Shown here: positions 1-54,628 of the stretch, piece after piece | Layout of the letters: each line of letters opens with the position of its first letter | How positions within the stretch are numbered: position 1 is the first letter of the stretch | Assembly: GCA_041288095.1 (NCBI GenBank) | Contig: JBGGMJ010000012.1 | Span: 1 to 54,628 of the forward strand | Length of the DNA stretch: 54,628 bases | Direction: 5' to 3' | Source of the DNA: Myxococcota bacterium | GTDB lineage: Bacteria > Myxococcota > XYA12-FULL-58-9 > JALHOP01 | Made by a program: the position numbers and the translations under genes | The notes under the pieces: generated by a model | Databases searched by the model: none | The model's input: the letters and a program-made list of their open reading frames with translations, nothing else | Told to the model about the DNA's origin: nothing

Positions 1-1
1 C

Positions 2-172
2 GACGTCTGCCACGGCGGTGACCTCGTACGCCGACCCACGTGCGTGCTGGAAGAAGCGTCGCCGGTCGCGCGCGCCGCCCTTGCCGCAGCCCTCGGCGAA
101 ATTGAGCGTGATGCTCGCCGCCGCCCTGCGGAGCTGATCAGCGAGATACGCGGGCAAATGTTGTCCGAGTGA
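2..172 (+). CDS. 3' end of a hypothetical protein (truncated by window start)
   Basis: Open frame from base 2 (DVCHGGDLVRRPTCVLEEASPVARAALAAALGEIERDARRRPAELISEIRGQMLSE) ending TGA at 170-172. Confidence 0.5.
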   Translation, partial: DVCHGGDLVRRPTCVLEEASPVARAALAAALGEIERDARRRPAELISEIRGQMLSE

Positions 173-226
173 GTGGCTAGACCGAACGACCTCGAGCGAG
201 ACCGAGTAGATGCGTGTGTCCAAAAA

Positions 227-369
227 CCTCATGCTTCGTCTACCTCCGCTGCGGCCTCGGCGTGAGGCCCGCACCCGCGAGGGCGTCAGCCCGGGGCCTC
301 ACGCCGAGGTCGCGGCGGAGGTCGCAGCACGAGGCTTACCGGACCGCCCCAGCGGTCCCGCCGAAGGCG
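227..369. repeat. Long inverted repeat / structured intergenic element
   Basis: 29-bp arms 242-270 and 294-322; both non-Watson-Crick positions are G-U pairs on the + strand. Outer stem 227-235/326-334, inner CCC-GCGA-GGG hairpin, further hairpins 341-358 and 359-369. Confidence 0.8.
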
Positions 370-376
370 CGCGCGA

Positions 377-411
377 ATCGGCCATCGGCAATCGGCTATC
401 GGCCATCGGGA
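377..411 (+). repeat. Heptamer tandem repeat (ATCGGCN x4 plus ATCGGGA)
   Basis: atcggcc atcggca atcggct atcggcc atcggga. Confidence 0.85.
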
Positions 412-507
412 AAATGGTTAGTGTCCCCATTTAAAAAACAAACGGCCATCGGGAAAATGGTTAGTGTCCCCATTTAACAATCGGCAATCTGGTCAGCGTC
501 CCCATTT
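400..507 (+). repeat. 35-bp direct repeat x2 plus a degenerate third copy, REP-like
   Basis: CGGCCATCGGGAAAATGGTTAGTGTCCCCATTTAA at 400-434 and 443-477; TGGTCAGCGTCCCCATTT at 490-507; internal AAATGG...CCATTT dyad. Confidence 0.85.
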
Positions 508-1652
508 CAATCGTCGTTGCTGCGCCAGCCGGTCACAAGAGTCGTGTAGTCGACGCGCGAGCCTGTGTTCGAAGCGACGAAGATCAGGTCGTCTCCGACG
601 AGGGACACGTTGAAGCCGGCGTCGCGGGCGCGTTGCAGCAGGAAGTCGGCGTTTGGCGGTCGCACGCGCATGCGCCAGATCGCGATGCTGCTGGTGCCGT
701 CGGCCGAGACGAGCCCCGTGAAGCCGTCGTCCTGAATGTCCTCGCATCCAATGAAGTCCTGACGTGAGCACCAGGCGCGAACGATGAAGGCACCGAAGCG
801 GTCCGCGATAGCGACGGTGTAGTCCGCCGTCGGAACGGCGATTGCGTCCGCCCCGAGTAGGGCGCTGGGCTCCTCGCCGTCGATGACCCCGAAGGTGGTG
901 GATGGTAGCGCGTCATAGGTCGCGACGACGGCTGGCTGGCCCCCTTGTTCCCAGATGCGTCGAACGTAGGCGGCGCCGAACGCGTACGGGAAGAGGATCG
1001 AGGCGTTGTAGATCAACAGGTCCTCGAAGACGGCATAGTAGGCGGTGCTGTCGCGATAGTAGGCCAGCGCCTTTTCGTGCTCGTCGTCGTCCCAGCCAAA
1101 GAGATCGAATCCCGCGAGATCCTCGTAGAAGGTGGCCTCGCCCTCGGTGATTGCCCGGTGCGCGAGACCTTCGTCGGTCGTGTCGACGTCTTGCGACGCG
1201 AGAGCGAGCAAGCCCTCCGCGCCCTGCATGGCATGCACCAGCTCGTGCGTGAACGTCAGCGCCGGGCCAACACCGTCGAGCGCTTGGCCGCGATCGATGA
1301 CGGTGATCGCGTCGGTGCTGGACGAATAGAACGCCGCGACGCGGTCGAAGCGGTTCTGCACCTGCGCGTCGAGGCTCAAACCCGGCTGCGAAAGACCCAG
1401 CAACGACAAGATCGTGTTCTGGCGCGCGAATGACTCGCGCTCGGCCGGCGTGGTGCTGTCGATGGAGTCGGCGACCACCTCTTCCTCACTGCGCACCATC
1501 ACGCTCGGAGCGATAGCGCTTTCATTGCGGAGCTGGCGCAGGCCGTTGGTCAGTGACTCCTGACATCGCGCGGTGCGGATATCGCATGGCGCGAAGAGGC
1601 GGTCGCCACAGCCGGCGAGAAAGAGCAGAGCGAAAGCTGGCGCGCGTTTCAT
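507..1652 (-). CDS. Lipoprotein, putative zincin metallopeptidase
   Basis: Start [15 protein letters not shown] (lipobox) overlaps the upstream stop (TGATG); HELVH motif followed by EGEA. Confidence 0.75.
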   Translation of the reverse strand: MKRAPAFALLFLAGCGDRLFAPCDIRTARCQESLTNGLRQLRNESAIAPSVMVRSEEEVVADSIDSTTPAERESFARQNTILSLLGLSQPGLSLDAQVQNRFDRVAAFYSSSTDAITVIDRGQALDGVGPALTFTHELVHAMQGAEGLLALASQDVDTTDEGLAHRAITEGEATFYEDLAGFDLFGWDDDEHEKALAYYRDSTAYYAVFEDLLIYNASILFPYAFGAAYVRRIWEQGGQPAVVATYDALPSTTFGVIDGEEPSALLGADAIAVPTADYTVAIADRFGAFIVRAWCSRQDFIGCEDIQDDGFTGLVSADGTSSIAIWRMRVRPPNADFLLQRARDAGFNVSLVGDDLIFVASNTGSRVDYTTLVTGWRSNDD

Positions 1653-2281
1653 CAGAAGGTCTTTCCCACCGCGAGCTGGGCCGCGAGCGACCAGTGGTCG
1701 TGCTCGGGACTGTAGGGGAGGGCGATGAACGACGGGCCGAGCGCCCCGCGTACCATGAAGTGGTTCTTGGTCACGAACGCGTAACCGATGAGCGCCGTGG
1801 GGCCCCAGCTGCGGCGTGTCATCTCGTAGCCGTGAAATCGGAGGTACTGGACAGCAGTGGAGCCGAAGATGACGTCTAGGACGACACGGTGCCGGCGGCC
1901 CACGCTCGTAAGCAACCCGGCGGCGGCGCCGCCCCACAGCTCGGCCTCGTCGTTCGCTTCGACGCCGATGAAGCCCCCGCCGACGTATGGCGAAAGATGC
2001 ACCAGCTGTGTCGCCTCGAAGGTGTAACCGAGTGACACGCCGATGCCGCCGAATGCTGGACCCACCCCGACGGTCAGGGTGAAACCGCTTTCGTCGCGCA
2101 AGCCGGGGCGCTGATTCTCCATCTCCCGCAGCTCAAACCTCGGCGGTTCCTCGACCCTCGGCTCCTCGGCCCCCGTCTCGTCGGCAAGCGGCTGCTCGGC
2201 CGTCGGCTCCTCGGCAATCGGCTCTTGAGTGATCGGCTCCTCGCCAACCGCCAACACCGCGCACGCGACAATCCAAATCAC
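1652..2281 (-). CDS. Secreted/outer-membrane beta-barrel-like protein
   Basis: GTG start with hydrophobic leader, acidic EEP-rich linker, Gly/aromatic amphipathic strands, C-terminal Phe. Confidence 0.6.
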
Positions 2282-2307
2282 CTCGCCGTTATAACGCAGT
2301 GCCGAGG

Positions 2308-4284
2308 CTAAAGCTCGCCCTCCCACGAACACTGCGCTTCCTGACCCGCGTAATCCTGCGCATACAACACCCCGAACGCGGTGGTGTTCGCCGGCGTCGT
2401 CGAGAGCGGCTGCAAGTCCAGCGAGAAGTCCTGGTTCGGATTGAAGACGGTGTCGCTCGCGCCCCAAAGCATCTCGTCGCCGTCGAGCTCGGCCCATACC
2501 GCGAAGAGCTGCGAGCCCGCCGCCGGAGTGAGCTGGCCGTAGCCCGCGGCGGTCGACAAGTAGAACGTCTGCTGCTGCACGTTACCGGCGGAGTCATAGA
2601 CGATCACCAGCAGCGCGGTGTCGAGGTCTTGCTGGCTGCTATTGGCGGCGTAGCCGAAGGGAATCGTCGCGACGAAGGTGCCGTTGGCGCCGGGCTGATA
2701 GCTGAAATACGTGTACTCGGCCAAAGAGCCTTGGCTCACCACGAGCGCGGTCCTGTCCCAGTCCGCTGAGACGGTCATGCCGGCGAGACTTCCGAACGTA
2801 TCCCCGAGAGCGATGTACTGGCCGTCGATCTTGAGGCCGTAATACATGCCTTCCGCCACCACGCTGGTCTGCGTGCCGGTCGCGAGATTTCCCGTGAGGC
2901 GAACGCCGCCGGCTGTGGCGCTCATCGCCGCGGTCGGGCTCACGAACGTCGGCGCGTTGGTGTTGCTCGCGCCGGCCTCCTGCACGGCGGTGAGCAGCGT
3001 GCGCCAAATGCCGATCGCCGGCACATTGTCGTAAGCGTCGTCGTACAACGTGCGGTAGGGCGGCCAGTAAACCGAGATGCCGGTCGCGGTCGCGGTAGCG
3101 CTGCCGCTCGTTCGGTTGAGCACCGCCGCTTGCACGGCGTCGATGAGGTTGTTGGCGGTCACCGCGATGGGCCCGCCCGCGTCCGCCATCGTGGACGCGA
3201 CACCGGCGAGGTCGACCATCAACGCGGAGTCCGCGTCCGAAGCTTGACGGCCGAACTCCAGGGCTTCCGCGCGGGCGCGCCCGAACAACGTGACGAGGCT
3301 CGCCACCGTTGGGTCGAAGACGCTGGTCATGGCGTTGAGCGCGCGCTCGACGGCTTTCAGGTTGTACAGGTCGACGAGCGACAGCGTGATGTTGGCGCTC
3401 GTGTTTTCGAGGATGGCCTGGCTGCGAAAGCCTTGCATCACTTCCTGCGAAAGCTCGACGGGGCTGATGGTGCCGTCGTCCAAAGCGGCGGCGAACGATT
3501 CGTAGTCCCAGCCGTGACCCGGCTCGAGCTCTTCGGAGGCGAGCATGTATTCGGCGTAGTCGCGCAGAACGAGCGCGGTTTCGAGGGAGCCCATCAAGCA
3601 GGCATCGAAGCCCACGAGGGCGACGCGATCACGTTGCGCGCCCGCGAGCCCGGCCGCCATGCCGGTTGCGAGCTCCGCCATCGTCAGGCCGTCGTAAGCG
3701 GCGGACATGTCCGCGCCGAAGCCCGGCCAGGCGCTGCCGTGGTCCCAGAAGACGAGCGCGATGTTGTCGGCGGGGTAGGTGTTGATGCCCCAGCTGAGGA
3801 AATCGGCGAGCACCGTCGGGTCGCCCATGTTCTTCTCGCCGAGATCGTCGAGCTCGGTGAGCTTTCCGTTCTCGACGCGCACGCGCATGGTGCCCGTCCA
3901 GTTGGGCATCATGCCAATGGGCGCTTCGGTGAAGCCGATGGCGCGATCGATCTGCAGGACGATGGTGAAGTTGTCGTTGCGCCCAACCCGCATCATCTCC
4001 GCGAGGTCGAGAAGCGCGAAGGGCTCGAGGTCGTTATCGGCGACCATGTAGACGAGCACCGTCCACGCGGTGCCGCCGGAGCTGTGCGTGTTCTCGGGAG
4101 TGTCGATGAGCGTGGTTGGGTCGCTGTCGCCGCCGATGCCGTCGCCCTGGGCGCGGTTGTCGCCGCCATTGCGTTGCAACGGGTCAACGGACGCGCCGCT
4201 GCAGGCCGTAAGGCCGCATGCAGCCGTCACGGCCAACCAAGCGAAACGGCGGCCAAGAACCCCGCTTCCAAGCGCCCGCGTCAT
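2308..4284 (-). CDS. Clostripain-related (C11) cysteine peptidase lipoprotein
   Basis: [18 protein letters not shown] (catalytic His), FDACLM (catalytic Cys), [11 protein letters not shown]; lipobox LTAC. Confidence 0.9.
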
Positions 4285-4326
4285 GAGGAACTTATCGGGT
4301 GGCCGGAAGACCTGGTTGCGGCCGAC

Positions 4327-4611
4327 TCAACTGCCGGTGTGGCTTGGCTTTTTCAGCTCGTCGTCGACGTTCCGGAGCCGGGTTTCGTATTCGAAGCGGT
4401 GGCCGTTGATGATGTAGAGGGCAACGCCGACGACGCCGAGCGTCAGGCCCAAGGCAGCCAGAGCCGCGAGCCCGCCCCAAACCAAGCCGACCGGGATGGC
4501 CGCGATGCCGATGATACTGCCCCAGAGGACGCGTCGCTGCTCCCCCGCCAAGCCTCGCAGCTTGGAATCCAGCTCATCGCGCTCGCGGCGCAGCTCTTCG
4601 GTTCGAGGCAT
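4327..4611 (-). CDS. Small membrane protein (2 TM)
   Basis: 94 aa; charged helices flanking two hydrophobic segments. Confidence 0.65.
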   Translation of the reverse strand: MPRTEELRRERDELDSKLRGLAGEQRRVLWGSIIGIAAIPVGLVWGGLAALAALGLTLGVVGVALYIINGHRFEYETRLRNVDDELKKPSHTGS

Positions 4612-4619
4612 GGCAGCGA

Positions 4620-5375
4620 TTATGGCCGGATGAAGCGCAACGCGAAGCGGTCACTGGTGCCCCGCTTCTCGCCGACAGTGCTGGGTGAGGTGCTCCAATC
4701 GCGCGTGTCCTCGGGGTTGCGCAGGAACTCGCCTTTGTTCTCCAGCTTGAAGCCGGCCCGGGTCACTTCCGCGATCACAGACTCTTCCTCGATGCGATGC
4801 AGGGCCTTCACGTCGTCGACGCCGTGCCCCTTGGCCGCCGCGTGATCGATGACGATGTAGCTGCCGCCTCGCTTGAGGCTCGCGAGCACAGCGCGGTTCA
4901 TGGCCGTGCGGTCCACGCCCATCCAGACGAAGTCGTGGTAGACGAGGTTCGCGATGACGACATCGAGCTCCTTGGCCTCCGGGGGCAGGGGCGATTCCAT
5001 TTCGCGATCGACGCGCACGACGTTCTGGTTCGCCGGGCGGGCGAGCCGTTCGGGCCAGCGCTCGCCGATGAACTTGATGAACATCTCCGGGTTCTGAGCG
5101 TAGACCTTGCCGGTCGGTGCCACGGCCCGGGCGAGCAGCTCGGTGGTGTAGCCGCTGCCAGCGGCAAGATCGGCGACGTTCATTCCGGGCTGCACGCGAG
5201 CGAGCTCGAGGAGTTGTACGGGATGGCGGCCGGCGTCGAGTGCCTTGTCCTCGTCGGTGCGGTCGCTCTCCTCGGCGATGGTCGTGTACTTGACCGCGGC
5301 GGCGTCGGGCGCGACCGGGGAAGGGTGCCCACAGGCGACGGCGAGCGGCAGCAAGAACACGGACAAGCGCTTCAT
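4620..5375 (-). CDS. Class I SAM-dependent methyltransferase-like lipoprotein
   Basis: DAGRHP, VADLAAGSGYTT motif I, YHD, IDH, DRFALRF; lipobox AVAC. Confidence 0.85.
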   Translation of the reverse strand: MKRLSVFLLPLAVACGHPSPVAPDAAAVKYTTIAEESDRTDEDKALDAGRHPVQLLELARVQPGMNVADLAAGSGYTTELLARAVAPTGKVYAQNPEMFIKFIGERWPERLARPANQNVVRVDREMESPLPPEAKELDVVIANLVYHDFVWMGVDRTAMNRAVLASLKRGGSYIVIDHAAAKGHGVDDVKALHRIEEESVIAEVTRAGFKLENKGEFLRNPEDTRDWSTSPSTVGEKRGTSDRFALRFIRP

Positions 5376-5432
5376 GGCGCGCTGCATAGCAGATGACGCG
5401 GGCCCCAAGCGACTGCATACTGAACGGGAAGC

Positions 5433-6536
5433 ATGCGTGTTTTGGTCGCACCTCTGGAGCTCAAAGGCACGCTCACCGCAGGTGAAGCCGCCGAGGCCAT
5501 CGCCGAGGGACTCGTCGCGGCCGACCCCGGGCTCGAAGTCGAGCTGTTGCCGCTCGCGGACGGCGGACCCGGGACGCTCGAGGCCATCGAGCGCTCGCGC
5601 CGTGCCTCCTTGGTGAAGACCACCCAAGTGACCGGGGCAGACGGCTCGCAGGTCGCGGCGCGCTGGCTGGTCCACGGGGAACTGGCGATCATCGAATCCG
5701 CTGAAGCGGTCGGCATCACACGTTTCCCCGGGCGGGCGGCGCTCGACTACACGAGTCGCGGTGTCGGCGAGCTCGTCGCCGCGGCCATCGCCGGCGGTGC
5801 TCGCGATATCGCGATCGGTATTGGCGGCACGGCGACCGTCGATTTGGGCCTGGGCTGCGCCGCGGCGCTGGGAGCACGCTGCATCGGCGCTGACGGCCAC
5901 GAGGTCGTGCCGAGACCCCGTGACTTCGCGCGGATCCACGACGTGGTGAGCGACGCGGTAGCCTCACACGTAGGGCGGGCGCGGCTATCGACGTGGTGCG
6001 ACGTGCAAGCCCCGCTTCTCGGTCAACACGGCTTCGTTTACCGCTATGGCGGACAGAAGGGAGTCGGTATCGCCGACATGCCGGAGCTCGAGCGCGAAGC
6101 CAGCCGGCTCACGCGGTCGGCCGCTCACGGGGTAGCGAGCGATGGTGCCGGCGGCGGCCTCGCGTGGGGTCTGCGCGTGCTCTGTGGCGCGAAGCCTCGC
6201 TCCGGTTTCGACGCGGTGGCCGAGACCGTGGGCTTGGCTGACGCGCTCGAACGTTGCAGCTTCGTGATCACCGCCGAAGGGCGGCTGGACGCTCAGTCGA
6301 CCCAGGGGAAGGGGCCATGGGCCCTGGCGCAGCGGGCGCGGCTCGCCGGGCGGCCGGTCATCTTGATGACCGGCTCGTCACAGCTCGCGCCCGACGTCTG
6401 GCGGACCGCTTTCACGGACGTCGTGACGGTAGGCACGCGCGAGCCCGAGAACAAGGGCGATGCCTACCGGCAGCTCGTTACGACAGCGCGTGCCTATTCT
6501 TTGCACGGCCCGCTGTTGGCGCGGCCTTCGAGCTGA
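5433..6536 (+). CDS. glxK: Glycerate kinase (GlxK/GarK family)
   Basis: LKGTLTA, PLADGGPGT, GIGGTATVDLG, YGGQKG, GAGGGL, TAEGRLDAQSTQGK. Confidence 0.9.
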   Translation: MRVLVAPLELKGTLTAGEAAEAIAEGLVAADPGLEVELLPLADGGPGTLEAIERSRRASLVKTTQVTGADGSQVAARWLVHGELAIIESAEAVGITRFPGRAALDYTSRGVGELVAAAIAGGARDIAIGIGGTATVDLGLGCAAALGARCIGADGHEVVPRPRDFARIHDVVSDAVASHVGRARLSTWCDVQAPLLGQHGFVYRYGGQKGVGIADMPELEREASRLTRSAAHGVASDGAGGGLAWGLRVLCGAKPRSGFDAVAETVGLADALERCSFVITAEGRLDAQSTQGKGPWALAQRARLAGRPVILMTGSSQLAPDVWRTAFTDVVTVGTREPENKGDAYRQLVTTARAYSLHGPLLARPSS

Positions 6537-7077
6537 CCTTACCGTTTGGCAGCTGCTTGCCGTTGGGGGCCTTGTCGCTCGCGTGCGCGGTGTCTGGCTC
6601 GGCGTTTTGCAGGTGCGCTTCGACGAACCAGAGGTCCTTGTCGACCGCGCGGCTGACCTGCGTGAACAGATCGGTGGTGCCGGCGTCACCTGCCTTGTCG
6701 GCGGCGTCGATGGCCTTACGAACCTGCTGGCCGTAGCGCGCCAGTGCCGCCGCGATGGCGTCGACGTGCGCGAGGCCGTCGGTGATGCTCGCGTCATACG
6801 GTTCGAGTGTCGTGCGCTGCGCGACCGTCTGGGCGGTACCGTCGACCATGCCGCCCATCTGCACGGCGCGCTCGGCGATATCGTCGCTCCACTCTTCGGC
6901 GTGCTCGGCGATCTGGTCGAAGAGCTCGTGGATGGCGATGAAGCTCGGGCCTTTGACGTTCCAGTGGGCCTGCTTGAGCTGATTGAAGAGGTCGATGGTG
7001 TCGACCAACCGGTCGCTCAACAGCTTCACCATCTTGCCCCGAAGGTCGCGGCTCATATCGTTCTTGGTCGGATTCAT
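6478..7077 (-). CDS. dps: DNA starvation/stationary-phase protection protein Dps
   Basis: KQAHWNVKGPSFIAIHELFD, DDIAER, DKDLWFVEAH; RBS GAGGAG before ATG at 7077. Confidence 0.95.
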   Translation of the reverse strand: MNPTKNDMSRDLRGKMVKLLSDRLVDTIDLFNQLKQAHWNVKGPSFIAIHELFDQIAEHAEEWSDDIAERAVQMGGMVDGTAQTVAQRTTLEPYDASITDGLAHVDAIAAALARYGQQVRKAIDAADKAGDAGTTDLFTQVSRAVDKDLWFVEAHLQNAEPDTAHASDKAPNGKQLPNGKVSSKAAPTAGRAKNRHALS

Positions 7078-7114
7078 CCGTCTCTCCTCATGCATCCTAC
7101 GTTTTGCCGCTAAC

Positions 7115-8170
7115 CTAAGCATCCACGACGATGGAAACCTTAGGAAAAGTCGGTGCAATCTCATCGGGCTGCGCGATGAACAGCCAGCGCAAGAGATCGC
7201 GGTAAAATTTGAACAGTGGGATGCGCTCCGCGACGGTATCGCGGACGCTCTCGCGGCGGCTCTTGTGGCCCGTGTGACTCTCTCGCGTCAGGTGCTCGCG
7301 CTCGTTGTGGTGGGTAGCGAGGGTAAGGATCTGGATCTCGAAGAGCTTGTCCCACCACGAGGCGACACTCTTCATGGCGCCCCAGCCGCTGCGTTTTTCG
7401 TCGGTGTCCATGTAGCTCTTCACCTCGACGAGCTCGAGGCGTCGGGTCGCGGCAGCAGCTGGGACCTCGTAGCGTTCGAGCTCGGCGTCCTGAAGGTGCA
7501 AGGTCGCGAGCGACTCTTGCAAGCGCAAGACGTCGGCCGCCTCGTCGACGACGAACTTGATGCCGAACACGTCTTTTACGAAGCGCGACAGCTCGCGCAG
7601 TTGCTTGTCGCGATTGACCAGCGAATCGAGACCGAAGATTTCGTCGACGACCTTGTTCCAGATCTCTTCTTCCGCCTTGATGCGCGAGATCACCTTGTGA
7701 ACCGAGAAGCGGCCCATCGAGCGCGGTTGATACTCGACGACGTTCGCGACCAGCACGGGCGCCTGGAAGCGTGCGCCATCGTGGACGCGGAAACGCTGGA
7801 GTTGGCGGGTGCCGAGGTCGAGGTCGGTGTGCGAGTAGAGGTCCGTCGCGCTGATGCGGTGGCTCAGCGTGAAGCGCTCGCGCGTGCTCGGCACCTCGCC
7901 GACGACGATGCTATCCATGTCGAAGCTCTCGGCGAGGAAGCGTTCGCCAAGCAGCTCGCAGAGCTTGTGGAGCTTCGCTTCGCCACGGCGGATCATGGCC
8001 GCGAAAGCGTTGCGGCAAGCCTCGAGCTTGGCGCGCGAGAACAGCAAGCTGTGCTCGGCCTCCGGCTCTTCCATGATGCGCTGCCGCGAGGCGTCGAGCG
8101 CCAGCACCAGCTCTTCGATCATCGGCTCTTCGGCGACGAGCCAAAGGGGTGAACGGGCGACGGACTCCAT
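7115..8170 (-). CDS. Hypothetical protein with divergent RelA/SpoT-type nucleotidyltransferase domain
   Basis: SRIKAEEEIWNK, KDVFGIKFVV, KSYMDTDEKRSGW and FEIQILT parallel the synthetase motifs RxK, DxxGxR, DYI..PK..GY and EIQIRT. Confidence 0.6.
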   Translation of the reverse strand: MESVARSPLWLVAEEPMIEELVLALDASRQRIMEEPEAEHSLLFSRAKLEACRNAFAAMIRRGEAKLHKLCELLGERFLAESFDMDSIVVGEVPSTRERFTLSHRISATDLYSHTDLDLGTRQLQRFRVHDGARFQAPVLVANVVEYQPRSMGRFSVHKVISRIKAEEEIWNKVVDEIFGLDSLVNRDKQLRELSRFVKDVFGIKFVVDEAADVLRLQESLATLHLQDAELERYEVPAAAATRRLELVEVKSYMDTDEKRSGWGAMKSVASWWDKLFEIQILTLATHHNEREHLTRESHTGHKSRRESVRDTVAERIPLFKFYRDLLRWLFIAQPDEIAPTFPKVSIVVDA

Positions 8171-8249
8171 CTGACCCACAGCTAACGTTCGCGGCGACGT
8201 GGCGCAACCCATGGCGACCGCTCGGCGATGTCTGCTAGGCGTAAGGCGC

Positions 8250-8624
8250 ATGAGAGCTCTCGCCTTGCTGGTCCTCGTGGCCTTCGCCGCTTGCAACGCG
8301 GAGAAGTCGCCTCCGGCCGATGCCGCGCATCCGGGACAGGTGGTCTTCAAGCAGCAGTGTGGCCTCTGCCACACCGTCGACGGCAGCCGCTCGACCGGTC
8401 CATCGCTCGTCGGCGTCATCGGCAGGCCGGCGGCGAGCCTTGCCGGCTTTCCCTACACCAAGGCCATGCGCGAGAGCGGTCTCACATGGGATGCGGCGAC
8501 GCTCGATGCCTTCCTCGCCAACCCCACCGCGAAGCTCCCCGGCAGCATGATGGTCACGGGCGTCCCAGACGCCGCACAACGTGCCGCCGTTATTGGGTAT
8601 TTACAGACGCTCAAAGCCCAGTGA
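8250..8624 (+). CDS. Class I cytochrome c (c2-like), probable lipoprotein
   Basis: FAAC lipobox, CGLCH haem motif, GPSLVGVIGR, PGSMM. Confidence 0.9.
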   Translation: MRALALLVLVAFAACNAEKSPPADAAHPGQVVFKQQCGLCHTVDGSRSTGPSLVGVIGRPAASLAGFPYTKAMRESGLTWDAATLDAFLANPTAKLPGSMMVTGVPDAAQRAAVIGYLQTLKAQ

Positions 8625-8640
8625 AAAAAACGCTCGCGCC

Positions 8641-8667
8641 TGTCGATTTCCGCGCGGGTCGATCGAC
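8641..8667 (+). promoter_or_regulatory. ECF42-type promoter
   Basis: TGTCGA (-35), 17 nt, CGAC (-10) directly upstream of the DGPF gene; matches the ECF42 target promoter as I recall it. Confidence 0.7.
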
Positions 8668-8712
8668 ACCATGATGAGTCAACGAATGGCTCTGCCAACA
8701 AGGACAACAGCA

Positions 8713-9138
8713 ATGCGCGTCATGGTCATCGTCAAAGCATCCAAGGATTCCGAAGCGGGCGTCATGCCGAGCACCGAGATGCTCGCGCAGATGGGCAAAT
8801 ACAACGAGGAGCTGGTCAAGGCCGGCATCATGCTGGCGGGCGACGGGCTTCACCCCAGCAAGAAGGCGGCGCGCATTCAGTTCGATGGCGCCAAGCGCAC
8901 CGTCGTCGACGGTCCCTTCGCCGAGACCAAGGAGCTCGTCGCCGGGTTTTGGATCTGGCAGGTGAAGTCGCTCGAGGAAGCCATCGAGTGGGCCAAGCGC
9001 TGCCCGAATCCGACGGGCGAGATGGGTCAGCTCGAGCTCAGGCCCATCTTCGAAGCCGCGGACTTCGGTGACGAGTACACGCCCGAGCTGCGCGCTCGCG
9101 ACGAGAAGCTGCGCAAGCAGATCGAGCAGCAGAACTAG
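8713..9138 (+). CDS. YciI/DGPF family protein
   Basis: MRVMVIVKA, DGPFAETKELVAGFW, EAIEWAKRCP. Confidence 0.92.
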   Translation: MRVMVIVKASKDSEAGVMPSTEMLAQMGKYNEELVKAGIMLAGDGLHPSKKAARIQFDGAKRTVVDGPFAETKELVAGFWIWQVKSLEEAIEWAKRCPNPTGEMGQLELRPIFEAADFGDEYTPELRARDEKLRKQIEQQN

Positions 9139-9164
9139 CGCCGTCTTGCGTTGATGCAGGGGGC

Positions 9165-10439
9165 GTGCGCAAGGCCGAGGGCGTGAGCACCTCGGCCACG
9201 CACCGCACCATCGAAGCCGTCTTCCGCATGGAGTCGGCGAAGCTCATCGCTCGGCTGACCCGCTTCACGCGTGACGTCGGCGCGGCCGAAGAGCTGGCGC
9301 AGAACGCGCTCCTGGCGGCCCTCGAGCAGTGGCCGACGGCCGGGGTCCCGGACAATCCCGCTGCTTGGCTGATGCAGACCGCCAAGCGACGCGCCATCGA
9401 CGGCGCGCGCCACCTCAAGGTGCGGGACAAGAAACAAGACGAGCTCGGCTACACCACCGAGCTGTCGAAGACGGGGCCGGACATGGAGACGGCGGTCGAT
9501 GACGACGTGGGCGACGATTTGCTCCGTCTCGTCTTCATCTCCTGCCACCCGGTGCTGTCGACCGAGGCGCAGGTCGCGCTGACACTGCGGTTGCTCGCTG
9601 GCCTCACCACCAACGAGATCGCGCGCGCCTTCCTGGTACCGGAGCCGACCATCAGTCAGCGCATCGTGCGCGCCAAGCGCACCCTCACCGAGAAACAGGT
9701 GCCGTTCGAGCTGCCGCGTGGCGAAGAGCGCAAGGCGCGCCTGACGTCCGTTTTGGCGGTCATCTACCTGGTCTTCAACGAAGGCTACTCGGCCACCGCT
9801 GGTGACGACTGGGTGCGGCCCGAGCTCTGTCAGGACGCATTGCGGTTGGCGCGCATCTTGTCGGGGCTGATGCCGGACGAGCCCGAGGTGCACGGCCTCA
9901 CCGCGCTGATGGCGCTGCAAGCGTCGCGCACGGCGGCGCGGACGGACGCCAAGGGCGAGCCGGTGCTCCTTGCCGATCAGAACCGGGCGCGTTGGGACTA
10001 TACGTTGATTGGTCACGGCCTCGAGGCGCTCGAACAGGCCGAACGCATCGGCGGAGGACAGGGGCCGTACACCCTGCAGGCGTCCATCGCGGCTTGTCAC
10101 GCGCGGGCCCGCACTCCCGACGCGACCGACTGGCGACGCATCGCCGAGCTCTACAGCGACCTCGCCGCGGTCACGGAGTCGCCCGTGGTCGAGCTCAACC
10201 GCAGCGTTGCCATCGGCATGGCGGATGGCCCGGCGGCGGGGCTCGCCCACCTCGACTCCTACGACATGTCTGCTTTGGCGGGTTACCACCTACTGCCCGC
10301 CGTGCGCGGTGACTTCTTGAAGAAGCTCGGCCGCCTCGGCGAGGCGCGCGCCGAGCTCCTCCGCGCCGCCGAGCTTGCCCAAAACGACCGTGAAAAGAAG
10401 CTGTTACTCGATCGCGCGGCCGCGTGTGTGGCGGAGTGA
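9165..10439 (+). CDS. ECF sigma factor with C-terminal TPR-like extension (ECF42)
   Basis: GVPDNPAAWL, LRLVFISCHP, IARAFLV..TISQRIVRAK, YLVFNEGY; follows a DGPF gene. Confidence 0.9.
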   Translation: MRKAEGVSTSATHRTIEAVFRMESAKLIARLTRFTRDVGAAEELAQNALLAALEQWPTAGVPDNPAAWLMQTAKRRAIDGARHLKVRDKKQDELGYTTELSKTGPDMETAVDDDVGDDLLRLVFISCHPVLSTEAQVALTLRLLAGLTTNEIARAFLVPEPTISQRIVRAKRTLTEKQVPFELPRGEERKARLTSVLAVIYLVFNEGYSATAGDDWVRPELCQDALRLARILSGLMPDEPEVHGLTALMALQASRTAARTDAKGEPVLLADQNRARWDYTLIGHGLEALEQAERIGGGQGPYTLQASIAACHARARTPDATDWRRIAELYSDLAAVTESPVVELNRSVAIGMADGPAAGLAHLDSYDMSALAGYHLLPAVRGDFLKKLGRLGEARAELLRAAELAQNDREKKLLLDRAAACVAE

Positions 10440-10491
10440 GGCTCAAGTTCTGACGCGATAGCGTCGTTGATACCGATCGAGGAATTGATCG

Positions 10492-11124
10492 GTGAACGCC
10501 CACAGTCGGACCAGCGAGACATTGAACGACCGCTTCTTCGTCGCGGGACTCGCCGTCATCGGCGCGCTCATCCTCACGATGATGGGTGGGCTCGGGCGCT
10601 ACAACGACACACCTGGCTCCGCCGCCACGACGCCGTCGACCTGGCCACGAGCCGCCGGCTTGCCGCTCCACGAGGACGGTCTCACGCTGCTCATGTTCGT
10701 GGACCCGATGTGCGCCCGCACGCGCGCTGGCTTGAACGAGCTACGCCAGCTCATGGTGCCGGGCGGCATCCACGCCGTCGTCCTCTTCGCCATGCCCGAT
10801 GCGCCCGTCGAGGACTGGAGCAACAGCGCCGCGTGGGAGCTTGCCGCCGGGATCCCGGGCGTCGTGGCGCTCCCTGATCCGGGTGAGCACGAGGCGCGCA
10901 TGTTCGGCGCTTCGGCCGCCGGCCAAGTGGTTGTCTATGACCAGCAAGGGCAGCTGGTCTTCAGGGGGGGCATCACCGAGGCGCGTGGGTACGTTGACGC
11001 TGCTTCTGCGGACACGTCGCTGGCGGTTCCAATCCCTCAAAAATACGTTGCAAACCCGATCCGCCCGGTCCCCGTCCGCGCCGTAGCCGAGCGTACCAAG
11101 TCCCGCTCCCACGCATACCCATAG
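10492..11124 (+). CDS. RedB-like membrane-anchored thioredoxin-fold protein
   Basis: N-terminal TM; LLMFVDPMCARTRAGLNEL, EARMFGA, LVFRGGITEARG. One Cys where I recall a CxC in this family. Confidence 0.6.
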   Translation: MNAHSRTSETLNDRFFVAGLAVIGALILTMMGGLGRYNDTPGSAATTPSTWPRAAGLPLHEDGLTLLMFVDPMCARTRAGLNELRQLMVPGGIHAVVLFAMPDAPVEDWSNSAAWELAAGIPGVVALPDPGEHEARMFGASAAGQVVVYDQQGQLVFRGGITEARGYVDAASADTSLAVPIPQKYVANPIRPVPVRAVAERTKSRSHAYP

Positions 11125-12248
11125 TTCACCCGCAGCACCGTGCTTGCCGACCACCGCCAAGCCACCGACCCGGTCACCCGTGTCACGTCTTGCGCCGCCG
11201 AGGTCGCCGTCGCCGGCAGCTCGCCAACGTTGTAGTCGACGTACTCGAGCCGCGCGCCGACCTCGATCTGCGTGGCGTCGTACCCAAGCGCGGCGAACCG
11301 CCAAACCGGAGCGATGACGTCCGTATGCGTTCCCCACTGGCGATTGCCGAAGGTCGAGCGCAGGCTCGCCGGCACGTCGATCGACGCGTGCGCGGCTTCT
11401 CCGCGCACCTCGAGCCACTGCAACGACAAGCGATAGTCCACTGCCGCGATCAGCAGGTCGCGGCGACTATCGATACGCAGTCCGTCCACCACGTAGGTGT
11501 TGAAGGCGCCGTAATAAGCGGAGAGCCCTAGCTCCCCGAGGCGGCGGTAGCGCAGCGCCGCGCGTCCGGTGAACGCCGGACTGCGGTTGTTGTCCTCCGC
11601 GAACAGCTCGTTGCCGCGCCCGGCCGGGATGCTCGTCCGCCCCAGCGGATTGTCGAGCACGCCGTCGCCCAAGCCCTGCGTGACATAGGCCTGGTAGTCG
11701 AGATCCAGTGGACCGACGAGGACGGTGCCGTGAGCGCCGGCGCCCACCTCCGAGAAGGTCGCTGGAATGATCGTCGTCGATACCAGTGGCCGCTCGACGA
11801 AATCCCAGAGGGGACCATCGTGCGCCTGATTGAAAGCGCCGATTGGCGTCAGGATGATGCCGGCGCGGAAGACCAGCTCGGGCATGGCCTCGATGTCGAC
11901 CGTCGCGGTCTCGAGCTTGATCTCCTCGGTGCCGTGCTCGAATTCGACCTCCGCCACGAAGCGGATGAAGCGCGTGATCGGCGAGTAGACGAACAAGTTG
12001 AAGCGCTGGAACTCGAACGAAGGGCCTTCGTCGATGCCGTCGGTACGGGCGTAGTTGAGGCTGAATTCGGTGTAACCGCCGAGTGAGGCGTTGGCGCCGC
12101 CAATCATGAACGGGCGCGAGAAGACCGCGTCCTGTTTGGCGGTGCCGCTGATGGGGTTCGGTGACTGCGGCGGGGAGACCTCAGTCGCCGGTACGCTCTC
12201 GGACTCCTCCGCGGCCGCGAGGGCGAGCATCAAGAACGCGACGGTCAC
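11037..12248 (-). CDS. Outer-membrane porin-like beta-barrel (paralog 1)
   Basis: Signal peptide, GGY, EVEFEH, GIILTPIGAFNQAHDGP..VERPLVSTTIIPATFSEVG, C-terminal Phe. Confidence 0.8.
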   Translation of the reverse strand: MTVAFLMLALAAAEESESVPATEVSPPQSPNPISGTAKQDAVFSRPFMIGGANASLGGYTEFSLNYARTDGIDEGPSFEFQRFNLFVYSPITRFIRFVAEVEFEHGTEEIKLETATVDIEAMPELVFRAGIILTPIGAFNQAHDGPLWDFVERPLVSTTIIPATFSEVGAGAHGTVLVGPLDLDYQAYVTQGLGDGVLDNPLGRTSIPAGRGNELFAEDNNRSPAFTGRAALRYRRLGELGLSAYYGAFNTYVVDGLRIDSRRDLLIAAVDYRLSLQWLEVRGEAAHASIDVPASLRSTFGNRQWGTHTDVIAPVWRFAALGYDATQIEVGARLEYVDYNVGELPATATSAAQDVTRVTGSVAWRWSASTVLRVNYGYAWERDLVRSATARTGTGRIGFATYF

Positions 12249-12643
12249 GCGCGCTCCAGGTACACCAGCGCCGTCGGGCCTTCGACCTCGACCCGATAGG
12301 TAGTGAGCGGCTCGGTCGCCGGACCATTGAGCACCGCGCCGCGCAGATCGAAGCGGCTACCGTGGCATGGGCAGACCAGCTCGTCACGGCGCTTGCTCAC
12401 CGCGCAGCCTTGATGGGAGCACGTGAGTGTTACAGCGGACAGCTCGCCGTCGGCGCCTCGTTGCAGCATGAACGCGTCTTTTCCCAGATCGACCTGGATG
12501 AAACCGTCAGCGTCGAGCTCGGAGAGCGGTACGCGAATGACACCGCCGGTGAGTGGTGCGGGGCGGTACCAGCGCGCCTGTGAGCAAGCGACGAGGTAAC
12601 CGAGCGGCGCGAGGAGCACGGTGCGCCGGCATAGCGAGGTCAT
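12245..12643 (-). CDS. Rieske [2Fe-2S] protein, Tat/lipoprotein-like leader
   Basis: CSHQGC and CPCHGS; RRTVLL...LVAC leader; ATGA overlap with the upstream gene. Confidence 0.9.
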   Translation of the reverse strand: MTSLCRRTVLLAPLGYLVACSQARWYRPAPLTGGVIRVPLSELDADGFIQVDLGKDAFMLQRGADGELSAVTLTCSHQGCAVSKRRDELVCPCHGSRFDLRGAVLNGPATEPLTTYRVEVEGPTALVYLERA

Positions 12644-13848
12644 AGCGACTCCAGGAAGGCGTAGAGGGCACGGCGTTCGTCTTCGGAAAGGCCATCGAAG
12701 CGGCTGCGCGCGGCCGCTCCCTCGCCGCCGTGGTAGGCGACGGCCTCCGCGAACGAGCGAGCGCGGCCGTCGTGGAGATAGAAACCCTCGCCACCTTGTG
12801 ACTGCGCGCCGAGCCCCAACCCCCAGAGCGGCGTGGTGCGCCACTCCGACGTCGTGGCGATGCCCTCGGTATAGCCGTCGTCGAGCTCGGGGCCCATGTC
12901 GTGCAGCAAGAAGTCGGAGTAGGGTGCGAAGGTCACGCCCGCCAAGGCCGCGATGACGGATGAGCCGGTGGTCATGCTGCTGACGTGGCAGCTCGAGCAG
13001 CCGAGGTCGGCGAACAGACTCTCGCCGGCGCGCACTCGCGCGTCGCTCTGGTTACGTCTTGGCGGCGCCTTCAAGGTGCGCAGATAGATGGTCACGTCCG
13101 CGAGCTCGGCGGCATCGATCTCGAACCCGGCGTCGAGGACCTCGGAGCCCGCGAGCAAGGAAACGCCCGTGAACGGAGTCGTGATGCCCATGTCTTGCAC
13201 GTAGGCGGTGAGCGTCTGGTGCAGCAGGCTCGTCGCCGAAGCCTTGCGCCCGAAGCGGCCGACGTAGGGCGCGGCTGTCCCAACGCCATCGGGCAGCGCC
13301 ACGTCGCGCGCGAACATGTCCGCGAGCGCCGGCGTCGGTGTCAGCCGCTGTGGCCGGCCCGAGATACCGTCGCCATCGACATCGCCGGGGTCCGCGAGCG
13401 CCAGCAAGACGTCGTCGGGGACCGCCTCAACGAGGCCGAGACCGCTCACCGGAGGCGCAATGAACCGGGTGACGCCCGTCGCCTCGTCGGGGACACGCTC
13501 GGCTGCCTGTCCGGGGATGGCGCGCGACTGCAATTGCGGACCACCGTGGGCAATCATCGGGTCGAAGACGTCGCCGTCGAGCATGCGCCCGAAGCGCACC
13601 AAGGCAAGCTCCGGATGCGAGCGGCCGTCACCCGGGTGGCAACTGTCGCACGAGGTGGCCACGAAGGTCGGGCCGAGGCCATCGGTGGTCGAGAAGCGCC
13701 GCGCGAACTGGGTGTCGCCACGGGCGAACGTCGCGAGCTCCGGCTGGGTGAGGCCGTCAACGGGGCCGTCGAGCAGGGTGCTGTCGTCGGGCGCGCCTGG
13801 AAAACAGGCGGTGAGGGCGAGCGCGGTGCTGGCGAGAGCTCTCCACAT
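12640..13848 (-). CDS. Di-haem oxidoreductase (DHOR) family lipoprotein (paralog 1)
   Basis: GLGP, CDSCH, DGDGISGR, GRFGRK, CSSCH, DFLLHDMG, WRTTPLWG, YLHDGRA. Confidence 0.92.
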   Translation of the reverse strand: MWRALASTALALTACFPGAPDDSTLLDGPVDGLTQPELATFARGDTQFARRFSTTDGLGPTFVATSCDSCHPGDGRSHPELALVRFGRMLDGDVFDPMIAHGGPQLQSRAIPGQAAERVPDEATGVTRFIAPPVSGLGLVEAVPDDVLLALADPGDVDGDGISGRPQRLTPTPALADMFARDVALPDGVGTAAPYVGRFGRKASATSLLHQTLTAYVQDMGITTPFTGVSLLAGSEVLDAGFEIDAAELADVTIYLRTLKAPPRRNQSDARVRAGESLFADLGCSSCHVSSMTTGSSVIAALAGVTFAPYSDFLLHDMGPELDDGYTEGIATTSEWRTTPLWGLGLGAQSQGGEGFYLHDGRARSFAEAVAYHGGEGAAARSRFDGLSEDERRALYAFLESL

Positions 13849-13928
13849 GGTGCGTGCTATCTAATATAGCACCGGCTATATCGGTGGGGGAAGAGGCGGC
13901 TTGCGGGCTTTCGACGGCGCCGGCGCTG

Positions 13929-14828
13929 CTACGGTGTTCGGGTGACGACCACGTCGTCGACGTCGCAGGTGCCGCGCCCGGCGAAATGGTTCTGGCTGAA
14001 GATCTGCAAGTAGGCGCCGTCGGCGAATTCGTCGGTCAGCGCCGCCTCGCCGAGGCTCGCCCAGGTGCCGTCGAGGGTGCCGCTCACGAGGGTGGCGCCG
14101 CCGTCGAACGTCACCGACCAGCCCACGGCATCGACGACGATGGTGACGACGATTGGTGCCGGTGGCGTCTGCACGACCTCGTAATTGGCCCTGCTTTCCA
14201 TGCCGGCGCATGGCCCATAGCAGTCGACGGGTTTGGTCGCGTTGTTGATGGCCAGGTCACCGGTGACGACGTAGCTCGTCGTGATGACGTCATCGCGTTC
14301 GAGGTTGAGCGAAACGAACAGACCACCCGTCGTATTGTAGAAGCGTTGGCCGTTGTAGCTCGCGCGGTTGGAGCGAGCCGACGCCAAGCCGATGTCGATG
14401 CCGAAGTCGGTGTACATCGCGGAGTCCTGCGTGATGTCGAGCGCGGTGAGGGTCGTCGTGAACGTCCAAGTGGCGCCGTCGGTGATGGCGAACGTGTCGA
14501 GGCTGTTGACGAGCGTGGTCGCGTAGTCCGCGTCGGCGTTGTCCATGTGCAGCCGACTGCTGAACGTGCTCACGTTGAACCCGTAGAACCCGGCGCCGGC
14601 GCCGACACTGTTGGTGCCCACGTCACTGTCATCGAAGCCGTTGCTCATGACGATGACGGGCACGGGCGGGTCGTCGTCGGGCTGGTCTGTGTCGGCGGTC
14701 GCATCCGTGTCGCCGGGCACGTCGGTGTCGCCCGGTAGCTCGTCGTCGTTACGATCGGGTTGCTGGGTGCGGCCGCAGGACGCGAGGAGCAGGAGCACGA
14801 GCGCGAGTCGCCCGGAGGGAATCCTCAT
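13929..14828 (-). CDS. Hypothetical lipoprotein (acidic linker plus beta-rich domain)
   Basis: LLLLASC lipobox, PGDTD repeats; ATGA overlap with the upstream gene. Confidence 0.7.
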   Translation of the reverse strand: MRIPSGRLALVLLLLASCGRTQQPDRNDDELPGDTDVPGDTDATADTDQPDDDPPVPVIVMSNGFDDSDVGTNSVGAGAGFYGFNVSTFSSRLHMDNADADYATTLVNSLDTFAITDGATWTFTTTLTALDITQDSAMYTDFGIDIGLASARSNRASYNGQRFYNTTGGLFVSLNLERDDVITTSYVVTGDLAINNATKPVDCYGPCAGMESRANYEVVQTPPAPIVVTIVVDAVGWSVTFDGGATLVSGTLDGTWASLGEAALTDEFADGAYLQIFSQNHFAGRGTCDVDDVVVTRTP

Positions 14829-15847
14829 GCCCAACGAGTTAACCAGGCCTCGCGCTTGGCCGCCAGGCGGCGTGCTTCCGCCGGCGGCAGGTCGGCATGC
14901 CCGAGGCTCATGACGAAGAGGTCCTTGCGCCCGGCGAGGGCGTTATAGACGGCGAATTGACCGGGTGGTGCGACCAAGGCGTCGGAGAGGGCCGCGGCGA
15001 CCAGCGTCGGTGTGGTCACGAGGCGGGCGGCGGCTCCTGCGTCGAAGTAGCCGAGGGTGCGATAGACGTTCGCCGGCCGGCCTGACTTGGCGATGTATTC
15101 CTGGACGGCGTTGGCGCTACCGAACGTGGGCAGACGCATGCGCAACGGCTGATGACCGAAGGTCGGCACCTCGAAGTATGCCTTGGCGAAGCGCTTGTCC
15201 CAGGCCAGCGCCAAGATGCCGATGCCGCCGCCGAAGCTCGCGCCTTCTAGGATGAGGCGTTGCCTAGTCGCGGGCACGGCCGCGAGCAGGGCGCCGGTCG
15301 CCGACCAGATGTCCGCCACCGAGCCCCCGAGCGCGTAGGTTTCGCGCGATTCGATGCCGTGGACGACGTGTTTCGTGGAGTCACCCGGGATGCTCGGATC
15401 GATGGACAAGCCGAAGCCGCGAATGCAGGGGAAGAGGACCGCGGTCGTCGGTGCGTAGCGCGCGAGCTCTGCCGCCGTCGGTGCTTCCCGGCCGCCGTAG
15501 CCATGGACGCTGACCACCCCGTCGCGGGCGGCGCCTGACACCGGCAACGCGAGCCACCCCCCGAGGCGCGTGCCGCCCACGCCGTCGAAGTGGGCGACGT
15601 GGACAGCGAAGTCTCCTGTCCGCTTTGGCGGACTCAAGGAGAGCCGCGGTGGGATGGCGACGGCGCGAGCGTAACGCGGTGACCAGAAAGCCGCGAAGTC
15701 GGGCGGGGCGAACGGAGGCTGGACGCGACCGAGCTCGCTCAGGCTGTAGCCATAGGTCGGGTCGAACTCGGGCGGCGCGGGTGCCCGAGTGGTCGCCAAG
15801 ACCGGCGGCGCGAAGGAGACCGACTGGGTGCCGGCGACGGGACGCAT
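14825..15847 (-). CDS. Acetylxylan esterase / cephalosporin-C deacetylase (CE7) family
   Basis: PPDFAAFW, HGYGG, GASFGGG nucleophile elbow, YFD, PPGQFAVYN, GH. Confidence 0.88.
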   Translation of the reverse strand: MRPVAGTQSVSFAPPVLATTRAPAPPEFDPTYGYSLSELGRVQPPFAPPDFAAFWSPRYARAVAIPPRLSLSPPKRTGDFAVHVAHFDGVGGTRLGGWLALPVSGAARDGVVSVHGYGGREAPTAAELARYAPTTAVLFPCIRGFGLSIDPSIPGDSTKHVVHGIESRETYALGGSVADIWSATGALLAAVPATRQRLILEGASFGGGIGILALAWDKRFAKAYFEVPTFGHQPLRMRLPTFGSANAVQEYIAKSGRPANVYRTLGYFDAGAAARLVTTPTLVAAALSDALVAPPGQFAVYNALAGRKDLFVMSLGHADLPPAEARRLAAKREAWLTRWA

Positions 15848-15856
15848 ACGCCCGAT

Positions 15857-17296
15857 TTATCGCCGAAAAGCGAAGGTTGATGCGGCCGCGGCGACCGCCG
15901 AGCAAAGTGCCAGGCCGGTGAAGAGAAAATCGCTCACCACGACCGCCTGGATGGGCTTGGCGAAGAGCAGGTCGCTGCCGACAACGGACGCAAAGATCAG
16001 GGCGGCTCCGCCGAGGAACCAGGTGATGGCCCGGCGCGGCGACGGCCTGAGGATGAGCGTGACGGCTGTCGCGACCAGCCAGGCACCGTAGAACACGACC
16101 CGCTCGAAGGGGAGCTCGAGTCGATTGGCCGCGGCATAGAGTGCACTCGCCAGGACCAAGCCGCAGCATACGCCGATGGTCGCGGCTTCGATGTAGAGAT
16201 GGACGGGGCGCTCGCGTTGCGGGTCCCGGCGCGCCACCCAAACGATGTTGCCGGTGACGATGACGATGGCGCCGGCGAGCGCCAGCATGGCGTGGATGAG
16301 GAGCGCGATGAGTCCGCCATAGCGTGCGAAGTGAAAGTTGTGAAGCGCGTGGGCGATGATGGCGTAGGGTGGTGTCGCTTGCTCGATGACCTTTCCTTGC
16401 ACGGCATCGAGGAAGACCACGCGCTCACCGCCGAAGGCCGGCCCGGGGAAATACAGGCGCATCCAAGCGGCACGGTCGCCGTCGTTGAAGAGCTGCAGAT
16501 AGGTCGGCGTCGCCTCGTCGCCGAGGGCTGCTTGGGCGCGTCGCACCAAGGTGTCGAGGTCGAGCGTAGCGGCCGCGACGTGTTCCCGAGCCCGATCGAG
16601 CTTGGCGTCGCCCATTAGCGCCTCGATGGGGGGCAGGTCGCGGACCACCGCCCGCGCGCCTTTTGCGTAGGTGCCGCCGAGCACGAAGACCGCGCCGGAC
16701 CAGGCCACCACCGTCATGAAAGGCAGGCCAAATACCCCCAGCACCTTGTGCACGTCCGACATGGAAAAACGTGGCCGCAGCCCGAGCCGCAAGCGCACGA
16801 GTTGCTCGGGCAGATCCTTGAGGTGAATGACGAGGCCGGTCACCAGCGCGACAATCAAGAAGACCGCCGCGACACCGCTCGCCTCCTCTCCGCCCGGGAG
16901 CTGCTGCAGGTGGTGCAAATGATAGAGCTCGTGCGACAGTCGCGTCCGCTCCGGGACGATGCTGCCTTGGCGCGGATCGACCCAGGTCATGCGCGTGGCC
17001 CCGCCGGTCGGCTTGACGTAGCTCGCGACGAAACTCGTCCCCGGATACGGCACCATGGAGAGGTAAGCGCCTTCGGGGAGCAGCGCCGCCTCGCGCAGGG
17101 CCATGCGCACGCCTTCGAACGACGGCGGAGCCTGCGATGCCGCGTACAGCGCCGGCTCTTGCCAGATCGCGAGCTCTCGCCTGAACAGCGCGAATACTCC
17201 GCAATAGAAGACGATGAAGGCCCATAGGCTCAGGGCGACACCGGCCCAAGCGTGTAGCTCCCACTCGACGCGGAAGGTAGGCGCCGACAGCTTCAA
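15857..17296 (-). CDS. PepSY-associated TM helix protein
   Basis: LHAWAG, LYHLH, VHKVLGVFGLPF, LHNFHFARYGG; TTG start overlaps the upstream stop. Confidence 0.85.
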   Translation of the reverse strand: MKLSAPTFRVEWELHAWAGVALSLWAFIVFYCGVFALFRRELAIWQEPALYAASQAPPSFEGVRMALREAALLPEGAYLSMVPYPGTSFVASYVKPTGGATRMTWVDPRQGSIVPERTRLSHELYHLHHLQQLPGGEEASGVAAVFLIVALVTGLVIHLKDLPEQLVRLRLGLRPRFSMSDVHKVLGVFGLPFMTVVAWSGAVFVLGGTYAKGARAVVRDLPPIEALMGDAKLDRAREHVAAATLDLDTLVRRAQAALGDEATPTYLQLFNDGDRAAWMRLYFPGPAFGGERVVFLDAVQGKVIEQATPPYAIIAHALHNFHFARYGGLIALLIHAMLALAGAIVIVTGNIVWVARRDPQRERPVHLYIEAATIGVCCGLVLASALYAAANRLELPFERVVFYGAWLVATAVTLILRPSPRRAITWFLGGAALIFASVVGSDLLFAKPIQAVVVSDFLFTGLALCSAVAAAASTFAFRR

Positions 17297-17490
17297 TGGC
17301 GACGCCCCGCGAGCGGCAATACGCAGGCGAGCGTTACCCAAAGCGGCACGACGGCGTGCGCGCAGATCGCGAAAGCGAGCTCCGGGCGCAGCGGCAGGAC
17401 GGCGAGCAGCGCGGTCGGAAGCACGAGGGCGAGAAGCAGGGCGCCGCCGGTCGCGTTCGCGGTTTTCAGCGCTGTCGCCGAGAAGCTCAT
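17293..17490 (-). CDS. Small membrane protein coupled to the PepSY-TM gene
   Basis: 65 aa, two hydrophobic helices, translationally coupled. Confidence 0.6.
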   Translation of the reverse strand: MSFSATALKTANATGGALLLALVLPTALLAVLPLRPELAFAICAHAVVPLWVTLACVLPLAGRRH

Positions 17491-17532
17491 GGGCGCCGCC
17501 CTACACGAGCGCCGCGCCGTGAGCCAAGCGTC

Positions 17533-19527
17533 TTATTCGGCAGGCGCGAACAGACGCAGCGCCTTGCCCAAGGCGTCACGAGTGCCCGCGAGGTAGACGA
17601 TGTCTCCGGGCTCGAGTGGCACCGTGGGGTCGGGATTGTCGAGCAAGGTGTCGCCGCGGCGCACACCGACGACCAGGGCTCCGGTCTCGTTGCGCAAGCG
17701 GAGGCTCACCAGCGACGCGCCGGAGAGCGGGCTGTTCATGTGGACGAGCGCGGTTTCGATTTTCATGTCCGCCAAAGCACGCACGTCGCCCAGCTTGCTG
17801 CGTGGCATGGTTTGCTTGCGGTCGCTGGTCTGCGACTCGGAGCGTACGTGGCGAATGCTGTCGTCGATGACGTTGCGGGGCACGTTGATGAAACGCAGCA
17901 TCCGCGCGATGATCTCGACGGCGCTCTCGACTTCCTCGGCGACCACATCGGTGGCGCCGAGCTTGAACAGCGGCTGACGCTCGGCGAGGTAGCGAGTGCG
18001 CATCAGAATGGCGGTGCTTGGAGAAACACGGCGGATGGTGTCGCAGACACGCTCGGCGGCGAGTGGGTCGTTCATGAGCAGCACGACCATGCGGGCGCGC
18101 TCGATGCCGGCGTGGTGCAGCGCTTCCTCGCTCGTCGCGTCGCCGTAGAAGACCGGCAGATCGAGGAGGCGCGCGCGGCGCACGTTCTCGGCGTTGAGCT
18201 CGAGACAAACGAAGGGCACACCGCACTCGTGGAGGGCCTGCGCCGAAAAGCGTCCGGCGAGGCCGAAGCCAACCACCACCACGTGGTCCTCGAGCTGCAT
18301 CTTGTCTTCATCGGCAGCGTCGATGCTGCGCACGCCGATCATCCGCTCCAGCGGAGCCAGCAGGCGCTCACCGGCTTTGACGTGGGGCGCGGCGCGCGCC
18401 AAGAGAGGCGTCAGGAACATCGACAGGATACCTGCCGCGAGCAGGGGCGCGGCGATGCTGTCGTCGATGACGCCGTTTGCCTGCGCGAGCCGGGTCAAGA
18501 CGAAGCCGAACTCTCCGAACTGCGCGAGCCCCACGCCGGCGAGCCAGGCCACTCGCGAGGGAAAACGCATCGCCATGGCGGCGACCGACGCGAGGAGTCC
18601 CTTGGCGATGATGAAGCCAGCCAGGAGCGCGGCCACCAACGCCGCGTTCTCGAACACGACACGGACGTCGAAGAGCATGCCGAGCGAGATGAAGAAGATG
18701 GAGACGAAGGCGTCACGCAGCGGCAGGATATCGCCGAGCGCGCGGTGGCCGAACTCGGTGTCGGCGACGACCATGCCGCCGAGAAAGGCGCCGAGCGCGA
18801 GCGAAAGCCCGGCGAGCGAAGTCAGCCACGCCGTGCCGATGCATAGACCGAGAATGGCGAGCAGGAAGATCTCGCGGCTGCGGCTCGCGTCCACCCAGCG
18901 CAGCACCCTGGGCACCACGAAGCGGGAGATCGCGATGGTGCCGATGACGACGATGGCCGCTTTCACGAGGGCTATTGCGATGTTCATCGCCGCGTGGTCG
19001 GCCCCGTCGGTGGCATCGAGGAGCGGCACGATCAGCACCATCGGCACGACGCACAGGTCCTGGAAGATCAGGGTGCCGACGATGAAGCGCCCGTGGGGGG
19101 CGTCGAGCTCGCGGCGTTCCGTCAAGGCGCGTAGGACGATGGCGGTGCTCGAGAGGGCGAAGGCGAAGCCGAAGAACACCCCGCGTCCGAGGTTCTGCCC
19201 GAGCGCCATGGCGATGGCGGCGACGACCGTCGTGGTGAGCACGACTTGCACCAGGCCGCCGACAGCGCCTTGCTTCATGACGTCGCGCATGCGGCCGAAC
19301 GAGAACTCGAGGCCAATCGAGAAGAGCAGGAGGACGACGCCGACCTCGGCCAGCACCTCGATGGCCTCGACTTTGGTTGCGAGGTGCAAGCCGTAGGGAC
19401 CGAGCAGGGCGCCAGCCGCCAACAGGCCGGCGACCGTCGGCAGCTTCAGGCGCGACAAGACGACGGTCACTGCGACGGCGAGAGCCGCGACGATGGCGAG
19501 CTCGTCGAGCAGGGGCAGATGACCCAT
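17533..19527 (-). CDS. Monovalent cation:proton antiporter-2 (CPA2) with TrkA-N and TrkA-C domains
   Basis: AEVGVVLLLFSIGLE, SSTAI, FQD, GLAQFGEFGF, VVGFG, YGDA. Confidence 0.92.
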   Translation of the reverse strand: MGHLPLLDELAIVAALAVAVTVVLSRLKLPTVAGLLAAGALLGPYGLHLATKVEAIEVLAEVGVVLLLFSIGLEFSFGRMRDVMKQGAVGGLVQVVLTTTVVAAIAMALGQNLGRGVFFGFAFALSSTAIVLRALTERRELDAPHGRFIVGTLIFQDLCVVPMVLIVPLLDATDGADHAAMNIAIALVKAAIVVIGTIAISRFVVPRVLRWVDASRSREIFLLAILGLCIGTAWLTSLAGLSLALGAFLGGMVVADTEFGHRALGDILPLRDAFVSIFFISLGMLFDVRVVFENAALVAALLAGFIIAKGLLASVAAMAMRFPSRVAWLAGVGLAQFGEFGFVLTRLAQANGVIDDSIAAPLLAAGILSMFLTPLLARAAPHVKAGERLLAPLERMIGVRSIDAADEDKMQLEDHVVVVGFGLAGRFSAQALHECGVPFVCLELNAENVRRARLLDLPVFYGDATSEEALHHAGIERARMVVLLMNDPLAAERVCDTIRRVSPSTAILMRTRYLAERQPLFKLGATDVVAEEVESAVEIIARMLRFINVPRNVIDDSIRHVRSESQTSDRKQTMPRSKLGDVRALADMKIETALVHMNSPLSGASLVSLRLRNETGALVVGVRRGDTLLDNPDPTVPLEPGDIVYLAGTRDALGKALRLFAPAE

Positions 19528-19588
19528 CGTTCGCCGATGCTATCGCCTTTCCTTACTTACCTCCGAGAGAATTGATAGAAGTCGCGCC

Positions 19589-19933
19589 GTGGCTTGGCTC
19601 ATTCTACTCGTCGCCGGACTCCTCGAGACCACGTGGACCATCGGCCTGAAGTACAGCGCCGGTTTCACCAAGCTCGTGCCGACCCTGATCACGGCATCGT
19701 CCGTTATCGCCAGCATGTGGTTGCTCGGCATCGCGGCCCGCACGCTGCCGATCGGAACCGCCTATTCGGTGTGGGTCGGGATTGGCGCGCTCGGTGCCAC
19801 CATCCTCGGTGCTTCGCTCTTCAACGAGCCCATCTCACCGGCGCGGGGTTTTTTCATCGCGCTGCTGGTGGCGGCGATCATCGGTCTCAAGCTGACCGCG
19901 GTGGACGCTACAGCGGTCACCACGCCCGAGTGA
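19589..19933 (+). CDS. sugE: SMR-family exporter (SugE/Gdx subtype)
   Basis: MAWLILLVAGLLE, IGLKYS, LPIGTAYSVWVGIG, IIGLK. Confidence 0.85.
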   Translation: MAWLILLVAGLLETTWTIGLKYSAGFTKLVPTLITASSVIASMWLLGIAARTLPIGTAYSVWVGIGALGATILGASLFNEPISPARGFFIALLVAAIIGLKLTAVDATAVTTPE

Positions 19934-20014
19934 TCGCACAACGCCCCACTGGGTTCACGTAACCCAGCGTGAATTCAGTGAACGGGTGAACGATCCGTGG
20001 CACCCCTACGAGCG

Positions 20015-23000
20015 ATGGTGATCCGCAGTAACGCCGCGTTCGTTGCTTTCGCGCTCCTTTGTACACTCGCCGCGTGCGGTGAGCAGGAGACGCCTCGAGA
20101 GTCTACGGAGCGCATCGCGCCGTTGGATCCAGAAACACTCCTCGAGCCGCTTTTCAACAACGGTGGCTTCGAGACTGGTAACCTCTCGAGCTGGACCGTA
20201 ACGGCGTATCAGAATCCCGGTCTCGCGGCCGTGCCGCCGACCTCTGTCGCTAACCTCAACCTTCGCGACGCAAGCTCGACACTCAGCGCCGCGATTACCG
20301 CCGTTCAGACCACCATCCCGCTGGTCAGTGCCACTACCTTCCTGGGTGGTACGAGCGCGAAGTACGCGCAGATCGAAAACGAGATCGTCACCTACACCAC
20401 GATCTCCGGCAACACGTTGCAGGGCGTTACGCGCGGTGTCGACAACACGACCGCGGCGGCGCACGTCATCACCACGCCAGTCACCGCCGCGCGCAATGCC
20501 TTCGCGCGGGCAGGCACGACGCAGACGGTTCCGTTCGCCGGTATGCCGGGCATCACCAATCCGGCATATCCGCAGTTCGGTGGCAACTCGGCGGTGATCA
20601 ACGAAGAGCCGTCGGGCAACAACCACAACGTCACGTCGCTGCGTCAGAGCTTCACCAGCACCTTTGCCGACGTCGACCCCGCCGACGGCAAGGTGCACGT
20701 CCGCTGGGCGCTCGCGCCGGCCCTTCAGAACCCCGGCCACCAGCCTTCGGAGCAGCCGTACTTCTACCTCGAGGTTCGCAACACCACGAAGGCCACGGTG
20801 CTGTTCACGGACTTCAACTTCTCGAATCAACCGGGCATCCCGTGGAAGGTCACCGGCACCGGCACCAACGCCATCTCGTACACCGACTGGCAGGTGTACG
20901 ACATCGCGCCCGGTGACACATTCCTCGCGCCGGGCGACACCGTCGAGGTCGAAGTGTACGCCGCCGGATGTTCGCTCGGTGGTCACTGGGGCGAGGTTTA
21001 CGTCGACGGCTTCGGCGCGCAGCTACCCGGCCTGGCGGTGCGCAAGACCGCGCCCCAGTCGGCAAACCTCGACACCGACATCACCTACAGCTTCGTGGTC
21101 AGCAACAACACCGGCGGTCTGCAGCGCAACGTCGTCGTCGATGACATCTTGCCGCGTAACACCACCTTTCAAGCGCTCTCGGCGCCTGGTGGCACGTGCA
21201 GCACTCCCACCGTCGGCACCATCGGCACCGTGACCTGCACGTACGACGCGATCGCCAGCAATGACACGCGCGAGCTCTCGCTCACCGTGCATCAGAACGC
21301 GTTCGCGGTCAGTGGCACCGCGACCGGCGGCAGCGGCACGACGCTCACCACGGGCCAAACGTTCACGCTGAATCAGTGGCGTGGTTACACGCTCTACCTC
21401 ACCGGTGGCCCTGGCATCGGCCAGCAGCGCTTCATCACCGGCAACACGACCGACGGCATCATCAGCGTCGCCACCGGCTCGGGCTCGAGCGCGCTGGCGC
21501 CGGTGCCCACCGCCTCGACGACCTACGGCGTGTTGAACGCGCCCGATGTTCTCAACACCGCCACCGCCGGAGGCGCCAACACCCTCACCGATACTAGCCG
21601 CGCCTGGACGACGAACCAGTTCACCGGCTGGATCGTCGCCATTGTCGCCGGCACCGGCGCCGGGCAGGTGCGAACCATCCTCGCCAACTCGAACAACGCG
21701 CTTACGGTCGCGTCGAACTGGGCGACGAACCCCACCGGTACCAGCGTCTACGCCGTGAGCTTTCCGCTGGGGGTGCTCACCAACGGCAACTACGGTGTCC
21801 TCAGTCAGAACACGCCGCAGCGCCTCGTCGGTCCGCCGGCGAAGACGACGCTGACGACCGGCGTCAACTACACGGACCTCGAGATCACCGTCAGCAACGG
21901 CGCCGCCGCGGTCGCGAGTGGCAGCAACGTCGGCTATACCATCACCGTCCGCAATAACGGTGCGGATACGGTCACCAATGCGATCGTGACCGACAACTTT
22001 CCGGCCGGGTTGACTATCGGTAGCTGGACCTGCGGCAGCACCGACGGGGGCACGTGCGGCACGCCGGCAGGGAGCGGCAACACCATCGCCGGCGTTCTCG
22101 TGACCCTGCCGGCCGGCTCGACCGTCGTCTTCTCCGTGCCCGCGACCGTCATCGCGGCCAACGGCTCGACGATCACGAACACGGCGACCGTCGCGGCGCC
22201 CGCCTCGGCCACGGACTACGACACGTCGAACAACACCTCGACGGACATCGATCAAGTGAACCCGCTCGGCCTCGTGAACCTCACCAAGGTCGTGACCACG
22301 GGCGACGGCGTGGTGACCTCCGCTCCGGCGACGATTGATTGCGGCGTCGGGTGCACCAGCGACAGCGGCAGCTTTGCGCAGGGCCAGACCATCGCGCTCA
22401 CGGCGACGCCTCGTAGCGGCGACGCGTTCGTTGGTTGGTCGGGCGCGTGCACCGGGTCGGCGCTCACCTGCAACGTGCCCGTGACCGCGACGCCCGCCGA
22501 TGTCGCCGCCACCTTCCGCGGCCCCGCTACTGCTGGTAGCTCGGGTGGCAACGGCACGGTCAACTGCGCGCCGAGCCCGACGCCCCAGGGCACGAGCGTC
22601 ACTTGCAGCATCACGCCCACCGCCGGCTTTCAGCTTTCGGCGCTCACCGACAATGGCGGCAACGTCTTCGGCTCGGTGACCGGTAACTTCTTCGACGGCT
22701 TCAGCTACGTCATTACCAACATCGCGCTCGATCATGCGGTGGTCGCTACCTTCGTCGCCGACGTCACGGCGCCGGCCGCGCCCGTCGTGACCGGCCCCGC
22801 GAACAACAGCATCACCAACGACTCGACGCCGACCTACACTGGCACCGCCGAACCGGGCAGCACGGTCACCGTCCGCGTTGGCGGCAGCCCCGTATGCACC
22901 GCGACCGCGAACGGCTCTGGCGCCTGGGCCTGCACGCCGGTGACTCCGCGGGTTGACGGCCCCTACAGCGTCAACGCCACGGCCGAGGACGCGGCCGGTA

Positions 23001-26000
23001 ACGACTCGGTCACCTCCAACACCAACAACTTCACCATCGATACGACGCCGCCGGCCGTGCCGGCCATCGTGGGCCCGACGGAGGGCGCGAGCACGAACGA
23101 CACCACGCCCAATTTCAGCGGCAACGCCGAAGCCGACAGCACCGTAACGGTGCGCGTCGACGGCAACGTCGTGTGCACGACGACCGCCAACGCGGGTGGC
23201 GGGTGGACCTGTGACGCCACATCGCCGCTCCCCGAGGGCGCTCGCACCGCCGTCGCAACCTCGACGGACAGCGCCGGCAACCCGGCCGACTCGCTGCCGC
23301 GCGCCTTTACCGTGGACACCACACCGCCGGCGGCACCGGCGGTCATCGGCCCGGCCGACGAGAGCGCGACCGCCGACTCGACGCCGACCTACAGCGGTAC
23401 CGCCGAGCCCGGCAGCACCGTGACGGTGCGCGTCGACGGCGGCGTTGTCTGCACCGCTACAGCGGACGGAAGCGGCAACTGGAGCTGCACGCCGGTCACG
23501 CCGCTCACGCCCGGTTCGCACTCCGTGAACGCCACGACCACCGATCCGGGCGGCAACCCGTCGGGCACCTCGAATACGAACGACTTCGTCTACGAGGTCA
23601 ACGACGCCCCGGTGAACACGGCGCCGCCGACTTTGAACACCAACGAAGACGTCTTCGCGCCGATCGCCTTGTCGGTCGCCGATCCCGACGCGGGCGCGCT
23701 GCCCGTCGAGGTCACGTTGGTCGCGACGAACGGCACGCTCACCATGGCGGTGACCAGCGGCCTCACCTTCAGCGCCGGCAATGGCGAAGGCGACGCGGTG
23801 TTGCGCTTCCGCGGCAGCGTCGCCGCGGTCAACGGCGCCTTGGCTTCCCTGTCGTTCGCTCCGGCAGCCAACTACAACGGCGCCGCGACCCTCACGATTC
23901 GCACCGATGATCTGGGCAACTTCGGTTCGGGTGCGCCACAGTTCGACACCGACGTCGTCGCCATCACCGTGGCCGCGGTGAACGACGCTCCGACGCTGCT
24001 CGACGACGTGCTCACCGTCCGCAATGACGGAGGGGACGCCACCATTTTCGTGCTCGGTAACGACTCCTCGAGCCCAGACGGTGGCGAGACCCTGACTGTC
24101 GTCGGATTCACGCAGCCGGCGCATGGCAGCGTCGCGCAGGCCGGCGGCACGCTGGTCTACACGCCGGAGCCCGGCTACGTCGGCGCCGACCCCTTCACCT
24201 ATACCGTCGAAGACGGTAGCGGCGGCAGCGCCACAGCGACGGTGCGGCTCACCTCCGTGGCTGGTGGTGTCAATCAAGCGCCGGTCGTCACGCTACCTGT
24301 TGCACCGGCGGCGACCGAAGACACGCCGGTGGCGCTCACCTCCGCGATTCAGGTGAGCGATGCCGACGCGGGCACCGCGACCATCGAGCTGCGCATCGCC
24401 GTCGACCACGGCACCTTCTCGCTGGCGACGCTCGCTGGTGTGACGTTCATCCAGGGTGACGGTACCGGCGATGCGTTCATGGTCGTTCGCGGGACCATCG
24501 CCGATCTCAACGCGGCGCTCGACGGTGCTACCGTGACACCTGACGCCGACTACTTCGGCCCGGTGAGCGTCAATGTGCTGGCGAACGACCAGGGCAATAC
24601 TGGCAGCGGCGGCGCGACGTACGACTCCGAGACCTTGGTCATCGACTTCGCGGAAGCGAACGACGCACCGACGGCGGCCGATGACGCGGCGGCGGCGACG
24701 CAGAACGGCGCGGCCGTGCTCCTCTCGGTGCTCGCCAATGACACCGTTGCTCCCGACAGAGGCGAGGCGCTCACCATCACCGCGGTTGGCGCCGCCGCGA
24801 ACGGCACCGTGCTGATCGTCGGCTCGCAGGTCAGCTACACCCCGGCTCCTGGGTTCGCTGGAGCGGACAGCTTCACGTACACGGTGGGCGACGGCAACGG
24901 CGGCACCGACACCGCGACGGTGACCGTCAACGTCGTCGCTTCAGGCGTCAACGCGGGCCCGGTGAATCGTGTGCCGGCGGCGCAAACGGTGCTCGAAGAC
25001 ACGCCGCTGGTCTTCGGCGCGGAGGCCTCGAACAGCATCACCGTCGAGGATCCGGACGCGGGCGGCGGCGACCTGCGAATCACCATCACGGCGACCAACG
25101 GCGTGCTCACGGCGAGCGGCGTCGGCACCGTGACGGTGCTGGACAACGGCACCGCGACCATCATCATCGAGGGCGCCGCGGCCGACGTGCAAGCGACGCT
25201 CGCGACCTTGGTGTTCACGCCGAGCACCAACTACAACGGCCCGGCGACGGTGACCGTGCAGACCGACGACCTCGGTAACAGCGGCACTGGCGGTGGCCAG
25301 ATCGACACCGACGTCATCGACATCACGGTGCTCGCGGTCAACGACCCACCGCTCGCGATCGCGGACGTAGCTTCGACGCCGCATGACGAGGCGGTCACCA
25401 TCGATGTCCTCGCCAACGACTCCGTGGCAGCGGACCCGGGTGACCAGCTCCTCCTGGTGTCGGTCGGTGCTCCGGCGCACGGCGCCGCGGTCATCGTCGA
25501 CGGCCGCGTGGTCTACGCACCGGTGCCGGGTTACTTCGGGCCGGATGCGTTCACCTATGTCGTCAGCGACGGCCAGGGAGGTTACTCGACCGGCAGCATC
25601 GCCATCACGGTGCTCTCCGAGGACGAGCTCGACGACGACGGGGATGGGCTGCCGAACGGGGAAGAGGACGACAACGGCACCGACCGCAACGATCCCGACA
25701 GCGACGACGACGGACTGCCCGACGGCACCGAGGTCGATGGCGGCACCGATCCGCTGGACGGGGACACCGACGATGACGGTATTCCCGACGGCGTCGAGGA
25801 TACCGACCACGACGGTGAAGTGGATCCGGGCGAGACCGACCCGCGCAATCAAGACACCGACGGCGGCGGCGTGCCGGACGGCGAGGAGGACCCCAACCAC
25901 AACGGCGTGGTCGATCCCGGTGAGACCGATCCCAACAACCCCGGTGACGACGACGTGGGTGACGACGACGGCGACGGCATCCCTGACCGCATCGAAGATC

Positions 26001-28018
26001 AAAACGGCACCGACCCCAACGACGCCGACACCGACAACGACGGTCTGCCGGACGGCGTCGAAGATCCAGACCACGACGGTGTGGTCGATCCGGGCGAGAC
26101 CGATCCCCGCGATGCCGACAGCGATGATGGCGGCGTCGACGACGGCACCGAAGTCGCGCAAGGCACCGACCCGAGCGACCCCAGCGACGACCAGCGTTAT
26201 CGCCTCGAGGGTGGCGGCATTTCCTGCGCGAGCACCGCTTCCGCGGACGGTTGGATGACCGTGGCGCTGATCGCGGGTCTCTGGCTCGCGCGCCGGCGCA
26301 AGGCGATGGCTGCCCTCGCGCTGATCATGTTTTTGCCGGCGCTCGGTTTCGCGCAGAACCGTGGGTTCACCATCAACCGCTACGAACCGACGCCGGCCGG
26401 CGAGTGGTCTTTCATGGTGGACCACCCCTGGTACTCGTCGACGCGTCTGCTGGCGGCTGGGCTCACGCTCAACTACGCGCACGACCCGCTCGTCTACGGC
26501 CTCGCCAACCCGGCGGGCGACGACGTCGACGAGTTCCGCCACGTCATCGAGCACCAGCTCATCGTGCACGCCGACTTTGCTTTGTCGTTCGCCGACCGAC
26601 TGACGGTGAGCGCGAGCTTGCCGGCCGTGCTGATGGAGGAGGGTGACAACGCCGACGGCACAGGCCCGCTCGCGGGCGCGGCCATCGGTGACCCACGCCT
26701 CGGCGCCATGGTGCGCCTCTACAATCATCCAGACCGGGATGCGTTCTCGCTGTCCGCTGGAGCGTTGGTGTGGATCCCGCTCGACCAGGGGAAGAACGTC
26801 GGCGACACCAGCGTCCGCTTCATGCCGAAGGTCGTGCTCGCCGGCTTCAAGCACCACATCTGGTGGTCGGTCGTCGGTGCCTTCCAGTATCGCCCCGAGG
26901 CCACCATTGGTGACCGCGACCCGTACCCCGGCAACACGGTGGGCTCGGAGCTCTCGGTCGGCGCCGCGATCTACTACGCCGATCTCGACAAGCGTTTTGC
27001 CGTCGGTCCCGAGGCCACGGTCGCGTCTGTCCTCAATGACGGACACTTCTTCGAGCAGCGCTTCACTAGCGTCGAGGCCTTGATCGGTGGCCACTACAAC
27101 ATCGCCCGTTTGGTAAACCTCGGCGCCGCCGTCGGTACCGGTATCGCGCGCGAGCCCGGTACGCCCGACCTGCGCGTCCTGCTGCGTCTCGCGTTCGCGC
27201 CCATGCCCGAGAAGAAGGCACCGCCGCCCCCGCCGCCCCCGTCCGACCGCGATCAAGACGGTCTCATCGATGTCGACGACAAGTGTCCCGACGAGCACAA
27301 AGGTGAGCGCCCCGATCCCGACAAGGTGGGCTGCCCCGAGCGCGACAAGGACGGCGACGGATTTTACGACCGCGTCGATCAATGCGTCGACGTTGTACCG
27401 GGTCCGCATCCGCACAAGGACAAGGCCGGCTGCCCTGACACGGACAGCGACGGTGACTTGGTGTTCGATTCGTTCGACGTCTGCCCGAGCGAACCGAAGG
27501 GCCGCCAACCTGACCCGACACGCGAGGGTTGCCCGCTGCCGGACCGCGACATGGATCAAATCGTCGACGCCGTCGACGCGTGCCCCGATCAACCGGGCGC
27601 GCCCGATCCGGATCCCAAGAAGAACGGCTGCCCGGGCCTCGTGCAGATCAAGAACGACCAGATCGTCATCACCCAGCCCATCTTCTTCCAGACGGGCAAG
27701 GACAAGATCCTCTCGAAGAGCTACCCGGTCCTACAGGCGGTCGTGAACGCGATGGTGTTGCACCCCGACATCAAGCGCATCTCGGTCGAGGGTCACACGG
27801 ACAACAAGGGCAAGCCCGACAAGAACCAGGATCTCTCGGAGCGGCGCGCCAAGGCCGCGATGAAGTGGCTCATCGACCACGGCATCGCTGCCGAGCGCCT
27901 CGAGTCGCACGGGTTCGGCCAGGACAAGCCGATCGCCGACAACGCGACCGAGGATGGCCGCTCCGCGAACCGGCGCGTCGAGTTCCGCATCATCGAGGAG
28001 CCCGCGACGGCGCCTTAG
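20015..28018 (+). CDS. Giant adhesin-like lipoprotein (AgmC-like): DUF11, Ig-like, cadherin-like and Asp-rich repeats, internal MYXO-CTERM, beta-barrel, TSP3, OmpA
   Basis: LAAC lipobox; DxTxPAxP Ig repeats; VNDAP repeats; DxDxDG repeats; GGGISC..TM..RRRK; EGHTD...NRRVEF OmpA motifs. Confidence 0.9.
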   Translation: MVIRSNAAFVAFALLCTLAACGEQETPRESTERIAPLDPETLLEPLFNNGGFETGNLSSWTVTAYQNPGLAAVPPTSVANLNLRDASSTLSAAITAVQTTIPLVSATTFLGGTSAKYAQIENEIVTYTTISGNTLQGVTRGVDNTTAAAHVITTPVTAARNAFARAGTTQTVPFAGMPGITNPAYPQFGGNSAVINEEPSGNNHNVTSLRQSFTSTFADVDPADGKVHVRWALAPALQNPGHQPSEQPYFYLEVRNTTKATVLFTDFNFSNQPGIPWKVTGTGTNAISYTDWQVYDIAPGDTFLAPGDTVEVEVYAAGCSLGGHWGEVYVDGFGAQLPGLAVRKTAPQSANLDTDITYSFVVSNNTGGLQRNVVVDDILPRNTTFQALSAPGGTCSTPTVGTIGTVTCTYDAIASNDTRELSLTVHQNAFAVSGTATGGSGTTLTTGQTFTLNQWRGYTLYLTGGPGIGQQRFITGNTTDGIISVATGSGSSALAPVPTASTTYGVLNAPDVLNTATAGGANTLTDTSRAWTTNQFTGWIVAIVAGTGAGQVRTILANSNNALTVASNWATNPTGTSVYAVSFPLGVLTNGNYGVLSQNTPQRLVGPPAKTTLTTGVNYTDLEITVSNGAAAVASGSNVGYTITVRNNGADTVTNAIVTDNFPAGLTIGSWTCGSTDGGTCGTPAGSGNTIAGVLVTLPAGSTVVFSVPATVIAANGSTITNTATVAAPASATDYDTSNNTSTDIDQVNPLGLVNLTKVVTTGDGVVTSAPATIDCGVGCTSDSGSFAQGQTIALTATPRSGDAFVGWSGACTGSALTCNVPVTATPADVAATFRGPATAGSSGGNGTVNCAPSPTPQGTSVTCSITPTAGFQLSALTDNGGNVFGSVTGNFFDGFSYVITNIALDHAVVATFVADVTAPAAPVVTGPANNSITNDSTPTYTGTAEPGSTVTVRVGGSPVCTATANGSGAWACTPVTPRVDGPYSVNATAEDAAGNDSVTSNTNNFTIDTTPPAVPAIVGPTEGASTNDTTPNFSGNAEADSTVTVRVDGNVVCTTTANAGGGWTCDATSPLPEGARTAVATSTDSAGNPADSLPRAFTVDTTPPAAPAVIGPADESATADSTPTYSGTAEPGSTVTVRVDGGVVCTATADGSGNWSCTPVTPLTPGSHSVNATTTDPGGNPSGTSNTNDFVYEVNDAPVNTAPPTLNTNEDVFAPIALSVADPDAGALPVEVTLVATNGTLTMAVTSGLTFSAGNGEGDAVLRFRGSVAAVNGALASLSFAPAANYNGAATLTIRTDDLGNFGSGAPQFDTDVVAITVAAVNDAPTLLDDVLTVRNDGGDATIFVLGNDSSSPDGGETLTVVGFTQPAHGSVAQAGGTLVYTPEPGYVGADPFTYTVEDGSGGSATATVRLTSVAGGVNQAPVVTLPVAPAATEDTPVALTSAIQVSDADAGTATIELRIAVDHGTFSLATLAGVTFIQGDGTGDAFMVVRGTIADLNAALDGATVTPDADYFGPVSVNVLANDQGNTGSGGATYDSETLVIDFAEANDAPTAADDAAAATQNGAAVLLSVLANDTVAPDRGEALTITAVGAAANGTVLIVGSQVSYTPAPGFAGADSFTYTVGDGNGGTDTATVTVNVVASGVNAGPVNRVPAAQTVLEDTPLVFGAEASNSITVEDPDAGGGDLRITITATNGVLTASGVGTVTVLDNGTATIIIEGAAADVQATLATLVFTPSTNYNGPATVTVQTDDLGNSGTGGGQIDTDVIDITVLAVNDPPLAIADVASTPHDEAVTIDVLANDSVAADPGDQLLLVSVGAPAHGAAVIVDGRVVYAPVPGYFGPDAFTYVVSDGQGGYSTGSIAITVLSEDELDDDGDGLPNGEEDDNGTDRNDPDSDDDGLPDGTEVDGGTDPLDGDTDDDGIPDGVEDTDHDGEVDPGETDPRNQDTDGGGVPDGEEDPNHNGVVDPGETDPNNPGDDDVGDDDGDGIPDRIEDQNGTDPNDADTDNDGLPDGVEDPDHDGVVDPGETDPRDADSDDGGVDDGTEVAQGTDPSDPSDDQRYRLEGGGISCASTASADGWMTVALIAGLWLARRRKAMAALALIMFLPALGFAQNRGFTINRYEPTPAGEWSFMVDHPWYSSTRLLAAGLTLNYAHDPLVYGLANPAGDDVDEFRHVIEHQLIVHADFALSFADRLTVSASLPAVLMEEGDNADGTGPLAGAAIGDPRLGAMVRLYNHPDRDAFSLSAGALVWIPLDQGKNVGDTSVRFMPKVVLAGFKHHIWWSVVGAFQYRPEATIGDRDPYPGNTVGSELSVGAAIYYADLDKRFAVGPEATVASVLNDGHFFEQRFTSVEALIGGHYNIARLVNLGAAVGTGIAREPGTPDLRVLLRLAFAPMPEKKAPPPPPPPSDRDQDGLIDVDDKCPDEHKGERPDPDKVGCPERDKDGDGFYDRVDQCVDVVPGPHPHKDKAGCPDTDSDGDLVFDSFDVCPSEPKGRQPDPTREGCPLPDRDMDQIVDAVDACPDQPGAPDPDPKKNGCPGLVQIKNDQIVITQPIFFQTGKDKILSKSYPVLQAVVNAMVLHPDIKRISVEGHTDNKGKPDKNQDLSERRAKAAMKWLIDHGIAAERLESHGFGQDKPIADNATEDGRSANRRVEFRIIEEPATAP

Positions 28019-28034
28019 TGCGCCGCACGCTCGC

Positions 28035-28649
28035 CTAGCCGACGACGGCCGGCGTCGAAGGCGCGTCGAGATCGATGTTCACCAGCTGCGCCAAGGCTTC
28101 GACGCTCTTGATGCGGACACCATCGACGCTACGAATGACATTGTTAGCTTGGCGACCGACGCACGACGGCCCGTAGTAAACGACGCCGTTGTTGACGAGG
28201 GTGCTGAGGACCATGGGCGCCGGCAATAACGAAGAGCCAAAGCGGGCGCCATTCTCCGTCGTGCCCACGAAGTGCACGCCGTCGGCGGCAAGCTTACGGA
28301 CTCCCTCCGCGATCGCCTCGCGTGTTGCCACGGAGAGCGCCGGGGCAGGCAGGGACGCGGCCCGTTTGCGATAGCCGAGAGCTACGGTCGCCAGCTGCAC
28401 CGCCGCGGTCACGCCGGCGACGACCAGCGCCAACCCGGGGTTGCTCGTGGCGACGAGGCCGCCCATCGTGGCCAGCCCGGTCAACGAAATGCCCACGTGA
28501 GTCCAGGGGGCGTTGCCCGCGGGAAACACAGCCACCGCGGATTGCGGCACCAGCGCGGGCAGATTGGCCGCGGCTGGCGGCGAGGCGACCGGATTGACTT
28601 GCGCTGGGGTCAGGTGGCTGGAGATCGTTGGTCGGTCGACGGTGTTCAA
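28035..28649 (-). CDS. Hypothetical protein with Pro/Ala-rich N-terminus and TM hairpin
   Basis: 204-aa ORF filling an intergenic gap; two hydrophobic segments; start uncertain. Confidence 0.55.
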   Translation of the reverse strand: MNTVDRPTISSHLTPAQVNPVASPPAAANLPALVPQSAVAVFPAGNAPWTHVGISLTGLATMGGLVATSNPGLALVVAGVTAAVQLATVALGYRKRAASLPAPALSVATREAIAEGVRKLAADGVHFVGTTENGARFGSSLLPAPMVLSTLVNNGVVYYGPSCVGRQANNVIRSVDGVRIKSVEALAQLVNIDLDAPSTPAVVG

Positions 28650-28678
28650 GACATGTCCCCTGACGCGTTAGACGGCCA

Positions 28679-28924
28679 CTAGTCGTCGAGGGATATCGTC
28701 CGTGGTGGTGCTGGGTTGCGCGATTGTTGTTCCGCCGTTGGCACTGGCGGAGCGGGTCGATGGCTGGCCGCTCGGCGCCGCCACCGAGCGCTCGTCGAGA
28801 GGCCGAGCGCCACGAGAAACGTCCCAAGGCCGGCCAAGAAGAGGTCGGGGTCCCCGTGCGGTGTGGACCCGTACTCATAAAGGAGCGCGGCGGCTACCAG
28901 GGCGAGGAAAGACGCGATCCGCAT
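28679..28924 (-). CDS. Small membrane protein (2 TM)
   Basis: MRIASFLALVAAALL...LFLAGLGTFLVALGL; divergent from the carbonic anhydrase gene. Confidence 0.5.
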   Translation of the reverse strand: MRIASFLALVAAALLYEYGSTPHGDPDLFLAGLGTFLVALGLSTSARWRRRAASHRPAPPVPTAEQQSRNPAPPRTISLDD

Positions 28925-28959
28925 ACGCAGCGCACGTTCACGGAGCGTGCCGAGCGCGG

Positions 28960-28977
28960 TGTCGGCTATTGCAGACA
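28960..28977. promoter_or_regulatory. GlrR-type activator site TGTC-N10-GACA
   Basis: TGTCGGCTATTGCAGACA. Confidence 0.7.
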
Positions 28978-28985
28978 CTCGCCGA

Positions 28986-29001
28986 TGGCACCGCCGTTGC
29001 T
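28986..29001 (+). promoter_or_regulatory. Sigma54 (-24/-12) promoter of the carbonic anhydrase gene
   Basis: TGGCAC-CGCCG-TTGCT. Confidence 0.8.
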
Positions 29002-29013
29002 ACGCGGGGTGTC

Positions 29014-29640
29014 ATGAAACACTACAAGAAGTTGCTCGAGAACAACGCTGCGTGGGCCAAGTCGATGGTGGAGCAGGACCCCGCGTTCTTCGCCAAGCGC
29101 GAGCAAGCGCAAGCGCCGCACTATTTGATTGTTGGTTGCTCGGATAGCCGCGTGCCGCTCGAGGTGCTGACCCAAGCGCTGCCCGGCGAGATGTTCGTGC
29201 ATCGCAACATCGGCAATCAGGTCTGGGCCAATGATCTGAACGCGCAGTCCGTCGTGCAATTCGCCGTCGGCGTGCTCGAAGTCGAGCACGTCATCGTGTG
29301 CGGGCACTCGAACTGCGGCGCCTTGAAGGCAGCGAGCGCCAGCACCTCGCACGGCATGCTCGACTACTGGCTGTCGGACATTCGCGACACCATTCACTGG
29401 AACAAGGAGCGACTCGACACGCACGCGAGGCCCGAGGAGCGCTTGCACGAGCTTTCACGCTTGAACGTACTCCAGCAGGTGCGCCATCTCACGCGCGCGC
29501 CCGTCGTTCAGGCCTCCTGGGAGCGCGGTCGCCGGCCCATCTTGAGTGGCTGGATCTACGACATCGGCACCGGGCTCATCGAGCGCGTGGTCGAAGGCAT
29601 CGACGGTCAGGACAAGACGGAGTCGCTCTGGCGCTCGTGA
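29014..29640 (+). CDS. can: Beta-class carbonic anhydrase
   Basis: GCSDSRVP, FVHRNIGN, CGHSNCG. Confidence 0.93.
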   Translation: MKHYKKLLENNAAWAKSMVEQDPAFFAKREQAQAPHYLIVGCSDSRVPLEVLTQALPGEMFVHRNIGNQVWANDLNAQSVVQFAVGVLEVEHVIVCGHSNCGALKAASASTSHGMLDYWLSDIRDTIHWNKERLDTHARPEERLHELSRLNVLQQVRHLTRAPVVQASWERGRRPILSGWIYDIGTGLIERVVEGIDGQDKTESLWRS

Positions 29641-29645
29641 TTCGC

Positions 29646-29708
29646 TGTCGGCGATGACAGACACCCCAGGTGTCGTTACTCGCCAACGCCTGACGGCAAA
29701 TCCAGACA
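29646..29708. promoter_or_regulatory. Cluster of GlrR-type sites
   Basis: TGTCGGCGATGACAGACA (29646-29663), TGTCGTTACTCGCCAACG (29671-29688, degenerate), TGACGGCAAATCCAGACA (29691-29708). Confidence 0.7.
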
Positions 29709-29748
29709 CTCGTTGTGCCCGCGTGCCGCTTAACGAGCATCCTCCTGA

Positions 29749-29764
29749 TGGCACCGGCATTGCT
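29749..29764 (+). promoter_or_regulatory. Sigma54 (-24/-12) promoter of the SulP gene
   Basis: TGGCAC-CGGCA-TTGCT. Confidence 0.8.
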
Positions 29765-29777
29765 ACCGCACGCAGTC

Positions 29778-31193
29778 ATGAGCGCTAGCAGCACCGTCAC
29801 CGCCATTCATCCGAGCACACCATGGAGCCGCTTCGTGAGCTTCATGCGCATCATCGACGCGCGCTATGAGGACCTGACGCGCGACAACTGGAAGCGCACG
29901 GTCTATCGCGACTTCAGCGCCGGTCTGGTCGTCGCGATGACCGCCATCCCCATGGCAATGGGCTTCGCGATGGCGAGCGGTCTGCGCCCGGAGCAGGGCA
30001 TCATCGCGGGCGCGATTGCATGTGCGGTTGGCCGCACCTTCGGGGGCTCGAAGTACCAGGTCTACGGACCGACAGCCGCGTTCATCCCCGTCATCGCAGG
30101 TCTGATGATGAAGTATGGCGAGACGAACGGGGGCTCGTTCGCGCAGGCGCACGGCTTCCTCGTGCTGTGCTCGATCGTCGCCGGCGTCGTGCTCATGATC
30201 TGCGGCTTGTTCGGTCTCGGCCGGCTCGCGCGCCACGTGCCGTCGTCGATCGTCGTTGGCTTCACGGTCGGCATCGCCTGCGCCATCGCGCTCACGAACG
30301 CCAGCGAAGCCCTCGGTATCCCCGCTGAAGGCAGGCTCATCCATCAGGTGCAGGCCATCGTCGCGAACATCGGTCACGCGAACCTGTGGGCCTTGGGTCT
30401 CGCCCTCGGGACGTTCCTGACGACGCGTCTGCTATTGAAGGTTTCGATCTTCATCCCCGCGCCCCTCGTCGCCCTGGGGGGAGGCACACTGCTCGCGGCC
30501 ACGGTGCTCGCCGACAAAGGCATCATGATCGTGCGCGACGAGTACGGTTCGATCCCGCACCACTTCTTTAGCTTCACACCGCCCGCGCTCCCGGCGTTCA
30601 CACCGCAGGTGTTCCTCGATCTCGTGTATTTCTCCGCCGCCATCATCTTCGTCTCCGGCGTCGAAAGTCTCTTGTGTTCTTCGATGGCGGACCGCCTCGC
30701 CAACAACAAGAAGACGCCGTTCAACCCCGACCGTGAGTTCTGGGGCCAGGGCCTCGTGCAGATCATCACGCCGTTGATCAACGGCTTCCCCTGCACCGGC
30801 GCCCTGGCGCGCACAGCGACCAGCATCAAGGCAGGCGCCATGACGCCGCTGGCCGGCTACTTCAAGGCGGTGCTCAAGCTCTGCCTCGCGTATTTCCTGG
30901 CGCGGCAGCTCGAGCTCATCCCCGTCGCTTGCATCGCCGGCATCTTGTTGTGGGTAGCGACAAACATGGTGAAGCCGCAGGAAATTCGCGAGGTCGCGCG
31001 CACCAGCTGGTTCCATACGGCGCTCATGGTCTACACGGCCGTTATGGTGCCGGTGACCGACTTCCTGACGGGGGTCTTGAGCGCCCTGGTGCTCTACTTC
31101 GTCCTGCGGCGCTTCTTCGAGGCGAAGAGCGCGGAGGCTCGCGCGAGCATTCAAAACGCCCCAGAGCGCGCCATGCAGACCGCGGCCGAGTAA
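29778..31193 (+). CDS. SulP/SLC26 anion (probably bicarbonate) transporter without STAS domain
   Basis: DFSAGLVVAMTAIPMAMGFA, GGSKYQVYGPT, ESLL, TGALART; ends shortly after the last TM. Confidence 0.9.
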   Translation: MSASSTVTAIHPSTPWSRFVSFMRIIDARYEDLTRDNWKRTVYRDFSAGLVVAMTAIPMAMGFAMASGLRPEQGIIAGAIACAVGRTFGGSKYQVYGPTAAFIPVIAGLMMKYGETNGGSFAQAHGFLVLCSIVAGVVLMICGLFGLGRLARHVPSSIVVGFTVGIACAIALTNASEALGIPAEGRLIHQVQAIVANIGHANLWALGLALGTFLTTRLLLKVSIFIPAPLVALGGGTLLAATVLADKGIMIVRDEYGSIPHHFFSFTPPALPAFTPQVFLDLVYFSAAIIFVSGVESLLCSSMADRLANNKKTPFNPDREFWGQGLVQIITPLINGFPCTGALARTATSIKAGAMTPLAGYFKAVLKLCLAYFLARQLELIPVACIAGILLWVATNMVKPQEIREVARTSWFHTALMVYTAVMVPVTDFLTGVLSALVLYFVLRRFFEAKSAEARASIQNAPERAMQTAAE

Positions 31194-31311
31194 TCGCAAT
31201 GCCGGTCCTCTCGCGCGTTGAATATTTGCCGCGCGTCGAGCAATGTCCGCCTCGATGGACGGCGAGCGCGCCCCGAAGAAGGAAGCCAGAGCTGCGCGAG
31301 GGCGGTCTCGC

Positions 31312-32808
31312 ATGAGACTGTTCACGCACCTCTCCATCTCGCACGTGGTGCCGGTCATCGTCGTGACCCTTGCCCTCGGGTTCACGCTCGCGGCGCTCGT
31401 GCGCATCAGCGTCGTGCTGACGACGCTCAACGACACCGACATCGCGACGCTGCGTAGCGTCGGCGCGTTGCACGGCCAGGCCTGGGCGTTGGACGTCGCC
31501 ATGCGCCACGGCGTCGGTCTTTGCCGCGACGGCGACGGCGCGCGGGCGACGGCACTCATCGCGCCGGAAGTGAAGGCGCTCGAGCCACTGGTCGCCAGCG
31601 CCGCGGACGGGCCCATCCGCGCCATGGCCCAGGGGTATTTGGGGGTCGCGTCGGAGATCCTCGCCGGCGACGTATGCGCGAATCTCGCTGGCAGCTCGAC
31701 GCAGGCGCGGCGCGCCCAGCTCGACGAGCAGATGACCAACATCTGGGTGGACCGCCTGGACGAGCTTCATGCCTCGGTCAGTGAGAAAGACGAGCACGCC
31801 CGGCGCATCGCCGTGAACACGCTCTCGGTGGGCATCCCCGTCGCGGTGGTGTCGTTCCTACTCGCGGTGCTGGTGGCGCGGCGTATGGCCCGGGTCGTCA
31901 ACAAGCCGCTCGAGACCATCGGACACATCGCGCAACGCGTCGGCCGCGGCGACTTCAGCGCCACCGTGCAAGTGCAGGGCCCTGTCGAAATCCTGGCGCT
32001 CGCTCAGGAAGTGGAGCGCATGCGCGAGCAGCTGCAGCAACTCGATGCCTTGAAACACGGCTTCCTGGCGTCCGTGTCGCACGAGCTGCGGACGCCGCTC
32101 TCCAAGATCCGCGAGGCACTGGCGCTGTTGCAGGATGGCGCGGCCGGGGCGTTCGACCCGCGGCAGCTGCGTGTCATCAACATCGCCCGCGCGGCCTGCG
32201 AGCAGGAGATCCGCCTGGTGACGACGTTGCTGGACCTCTCGCGCATGCGCGCCGGCAGTCCGCTGCGGTTGCACGACGGTGGCTCCATCGACAGCGTCCT
32301 TCAGTCGGCCGTCGATGCCGAGCGCGACGAGGCCAACGCCCGTGGCGTCGAGCTCCAGCTCGTGATGCACGGGGAGGGTGGTGTTTCACGCCACGACCCC
32401 GTGTTGCTCGAGCGCGCCGTCGCCAACCTCATTCGCAACGCCGTGTCGGTCTCGAAGCGCGGCCAACGCGTCGCCGTTCGGCGGACACAGGTCACAGACG
32501 CGACAGGGGACGCGCGTTGCCTCATCGCCGTCTGCGATGACGGGCCCGGGGTGCCGGCGGAGATCCGCGAGCAGATCTTCGAGCCTTTCGTCAGCCGTGC
32601 CGTGGCCGGCTCGTCTCGCACGCTTGGGACCGGCTTGGGCCTCGCCCTGGCTCGCGAGGTCGCCCGGGCGCACGGGGGCGATGTGACTCTGCTCCAGCAA
32701 GAAGGCGCCGGCGCTACCTTCCATCTCTGGATCCCTCTCACCGGCTCGGCTAGTCCTAGCGAGCGCCGGGCTCCCCCCGTCCGGCGTGTCATGTCCGTGC
32801 CCGCGTAG
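31312..32808 (+). CDS. Membrane sensor histidine kinase (HAMP-HisKA-HATPase), GlrK-like
   Basis: 2 TM, SHELRTPL, NLIRNA, DDGPG, GTGLGL. Confidence 0.92.
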   Translation: MRLFTHLSISHVVPVIVVTLALGFTLAALVRISVVLTTLNDTDIATLRSVGALHGQAWALDVAMRHGVGLCRDGDGARATALIAPEVKALEPLVASAADGPIRAMAQGYLGVASEILAGDVCANLAGSSTQARRAQLDEQMTNIWVDRLDELHASVSEKDEHARRIAVNTLSVGIPVAVVSFLLAVLVARRMARVVNKPLETIGHIAQRVGRGDFSATVQVQGPVEILALAQEVERMREQLQQLDALKHGFLASVSHELRTPLSKIREALALLQDGAAGAFDPRQLRVINIARAACEQEIRLVTTLLDLSRMRAGSPLRLHDGGSIDSVLQSAVDAERDEANARGVELQLVMHGEGGVSRHDPVLLERAVANLIRNAVSVSKRGQRVAVRRTQVTDATGDARCLIAVCDDGPGVPAEIREQIFEPFVSRAVAGSSRTLGTGLGLALAREVARAHGGDVTLLQQEGAGATFHLWIPLTGSASPSERRAPPVRRVMSVPA

Positions 32809-32816
32809 GAGTAGCA

Positions 32817-34268
32817 GTGGCGGCCATCGAACCCAGGTACGACGAGCACCGCCCGCACGTGCTGGTGATCGACGACGACGCCGAGCTGTGCGAGCTCTTG
32901 TCCCTGCGCCTCGAGCATCACGGCTTCCGTGTCAGCAGTGAGCAGACAGGCCGCGGCGGCATCGAGGTGCTGGAGCGCGAGATCGTCGACGCGATGCTCC
33001 TCGACCTGCGGCTCGATGGTGAGACCGGCTTCGACCTCCTCGACGAAGTGCAGAAGCGATCGCTCGACCTCCCGGTGATCATGCTCACCGCCCACGGCAG
33101 CATCGACGCGGCGGTGGAGGCCATCAAGCGCGGCGCTTATGGTTTCCTCACCAAACCGTTCGACGACCGCGAGCTCGTCCAGAAGCTCGAGCACGGCGTC
33201 GAGCGCGTACGCTTGCGCCGCGAGGTCGCGGGTCTGCGACGCATCGTCGGCGATCCGAACAGCGGTGATCGACTCTTGGGCACCAGCGCCGCCATCGTCG
33301 CGGTCCGCGACGTCATCGCGCGCATCGCTCCAGCGGACGTGACCGCGCTCATACTCGGCGAGTCCGGTACCGGCAAAGAGGTCGCCGCGCGCTGCCTTCA
33401 CGGCCTCTCGTCACGCCGCTCAGCGCCGTTCATCGCCATCAACTGCGGTGCGCTGCCGCCGGACCTACTCGAGAGCGAGCTCTTCGGCTTCCGTCGCGGC
33501 GCATTCACCGGCGCGACCCGTGACAAGCAGGGCCTCTTCGCCGCCGCCGAGGGCGGCACGCTCTTCCTCGACGAAATCGGTGACGCGCCCGCGGCCGTGC
33601 AAGTGAAGCTGCTGCGTGTCCTTCAAGAGCGCAGCTACATGCCCGTGGGCGCCACCGAGGCCGTGAGCACCAACGCCCGCGTGCTCGCGGCGACGAACCG
33701 CGACTTGCGCGCCGACATTACGGGCGGCCGTTTCCGTGAGGATCTATTCTACCGACTGCACGTCATACCGATCACCATGCCGGCGTTGCGCGAACGGCGT
33801 GAGGACATCCCGCTCTTGGCCGAGCTGTTCTTGAGCCGCACGAGCGCGCAACACGGACACGCGGCGCCACACCTCACTTCGGAGGCGCTGCACGTGCTCA
33901 TGCAACACGACTGGCCCGGCAACGTGCGTGAGCTCGCCAACGCCGTTCAAGGCGCGGCGCTCCTGAGCGCTGACGGCGTCTTGCGGCCGCATCACTTGCT
34001 GGCGGTGTTGCCTCGGGTCGATGGAGCGCAGCCGGCGCCCGAGCCACGGCAAGAAGTCGGCAATGTCGTCGCCATGGTCGGTGAGCGACCGAACGTGCTC
34101 GCACCCCTGCGCGAAGCCCGTGAAGCGTTCGACCGCGCCTACTTGCAGGAGGCACTACGCTTGAGCGGAGGCAACGTCAGCGCCGCGGCCAAGCTCTCGG
34201 GACGCAACCGCACCGACTTCCACGACCTCTTGCGCCGCTACGAGATCAACGCCGCCGACTTTCGCTAG
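32817..34268 (+). CDS. Sigma54-dependent response regulator, GlrR/NtrC-like
   Basis: Receiver domain, [30 protein letters not shown]-terminal HTH GRNRTDF. Confidence 0.95.
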
Positions 34269-35720
34269 AGTGCGCGAGCCAAACCATTTGCTCAGGGCCT
34301 CGTCGAGTCCCTGACTAGTGCCGTCCCCGACCCACGCGACGTGGCCGTCGGGCCTTACCAACACGGCAACAGGAGCGGCGACGTCGCCCAGCACCGGCAG
34401 CTCCCACTTGCCGGTGTAGCGCGCGGCAACCAAGCGCACGCGATCCGCCCACGGTGTGATGTCGACCGCGCCCGGTTTTCCCAGGTCGAGCAAGAGCGGC
34501 TGGGCCGCGTGCAACAACGTGAAGACTCGCGTTGGCCCAGCTTCGGTTTCGATGTCGAGATCCGGCATGCGACGTCCGAGCAGGGGATGCCCGCTACCGA
34601 GGTCATAGTGAATGTCGAGGCCCGAGGCCATGGCGGCGTAGCGCTTGCGCGGCTCATCCATGCGCACGAGATCGGCGACGAACTCACCCGCGGCGATGCT
34701 TGCTTCGTCACCACGGTCGAGCGCCGAGTGCGCCATGGTGTAGCGGAGCACGCGGGCGCCCACTGGGTGGCGTTCGGCGTGATAGGTGTCGAGGAGACTC
34801 TCCGCGGAGATGCCGTTCACCACCTGCGCGAGCTTCCAGCCGAGATTCACCGCGTCCTGGACCCCGGTGTTGAGCCCCTGGCCGCCGACAGGGGAGTGCA
34901 CGTGCGCGGCATCTCCCGCCAAGAGAACGCGTCCCTCGCGATAGCGCGTCGCTTGCCGTGCCATGTCGCTGAACCTCGAGATCCAACTCGCGCTCGCGAG
35001 GCCGAAGTCGGTGCCGTAGACGGTGACGAGCGCTTCGCGAACGTCGTCCAAGGTCGGTGTGTCGCTATGGCGGACGGGAGGACCGCTCAAGACCAGGCGG
35101 AAGCGCTTGTCGAGCGGGCCCAAGGCATTCACGCCCTTTTCACCCCGGCGGATGCCGGGCGTCGGCTGTCCGCTCATCTCGACCTCGGCGATCAGATAGC
35201 TGACCGACGCGTCCCACCCGGCGAAGTCGATGCCGGCGAGCTTGCGAACGATGCTGCGGCCGCCGTCGCAGCCGACTAGGTATCGAGCGCGCCAGGTCTC
35301 CCCGTTGGACAGCGCCACATCGACTCCCGTCGCGTCTTGCGTGAACCCAGTCACCTCATGGCCGCGATAGTGGCGCACCGGCAGCTCCGCCACCCACTCG
35401 GCTAGGATGCGCTCGATGTGCTGCTGCCAGAGGGCGAGTCCGTAGTTGTGGCGCGTCGGGAAGTCGCTGATGTCGAGCACGTTGCGCGCGAACGACGCGG
35501 TCTGGACCTTCTGCCCTTGCGAGAGAAAGCGCTCGGCGACGCCGCGTTGATCGAGGACCTCGATGGTGCGCGCGTGCAAGCCGCCGCCTCGCGCGCTCTC
35601 GATCTCTTGATTCAGGCGCTGCTCGACGATGGCGACGTCCACCTTGGCGAGAGCGAGCTCGGCGGCCAACATCAGGCCCGTCGGACCACCGCCTACAATG
35701 ACAACCGCGTGTTCATGCAT
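34155..35720 (-). CDS. Group A FAD-dependent monooxygenase, rifampicin monooxygenase (Rox)-like
   Basis: GGGPTGLMLAAEL, GLHARTIEVLDQRG, GCDGGRS, AGDAAHVHSPVGGQGLN, HPLLGRRMPD, RPDGHVAW; RBS GGAGG. Confidence 0.85.
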   Translation of the reverse strand: MHEHAVVIVGGGPTGLMLAAELALAKVDVAIVEQRLNQEIESARGGGLHARTIEVLDQRGVAERFLSQGQKVQTASFARNVLDISDFPTRHNYGLALWQQHIERILAEWVAELPVRHYRGHEVTGFTQDATGVDVALSNGETWRARYLVGCDGGRSIVRKLAGIDFAGWDASVSYLIAEVEMSGQPTPGIRRGEKGVNALGPLDKRFRLVLSGPPVRHSDTPTLDDVREALVTVYGTDFGLASASWISRFSDMARQATRYREGRVLLAGDAAHVHSPVGGQGLNTGVQDAVNLGWKLAQVVNGISAESLLDTYHAERHPVGARVLRYTMAHSALDRGDEASIAAGEFVADLVRMDEPRKRYAAMASGLDIHYDLGSGHPLLGRRMPDLDIETEAGPTRVFTLLHAAQPLLLDLGKPGAVDITPWADRVRLVAARYTGKWELPVLGDVAAPVAVLVRPDGHVAWVGDGTSQGLDEALSKWFGSRTLAKVGGVDLVAAQEVVEVGAVASRELGRGADVASAQA

Positions 35721-35759
35721 CGCGAACCTCCGTGAGACGCGTACCCTGCGGCGAGGCCC

Positions 35760-35778
35760 CCGGCTTGCGGCAAGCCCC
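35760..35778. promoter_or_regulatory. Rifamycin-associated element (RAE)-like 19-bp inverted repeat
   Basis: CCGGCTTGCGGCAAGCCCC with perfect core GGCTTGC-G-GCAAGCC; 16/19 to the RAE as I recall it (GGGGCTTGCGGCAAGGCCC); 40 bp upstream of the Rox-like gene. Confidence 0.7.
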
Positions 35779-35833
35779 GGGGTCTTGGATAAGGTAGACG
35801 TCGAAGAGGCAGGCGCATTACACTCGCGCGTCC

Positions 35834-36598
35834 ATGCTGGTCCGCGCCGCATTGCCTGCTCCACGGCTGCAGCCGTACATCGCGCGCTACTGGTATTTGG
35901 CCGGCTTCTTCCAGCACGCCGAGCCCATCAGTCTCCTGCCCGATGGCGGCGTCAACCTGCTGGTGAACTTCGGTGAAGGACCCGCGTCCGCGGGTTACGG
36001 GGACGTGGCTCGCCCCCAGGGCGTCTACCTGATTGGCGCCATGTTGCGCGCCGACGAACAAGAGCTCCGCGGCGAACAACTTTTCCTGGGGGTGAGCTTC
36101 AAGCCCGGCGCGTTCTCGATGTTTCACCGCGCCCCAGCGATGAGCAGCGTCGCCGGCCGCGTGCAACCCTTCGACGGTGAATTGCCCGACGTGAGGCGCG
36201 ACCCGACGCAGCTCGCGGCGGTCATGGATCGATTCTACCTGGATCGCTTGGCGCCGACACGCGACGGGCTTACGTCCGTCATAGAAGACATCGAGGCGCG
36301 TCATGGGCGCGTTCGTTTGGATGCGCTCGCCAAGCGCCACGCCGTCTCAGGCCGACAGCTCGAACGCGCGTTCGAACGACAGCTCGGTATCACGCCCAAG
36401 CAATTCGCCGACCTCACGCGTTTCAGGCACGCTCAGGTGTTGCTCGAGAGCGCTCGCGGTACGGCGAGCCTCGCCCAGCTCGCGCTGGATGCTGGGTACT
36501 ACGACCAGTCGCACATGACGCGCCACTTCAAGCGCTTCACGGGCAAGCCTCCAACGCGGCTCGTGTTGTCGGATTTGTCCAAGAGCGCGCTCGGGTAG
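35834..36598 (+). CDS. AraC-family transcriptional regulator (DUF6597-type N-terminus)
   Basis: LLPDGG, SGRQLERAF..LGITPK, AGYYDQSHMTRHFK. Confidence 0.92.
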   Translation: MLVRAALPAPRLQPYIARYWYLAGFFQHAEPISLLPDGGVNLLVNFGEGPASAGYGDVARPQGVYLIGAMLRADEQELRGEQLFLGVSFKPGAFSMFHRAPAMSSVAGRVQPFDGELPDVRRDPTQLAAVMDRFYLDRLAPTRDGLTSVIEDIEARHGRVRLDALAKRHAVSGRQLERAFERQLGITPKQFADLTRFRHAQVLLESARGTASLAQLALDAGYYDQSHMTRHFKRFTGKPPTRLVLSDLSKSALG

Positions 36599-36616
36599 AT
36601 CCCGTATACTCGCGCC

Positions 36617-37288
36617 ATGATCGCACGAGACGTGGGTCACGCCCGGCAGCTGCGCGTGCTCGTCATCACGGTGGCAGCCGTAGCCGTGCTCGGCGCCGTC
36701 GGTTTCTATTCCAGCTACCTCCGCCACTTTCCCGGGTTCGAGGGCGTCGGCTGGCAGGTGCACTTCCACCTGCTCACAGTGCTCGCCTGGATAGGCATGT
36801 TGGTAGGCCAGGGGTGGCTCGCGGCAACGCGGCGTTTGGCGACACACAGGAAGCTAGGGCGCCTTTCGTTCGCGCTCGTGCCACTCGTCCTCGTGGGCTT
36901 CGTGCTGATCACGAGCTATGGCCAGCTGCGTCACAAGGAGCCCGCTTTGCTCGGCGCCACCTTCCTGGATGCCTCGCTCTTTTCGACCTTGTATGCGCTC
37001 GCCATAGCGCACCGCCGTAACCCCGGCCTCCACAGCCGCTACATGATGCTGACGCCGCTGAGCTTCCTCAATCCCACGCTCGGCCGGGCGGTTTCGCCCG
37101 CGTTCAGCGTGCCGTTCGTGCTCGCGCTCTTTGTCGGCCTGTTCTTCTTGGCGCGGCGAAAGGGCACGCCATCAAGGCCATACTTGGTGGCAGCCCTGGT
37201 GTACGTCGGTCTCACGGTTATCGTGGTTTACGTTTCCGTCGCGCAGCCGGGCTTCCTCGAAAGCCTGTGGAAGGCTCTATGGGGCTAG
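36617..37288 (+). CDS. Polytopic membrane protein with His residues in TM segments
   Basis: VHFH, HRKLG, LHSRYM; TATACT 6 nt upstream of ATG suggests a leaderless mRNA. Confidence 0.75.
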   Translation: MIARDVGHARQLRVLVITVAAVAVLGAVGFYSSYLRHFPGFEGVGWQVHFHLLTVLAWIGMLVGQGWLAATRRLATHRKLGRLSFALVPLVLVGFVLITSYGQLRHKEPALLGATFLDASLFSTLYALAIAHRRNPGLHSRYMMLTPLSFLNPTLGRAVSPAFSVPFVLALFVGLFFLARRKGTPSRPYLVAALVYVGLTVIVVYVSVAQPGFLESLWKALWG

Positions 37289-37372
37289 CCACGGGAGGCC
37301 AAGGCCTACCTGACAGGGCGTCGGACCGCGCGGCCGCACTCGGTGAGGCAACCGCGCCGATACTCAATAGCG

Positions 37373-37828
37373 ATGACGATGTTGGACCGCCTTGTCGAGA
37401 AGCTCAATCGCGCGGCGGCCGTCATTGGCCTGCCGCCCGAGGTGCACGGCATCATCGCCTTGGTGGTCACCGATGAAAACGGTGAGGCGTCGTTGCGGGC
37501 GCTGAATGTCAGCGAGCGCCGCGTGCACTTGAGCGCCCTCAACGGACGACGCTTGGACCTCGCGGCGGTGGATCTCGCTCGCGGCGCCATCAGCGTGCCG
37601 TCGCGCGACCACGACCTGGTTCGCCTGCTCGAATGTGTCGCGAAGCTTCTGCTCGCGTCCACCATCGCGGGCATGCACACCGACTCGATTCCCTTCAGAA
37701 CATCGTCCCAAGACCGAAGTTCAACACGAGTAGGTCATCTCCGCGATCGCGGTCACGGAGCTGTAGGTCGCTCTTCAAGACCACCTGTCGAATTGGTCGG
37801 TACGATAGCCCGAAGGTCGTCTCCATGA
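37373..37828 (+). CDS. Hypothetical protein
   Basis: Plausible ORF (MTMLDRLVEKLNRAAAVIG...); 3' end overlaps the convergent porin gene. Confidence 0.4.
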   Translation: MTMLDRLVEKLNRAAAVIGLPPEVHGIIALVVTDENGEASLRALNVSERRVHLSALNGRRLDLAAVDLARGAISVPSRDHDLVRLLECVAKLLLASTIAGMHTDSIPFRTSSQDRSSTRVGHLRDRGHGAVGRSSRPPVELVGTIARRSSP

Positions 37829-38996
37829 CCTTGAGGCTGCGGTCACGGGTGTAGCCGTCCGGCACGGCTGCTTGGTTGTCGTAGGCTTCGAGCCGCACGA
37901 AGGGCATCAATTGCTGCTCGGTCGTGGTGATCAAGCGCAGCACGTCGTAGGCAACCTCGACGTAGGCGCCCCACCAGCGTGTCGGTACGACGCCACTGAG
38001 CCGCGGATTGGGAAATTGGCGGGTGCCGTTTTCGTCGTAGGCGCCGAGCAGTTGATCGGCGTGCGGAAAGAAGAACGCGGTAGCGAGGGCGCGGGCCTCG
38101 AGGCCGAAGCGTCGCCAGCGCGCATCGATCTCGACGGCGTAGAGCGGCAGCGCCAGGTCGATATGCGAACGGTCGGGCTCGTAGAAGCGGGACCCTCCGC
38201 CCATGTCGGAGCCGATGCCCGAGATGCCCGCGATGAAGCCGAGCAGCGGTTCGGCCTCGAGCCTTCCCGCCACCATCCACGCGTTGGCCGGTGCGAGTGA
38301 GCCTTGCGTCTGCGCCGAGCGCAGGCCGAACTGATCCATCGCCAAGGCATCGGGCGCCGTGAGCAGGTAGAGCTCGTAGTTGAAGAACGAGAACGAGCCC
38401 GTGAAGCCCAAGCCAATCTCGCGCCACGTCGTCGGGATGATGAGCTGATCGACGATGGGGCGCGATACCCCGTGGAATACCGGAGGCTCGTGCCACTGAT
38501 TGATGATGCCCATGGGCACGAGGATGAGGCCGCTGCGTAACGTGAGCGCACGACCAGCGATGTGCCAGTCGAGGAAGGCCTGCTCGATCTCGACCGAGCC
38601 CTGGCAGTTGCTGCACGCAATGGCGTTTTCCCACTCGAACTCGATGTACGTCTGGAAGCGCTCGTCGAAGGTGTGCGCGACGAAGAGCACCAGGCGATCG
38701 ATGTTCGCCTGACCGGTGAACGGCGACCGCTCGCCCTCCGCGGTGTAGCTGAGACGCATCTGCGAATAACCGCCGATCACGGTGCCGTCGGTGGCGAGGC
38801 GTGCCGGCTGCAGGCCGCGCAGGAGGAGCTCGTCCGTCGGGTTGTCGACACCGAGCCGCAATAGCGGTTGCTGAGTAGGCTCCGCGCGAGGCTCGGGGGC
38901 GGCGTCTTCCGCCATAGCGGGCGGAAGGTCGACGGTGGGCTCCGCGCGCGCGGCCGCGGGGAGCACGGCCACGAGCAGGAAAACGATATGTTTCAC
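37695..38996 (-). CDS. Outer-membrane porin-like beta-barrel (paralog 2)
   Basis: Signal peptide, GGY, EFEWEN, GLILVPMGIINQWHEPPVFHGVSRPIVDQLIIPTTWREIG, C-terminal Phe. Confidence 0.82.
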   Translation of the reverse strand: MKHIVFLLVAVLPAAARAEPTVDLPPAMAEDAAPEPRAEPTQQPLLRLGVDNPTDELLLRGLQPARLATDGTVIGGYSQMRLSYTAEGERSPFTGQANIDRLVLFVAHTFDERFQTYIEFEWENAIACSNCQGSVEIEQAFLDWHIAGRALTLRSGLILVPMGIINQWHEPPVFHGVSRPIVDQLIIPTTWREIGLGFTGSFSFFNYELYLLTAPDALAMDQFGLRSAQTQGSLAPANAWMVAGRLEAEPLLGFIAGISGIGSDMGGGSRFYEPDRSHIDLALPLYAVEIDARWRRFGLEARALATAFFFPHADQLLGAYDENGTRQFPNPRLSGVVPTRWWGAYVEVAYDVLRLITTTEQQLMPFVRLEAYDNQAAVPDGYTRDRSLKVMETTFGLSYRPIRQVVLKSDLQLRDRDRGDDLLVLNFGLGTMF

Positions 38997-39007
38997 ACGC
39001 GTTCGCT

Positions 39008-39550
39008 TTACTCGAGTTGAAGGGGAGTGCTGTTGACGTAGTCGTTCGCCTGCGACGCCACGTGACAGGCGTTACAGTCGGGGGAGTTACTGGTCACGGA
39101 TATGCAACGGTAGGTGCGGCCCGAGGGCGGCACGGTGCCTCGCCACTCCGTCACCGGCACGCCACCTTCATCCGTCTGCAGCTCGAACCACTCCCAGCCG
39201 AGCGCGCCCTTGCCGTTGAAGCCTCCGCCTCGCTTCACCATGGCGTAGATCTCCCATTCGGTGGACGGGCGCTCGTCCTCGAAGACCTTCACCAGCTTGG
39301 TGCCGATTGGGAACTCGATGGCGCCCGCGGGCGGCATCTCGCTCACGTAGAGCCGGCGTCGGCCGATGGGCAGGCTGTCGATGACGGTGTCGCCGAGATC
39401 GAACGACTGCCACTCCTGGAAGCCGTAAAAATCGCGGTCGAGGGCGATGAACGTCCGCCCCTGGCTCACGGCGTCCAGAGCCTGCTCGTTGTCGAGACAG
39501 CCGACGCCGACGAGCAAGCTCAGCGGGAGGATGAGCCATGGACCGCGCAT
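39008..39550 (-). CDS. Mono-haem lipoprotein, cytochrome P460-like fold
   Basis: GVGC lipobox; FPIGTKLVK, AMVKR, GWEWF, C-terminal CNACH. Confidence 0.7.
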   Translation of the reverse strand: MRGPWLILPLSLLVGVGCLDNEQALDAVSQGRTFIALDRDFYGFQEWQSFDLGDTVIDSLPIGRRRLYVSEMPPAGAIEFPIGTKLVKVFEDERPSTEWEIYAMVKRGGGFNGKGALGWEWFELQTDEGGVPVTEWRGTVPPSGRTYRCISVTSNSPDCNACHVASQANDYVNSTPLQLE

Positions 39551-40557
39551 CAATCGAGGACCGTGATGCCGAGGATGGTCGCGCCTTGGCGCATCGCCGC
39601 CACCAGGGACTCGGGGTTTTCGACGTCGCTCTCGGCCGAGAGGAACACGAAGAGGCGGCCATAGGCGGTGCTGTCGTCCGGCGCGTCCGGGTTCCAGTCG
39701 CCGGGGACCTCCGGCAAGGACTCACCCACGAGGTCGTCGTAGTACTCTTGGATGGCGTCGAAACGCGCGACGATGGTCGCGTCGACGTCGGCGCCACCGG
39801 GCTCGCCCCGCAGCCAATCGCGAAAGGCCGCGTAGATCTCGCGCCCGCCCGCGAGGTTCGCGCGCATGTCCGCTAAAGTGTGTTGCGCGTAGCGCGACTC
39901 GTCTTCGCCGGTCGCGGCGAGATTCACTTTCTCGAATTGTTCGGCCATCGAGCCGAGGACGCCGCGGTAGGCGTCCGCCGCATCGAGGGCGAGCGGCGCG
40001 AATGCCGAATGCATGGTGTCGAAGTCATCGACGAGCTTCTGGGCTAGCTCCGCTTTGAAGGACTGAGCGGCGGGCTCGCTGTTCGGGTAGGACGGCAGGT
40101 GGTAGCCGGGGAGCGTCGACTCGAAGTCGGTGACCCACTGCGGGTGGGCGTCGGCCCAGAGGATGCGCTCGATCGCGTGCATGCCGATGACGATCTGGTC
40201 GTCGAACAGGTCGGTGTCGGCTCCCTCCTCGAGAAACATCTCGTAGCGAGCGTCGGTCGAGTAGTCGAGGTCCTCGAACAAGACCGCAATCGCGCCCTCG
40301 ACGTGCTCGTAGGCAATTCTCGCCTGCTTCCAGGCAGCGCGCATGTCTTCGACAGCGGTCGCATGTGACGCGTGCGTCCAGCTCGTCGCGGGTGTGCTCG
40401 CTTGCAGCGACTCCGCGGCCGCTCGCAAGGCCACGAGCTCACGGGTCACATAGTCCTTCACGTCCAGCGTCGCACCGTCGCGAGCAGTGATGTCGGTGGG
40501 GTCGTCGCCGCAAGCGGCGATCGCGAAAAAGAGAACGATGAGGGGATATGTCTTCAT
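39550..40557 (-). CDS. Imelysin / EfeO-EfeM (peptidase M75-like) iron-binding lipoprotein
   Basis: IAAC lipobox; ARIAYEHVE, DARYE, GMHAIERILW (HxxE), GEDESRYA. Confidence 0.88.
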   Translation of the reverse strand: MKTYPLIVLFFAIAACGDDPTDITARDGATLDVKDYVTRELVALRAAAESLQASTPATSWTHASHATAVEDMRAAWKQARIAYEHVEGAIAVLFEDLDYSTDARYEMFLEEGADTDLFDDQIVIGMHAIERILWADAHPQWVTDFESTLPGYHLPSYPNSEPAAQSFKAELAQKLVDDFDTMHSAFAPLALDAADAYRGVLGSMAEQFEKVNLAATGEDESRYAQHTLADMRANLAGGREIYAAFRDWLRGEPGGADVDATIVARFDAIQEYYDDLVGESLPEVPGDWNPDAPDDSTAYGRLFVFLSAESDVENPESLVAAMRQGATILGITVLD

Positions 40558-40564
40558 GGGTAAC

Positions 40565-41797
40565 TCAGAGTCGTTGCACGAACGTGACGAGCTCGCCGCG
40601 TTCCGTGTCAGTTAGTCTTTCATAGCGGTCAACACTGTCGTTCGCCTCGGAGCCGCCTCCCCGGTGCGCTTCGATCGCGTCGGCGACGGTCTTGGCGCGA
40701 CCGTCGTGCATGAAACCGCGCAGGTGACGCAGGCCGATGAGCGGCGCGGTGCGCCACTCGCGGCCATCGGCGCTCTCTTCCGCGATGCCGTCGGCCAAGC
40801 CGTCGCCCATGTCGTGCAGGAGAAGATCCGAGTAAATCGAGGCGTCGACTCCCGCCAGCTGCGGAATCGGATAGTCGGCGCGTGTCGGCATGGAGGGCGT
40901 ATGGCATGCGCTACAGCGGACGCTTTCGAAAAGGCCGGCGCCCGGGCCGGCGAGATCGCCGCGAACAGGCATGTCGAGCAGCCGCACATAGTCGGCGACC
41001 AGCTCGACTTGCTCGAGCGTCACGTCGACACCCGGCTTCTCATCGTCTTCGAGGGCGTCTGGATTGGGTAGCTCGAAAGGCCGCAGGGGTGAGGTGAGCC
41101 CCATGTCGCCTTGGTAGGCGTCGGCGACGAAGTCATCGATGGTGGGGGAGCGCGCTTTGGTGCCGAAGCGACCGATGAGGCCTTGGTCGCCGGGAGCGTA
41201 GTCGTGTGTCAGCGATAGCGGATTAGCTCGTGACCGCCAGGCTACGTAGTTGACGCGCCCGCTGATGCCGTCATCGCGCGTCGTTTGGCTCGCGGCGCCA
41301 GCTTCGATGGCGCCGGCATCGACTGCCTCGATGAAGCCGCGACCAAAAACGGCAAGGCCAAGCCGCGTGGTGACCTTCACGTTCGACGACCCAGGTGGGG
41401 TGATGCCCACGGTCGCGCCGGCGGCGAGCTGGGTGCGTCCCGTATGGCCATATGGCAGAGCCGACTGGTCTTCTTGCGGCGTGATTCCGTCCGCCAGCAC
41501 GAGAACGAACTTCTGCACGGCGCCGGGACCCTTGCTGTCGTTCTCGTGGCAGGCGCTGCACCGGGCACGCACGAACAGCGGACCGAGCCCCTGCGTTTCG
41601 CGCGCCGACTCGTCGAATTCGGCGTCACCAGCCCGGAAGCGCGAGAGCTGCTCGGACGAGAGGGCGGCAAGAGGAAGGTCGGTGGGGTCGTCGCCGCGGA
41701 CCTCGAGATCGGCGAGACGCGCGGCGGCGTCATCTCCCGCGTCCCCGCAGGCGGCCATCAACCCCATCGCACTAATGCAAATAAAATTGCGAATCAT
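40565..41797 (-). CDS. Di-haem oxidoreductase (DHOR) family lipoprotein (paralog 2)
   Basis: MAAC lipobox, GLGP, CSACH x2, DGISGR, DLLLHDMG, WRTAPL, HDGRA. Confidence 0.92.
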   Translation of the reverse strand: MIRNFICISAMGLMAACGDAGDDAAARLADLEVRGDDPTDLPLAALSSEQLSRFRAGDAEFDESARETQGLGPLFVRARCSACHENDSKGPGAVQKFVLVLADGITPQEDQSALPYGHTGRTQLAAGATVGITPPGSSNVKVTTRLGLAVFGRGFIEAVDAGAIEAGAASQTTRDDGISGRVNYVAWRSRANPLSLTHDYAPGDQGLIGRFGTKARSPTIDDFVADAYQGDMGLTSPLRPFELPNPDALEDDEKPGVDVTLEQVELVADYVRLLDMPVRGDLAGPGAGLFESVRCSACHTPSMPTRADYPIPQLAGVDASIYSDLLLHDMGDGLADGIAEESADGREWRTAPLIGLRHLRGFMHDGRAKTVADAIEAHRGGGSEANDSVDRYERLTDTERGELVTFVQRL

Positions 41798-41805
41798 TCT
41801 CAATT
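41785..41805. promoter_or_regulatory. Fur-box-like inverted repeat
   Basis: AATTGCGAAT-C-ATTCTCAATT (minus strand TGAGAATGATTCGCA, 7-1-7); AT-rich patch overlapping the proposed DHOR start. Confidence 0.75.
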
Positions 41806-41841
41806 GCAAGGAGTACTGCGCGCGGGCCGCGGTCGTCAAGC

Positions 41842-42348
41842 CTAACCGGCCGTGTCGGCTGGCGGGCGCCCGAACCACATTGCAAAGATTGGATAAATGG
41901 TCAGCACCAGCCAAAGGCCCGCCATCAGCAGCGCTGACGGGAAGACCAGCACGCTAGCTCCCGCGCCGGCGAAGCGGACGAGCACAGGCGCTAGCAGATG
42001 GAGGAGGGTGGCAACCGTGGCGAGCCCCAGCGTCCAGGCCTTGGTGCGCAGCCGCAGCTCGCACATCAGGTAGATGTGACCGACGACGAGCAAGACGATG
42101 GGCACCACGAAGACGTGAAAGTGAAACGTCTCCATCACCTGGCGCGGCGGTTTTTCGAAGACCATGGACGCGGGGTCGCCGAGGTAATACCTCGCGGCGC
42201 TGCCCGGCAGCACGGAAAGCCCGTCGTCGAGGTAGAGCCAGACGGAGGTGGCGACGCCGATGGCCACGAAGGCGCAGAATCCGCTATAGAGGATGCGCGC
42301 CTCGAGTGACAGGCGTTCGATGCTCATGGGTCGGGCAAAAGGGCGCAC
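41842..42348 (-). CDS. Four-TM membrane protein with His-rich motif
   Basis: METFHFHVF, GH and LH in TM segments; RBS GGAGG. Confidence 0.75.
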   Translation of the reverse strand: MRPFARPMSIERLSLEARILYSGFCAFVAIGVATSVWLYLDDGLSVLPGSAARYYLGDPASMVFEKPPRQVMETFHFHVFVVPIVLLVVGHIYLMCELRLRTKAWTLGLATVATLLHLLAPVLVRFAGAGASVLVFPSALLMAGLWLVLTIYPIFAMWFGRPPADTAG

Positions 42349-42349
42349 G

Positions 42350-42946
42350 TTAACCTCCGCCGCCGGGCGCGGCCTTCGCGGCGTGAGTCACGATGCCGAC
42401 CAGCGCGGCCGCTCGCTTTACCGCGACCGAAACCGCCACTGACGAGATCGTCGCGCCACTGATGGCGACGATGTCGTCACCGGAGCGAATGTCGTCTTGC
42501 ACGGTCTTCCCCACGAACTGATCGCGAAAGCGGACCGCCGCGACTTCGCCGCCATAACGTTCGCGATAAACCATGATCTCCGTCCGCTCGATGCGGCCGT
42601 CGGGCGCGACTTTGGTCGCCAGGGTGATCGGGAGATGCTGCCCGAGCTGCTCGTCGATGACCGCATAGCCGTCGACGACCTCACCGGTGCGCGCGACGAA
42701 GACGGGGTAGGTCTTCTTGGGAGGGAGATAGCCCAGGAGTCGCTTGAGCTCGTCACCATGTTTGGTGGTCTCGAGGGTCACGTAGGTCACGTGTGTCGAG
42801 CTCGGGAAGAACGCCTTCAGTACGCTTTCATTGCTGAAGTACACGCCTTGGGCGCGGGCCGCCCCGACGCCCAGGCAGAGCGTACCCAGCACGAAGGCAA
42901 CGCTCGTCGCAAAGCGACGGGTGCCGCGATTGAAGACGCGCGCCAT
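42350..42946 (-). CDS. Extracytosolic FMN-binding domain protein
   Basis: Signal peptide; YRERYGGEV, FRDQFVGK, ISGATISS flavinylation motif. Confidence 0.88.
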   Translation of the reverse strand: MARVFNRGTRRFATSVAFVLGTLCLGVGAARAQGVYFSNESVLKAFFPSSTHVTYVTLETTKHGDELKRLLGYLPPKKTYPVFVARTGEVVDGYAVIDEQLGQHLPITLATKVAPDGRIERTEIMVYRERYGGEVAAVRFRDQFVGKTVQDDIRSGDDIVAISGATISSVAVSVAVKRAAALVGIVTHAAKAAPGGGG

Positions 42947-43056
42947 TCGTCGCGGGCAGCTAGCAACCTCTGACGTTTTCCGCAACATCTGCTCGGCCCG
43001 TCCGACAACCCGAAAGCAATATTGGGCGGGCTTTTACCGCACCGAGGAGACCCATC

Positions 43057-43497
43057 ATGGACGGCATCGAAGCGGGAAAAGCGGGACAGGCAAAGCCGGT
43101 TACAGTCGAGGCACCGCCGGCTAGCGCGACGGCACAGCCGGTTGAAGTCGGTCCAAAGAGCTGGACCACCGCGGGGCGCCCCGTGGCCGACGTGAGCGAC
43201 AGCGTTCGCGGATCGGCGAGCCCCGAGGCGATCGCCACCGGCGCCAAGCCGAACGATCTCCGCGAGAAGGCGCGCACGGCAGCAGGCATGACTGTGCTCG
43301 CCATCTGTGGATTCCTCCCCGGTCTCGTCTTGGCGGCGGTCCAAATGGGCTCGGAGCTCGTGAGCAGGCCCTTCGGTCGTGAGGGCTGGCGGCCCGAGGG
43401 GTCCGCGACGATCCCGATCATCAATGCCATGGAAATCACGATGAAACCGGCGATGCGTCTCGTCAGCCGGCTCGGCCTCGCCCGCGATCCGGGCTGA
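43057..43497 (+). CDS. Hypothetical protein (Pro/Ala-rich N-terminus, 1-2 TM)
   Basis: RBS GAGGAG; 146 aa. Confidence 0.55.
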   Translation: MDGIEAGKAGQAKPVTVEAPPASATAQPVEVGPKSWTTAGRPVADVSDSVRGSASPEAIATGAKPNDLREKARTAAGMTVLAICGFLPGLVLAAVQMGSELVSRPFGREGWRPEGSATIPIINAMEITMKPAMRLVSRLGLARDPG

Positions 43498-43575
43498 GCG
43501 CCCCGACAACCGGATGCGCCGACCGAGGGGGACGGCACAATCTTGCCAGGGTCCTCTGCGGGGACACTTTCGTCC

Positions 43576-43611
43576 TTGCACACCCCGAGCGCGTCTAACA
43601 TAACGGATGTT
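43576..43611 (+). promoter_or_regulatory. Putative sigma70 promoter and palindromic operator of the encapsulin operon
   Basis: TTGCAC-N17-CATAAC overlapped by AACAT-AACGG-ATGTT dyad (43597-43611). Confidence 0.4.
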
Positions 43612-43649
43612 CATCTAGTGGCCCTCGCCCCCTTGAAGAGGACTCCGAA

Positions 43650-44558
43650 GTGACTGACGCCAAGGACCGAATGCTGAACGAGAAAGCCGCTCGTCAGCTA
43701 GCCAACACCACGAAGACGCCACCGCAGTGGCGCGGCGCGACGCCTCGCTGGGTCGTCCAGTTGCTACCCTGGACGCCGGTCGAGGCCGGCACTTACAGAG
43801 TCAACCAGGCGATCGACGATGACTTCGACGCGAAGTGCAGCCCGCAACAAGGTGAAGCCCTGCCGGTCGCCTTCTCCGACTATGATCAGCAGCCGCGCGA
43901 GTACACGCTCACCTCGGTGACGACTACGATAGCGGTCGACACGCGCGTCTCCGATCTGTTCCGCAGCCCGATGGATCAGGTGAAGGAGCAACTCTCGCTC
44001 ACCGTCGAGAAGCTCAAAGAGAAGCAAGAGAACGAGGTCATCAACAACAAGAGCTACGGCCTGCTCAACAACGTCGATCCCGACATGCGCTTCAAGCCGC
44101 GCAAGGGTCCGCCGACACCGGACGACCTCGACGAGCTCATCTCACGGGTGTGGAAGGAGCCGAGCTTCTTCTTGGCGCATCCGAAGCTGATCGCGGCTTT
44201 CGGGCGTGAATGCACGCGGCGTGGTGTGCCACCACCGACGTTAACCTTGTTCGGCTCGCCGTTTCTCACCTGGCGCGGGTTGCCTCTCATCCCGAGCGAC
44301 AAGATGCCGGTGAAGGGCAACAAGAGCGACCTCCTGTTGCTGCGTACCGGCGAGCGCAAGCGTGGCGTCGTCGGTCTGTTCCAGCCGGGCCTGCCGGGCG
44401 AAGTGAGCCCCAGCTTGTCGGTGCGCCTGATGGGCATCAACCAGGCGGGCGCGGCGTCGTATCTCTTGTCGCTCTACTGCTCGGTCGCGGTGCTCACACA
44501 CGACGCGGTGGGTGTGCTCGAAGGCGTGACCGTTGACCACTACCATGAGTACGCCTGA
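43650..44558 (+). CDS. Family 2A encapsulin shell protein (SrpI-like)
   Basis: AARQLANTTKTPPQ..TPRW..LLPW.PVEAGTYRVN, DY...PREY, GPPTPDDLDEL, FGRECTRRGVPP, TWRG.PL.PSDK. Confidence 0.95.
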   Translation: MTDAKDRMLNEKAARQLANTTKTPPQWRGATPRWVVQLLPWTPVEAGTYRVNQAIDDDFDAKCSPQQGEALPVAFSDYDQQPREYTLTSVTTTIAVDTRVSDLFRSPMDQVKEQLSLTVEKLKEKQENEVINNKSYGLLNNVDPDMRFKPRKGPPTPDDLDELISRVWKEPSFFLAHPKLIAAFGRECTRRGVPPPTLTLFGSPFLTWRGLPLIPSDKMPVKGNKSDLLLLRTGERKRGVVGLFQPGLPGEVSPSLSVRLMGINQAGAASYLLSLYCSVAVLTHDAVGVLEGVTVDHYHEYA

Positions 44559-46236
44559 CGATTTGGTGCTGCCGGCCGAAGCGGTTCTGGCGCAGCGGCA
44601 GGTGCCGCGCGCGCAAAGCCCGCTCGAGGCGCCGGCGCACTATGTGCCGACGCCGGGCGTTAGCCCCGCCGTCTTGAAGCACCCCGGCATGCCGACCCTG
44701 CCCGAGGCGGATCCCGTGTCGCTGACGCTGGTCGTACAGCGCCTGGCGAACGAGCTGTACGCGGGCGGTCAGCTGCCCGCGCCTTCCGGAGGAGGCGCAC
44801 CGGCGTCCCCGTTTGGGGGCCCGCTCGACTTTACGGCCTTCCGGGGCGCTCAATTCCCGGCGTTCTCGCTGCCGCTGCTGAGCGACGCCGTGGTGCCTCC
44901 GGCCGTGCCGACCGCCATTTCGCCTCCGGCTGCCGCGGCGCCGTCCGCTATTGCGGCGCCGTCTTGGCCTGGCGCGCAACTCGACCCGGCCGTCGTCGTG
45001 GTCGATCGCACACCGCGACTGTTCGACGCGCACGCCCTCAAGCGCGAGTTCCCCATTCTCCAAGAGCGCGTCAACGGACGAGAGCTGGTGTGGCTCGACA
45101 ACGCGGCGACGACGCAGAAGCCGCGCGCGGTCATCGACCGGCTGTCGCGTTTCTACGAGAAGGAAAACTCCAACATCCACCGCGCGGCGCACACGCTGGC
45201 GGCGCGATCGACGGATGCGTACGAGGGCGCGCGCGAGTCGGCGCGACGCTTCATCAACGCTCCCGAGACGCGCGAGATAGTCTTCGTGCGCGGCACCACC
45301 GAGGGCTTGAACCTCATCGCTCAATCGTGGGGCCGGCGGCACGTCAAGGAAGGTGATGAGATTCTCATCACCTGGCTCGAGCACCACGCGAACATCGTCC
45401 CTTGGCAACAGCTCGCGGCGGAGAAGGGTGCAAAGCTCCGTGTCGCGCCTGTCGACGATCGCGGACAGATCATTCTCGAGGAGTACGAGAAGCTGCTCTC
45501 GCCGCGCACTCGCCTCGTGTCGTTCACGCAAGTGTCGAATGCGCTCGGTACCGTCACTCCCGCGAAGGAAATGACGGAGCTCGCGCACCGTCACGGAGCA
45601 CTGGTCGTGGTCGACGGTGCGCAGTCGGTGTCGCACTTACCGACCGACGTGCAGGCGTTGGGCTGCGACTTCTTCGTCTTCTCGGGACACAAGGTGTTCG
45701 CGCCCACCGGCATCGGTGTGGTGTGGGGTCGCGCCGAGCTGCTCGACGCCATGCCGCCGTGGCAAGGCGGCGGCAACATGATCAAGGACGTGACCTTCGA
45801 GCGCACCCAGTTCCATGCCGCGCCCGCGCGCTTCGAGGCCGGTACCGGCTCCATTGGGGACGCGGCTGCCCTCGGCGCGGCGCTCGATTGGCTCGCCCGG
45901 CTCGGGGTCAGCACGGTCGCGGCTTACGAGCACGAGCTGCTCGACTACGCCACGGCGTGTCTCTCCGATGTACCAGGGCTCACGCTCTACGGCACCGCGC
46001 CGGAGAAGGCCGGCGTGCTCTCGTTCGTGCTCGAAGGGCAGGAGACCACGCAAATCGGCTCGATGCTCGACAAAGAGGGCATCGCCGTGCGCTCAGGACA
46101 TCACTGTGCTCAACCCATCTTGCGGCGCTTCGGCCTCGAAGCCACCGTGCGGGCATCGCTTGCGCCCTACAACACGCGTGACGACATCGATGCCCTGGTG
46201 GCGGCGCTCAGGCGCATTCAAGAAGGCAGGCGATGA
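44545..46236 (+). CDS. Encapsulin cargo cysteine desulfurase (SufS-type) with N-terminal cargo-loading region
   Basis: Pro/Ala-rich N-terminus with QRLANELY; WLDNAATTQKP, SGHK (PLP Lys), RSGHHCAQP (catalytic Cys). Confidence 0.95.
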   Translation: MSTPDDLVLPAEAVLAQRQVPRAQSPLEAPAHYVPTPGVSPAVLKHPGMPTLPEADPVSLTLVVQRLANELYAGGQLPAPSGGGAPASPFGGPLDFTAFRGAQFPAFSLPLLSDAVVPPAVPTAISPPAAAAPSAIAAPSWPGAQLDPAVVVVDRTPRLFDAHALKREFPILQERVNGRELVWLDNAATTQKPRAVIDRLSRFYEKENSNIHRAAHTLAARSTDAYEGARESARRFINAPETREIVFVRGTTEGLNLIAQSWGRRHVKEGDEILITWLEHHANIVPWQQLAAEKGAKLRVAPVDDRGQIILEEYEKLLSPRTRLVSFTQVSNALGTVTPAKEMTELAHRHGALVVVDGAQSVSHLPTDVQALGCDFFVFSGHKVFAPTGIGVVWGRAELLDAMPPWQGGGNMIKDVTFERTQFHAAPARFEAGTGSIGDAAALGAALDWLARLGVSTVAAYEHELLDYATACLSDVPGLTLYGTAPEKAGVLSFVLEGQETTQIGSMLDKEGIAVRSGHHCAQPILRRFGLEATVRASLAPYNTRDDIDALVAALRRIQEGRR

Positions 46237-47153
46237 AAGTCGTCGACGTTCGCGAAGCTCGAGGCTTGCTTGCGAGCGGTGACCTCGACCTCGTGGACGT
46301 GCGCGAAGGTCATGAGTGGGAAACCGGTCACCTGCCTAACGCCCGTCACGTGCCACTCGGCACGGTGAAAGCCGATCCAAAACGGGCTCTGCCGCGAGAT
46401 GGTGTTCTGCTGGTTTGCGCCCGTGGTGGCCGCAGCGCGACGGCGGCTGCTTTAGCGGACGACCTCGGCTACCAGACGGTGTATAGCATCGACGGTGGTA
46501 CGATGGCGTGGCAAGAAGCCGGCCTGCCCATCGAAGTACCTCCGATTTCGGAGCGCGTGCCGGTCGCCGCGCACGAGGCGCTGTCGACCGACCTCGACGT
46601 GCCGGAGCTCGACCCGGTCATTGGCGCGAACCTGCGTGAGCTGCGCACCCAGCGGGGACTCAGTCTCGACGCCGTGGCTCGCATGTCCGGGCTGTCGCGG
46701 ACCCTGCTCGGCCAAGTCGAGCTCGGCACCAACCCGCCGAGCCTCGGCGTCGTCTGGCGACTCGCGAAGGCTTTCGACGTTCCGTTCGCGACCTTGCTTT
46801 CGGCGCCGACGGTGTCCGCGACAGCGGTCTTGCGCAAGGCCAAGGCGAAGGTCCTCATGAGCGCCGATGGTCGGTTCTCCTCGCGGGCGCTGTTCCCGTT
46901 CGGTGAGCCAACCAAGGTGGAGTTCTACGAGCTGTGGCTCGCGGGGCATGCGCGCGACGATGCGGAGCCGCACGCCCGAGGCACCAAGGAAAACCTGGTC
47001 GTCACGCGCGGCCAGGTCGTCATCGAGGTCGCCGGCCAAAGGCACGAGCTCGGCGAGGGCGATGCCCTCGTCTTCCCCGCTGACGTGCCGCACGCCTACG
47101 TCAACCCTGCTTCCGCCGAGTGCTGGATGCACCTGGTGATGACTTACCTGTAG
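46233..47153 (+). CDS. Rhodanese-XRE HTH-cupin fusion transcriptional regulator
   Basis: DVRE..EW..GHLP and CARGGRS (rhodanese); IGANLRELR..RGLSL..QVELG.NP (XRE); PH..GTKE...FPADVPHAY (cupin). Confidence 0.88.
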   Translation: MKVVDVREARGLLASGDLDLVDVREGHEWETGHLPNARHVPLGTVKADPKRALPRDGVLLVCARGGRSATAAALADDLGYQTVYSIDGGTMAWQEAGLPIEVPPISERVPVAAHEALSTDLDVPELDPVIGANLRELRTQRGLSLDAVARMSGLSRTLLGQVELGTNPPSLGVVWRLAKAFDVPFATLLSAPTVSATAVLRKAKAKVLMSADGRFSSRALFPFGEPTKVEFYELWLAGHARDDAEPHARGTKENLVVTRGQVVIEVAGQRHELGEGDALVFPADVPHAYVNPASAECWMHLVMTYL

Positions 47154-47161
47154 AGGCAACG

Positions 47162-48208
47162 ATGACGATTCGCGACGGCTTCATTTCCACCATCGGCAAT
47201 ACTCCGCTCATCAAGCTGCGAGCGGTCTCGCAGGCGACCGGCTGCGACATCTACGGCAAGGCCGAGTTCTTGAATCCCGGCGGCTCGGTGAAGGATCGCG
47301 CCGCGCTCGCCATCGTGCTCGACGCCGAGAAGCGGGGCGTGCTGCGACCGGGAGGTGTCATCGTCGAGGGCACCGCCGGCAACACCGGCATTGGTTTGTC
47401 ACTCGTTGGTAATGCGCGCGGTTATCGCACCGTCATCGTCATCCCCAACACGCAAAGCCAAGAGAAGAAGGACTCGATCCGCGGTGCCGGCGCGACGCTC
47501 CATGAAGTGCCGGCGGTTCCCTACAAGAACCCGAACAACTACGTCCACGTGGCGGAGCGCATCGCCGAGCAGCTCGCTAAAACGGAGGCCAACGGCGCCA
47601 TCTGGGCACGGCAGTTCGACAACGTCGCCAACAGACAAGGCCACTACGAGACGACAGGGCAGGAGATCTGGAACCAGCTCGGCGGCAAGATCGACGGCTT
47701 CGTCTCCGCCATCGGCACCGGCGGCACGATCGCCGGCGTCGCCGCGGCCCTGCGCGAGAAGAAGCGATCCGTGAAGATTGCGCTCGCCGATCCGCCCGGC
47801 GCGGCGCTGCACACCTACTACACGACGGGTGAGCTCAAGGCAGAAGGGACGAGCATCACCGAGGGCATCGGCCAGGGGCGCATCACCAAGAACATCGAAG
47901 GCTTCACCCCAGACTTCACGTGGCAGATCGCCGACGCCGAGACCATGAACATGGTCTTCGACCTCGTCGAGAAGGAGGGCCTGGTGCTCGGCAGCTCGTC
48001 CGGCATCAACGTCGCCGGCGCGGTGCGACTCGCCAAGGAGCTGGGCCCGGGTCACACCATCGTCACCATCTTGTGTGATGCCGGCAGCCGCTACGCCTCG
48101 AGGTTGTTCAACCGCGACTTCCTCGTTGCCAAGGGACTGCCGGTGGCGCCGTGGCTCAGCCTTCAGCCGACACTGCCCGAAGGAGCACTCGTACCGGTTC
48201 CAGCCTAG
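47162..48208 (+). CDS. cysK: Cysteine synthase (PLP-dependent O-acetylserine sulfhydrylase family)
   Basis: IGNTPL, KAEFLNPGGSVKDR, GTAGNTG, GTGGT, TEGIG. Confidence 0.9.
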   Translation: MTIRDGFISTIGNTPLIKLRAVSQATGCDIYGKAEFLNPGGSVKDRAALAIVLDAEKRGVLRPGGVIVEGTAGNTGIGLSLVGNARGYRTVIVIPNTQSQEKKDSIRGAGATLHEVPAVPYKNPNNYVHVAERIAEQLAKTEANGAIWARQFDNVANRQGHYETTGQEIWNQLGGKIDGFVSAIGTGGTIAGVAAALREKKRSVKIALADPPGAALHTYYTTGELKAEGTSITEGIGQGRITKNIEGFTPDFTWQIADAETMNMVFDLVEKEGLVLGSSSGINVAGAVRLAKELGPGHTIVTILCDAGSRYASRLFNRDFLVAKGLPVAPWLSLQPTLPEGALVPVPA

Positions 48209-48240
48209 GCAGCGGTTGGCGGACCCGACAGTGTCAGACT

Positions 48241-50952
48241 ATGTCTATGCGCATGGACGGAAGACATGCGCTTCTCCCCCTGCTGGTTTTGGGCGTGGTC
48301 GGCTGCGAGGTCGCGCTCGACATCGACGCACCCACTCGCGTCAGCTGCACCGCGATAGACGACTGCCCCGCGGGCTGGGGTTGCGTAGAAGAGACCGGGT
48401 ATTGCGCCATGCGCGGCGCGGTCTGTACCGAAGACCGCAATGGCGGTCTGCACGCGAGCGCAAACGGTAACGCCTGCGCCCTGAGCGCCGAGGAGGTCGG
48501 CGTATGCGTCAACGGTGAGTGTGCTCGGTCACGTTGCGGCGATGGCGTCGTCGACGTCGCGAGGAACGAGCTTTGTGACGACCCGAACGGCAATAGCGAC
48601 ACACTCCCCGACGCGTGTCGCACCGATTGCACGCCCGCGCGCTGCGGCGACGGCGTCACCGACAGCACCGATGAATGCGACGACGCCAACGACGACGACG
48701 ACGACACCTGCCTCAGCACGTGCAATTGGAACTTCTGCGGGGCGAGCGGCGTGCTCTGCGTCGAAGGACAAGTTTGCGCGAGCGGTAGTTGCCGCGACGC
48801 CTGCACCTTCGACTCGGAATGCGACGCCGACCGCCTGTGCGAGGGCGTTTGTGTGCCCAAGATCCCGCCCATCATCTCGTTCGCCGCGGGCTCGATGTCG
48901 TTCTTCGTCGGGGCTCAGCCCGTCGACATCGTTCCCCTGGTCGATGCAGGATCGCAGGCACCGAGCGCGGTCGTGAGTTGGCGCTGGGTCGTCGCACCCG
49001 AGGGGTTCGATACGACGGTGCCACCCCCCGGCCCGGTGCTCGGTTTTTCACCCGACGTGGTCGGTAGCTACGCCCTCGAAGCCACCGCGACACACCGGGG
49101 CGGCAGTACCGCCAACATGCTGATCCTGCAGGTGAGGGCGGCAAGCACGGTTGCCTTGATGAACCCAGGTGGAGGCGACAGCATCGTCGAGTTCTTCACC
49201 GATGGCAGCGCGCAGGTGCTCTTGCCCGATTTCTTCGATGTGCAGGCGCATGCTGGACTGCAGCTGCTTCCCGGGCACAACGCCATCTTTGCAGGTGCCG
49301 TGAGCTCGCTGACCGCTCCTGACCTAACCCTCGCCGCGGATTCGCCCTCCGGTCTCGAGAGTGAGGGCGACGCGGTGAGCTGCGCCGGCGCCTTCAAGGT
49401 CTGGGCCATCGCCGACGACGGAACCGGCGGCTGCTGCCCCGCGGGCTCTTCCGGCACGCTCGCTACCTTCTCATTGGCAAGCTACGGCTGCTGCAAGCAA
49501 GGCTTCGAGTATTTCCCAAGCGGCAGCTGCGAGGTTCGGCGCGAGCGCCCGGCAACGGCGTTCATCGCGACGACCGCCAACACCGGCCAGGGGTTTGGCG
49601 GCGTGCCCGCGCTTGCGGGACCAGCCGGTCACTGCGACTGGACGGACCTCCCGCCGGCCACCATCGATCCCGACAACGTCGATGTAAAACTGTGCCGGTA
49701 CGAAATTCGAGCGCTCTCGAGCGCGCGCGATGGCTCGAACGTCGCCTTCGTGTTGTCGCGCCAATTCGTACCTGACCCCTCCCACCTGCCCGGCAGAGCG
49801 GGCCTGGCCGTGATCGTCGATGCCCCAAGCCATCTCAACAGCGTCGGGGTCGAGGCGGGGCTGCCGGATGCAAGCGTCGTTCTCCTGTCGACGGAGGTCG
49901 AAGTTGCGGACCTCCAGTACCCGCCGTTGAGCTACCTACGCCTGGCCCACGATCCGAGTGGCACGCGCTTGGCGGTGCTCGCCGGCCCCATGGATGTTCT
50001 CGCGAGCGCAGGCTCGCTCATCCAGCCGAGCGCTATCGCGGACTACGGGGTAACCATCTACGATCCCGTGAGCCACGCTACCGTCGCCGCGAGCAGCGAC
50101 ATCACCATGCGCGCGAGCTGGCGCGCCGTGCTGCTCCTGTTGCCCAACAATCGCATCGTCCTCAGTCCCGACGGACTCTCGGTGCAGGTCAGCACCACCG
50201 ACGTCACGACGCCCGCGATGACCGCCCTCTGGGCGACCCCGGCGCGCGCTGACTACGTACCCATCGACGCGAATTACCATGCGGCGCTCGCGTGCGCGCC
50301 GCTTTGCGAAGACTACAGCGCTTCGCCGGCGCCGGACCTCAACGCCTGCGCTGATGCTTGCTGCACCTGTCTAGCGGAGAGCGCGATGACGGATCCCGCG
50401 GTCCGCTGTCACGCACTCTCGGGCACGGGAGATAGCGGCGTGTCCATTTCGGTCTACGATGGGGTCAGCCGCAACGCAGCCGGCACTCTGCTCTCGGCGT
50501 CCAAGACGACGACGCTGATTCCGTTCGATCGTTGTGATGACATCTTTCTCTTCGAGAAGGCACCCGACCTCGAGCGCGTCCACGAGCTCGTGACCCATGT
50601 CGTGGCGACGCAGAGCGAGACGCACTACGCAATCGCCGCGCTCACCGGCGGTGATCCGACGCACATCACTCGCATCCCGAGCACGGGCTTCTTGGCTGAT
50701 GACTCGCAGCTGTCGTTTACCTTGCGCCTGCAAGCCAATCCCGCGCCGCCGCGTTTCGTCGAGTTCTGGATTCTGAACCGAGACGGGTCGCGCCCTCGCC
50801 AGCTCCTCCCGGACGGTGCGAGCTTCTTCGAGCAAACCAACGAGCCGCCTGAAAATGGTTGCGCCCAAACCCCCCTCGGTTCGCTGCCTTTCCTCGTCAT
50901 GTTCGCCGGGGCGATGCTTTTGCGCGGACGGCGGCCTTTACCGGCGCCGTAG
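48241..50952 (+). CDS. Cys-rich surface lipoprotein with Myxococcus-type Cys repeats and C-terminal MYXO-CTERM-like signal
   Basis: VVGC lipobox; CGDG..E.CDD repeats; GCAQTPLGSLPFLVMFAGAMLLRGRR. Confidence 0.8.
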   Translation: MSMRMDGRHALLPLLVLGVVGCEVALDIDAPTRVSCTAIDDCPAGWGCVEETGYCAMRGAVCTEDRNGGLHASANGNACALSAEEVGVCVNGECARSRCGDGVVDVARNELCDDPNGNSDTLPDACRTDCTPARCGDGVTDSTDECDDANDDDDDTCLSTCNWNFCGASGVLCVEGQVCASGSCRDACTFDSECDADRLCEGVCVPKIPPIISFAAGSMSFFVGAQPVDIVPLVDAGSQAPSAVVSWRWVVAPEGFDTTVPPPGPVLGFSPDVVGSYALEATATHRGGSTANMLILQVRAASTVALMNPGGGDSIVEFFTDGSAQVLLPDFFDVQAHAGLQLLPGHNAIFAGAVSSLTAPDLTLAADSPSGLESEGDAVSCAGAFKVWAIADDGTGGCCPAGSSGTLATFSLASYGCCKQGFEYFPSGSCEVRRERPATAFIATTANTGQGFGGVPALAGPAGHCDWTDLPPATIDPDNVDVKLCRYEIRALSSARDGSNVAFVLSRQFVPDPSHLPGRAGLAVIVDAPSHLNSVGVEAGLPDASVVLLSTEVEVADLQYPPLSYLRLAHDPSGTRLAVLAGPMDVLASAGSLIQPSAIADYGVTIYDPVSHATVAASSDITMRASWRAVLLLLPNNRIVLSPDGLSVQVSTTDVTTPAMTALWATPARADYVPIDANYHAALACAPLCEDYSASPAPDLNACADACCTCLAESAMTDPAVRCHALSGTGDSGVSISVYDGVSRNAAGTLLSASKTTTLIPFDRCDDIFLFEKAPDLERVHELVTHVVATQSETHYAIAALTGGDPTHITRIPSTGFLADDSQLSFTLRLQANPAPPRFVEFWILNRDGSRPRQLLPDGASFFEQTNEPPENGCAQTPLGSLPFLVMFAGAMLLRGRRPLPAP

Positions 50953-50982
50953 TCATCACCATCACAAGCGCATCTACTTGGG

Positions 50983-52140
50983 ATGCCCATGTCGGAGCTC
51001 GAACGGGTTGGCGGTGGTCTGCGCGCTGCGGAGCAGCTTCTTGCAAAGAAGGAGCGCGTCATTGCGCTGTGGGTAGAGCGGGTGCGTCGGACGATCCGTG
51101 CCGCGGAGCGCGAATTGCTGCCGATCCTGGTCAATACTATTCCGGCGATCCTCGATCAGCTCGCGCAAGCGCTTTCGCCGGACGACCCGAGACGGACGGC
51201 AACCGAAGGCAGCACCGTCGCCACGGAGCACGGCGGCGAACGCGTGCGACTGACGATGTTTCGCCTCGACGATCTGATCGCCGAGTACAAGGCTCTCCGC
51301 GCGGTACTCTTCGAGGTGCTCGAGGAGGAGAGGCCCCTCTCGGCTGACGAACGCAACAGGCTCAACGCCTCGCTCGACCAAGCGCTGATGGAAGCGTGCA
51401 CCGGCTATGCGCTCGTGCAGTCGAAGTTTCGCGACGAGCTCTTCGCCATTGTCGCGCATGACCTGCGCAACCCGCTCGGCGTGGCGCTCGTTAGCGCCAA
51501 TCTCATCATCAACCAGCCGACCGCGGAGCAAGTGCCGGCTTGGGCTGCGCGTATTGCCGACAACATCGGCCGCGTCGACCGCATGGTGCAGGATCTCCTG
51601 GATGCCGCGCGCGTCAACGCCGGCGCCAGGCTCGAGCTCGACCTCGAAGCGTGTGACCTCGTCGAGGTCGTGCGTGAAGCGCTCGACAACCTGCAGCCCA
51701 AACATGGCGCCTGCTTCGTCGTCGATGCCGAGGAACCGGTGCATGGATATTTCGCGCGCGACGCCCTTCGGCGGGCGGTCGAGAACCTCGCGACCAATGC
51801 AGTGAAGTATGGCGCGCGCGGCGGCACGGTCACGGTGGCTATACGCGCGACCTATGGCCGGACGATTCTGACTGTCCACAATCACGGAGCGCCCATACCG
51901 GTCGAGAAACAGGAGACCTTGTTCCGCGCCTTCCAGCGGGCGACCTCGACCGAAGGGAACGACGCTCGCGGGTGGGGACTGGGCCTTGCTCAGGTGCGTG
52001 CCGTCGCCGAGGCGCATGGAGGGAGCATCGGGGTCGACAGCACGGCCGCTCGAGGCACGACCTTCATCATCGACATTCCCGTGGATGCGCGTCCGTATCG
52101 AACGAAGCCGACGACCGAGGGTCAACGCGTAACCTCCTAG
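50983..52140 (+). CDS. Soluble sensor histidine kinase with helical (RsbRD_N-like) input domain
   Basis: No TM; HGGERV, AHDLRNPL, NLATNAVKYG, GWGLGL. Confidence 0.9.
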   Translation: MPMSELERVGGGLRAAEQLLAKKERVIALWVERVRRTIRAAERELLPILVNTIPAILDQLAQALSPDDPRRTATEGSTVATEHGGERVRLTMFRLDDLIAEYKALRAVLFEVLEEERPLSADERNRLNASLDQALMEACTGYALVQSKFRDELFAIVAHDLRNPLGVALVSANLIINQPTAEQVPAWAARIADNIGRVDRMVQDLLDAARVNAGARLELDLEACDLVEVVREALDNLQPKHGACFVVDAEEPVHGYFARDALRRAVENLATNAVKYGARGGTVTVAIRATYGRTILTVHNHGAPIPVEKQETLFRAFQRATSTEGNDARGWGLGLAQVRAVAEAHGGSIGVDSTAARGTTFIIDIPVDARPYRTKPTTEGQRVTS

Positions 52141-52263
52141 TTTGGTCCCGGACGCGCAGCCCCGTGCGGCAAGCCTACCAAGAGCGGGCATTTGTCCGCG
52201 AACGGGCGGCTTACCGCATCCGTGTATGCCGGCGAACGATAACGCTGCTCTCTGGAGGAACAC

Positions 52264-52650
52264 ATGAAGATGCAAGCAGCGGAAAAAGTCAGCTCGGCAG
52301 CGGTTCAGGTCGGTGGTTCGGCTTCGACTCGCTTCGCGGTCGTCGGCCATGACCCAGCGCTCACGGTGCAAGTGCTCACCTACCCATTCGGCATCGCCGA
52401 CATCGTCCTGCAAGGGACACAACAAAATCCGTTCATCTACTCACTGGATGGACGGCAGGCCGCTATCGCGGGCCAGAAGACCGCCGTCGAAGTGGCGCTT
52501 GCTCTGGCGAATGCTCTCGAGGGTTCCGGCTTCGCCGCGTTTCCGTGGCTGGTGACCGAGACCCATGCGGGAGTCCGGCTGGTGCCGGTGCGGGCCCTCA
52601 AGAATCCCGACGCCGTGAATTACCTGAACAAACTGCCGCGACGAGCCTGA
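52264..52650 (+). CDS. Hypothetical protein
   Basis: RBS GGAGG; 128 aa. Confidence 0.6.
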   Translation: MKMQAAEKVSSAAVQVGGSASTRFAVVGHDPALTVQVLTYPFGIADIVLQGTQQNPFIYSLDGRQAAIAGQKTAVEVALALANALEGSGFAAFPWLVTETHAGVRLVPVRALKNPDAVNYLNKLPRRA

Positions 52651-52695
52651 GCGCCGCACCACCTGGTTACGACTAGTCCACTATAGGAGACACCC

Positions 52696-53694
52696 ATGAT
52701 GCCGTCCCCGGTTGCCGCTCGCCCAGCGGTGACACCAACATATCCGCCCTCTGTCGATGCTCACGACGTCGGCGTCGCGAAGGCTCGCCCGCCCGTTACA
52801 GCGCAACCATCTTCGCCCGGGCGAAGCGACGCGATGTTTCGCAAGACACCAGCGTTCGGCACGTTCACGACGCGCGCCGGCGCGGAGGTCGAGACCGGCT
52901 TTCGCGTCTACGACGGCAAGGGCGTTGGCCTCGTCGCCACCGCGAACGCGGACGCTGTCCGGCGCATGCTCGCCGGCACCGGCTATCAGCCCGTGCTCAC
53001 GCCCTCGGGTCGGGCGGTGGTGTCGCTCTGGATCATGGCTTACCGCGACACGAGCGCCGGGGCCTACCATGAGCTGTTCGTGAGCATCCCCGTGTCACGG
53101 GAGGGGAGGACTCTCGCGGGTGACAGCGCTTGGGACACGACGCTCGGCGCCGCGGATCCCACGCGGCCGGGCGAGGTGTTCGTCCCGCGTCTGCTGCTCG
53201 ATGCGCAGACGCCCATCGACTATGGGCGCGAATACATGGGGCTACCCAAGGAGCCGCGGCCCGGCAGCTTCACCATGGAGTGGACGGCCGAGGGCCTGCG
53301 CTTCGCCGCCGTCGATGCAGCCAACCGCCCTGTTGTGCAGGGGACCCTGCCCATCGCCGCGACGCCGGCACAGCGGCTCGAGGCGCCTTGGGCGCTGATG
53401 AAACGCCTCGGCGTTTGGAACGGCCTCAAAGCCATCGCCGCGAGCGTGACTGGGGCGACGCTTCGCGCGGATACGCTATCGCGGAATCCGCTGAACGGAG
53501 AGCTCGTGCGCAACCCCGGGCAGGTGAGCAACGACTACGAGGTCATTCCCTCCGCCGACAACGTTCACATGACCTACGACCCGGCGTCGCCGTTCGGAAA
53601 GGTCTTGTCGGATCTCGATCTCACGCCTTCCTCGGTCTTGAGCTGGCGTAACCCGCGGATGCTCTTCGGTGCGCCGCTCTCGGAGAAACCATGA
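52696..53694 (+). CDS. Acetoacetate decarboxylase-like superfamily protein
   Basis: YRDTSAGAYHEL, GREYMGLPK; RBS AGGAG. Confidence 0.78.
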   Translation: MMPSPVAARPAVTPTYPPSVDAHDVGVAKARPPVTAQPSSPGRSDAMFRKTPAFGTFTTRAGAEVETGFRVYDGKGVGLVATANADAVRRMLAGTGYQPVLTPSGRAVVSLWIMAYRDTSAGAYHELFVSIPVSREGRTLAGDSAWDTTLGAADPTRPGEVFVPRLLLDAQTPIDYGREYMGLPKEPRPGSFTMEWTAEGLRFAAVDAANRPVVQGTLPIAATPAQRLEAPWALMKRLGVWNGLKAIAASVTGATLRADTLSRNPLNGELVRNPGQVSNDYEVIPSADNVHMTYDPASPFGKVLSDLDLTPSSVLSWRNPRMLFGAPLSEKP

Positions 53695-54628
53695 ACACGA
53701 TGAACACTCGCCTTGGGCTACGATCCGCCGCGGCCACCCCAGCTCACGCGCGGGCTCGCGAGCCCGAGCCTACGCGCCCGCTGAACGCCGACGCGCGCGA
53801 CGCCTGGACGAAGATCGAAGATCGGATGGCTGCGTCAGCTCTCCCAGCCACCACGCGGACTCTCCTCGCGGCGATGTTCGCCCGCCGCTCCCAGCGCTTC
53901 GCGACCGGCGGCGAGATGCCCGGCGGCAAGGCCAACCCCTTGGCCTTCAAGAGCGCCGTCGCTCCCATGCCGCTGACGCTGAACGAAGAGGCCGCCATCG
54001 CCATGTCCGCGATAGCAATCACCGGTTACGCCAATGCCGAGCTACCACTACACTCGGGTCCCGACGGGAACGGCGGGGTGCTCACGACCTTGGTCGGCCG
54101 TGCCGTTGCGAGCCCCGACGCCGCGCACTCCGTGGCCCTCTTCGTCATCAACGACGAAGGTGTGTGGTTCGTGCGCCGCCCGCAGAATCTCTCGGAGGCC
54201 GAGGTACGCGAGCAGCTCCGCCTGCTCGGCGAAGGCAAGGTCGTCGAAGCCTACCAGGCCCTGCGCGTGAAGATCGCAGACGGCCGGCGCGGTGTGCCGC
54301 GCAACACCCAGCACACTCCGTCCTTCAACATCTGGGACCACAACCGCCCGGGCACGACGGTCTTCTTGCCCGTCATGGATCTGTCGACCATCTACCTTGC
54401 GGCGATGACGACGGCGTTCAACAAGGACAGCGCCTTCAACATCTCCGACGAGCATGCCAACTACGCGCTCGCCGGCACGGCCGCGTTCGGTCAATCGAAG
54501 GGCGGCGAGCTCAACGACAAGCTGACGAGCGGTCGGCTCTATCCACTCGACGTCATGGAGACCTTCGTCGATCGGATGGCGACCATCGAGCTCGGCGAGA
54601 TGGTTGCCCACATGGCCTTGGTTGGCTC
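53691..54628 (+). CDS. Nitroreductase-fold-like protein (truncated by window end)
   Basis: Not in the ORF track (no stop in window). ATGA-coupled open frame with LLAAMFARRSQRF, PLTLNEEA, ITG and GRAVASP. Confidence 0.6.
   Translation, partial: MNTMNTRLGLRSAAATPAHARAREPEPTRPLNADARDAWTKIEDRMAASALPATTRTLLAAMFARRSQRFATGGEMPGGKANPLAFKSAVAPMPLTLNEEAAIAMSAIAITGYANAELPLHSGPDGNGGVLTTLVGRAVASPDAAHSVALFVINDEGVWFVRRPQNLSEAEVREQLRLLGEGKVVEAYQALRVKIADGRRGVPRNTQHTPSFNIWDHNRPGTTVFLPVMDLSTIYLAAMTTAFNKDSAFNISDEHANYALAGTAAFGQSKGGELNDKLTSGRLYPLDVMETFVDRMATIELGEMVAHMALVG

Follow-up and report, generated by a model that had tools for sequence, protein, structure and literature searches.

A rhodanese-XRE-cupin fusion protein encoded in family 2A encapsulin operons of Myxococcota: a candidate sulfur-responsive local regulator

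The operon of a family 2A desulfurase encapsulin in a Myxococcota bacterium encodes, as one protein, a rhodanese joined through a linker to a complete XRE-cupin regulator. The DNA analyzed is a stretch of 54,628 nucleotides from contig JBGGMJ010000012.1 (hereafter the window); its relevant features are given in Table 1. The three-domain architecture is real and the catalytic loop of the rhodanese is intact; a regulatory role of the fusion is well supported. We propose that the protein controls the enc-CD operon, and with it its own gene, as a local one-component transcription factor with the sulfuration of Cys62 as its input, a reading to which we give slightly less than an even chance. Desulfurase encapsulins are compartments for the storage of elemental sulfur and occur widely. 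Both their regulation and the job of the co-encoded rhodanese are described as unknown in the portion of PMC10836720 consulted. The fusion physically couples the rhodanese of an encapsulin operon to a DNA-binding regulator and thereby leads to a hypothesis on the regulation of these operons and on the role of the rhodanese.

Table 1. Coordinates of the encapsulin operon, of the domains of the fusion, and of a candidate operator, counted from the first nucleotide of the window
Feature	Position	Strand	Details
Palindrome AACAT-N5-ATGTT, candidate operator	43597..43611		39 nt ahead of the start codon of enc
Family 2A encapsulin shell (enc)	43650..44558	+	302 aa; 5'-most gene of the unit; NF041162, 474.7 bits, cut-off 380
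Cargo cysteine desulfurase (CD), family 2A	44533..46236	+	NF041166, 811.6 bits, cut-off 800
Rhodanese-linker-XRE(HTH_3)-cupin fusion	46233..47153	+	306 aa, one open frame
Rhodanese domain	46233..46547	+	aa 1-105; loop C62-ARGGR-S68
Pro/Ala-rich linker, length variable	46548..46607	+	aa 106-125
XRE-type helix-turn-helix	46632..46793	+	aa 134-187; HTH_3
Cupin barrel	46914..47147	+	aa 228-305; Cupin_2
Cysteine synthase A-like PLP enzyme	47162..48208	+	NF007989, 545.3 bits, cut-off 387

Searches against Pfam recovered all three domains: Rhodanese (PF00581; residues 7-96, E 1e-16, 61.7 bits against a cut-off of 22.2), HTH_3 (residues 134-187, E 4.2e-13, 49.6 bits, profile positions 1-54 of 55), and Cupin_2 (residues 244-298, E 1.3e-11, 44.5 bits). 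The codons of C62 and C297, the two cysteines discussed below, are located at 46416-46418 and 47121-47123, respectively. The ATG of the fusion overlaps the TGA stop of the desulfurase as ATGA, and the two genes lie on the same strand, which couples their translation and places the fusion as an accessory component in one transcription unit with the shell and the desulfurase. The domain matches and the overlap agree with the preliminary description, which had claimed a rhodanese-XRE-cupin protein in one frame, ATGA-coupled to the desulfurase. In the AF2 model the block-mean pLDDT of the rhodanese is 89-96, and linker residues 106-117 fall below 50; the pTM of the fusion is 0.53, and the model gives no confident domain arrangement. 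The length of the linker differs widely across an alignment of 40 sequences. A complex prediction for the rhodanese (residues 1-105) with the XRE-cupin half (125-306) scored 0.00 in two runs without controls, a value that counts neither way.

The enc product has a match to the SrpI-like family in Pfam with an E value of 1.1e-95. Residues 186-555 of the desulfurase are an Aminotran_5, SufS-like domain; the N-terminal extension of about 160 aa ahead of it had no family match in Pfam or NCBIfam. The cysteine synthase gene begins 8 nt past the stop of the fusion. A cysK gene was found downstream of the fusion in 0 of 50 fused loci; cysK thus probably closes the operon in the present organism only. 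No Rfam family reached its gathering score anywhere in the window.

The fusion recurs within one phylum. Among the matches listed, all 120 homologues (53-100% identity, 288-337 aa) contained Rhodanese, HTH_3, and Cupin_2. In a sample of genome loci, which consists of contigs scanned for the fusion itself, a rhodanese adjoins an XRE-cupin in 50 of the 80 loci retrieved, and these 50 are all from Myxococcota. A profile search of 1.84 billion representatives returned two full-length three-domain clusters plus fragments among its best 150 matches, the rest of which were XRE-cupin only or multi-rhodanese proteins; the ESM Atlas holds one three-domain cluster with 131 members, commonest in Myxococcota. 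One protein of 201 aa (P0124) was considered as a natural split form and rejected: its start lies inside the linker, and it was therefore judged to be a truncated ORF.

The possibility that neighboring rhodanese and XRE-cupin genes were wrongly joined in this contig, through assembly or annotation, finds a point in its favor in one locus (L037), where the two halves are in different frames. However, the frame is continuous in 49 of the 50 fused loci, which are independent of one another, and in all 120 of the listed proteins; the homologues also share the start methionine and the end point of the fusion. An artefact is thus refuted, and we give it practically no probability. The architecture search that the preliminary description had called for shows the fusion not to be peculiar to this assembly.

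The proposed co-occurrence with family 2A shells was also found. The gene immediately before the fusion, on the same strand, encodes the desulfurase in 43 of the 50 fused loci; two more have the desulfurase gene 6-7 kb upstream, and enc lies upstream wherever the contig allows (34 of 41). Genes flanking the Enc-CD-fusion unit vary between loci, whereas the three-gene unit itself is conserved. Enc-CD was not found upstream of the fusion in L025 and L026 (10 kb upstream seen in each) or in L027 (1.6 kb).

The closest solved relative is the XRE-cupin regulator PDB 1Y9Q, which matches residues 132-306 with an E value of 2e-31 by sequence and is also the top Foldseek hit. The order HTH_3 then Cupin_2 is that of XRE-cupin transcription factors; the size is not, since these two-domain proteins have about 180-230 aa and no further domain, and the fusion has 306 aa and a rhodanese. 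The score against the PuuR equivalog (NF007408) was 43.6 bits and did not reach the cut-off of 211. Neither a CsoR-like (CstR) nor an ArsR (SqrR/BigR) family match was found in the fusion with Pfam and NCBIfam. In the helix-turn-helix, R156, G160, Q161, and E163 are near-invariant in fused and stand-alone forms. In the cupin, H247, E253, and H287 are invariant and align with the H, E, and H of 1Y9Q.

The latter three residues fit a 2-His-1-Glu site and raise the question of whether the protein is an enzyme, an HTH-cupin non-haem metal enzyme that processes or oxidizes persulfide delivered by the rhodanese. Its models would be HppE, HEPD, and MPnS, with persulfide dioxygenase-rhodanese fusions as an analogy. 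Foldseek gives HppE (E 7e-9) and HEPD/MPnS right after 1Y9Q, some of the best matches of the rhodanese domain are rhodaneses that are joined to other enzyme folds (3TP9; BpPRF, 5VE3), and clade-specific arginines could hold a sulfur oxyanion. However, the H/E/H triad is conserved equally in stand-alone paralogues and in 1Y9Q and is therefore a trait of the family, not a gain of the fused clade. The HTH_3 match is strong and full-length, the conserved HTH positions are common to stand-alone XRE-cupin regulators, and sequence identity to HppE is only 13-15%. We consider a purely enzymatic role very improbable.

Stand-alone XRE-cupin paralogues of about 205-230 aa occur in the same genomes as the fusion. 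No encapsulin was found near them, and their contexts (MiaB-like proteins, MshEN response regulators, M16 peptidases, and others) do not hint at any ligand. These paralogues form a separate clade: one branch with a support of 100/100 splits the fused from the stand-alone forms, and the fused clade has a single origin. All 51 fused proteins (the genome loci and the window) have a cysteine at position 297 in the cupin, where none of 27 stand-alone paralogues has one. The position is also Cys in the three fused proteins that are cut by a contig end (3/3) and in 39 of the 40 sequences of protein alignment A1; the equivalent residue is Val in 1Y9Q and Ala in homologues from Azospirillum and Methylosinus. 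The fused clade alone also has an Arg/His cluster; its further specific residues are H239, R241, K/R252, and W298 as well as R214, shortly before the barrel. Because a single branch separates the two forms, the co-occurrence of Cys297 with the rhodanese counts as one evolutionary event and not as repeated co-evolution. The fusion thus has two conserved cysteines, C62 and C297, as looked for in a persulfide sensor, and the second, fusion-only cysteine, which the preliminary description had not noted, would fit a two-cysteine switch. The clade-specific cupin residues could also mark a small-molecule ligand unrelated to the rhodanese.

The catalytic cysteine of active rhodaneses reportedly heads a six-residue active-site loop. 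The fusion follows this rule (C62-A-R-G-G-R, then S68), and activity is predicted from its sequence. None of the 40 aligned fused proteins departs from C62, G65, R67, and S68, and the C-x4-R-S loop is present in all 49 in-frame loci. The rhodanese half is nonetheless less conserved (42-68% identity) than the XRE-cupin half (53-77%). Scores for two NCBIfam equivalogs stayed below their cut-offs, at 52.3 for GlpE (cut-off 102) and 71.7 for MoeB (cut-off 449); by these profiles the likeness to GlpE and MoeB is at the domain level only. The rhodanese of E. coli YgaP is among the best matches (E 1e-18); one crystal form of YgaP is described as S-sulfhydrated.

In other phyla, the parts that are fused here are found as separate genes: a rhodanese and an XRE or XRE-cupin gene lie in the operon beside enc. 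Azospirillum has a divergent XRE-cupin gene (35% identity over 176 aa), a short HTH_3 gene lies between SAT and enc in Variovorax, Burkholderia, and Paraburkholderia, and Methylosinus has a cupin-only homologue (44% identity). Among nine loci from a plasmid collection, four have an HTH gene, one more has a cupin-only gene, and seven have a stand-alone rhodanese. In Synechococcus pANL, the desulfurase gene is immediately followed by that of a stand-alone rhodanese, in the position that the rhodanese of the fusion occupies, and the two are 37% identical over 76 aa. Matches of the fusion's rhodanese to those of proteobacterial operons are weak (28-40% identity, E 1e-4 to 4e-7). According to the sections of PMC10836720 at hand, about 50% of desulfurase encapsulin operons contain a stand-alone rhodanese; supplementary data give 18 kDa for that of the A. 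baumannii operon. The protein has been proposed to be a sulfur acceptor or remobilizer (PMC10836720 and PMC8346489, in the excerpts available). That rhodanese and regulator are operon partners elsewhere and fused here suggests that they work together. A catalogue of encapsulins gives 'Associated Rhodanese' for myxobacterial operons; entries so named may conceal a transcription factor.

The same distribution can be read differently, with one protein doing two separate tasks that exchange no signal. The rhodanese would be a sulfur acceptor or mobilizer and the XRE-cupin half a conventional local repressor that senses a small molecule through its cupin, for example O-acetylserine, cysteine, sulfite, or thiosulfate; the fusion would do nothing but tie the gene products in amount or place. 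Stand-alone rhodaneses are common in these operons, other lineages have separate XRE or XRE-cupin genes next to enc, the long linker is disordered, and the Arg/His cluster suits an anionic small ligand. Cupins are, moreover, described as the signal-sensing part of the family in the available text of PMC7901475 and PMC10965056. Against this, the cupin cysteine is confined to proteins with a fused rhodanese, all of which retain it (51/51), and a sulfur carrier that has to shuttle would be oddly placed on a repressor bound to DNA. Over a span of 45-81% identity, 49 of 50 loci have kept the fusion in frame; this argues that the joined state is under selection. We regard two unconnected functions as rather unlikely.

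The search for an operator yielded one weak lead. The palindrome AACAT-N5-ATGTT is unique in the window and had 0 matches in 100 shuffles. Two loci have related 15-mers upstream of enc, L029 with 3 mismatches at -89 and L014 with 4 mismatches at -51; shuffles give 0.06 matches of the L029 type and 0.32 of the L014 type per 31 loci. The other 29 loci do not conserve the palindrome, and it may be taken as a candidate operator only tentatively. Across 32 loci, neither conserved dyads (exact and one-mismatch, half-sites of 5-7 nt, spacers of 0-14) nor shared k-mers rose above Markov-shuffled controls in the 250-350 nt ahead of enc. Between 42900 and 48400, there were no promoter-like sites and four terminator-like sites (3.5 expected). 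Two weak inverted repeats are present in 42950-43700.

In the proposed mechanism, the XRE helix-turn-helix would bind DNA near a promoter upstream of enc, with the regulator as a dimer that is probably held through the cupin domains. DNA binding and local repression are what we infer from the behavior of related XRE-cupin proteins. In the present organism cysK, as a member of the operon, would also come under the control of the fusion. The rhodanese, on its flexible linker, would load sulfane sulfur on Cys62; possible donors are thiosulfate, low-molecular-weight persulfides or polysulfide, and sulfur released from the compartment. The preliminary description had the sulfur flux from the encapsulated desulfurase read directly by the transcription factor. 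This part of the claim is unsupported: the family 2A desulfurase is located inside the encapsulin shell (PMC10836720, in the text available), and direct transfer from enzyme to sensor is therefore doubtful. Whether Cys62 is loaded or unloaded would alter the activity of the regulator. The likeliest route would run through the clade-specific Cys297 and the cupin Arg/His cluster, by persulfide transfer or a C62-Sn-C297 bridge.

Two directions of the response can be envisaged. Sulfane sulfur might derepress the operon, as in the CstR/SqrR pattern, or repression might prevail under plentiful sulfur, which would fit the induction by sulfur starvation in other species. Persulfide sensing by the fusion is plausible; sulfuration as the signal and a relay from Cys62 to Cys297 are steps that we only infer. 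The fusion probably lets the cell tune the compartment genes to its sulfur status. In a wider version of the hypothesis, the rhodanese of family 2A operons would generally do more than carry sulfur: it would gauge sulfane sulfur and inform an XRE-type regulator of the operon, with the partners fused in Myxococcota. The fusion would then represent a new class of persulfide sensor, in which sulfur passes from the rhodanese Cys to a Cys beside the cupin His/Glu/His, and the filling and emptying of the compartment would be coupled to its own synthesis. We consider this generalization rather unlikely.

If the relay exists, the XRE-cupin scaffold joins the short list of bacterial persulfide sensors, and the separate rhodanese and XRE genes of Burkholderia-type operons may cooperate likewise. 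If it does not, the fusion is still the first candidate for a regulator dedicated to an operon of the family 2A encapsulins. The literature searched contained no description of a rhodanese-XRE-cupin fusion and nothing relevant that joins encapsulins to XRE regulators. A study of Advenella (PMC5373536) was considered as a precedent and rejected; rhodanese, XRE, and cupin are separate proteins there.

The HTH_3 plus Cupin_2 module is the same as in Pseudomonas PauR, PsdR, and ErfA, E. coli PuuR and SutR/YdcN, and Vibrio cholerae 1Y9Q. Local repressors of this kind are encoded beside their targets, and the fusion beside its presumed targets; those from Pseudomonas bind palindromes as dimers and repress adjacent genes (PMC7901475, text available in part), and SutR is named as a sulfur-utilization regulator in a reference title in PMC4797297, as excerpted. 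In contrast to these factors, the fusion has an N-terminal rhodanese, the cupin cysteine, and the Arg/His cluster, and its gene lies at the 3' end of the operon and is not divergent. Stand-alone operon rhodaneses (A. baumannii J517_0525; S. elongatus pANL, downstream of cyd) are likewise catalytic-Cys rhodaneses in the operon; however, the rhodanese of the fusion is covalently joined to a DNA-binding regulator.

HppE, HEPD, and MPnS match the HTH-plus-cupin fold and the 2-His-1-Glu pattern, whereas the HTH of the fusion is a canonical XRE motif. BpPRF and 3TP9 are similar through their rhodanese domains. Known persulfide dioxygenases have a metallo-beta-lactamase fold, not a cupin. The preliminary description knew of no characterized example of such a system. 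This holds for the literature searched. ChrB and ArsR-rhodanese forms carry a rhodanese-type module on a transcription regulator (PMC3817168, in the passages available). These belong to other DNA-binding families, have another domain order and a chromate or arsenic context, and are without a cupin or a link to encapsulins.

The two-cysteine persulfide-sensing repressors CstR and SqrR/BigR/YgaV follow what would be the same logic, in which sulfane sulfur on cysteines changes the repression of sulfur-handling genes. In the ygaVP gene pair, the sensor YgaV is encoded with the rhodanese YgaP. Rhodanese-type enzymes influence SqrR signaling, according to the excerpted text of PMC9995734. The DNA-binding fold of the fusion (XRE) is unrelated to that of CstR (CsoR-like) and of SqrR/BigR/YgaV (ArsR). 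Sensor and rhodanese are separate proteins in those systems, whereas in the fusion they are joined.

The three domains of the fusion lie in a single open frame downstream of the genes for a family 2A encapsulin shell (Enc) and its cargo cysteine desulfurase (CD). The ATG of the fusion shares the tetranucleotide ATGA with the TGA of the preceding ORF, and its rhodanese loop reads C62-ARGGR-S68. The NCBIfam scores of the fusion were far below the cut-offs of the GlpE, MoeB, and PuuR equivalogs. The G+C content of the window is 66%, and its nearest relatives were from Myxococcota. The minus-strand cluster upstream of the operon encodes an imelysin (Peptidase_M75), a di-haem oxidoreductase (DHOR), a 168-aa ORF without a Pfam match, and an FMN_bind protein; the imelysin and DHOR families suggest an iron-uptake-type set. 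A 146-aa ORF (GC3 0.79, no Pfam match) in the 660-nt gap between the divergent FMN_bind gene and enc may be spurious or a small gene of its own. Right after the cysteine synthase A-like gene (cysK) is a Cys-/Asp-rich ORF of 933 aa belonging to no Pfam family; with the first GTG as start it would overlap the end of cysK by about 58 nt, so its true start is probably later.

Coordinates of features in the window and in family 2A loci of the plasmid collection (L081, L082, L083, L085, L088)
Feature	Position	Strand	Remarks
Minus-strand cluster	39550-42988	-	upstream of operon
Gap FMN_bind-enc	42989-43649		660 nt
ORF in gap	43057-43497	+	146 aa
Palindrome AACAT-N5-ATGTT	43597-43611		perfect; upstream of enc; candidate lead
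Family 2A encapsulin shell	43650-44558		NCBIfam 474.7 bits (cut-off 380); upstream of fusion
Cargo cysteine desulfurase	44533-46236		NCBIfam 811.6 bits (cut-off 800); upstream of fusion
Rhodanese-XRE-cupin fusion	46233-47153	+	open frame, 306 codons
Rhodanese domain	aa 7-96		Pfam E 1e-16
HTH_3 domain	aa 134-187		Pfam E 4e-13
Cupin_2 domain	aa 244-298		Pfam E 1e-11
Cysteine synthase A-like gene	47162-48208		NCBIfam 545 bits; begins 8 nt 3' of fusion
Cys-/Asp-rich ORF	48151-50952	+	933 aa
Azospirillum divergent XRE-cupin	L081:4749-5348	-	199 aa; next to enc; 35% over 176 aa, E 4e-35
Methylosinus cupin-only homologue	L082:5482-5778	+	98 aa; just 5' of enc; 44% identity
Methylosinus Rrf2 regulator	L082:9433-9876	+	after CD
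Short XRE-type HTH genes, three Burkholderiales operons	L083:6637-6906, L085:6617-6796, L088:6525-6707	+ (all)	between SAT and enc

The fusion is not peculiar to this assembly. All of the best 120 matches listed from a search of a 5.8-billion-protein collection contained the three Pfam domains (288-337 aa, 53-100% identity); one source names the protein 'rhodanese-related sulfurtransferase/transcriptional regulator with XRE-family HTH domain'. A genome scan with one genome per species gave 416 relatives. The best 80 of these 416 loci, which were retained, came from Myxococcota MAGs or unclassified 'proteobacteria'; tblastn with the window proteins found rhodanese and XRE-cupin adjacent in 50 and no rhodanese in 30. 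The halves are in one frame, with no stop and with the C-x4-R-S loop present, in 49 of the 50 fused loci. In the remaining locus (L037:8445-9277), the two halves do not share a frame and similarity to the rhodanese ends at residue 59; the copy may be frameshifted or decaying, or its sequence may contain an error. The family is narrow at 50% clustering: the best 150 matches of a profile search included two full-length representatives along with fragments, and the ESM Atlas contained one three-domain cluster of 131 members. In an alignment of 40 fusion homologues (A1), the invariant residues include C62, G65, R67, and S68 in the rhodanese loop and, in the cupin, H247, E253, H287, and N291; the linker (approximately residues 100-125) is highly variable in length. 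A subclade (including homologues P0069, P0088, P0089, P0096, P0109, P0117, P0122, and P0124) has an extra linker Cys in a conserved motif, sCGLPEPGLD, directly N-terminal of the HTH; this Cys is absent from the window protein.

The fusion co-occurs with family 2A operons. Of the 50 fused loci, 41 have CD on the same strand with its end 0-702 nt before the fused gene (0-124 nt in most); in two more (L042, L069), the CD C-terminus lies at the contig edge, upstream of the fused gene. Enc precedes CD in 34 of the 41; the other seven contigs end before it. In L018 and L054, Enc-CD is 6.3-7.3 kb upstream of the fused gene. Five loci have no Enc-CD seen upstream: L013 and L022 offer too little upstream sequence (less than 170 nt) for a judgement, and no encapsulin or desulfurase was found in the 10 kb, 10 kb, and 1.6 kb upstream in L025, L026, and L027, respectively. 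In L025 (9941-10912) and L026 the fused gene lies between an S15 peptidase or Rieske/FMN-reductase gene and an APH-type kinase gene, and Tyr replaces H239 of the cupin signature. The genes bordering the unit vary between loci. A cysK gene directly 3' of the fusion occurs in the window only (among the 50 fused loci and the window); cysK is upstream on the opposite strand in L001 and L011, and a Cys/Met PLP enzyme gene is divergent from enc in L012. Taken together, these loci define Enc-CD-fusion as the conserved unit, with the putative regulator last.

Three of the 30 loci without a rhodanese match (L031, L036, L041) start at a contig end; the other 27 are true stand-alone XRE-cupin genes with 53-59% identity to residues 125-305. 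None of the 27 has an encapsulin or desulfurase nearby, and their neighbours are diverse. In two Archangium loci (L057:10607-12067 and L075:11290-12759, both minus strand), a gene with UPF0004, Radical_SAM, and TRAM domains is convergent with the stand-alone paralogue, a pairing absent from the other stand-alone loci examined. This domain combination is known from MiaB/RimO-type methylthiotransferases, which are sulfur-inserting enzymes. In a maximum likelihood tree of the XRE-cupin part (81 rows, all retained), a branch with 100/100 support parts the 27 stand-alone sequences from the 51 fused and three contig-cut sequences. Several MAGs hold both forms (L029/L064, L045/L055, L053/L072, L054/L058), so that the two are paralogues with distinct jobs.

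Comparing 51 fused with 27 stand-alone sequences column by column, we found 11 positions whose residue is near-fixed among the fused proteins and rare among the stand-alone ones; the non-conservative positions are D127, R214, H239, R241, R/K252, C297, and W298. C297 is Cys in 51/51 fused and 3/3 contig-cut sequences and in 39/40 of A1; the column contains Ala, Thr, or Ser in 27/27 stand-alone paralogues, Val in the XRE-cupin regulator structure 1Y9Q, and Ala in the Azospirillum and Methylosinus homologues. A single branch of the tree separates the two forms, so C297 and the rhodanese were paired in one event; what matters is the retention of this pairing across the whole fused clade since then.

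A Foldseek search against the PDB returned 1Y9Q first, then the HTH-cupin iron enzymes HppE, HEPD, and MPnS (13-16% identity). That the cupin is catalytic is a minor rival, which we consider highly improbable; H247, E253, and H287 are conserved in fused and stand-alone proteins alike, as well as in 1Y9Q, which makes them a family trait. The rhodanese part best matched 3TP9 (44% identity, rmsd 1.4-1.6 Å over 101 residues) and YgaP in Foldseek, and YgaP (E 1e-18), GlpE, and the BpPRF chain (5VE3) by sequence. The AF2 model computed with A1 (mean pLDDT 85, pTM 0.53) predicts a tethered two-module protein: confidence is high in both globular parts, and pLDDT falls below 50 at residues 106-117. The main rival, two independent functions on one chain, is in our judgement unlikely. 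That the fusion has been kept, that its catalytic loop is intact, and that the cupin has a new Cys with basic neighbours all argue for the rhodanese as sensory input through sulfuration of Cys62, a reading that we consider about as likely as not; a specific relay from C62 to C297 is more tentative, and control could run in either direction. CD itself would be a less likely donor than free persulfides, thiosulfate, or sulfur released from the shell. The preliminary description was correct in its observation of the fusion and only in part in its interpretation, as the direct transfer from the encapsulated CD that it proposed found no support in this analysis.

Outside Myxococcota, the plasmid collection provided nine family 2A loci, in which the parts of the fusion are encoded separately. 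Seven of the nine contain a stand-alone rhodanese; in Synechococcus pANL it directly follows CD and has 37% identity over 76 aa to the rhodanese domain of the window. Four (Azospirillum, Variovorax, Burkholderia, and Paraburkholderia) have an XRE-type gene beside enc. The Azospirillum XRE-cupin contains neither the H/E/H positions nor the Cys. The Variovorax gene, between the serine acetyltransferase (SAT) gene and enc, encodes an 89-aa HTH_3 protein (HTH_3 E 4e-13); the tblastn matches in Burkholderia and Paraburkholderia, likewise between SAT and enc, were to the HTH only. No XRE match was found in the Aliarcobacter, Acinetobacter, Ralstonia, and Synechococcus loci. Because its parts are separate in other family 2A operons, the myxobacterial gene appears to have fused two partners that recur in these operons; as far as seen, the fusion is confined to one myxobacterial clade.

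A -10-like element, TAnGGT (or TAnnnT), with a G+C-rich stretch after it, was seen by eye (unscored) about 35-45 nt before the enc start in many loci (L001, L003, L004, L007, L011, L012, L029, L030, L033, L034, L045, L053, L054) and looks like the operon promoter. Dyads and k-mers common to the regions upstream of enc did not exceed chance. The palindrome in the window is a candidate operator as a lead only; related 15-mers occur at similar distances in L029 and L014, slightly over shuffled expectation.

Rhodanese and SAT are common accessory genes of desulfurase encapsulins, and the rhodanese has been proposed, with the mechanism unexplained, to accept or remobilise sulfur (PMC10836720 and PMC8346489, in the parts available). 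According to the available text of PMC10836720, the A. baumannii operon is induced about 10-fold when sulfur is limiting, and Data S1 of that paper assigns 'Myxococcales' and 'Deltaproteobacteria' operons to type 3 with an 'Associated Rhodanese' accession. In the available main texts of both papers 'XRE' is absent and 'cupin' is nowhere linked to family 2A; for the three Burkholderiales operons with a short HTH gene, the encapsulin papers searched list just four components: rhodanese, SAT, Enc, and CD. The literature searched (subscription journals and bioRxiv supplements aside) contained no paper on this encapsulin-operon XRE fusion, and searches on rhodanese, XRE, cupin, and persulfide sensors yielded no characterised rhodanese-XRE-cupin protein. 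The accessible part of PMC3817168 mentions rhodanese-like domains in ChrB and ArsR-type regulators, and that of PMC7901475 describes Pseudomonas XRE-cupin proteins as local, specialised repressors that bind palindromes as dimers.

We consider it very probable that the fusion is a local regulator of the encapsulin operon, given its family membership and the known behaviour of XRE-cupin proteins, its fixed place in a three-gene unit amid unrelated surroundings, and the fact that XRE genes are associated with family 2A operons independently in other phyla. Its interest is moderate: with this gene, both how sulfur encapsulins are regulated and what their rhodanese does can be put to a direct test. 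The gene joins a predicted XRE-cupin local regulator to an encapsulin-operon rhodanese; the combination is absent from the literature searched, and both kinds of protein are known.
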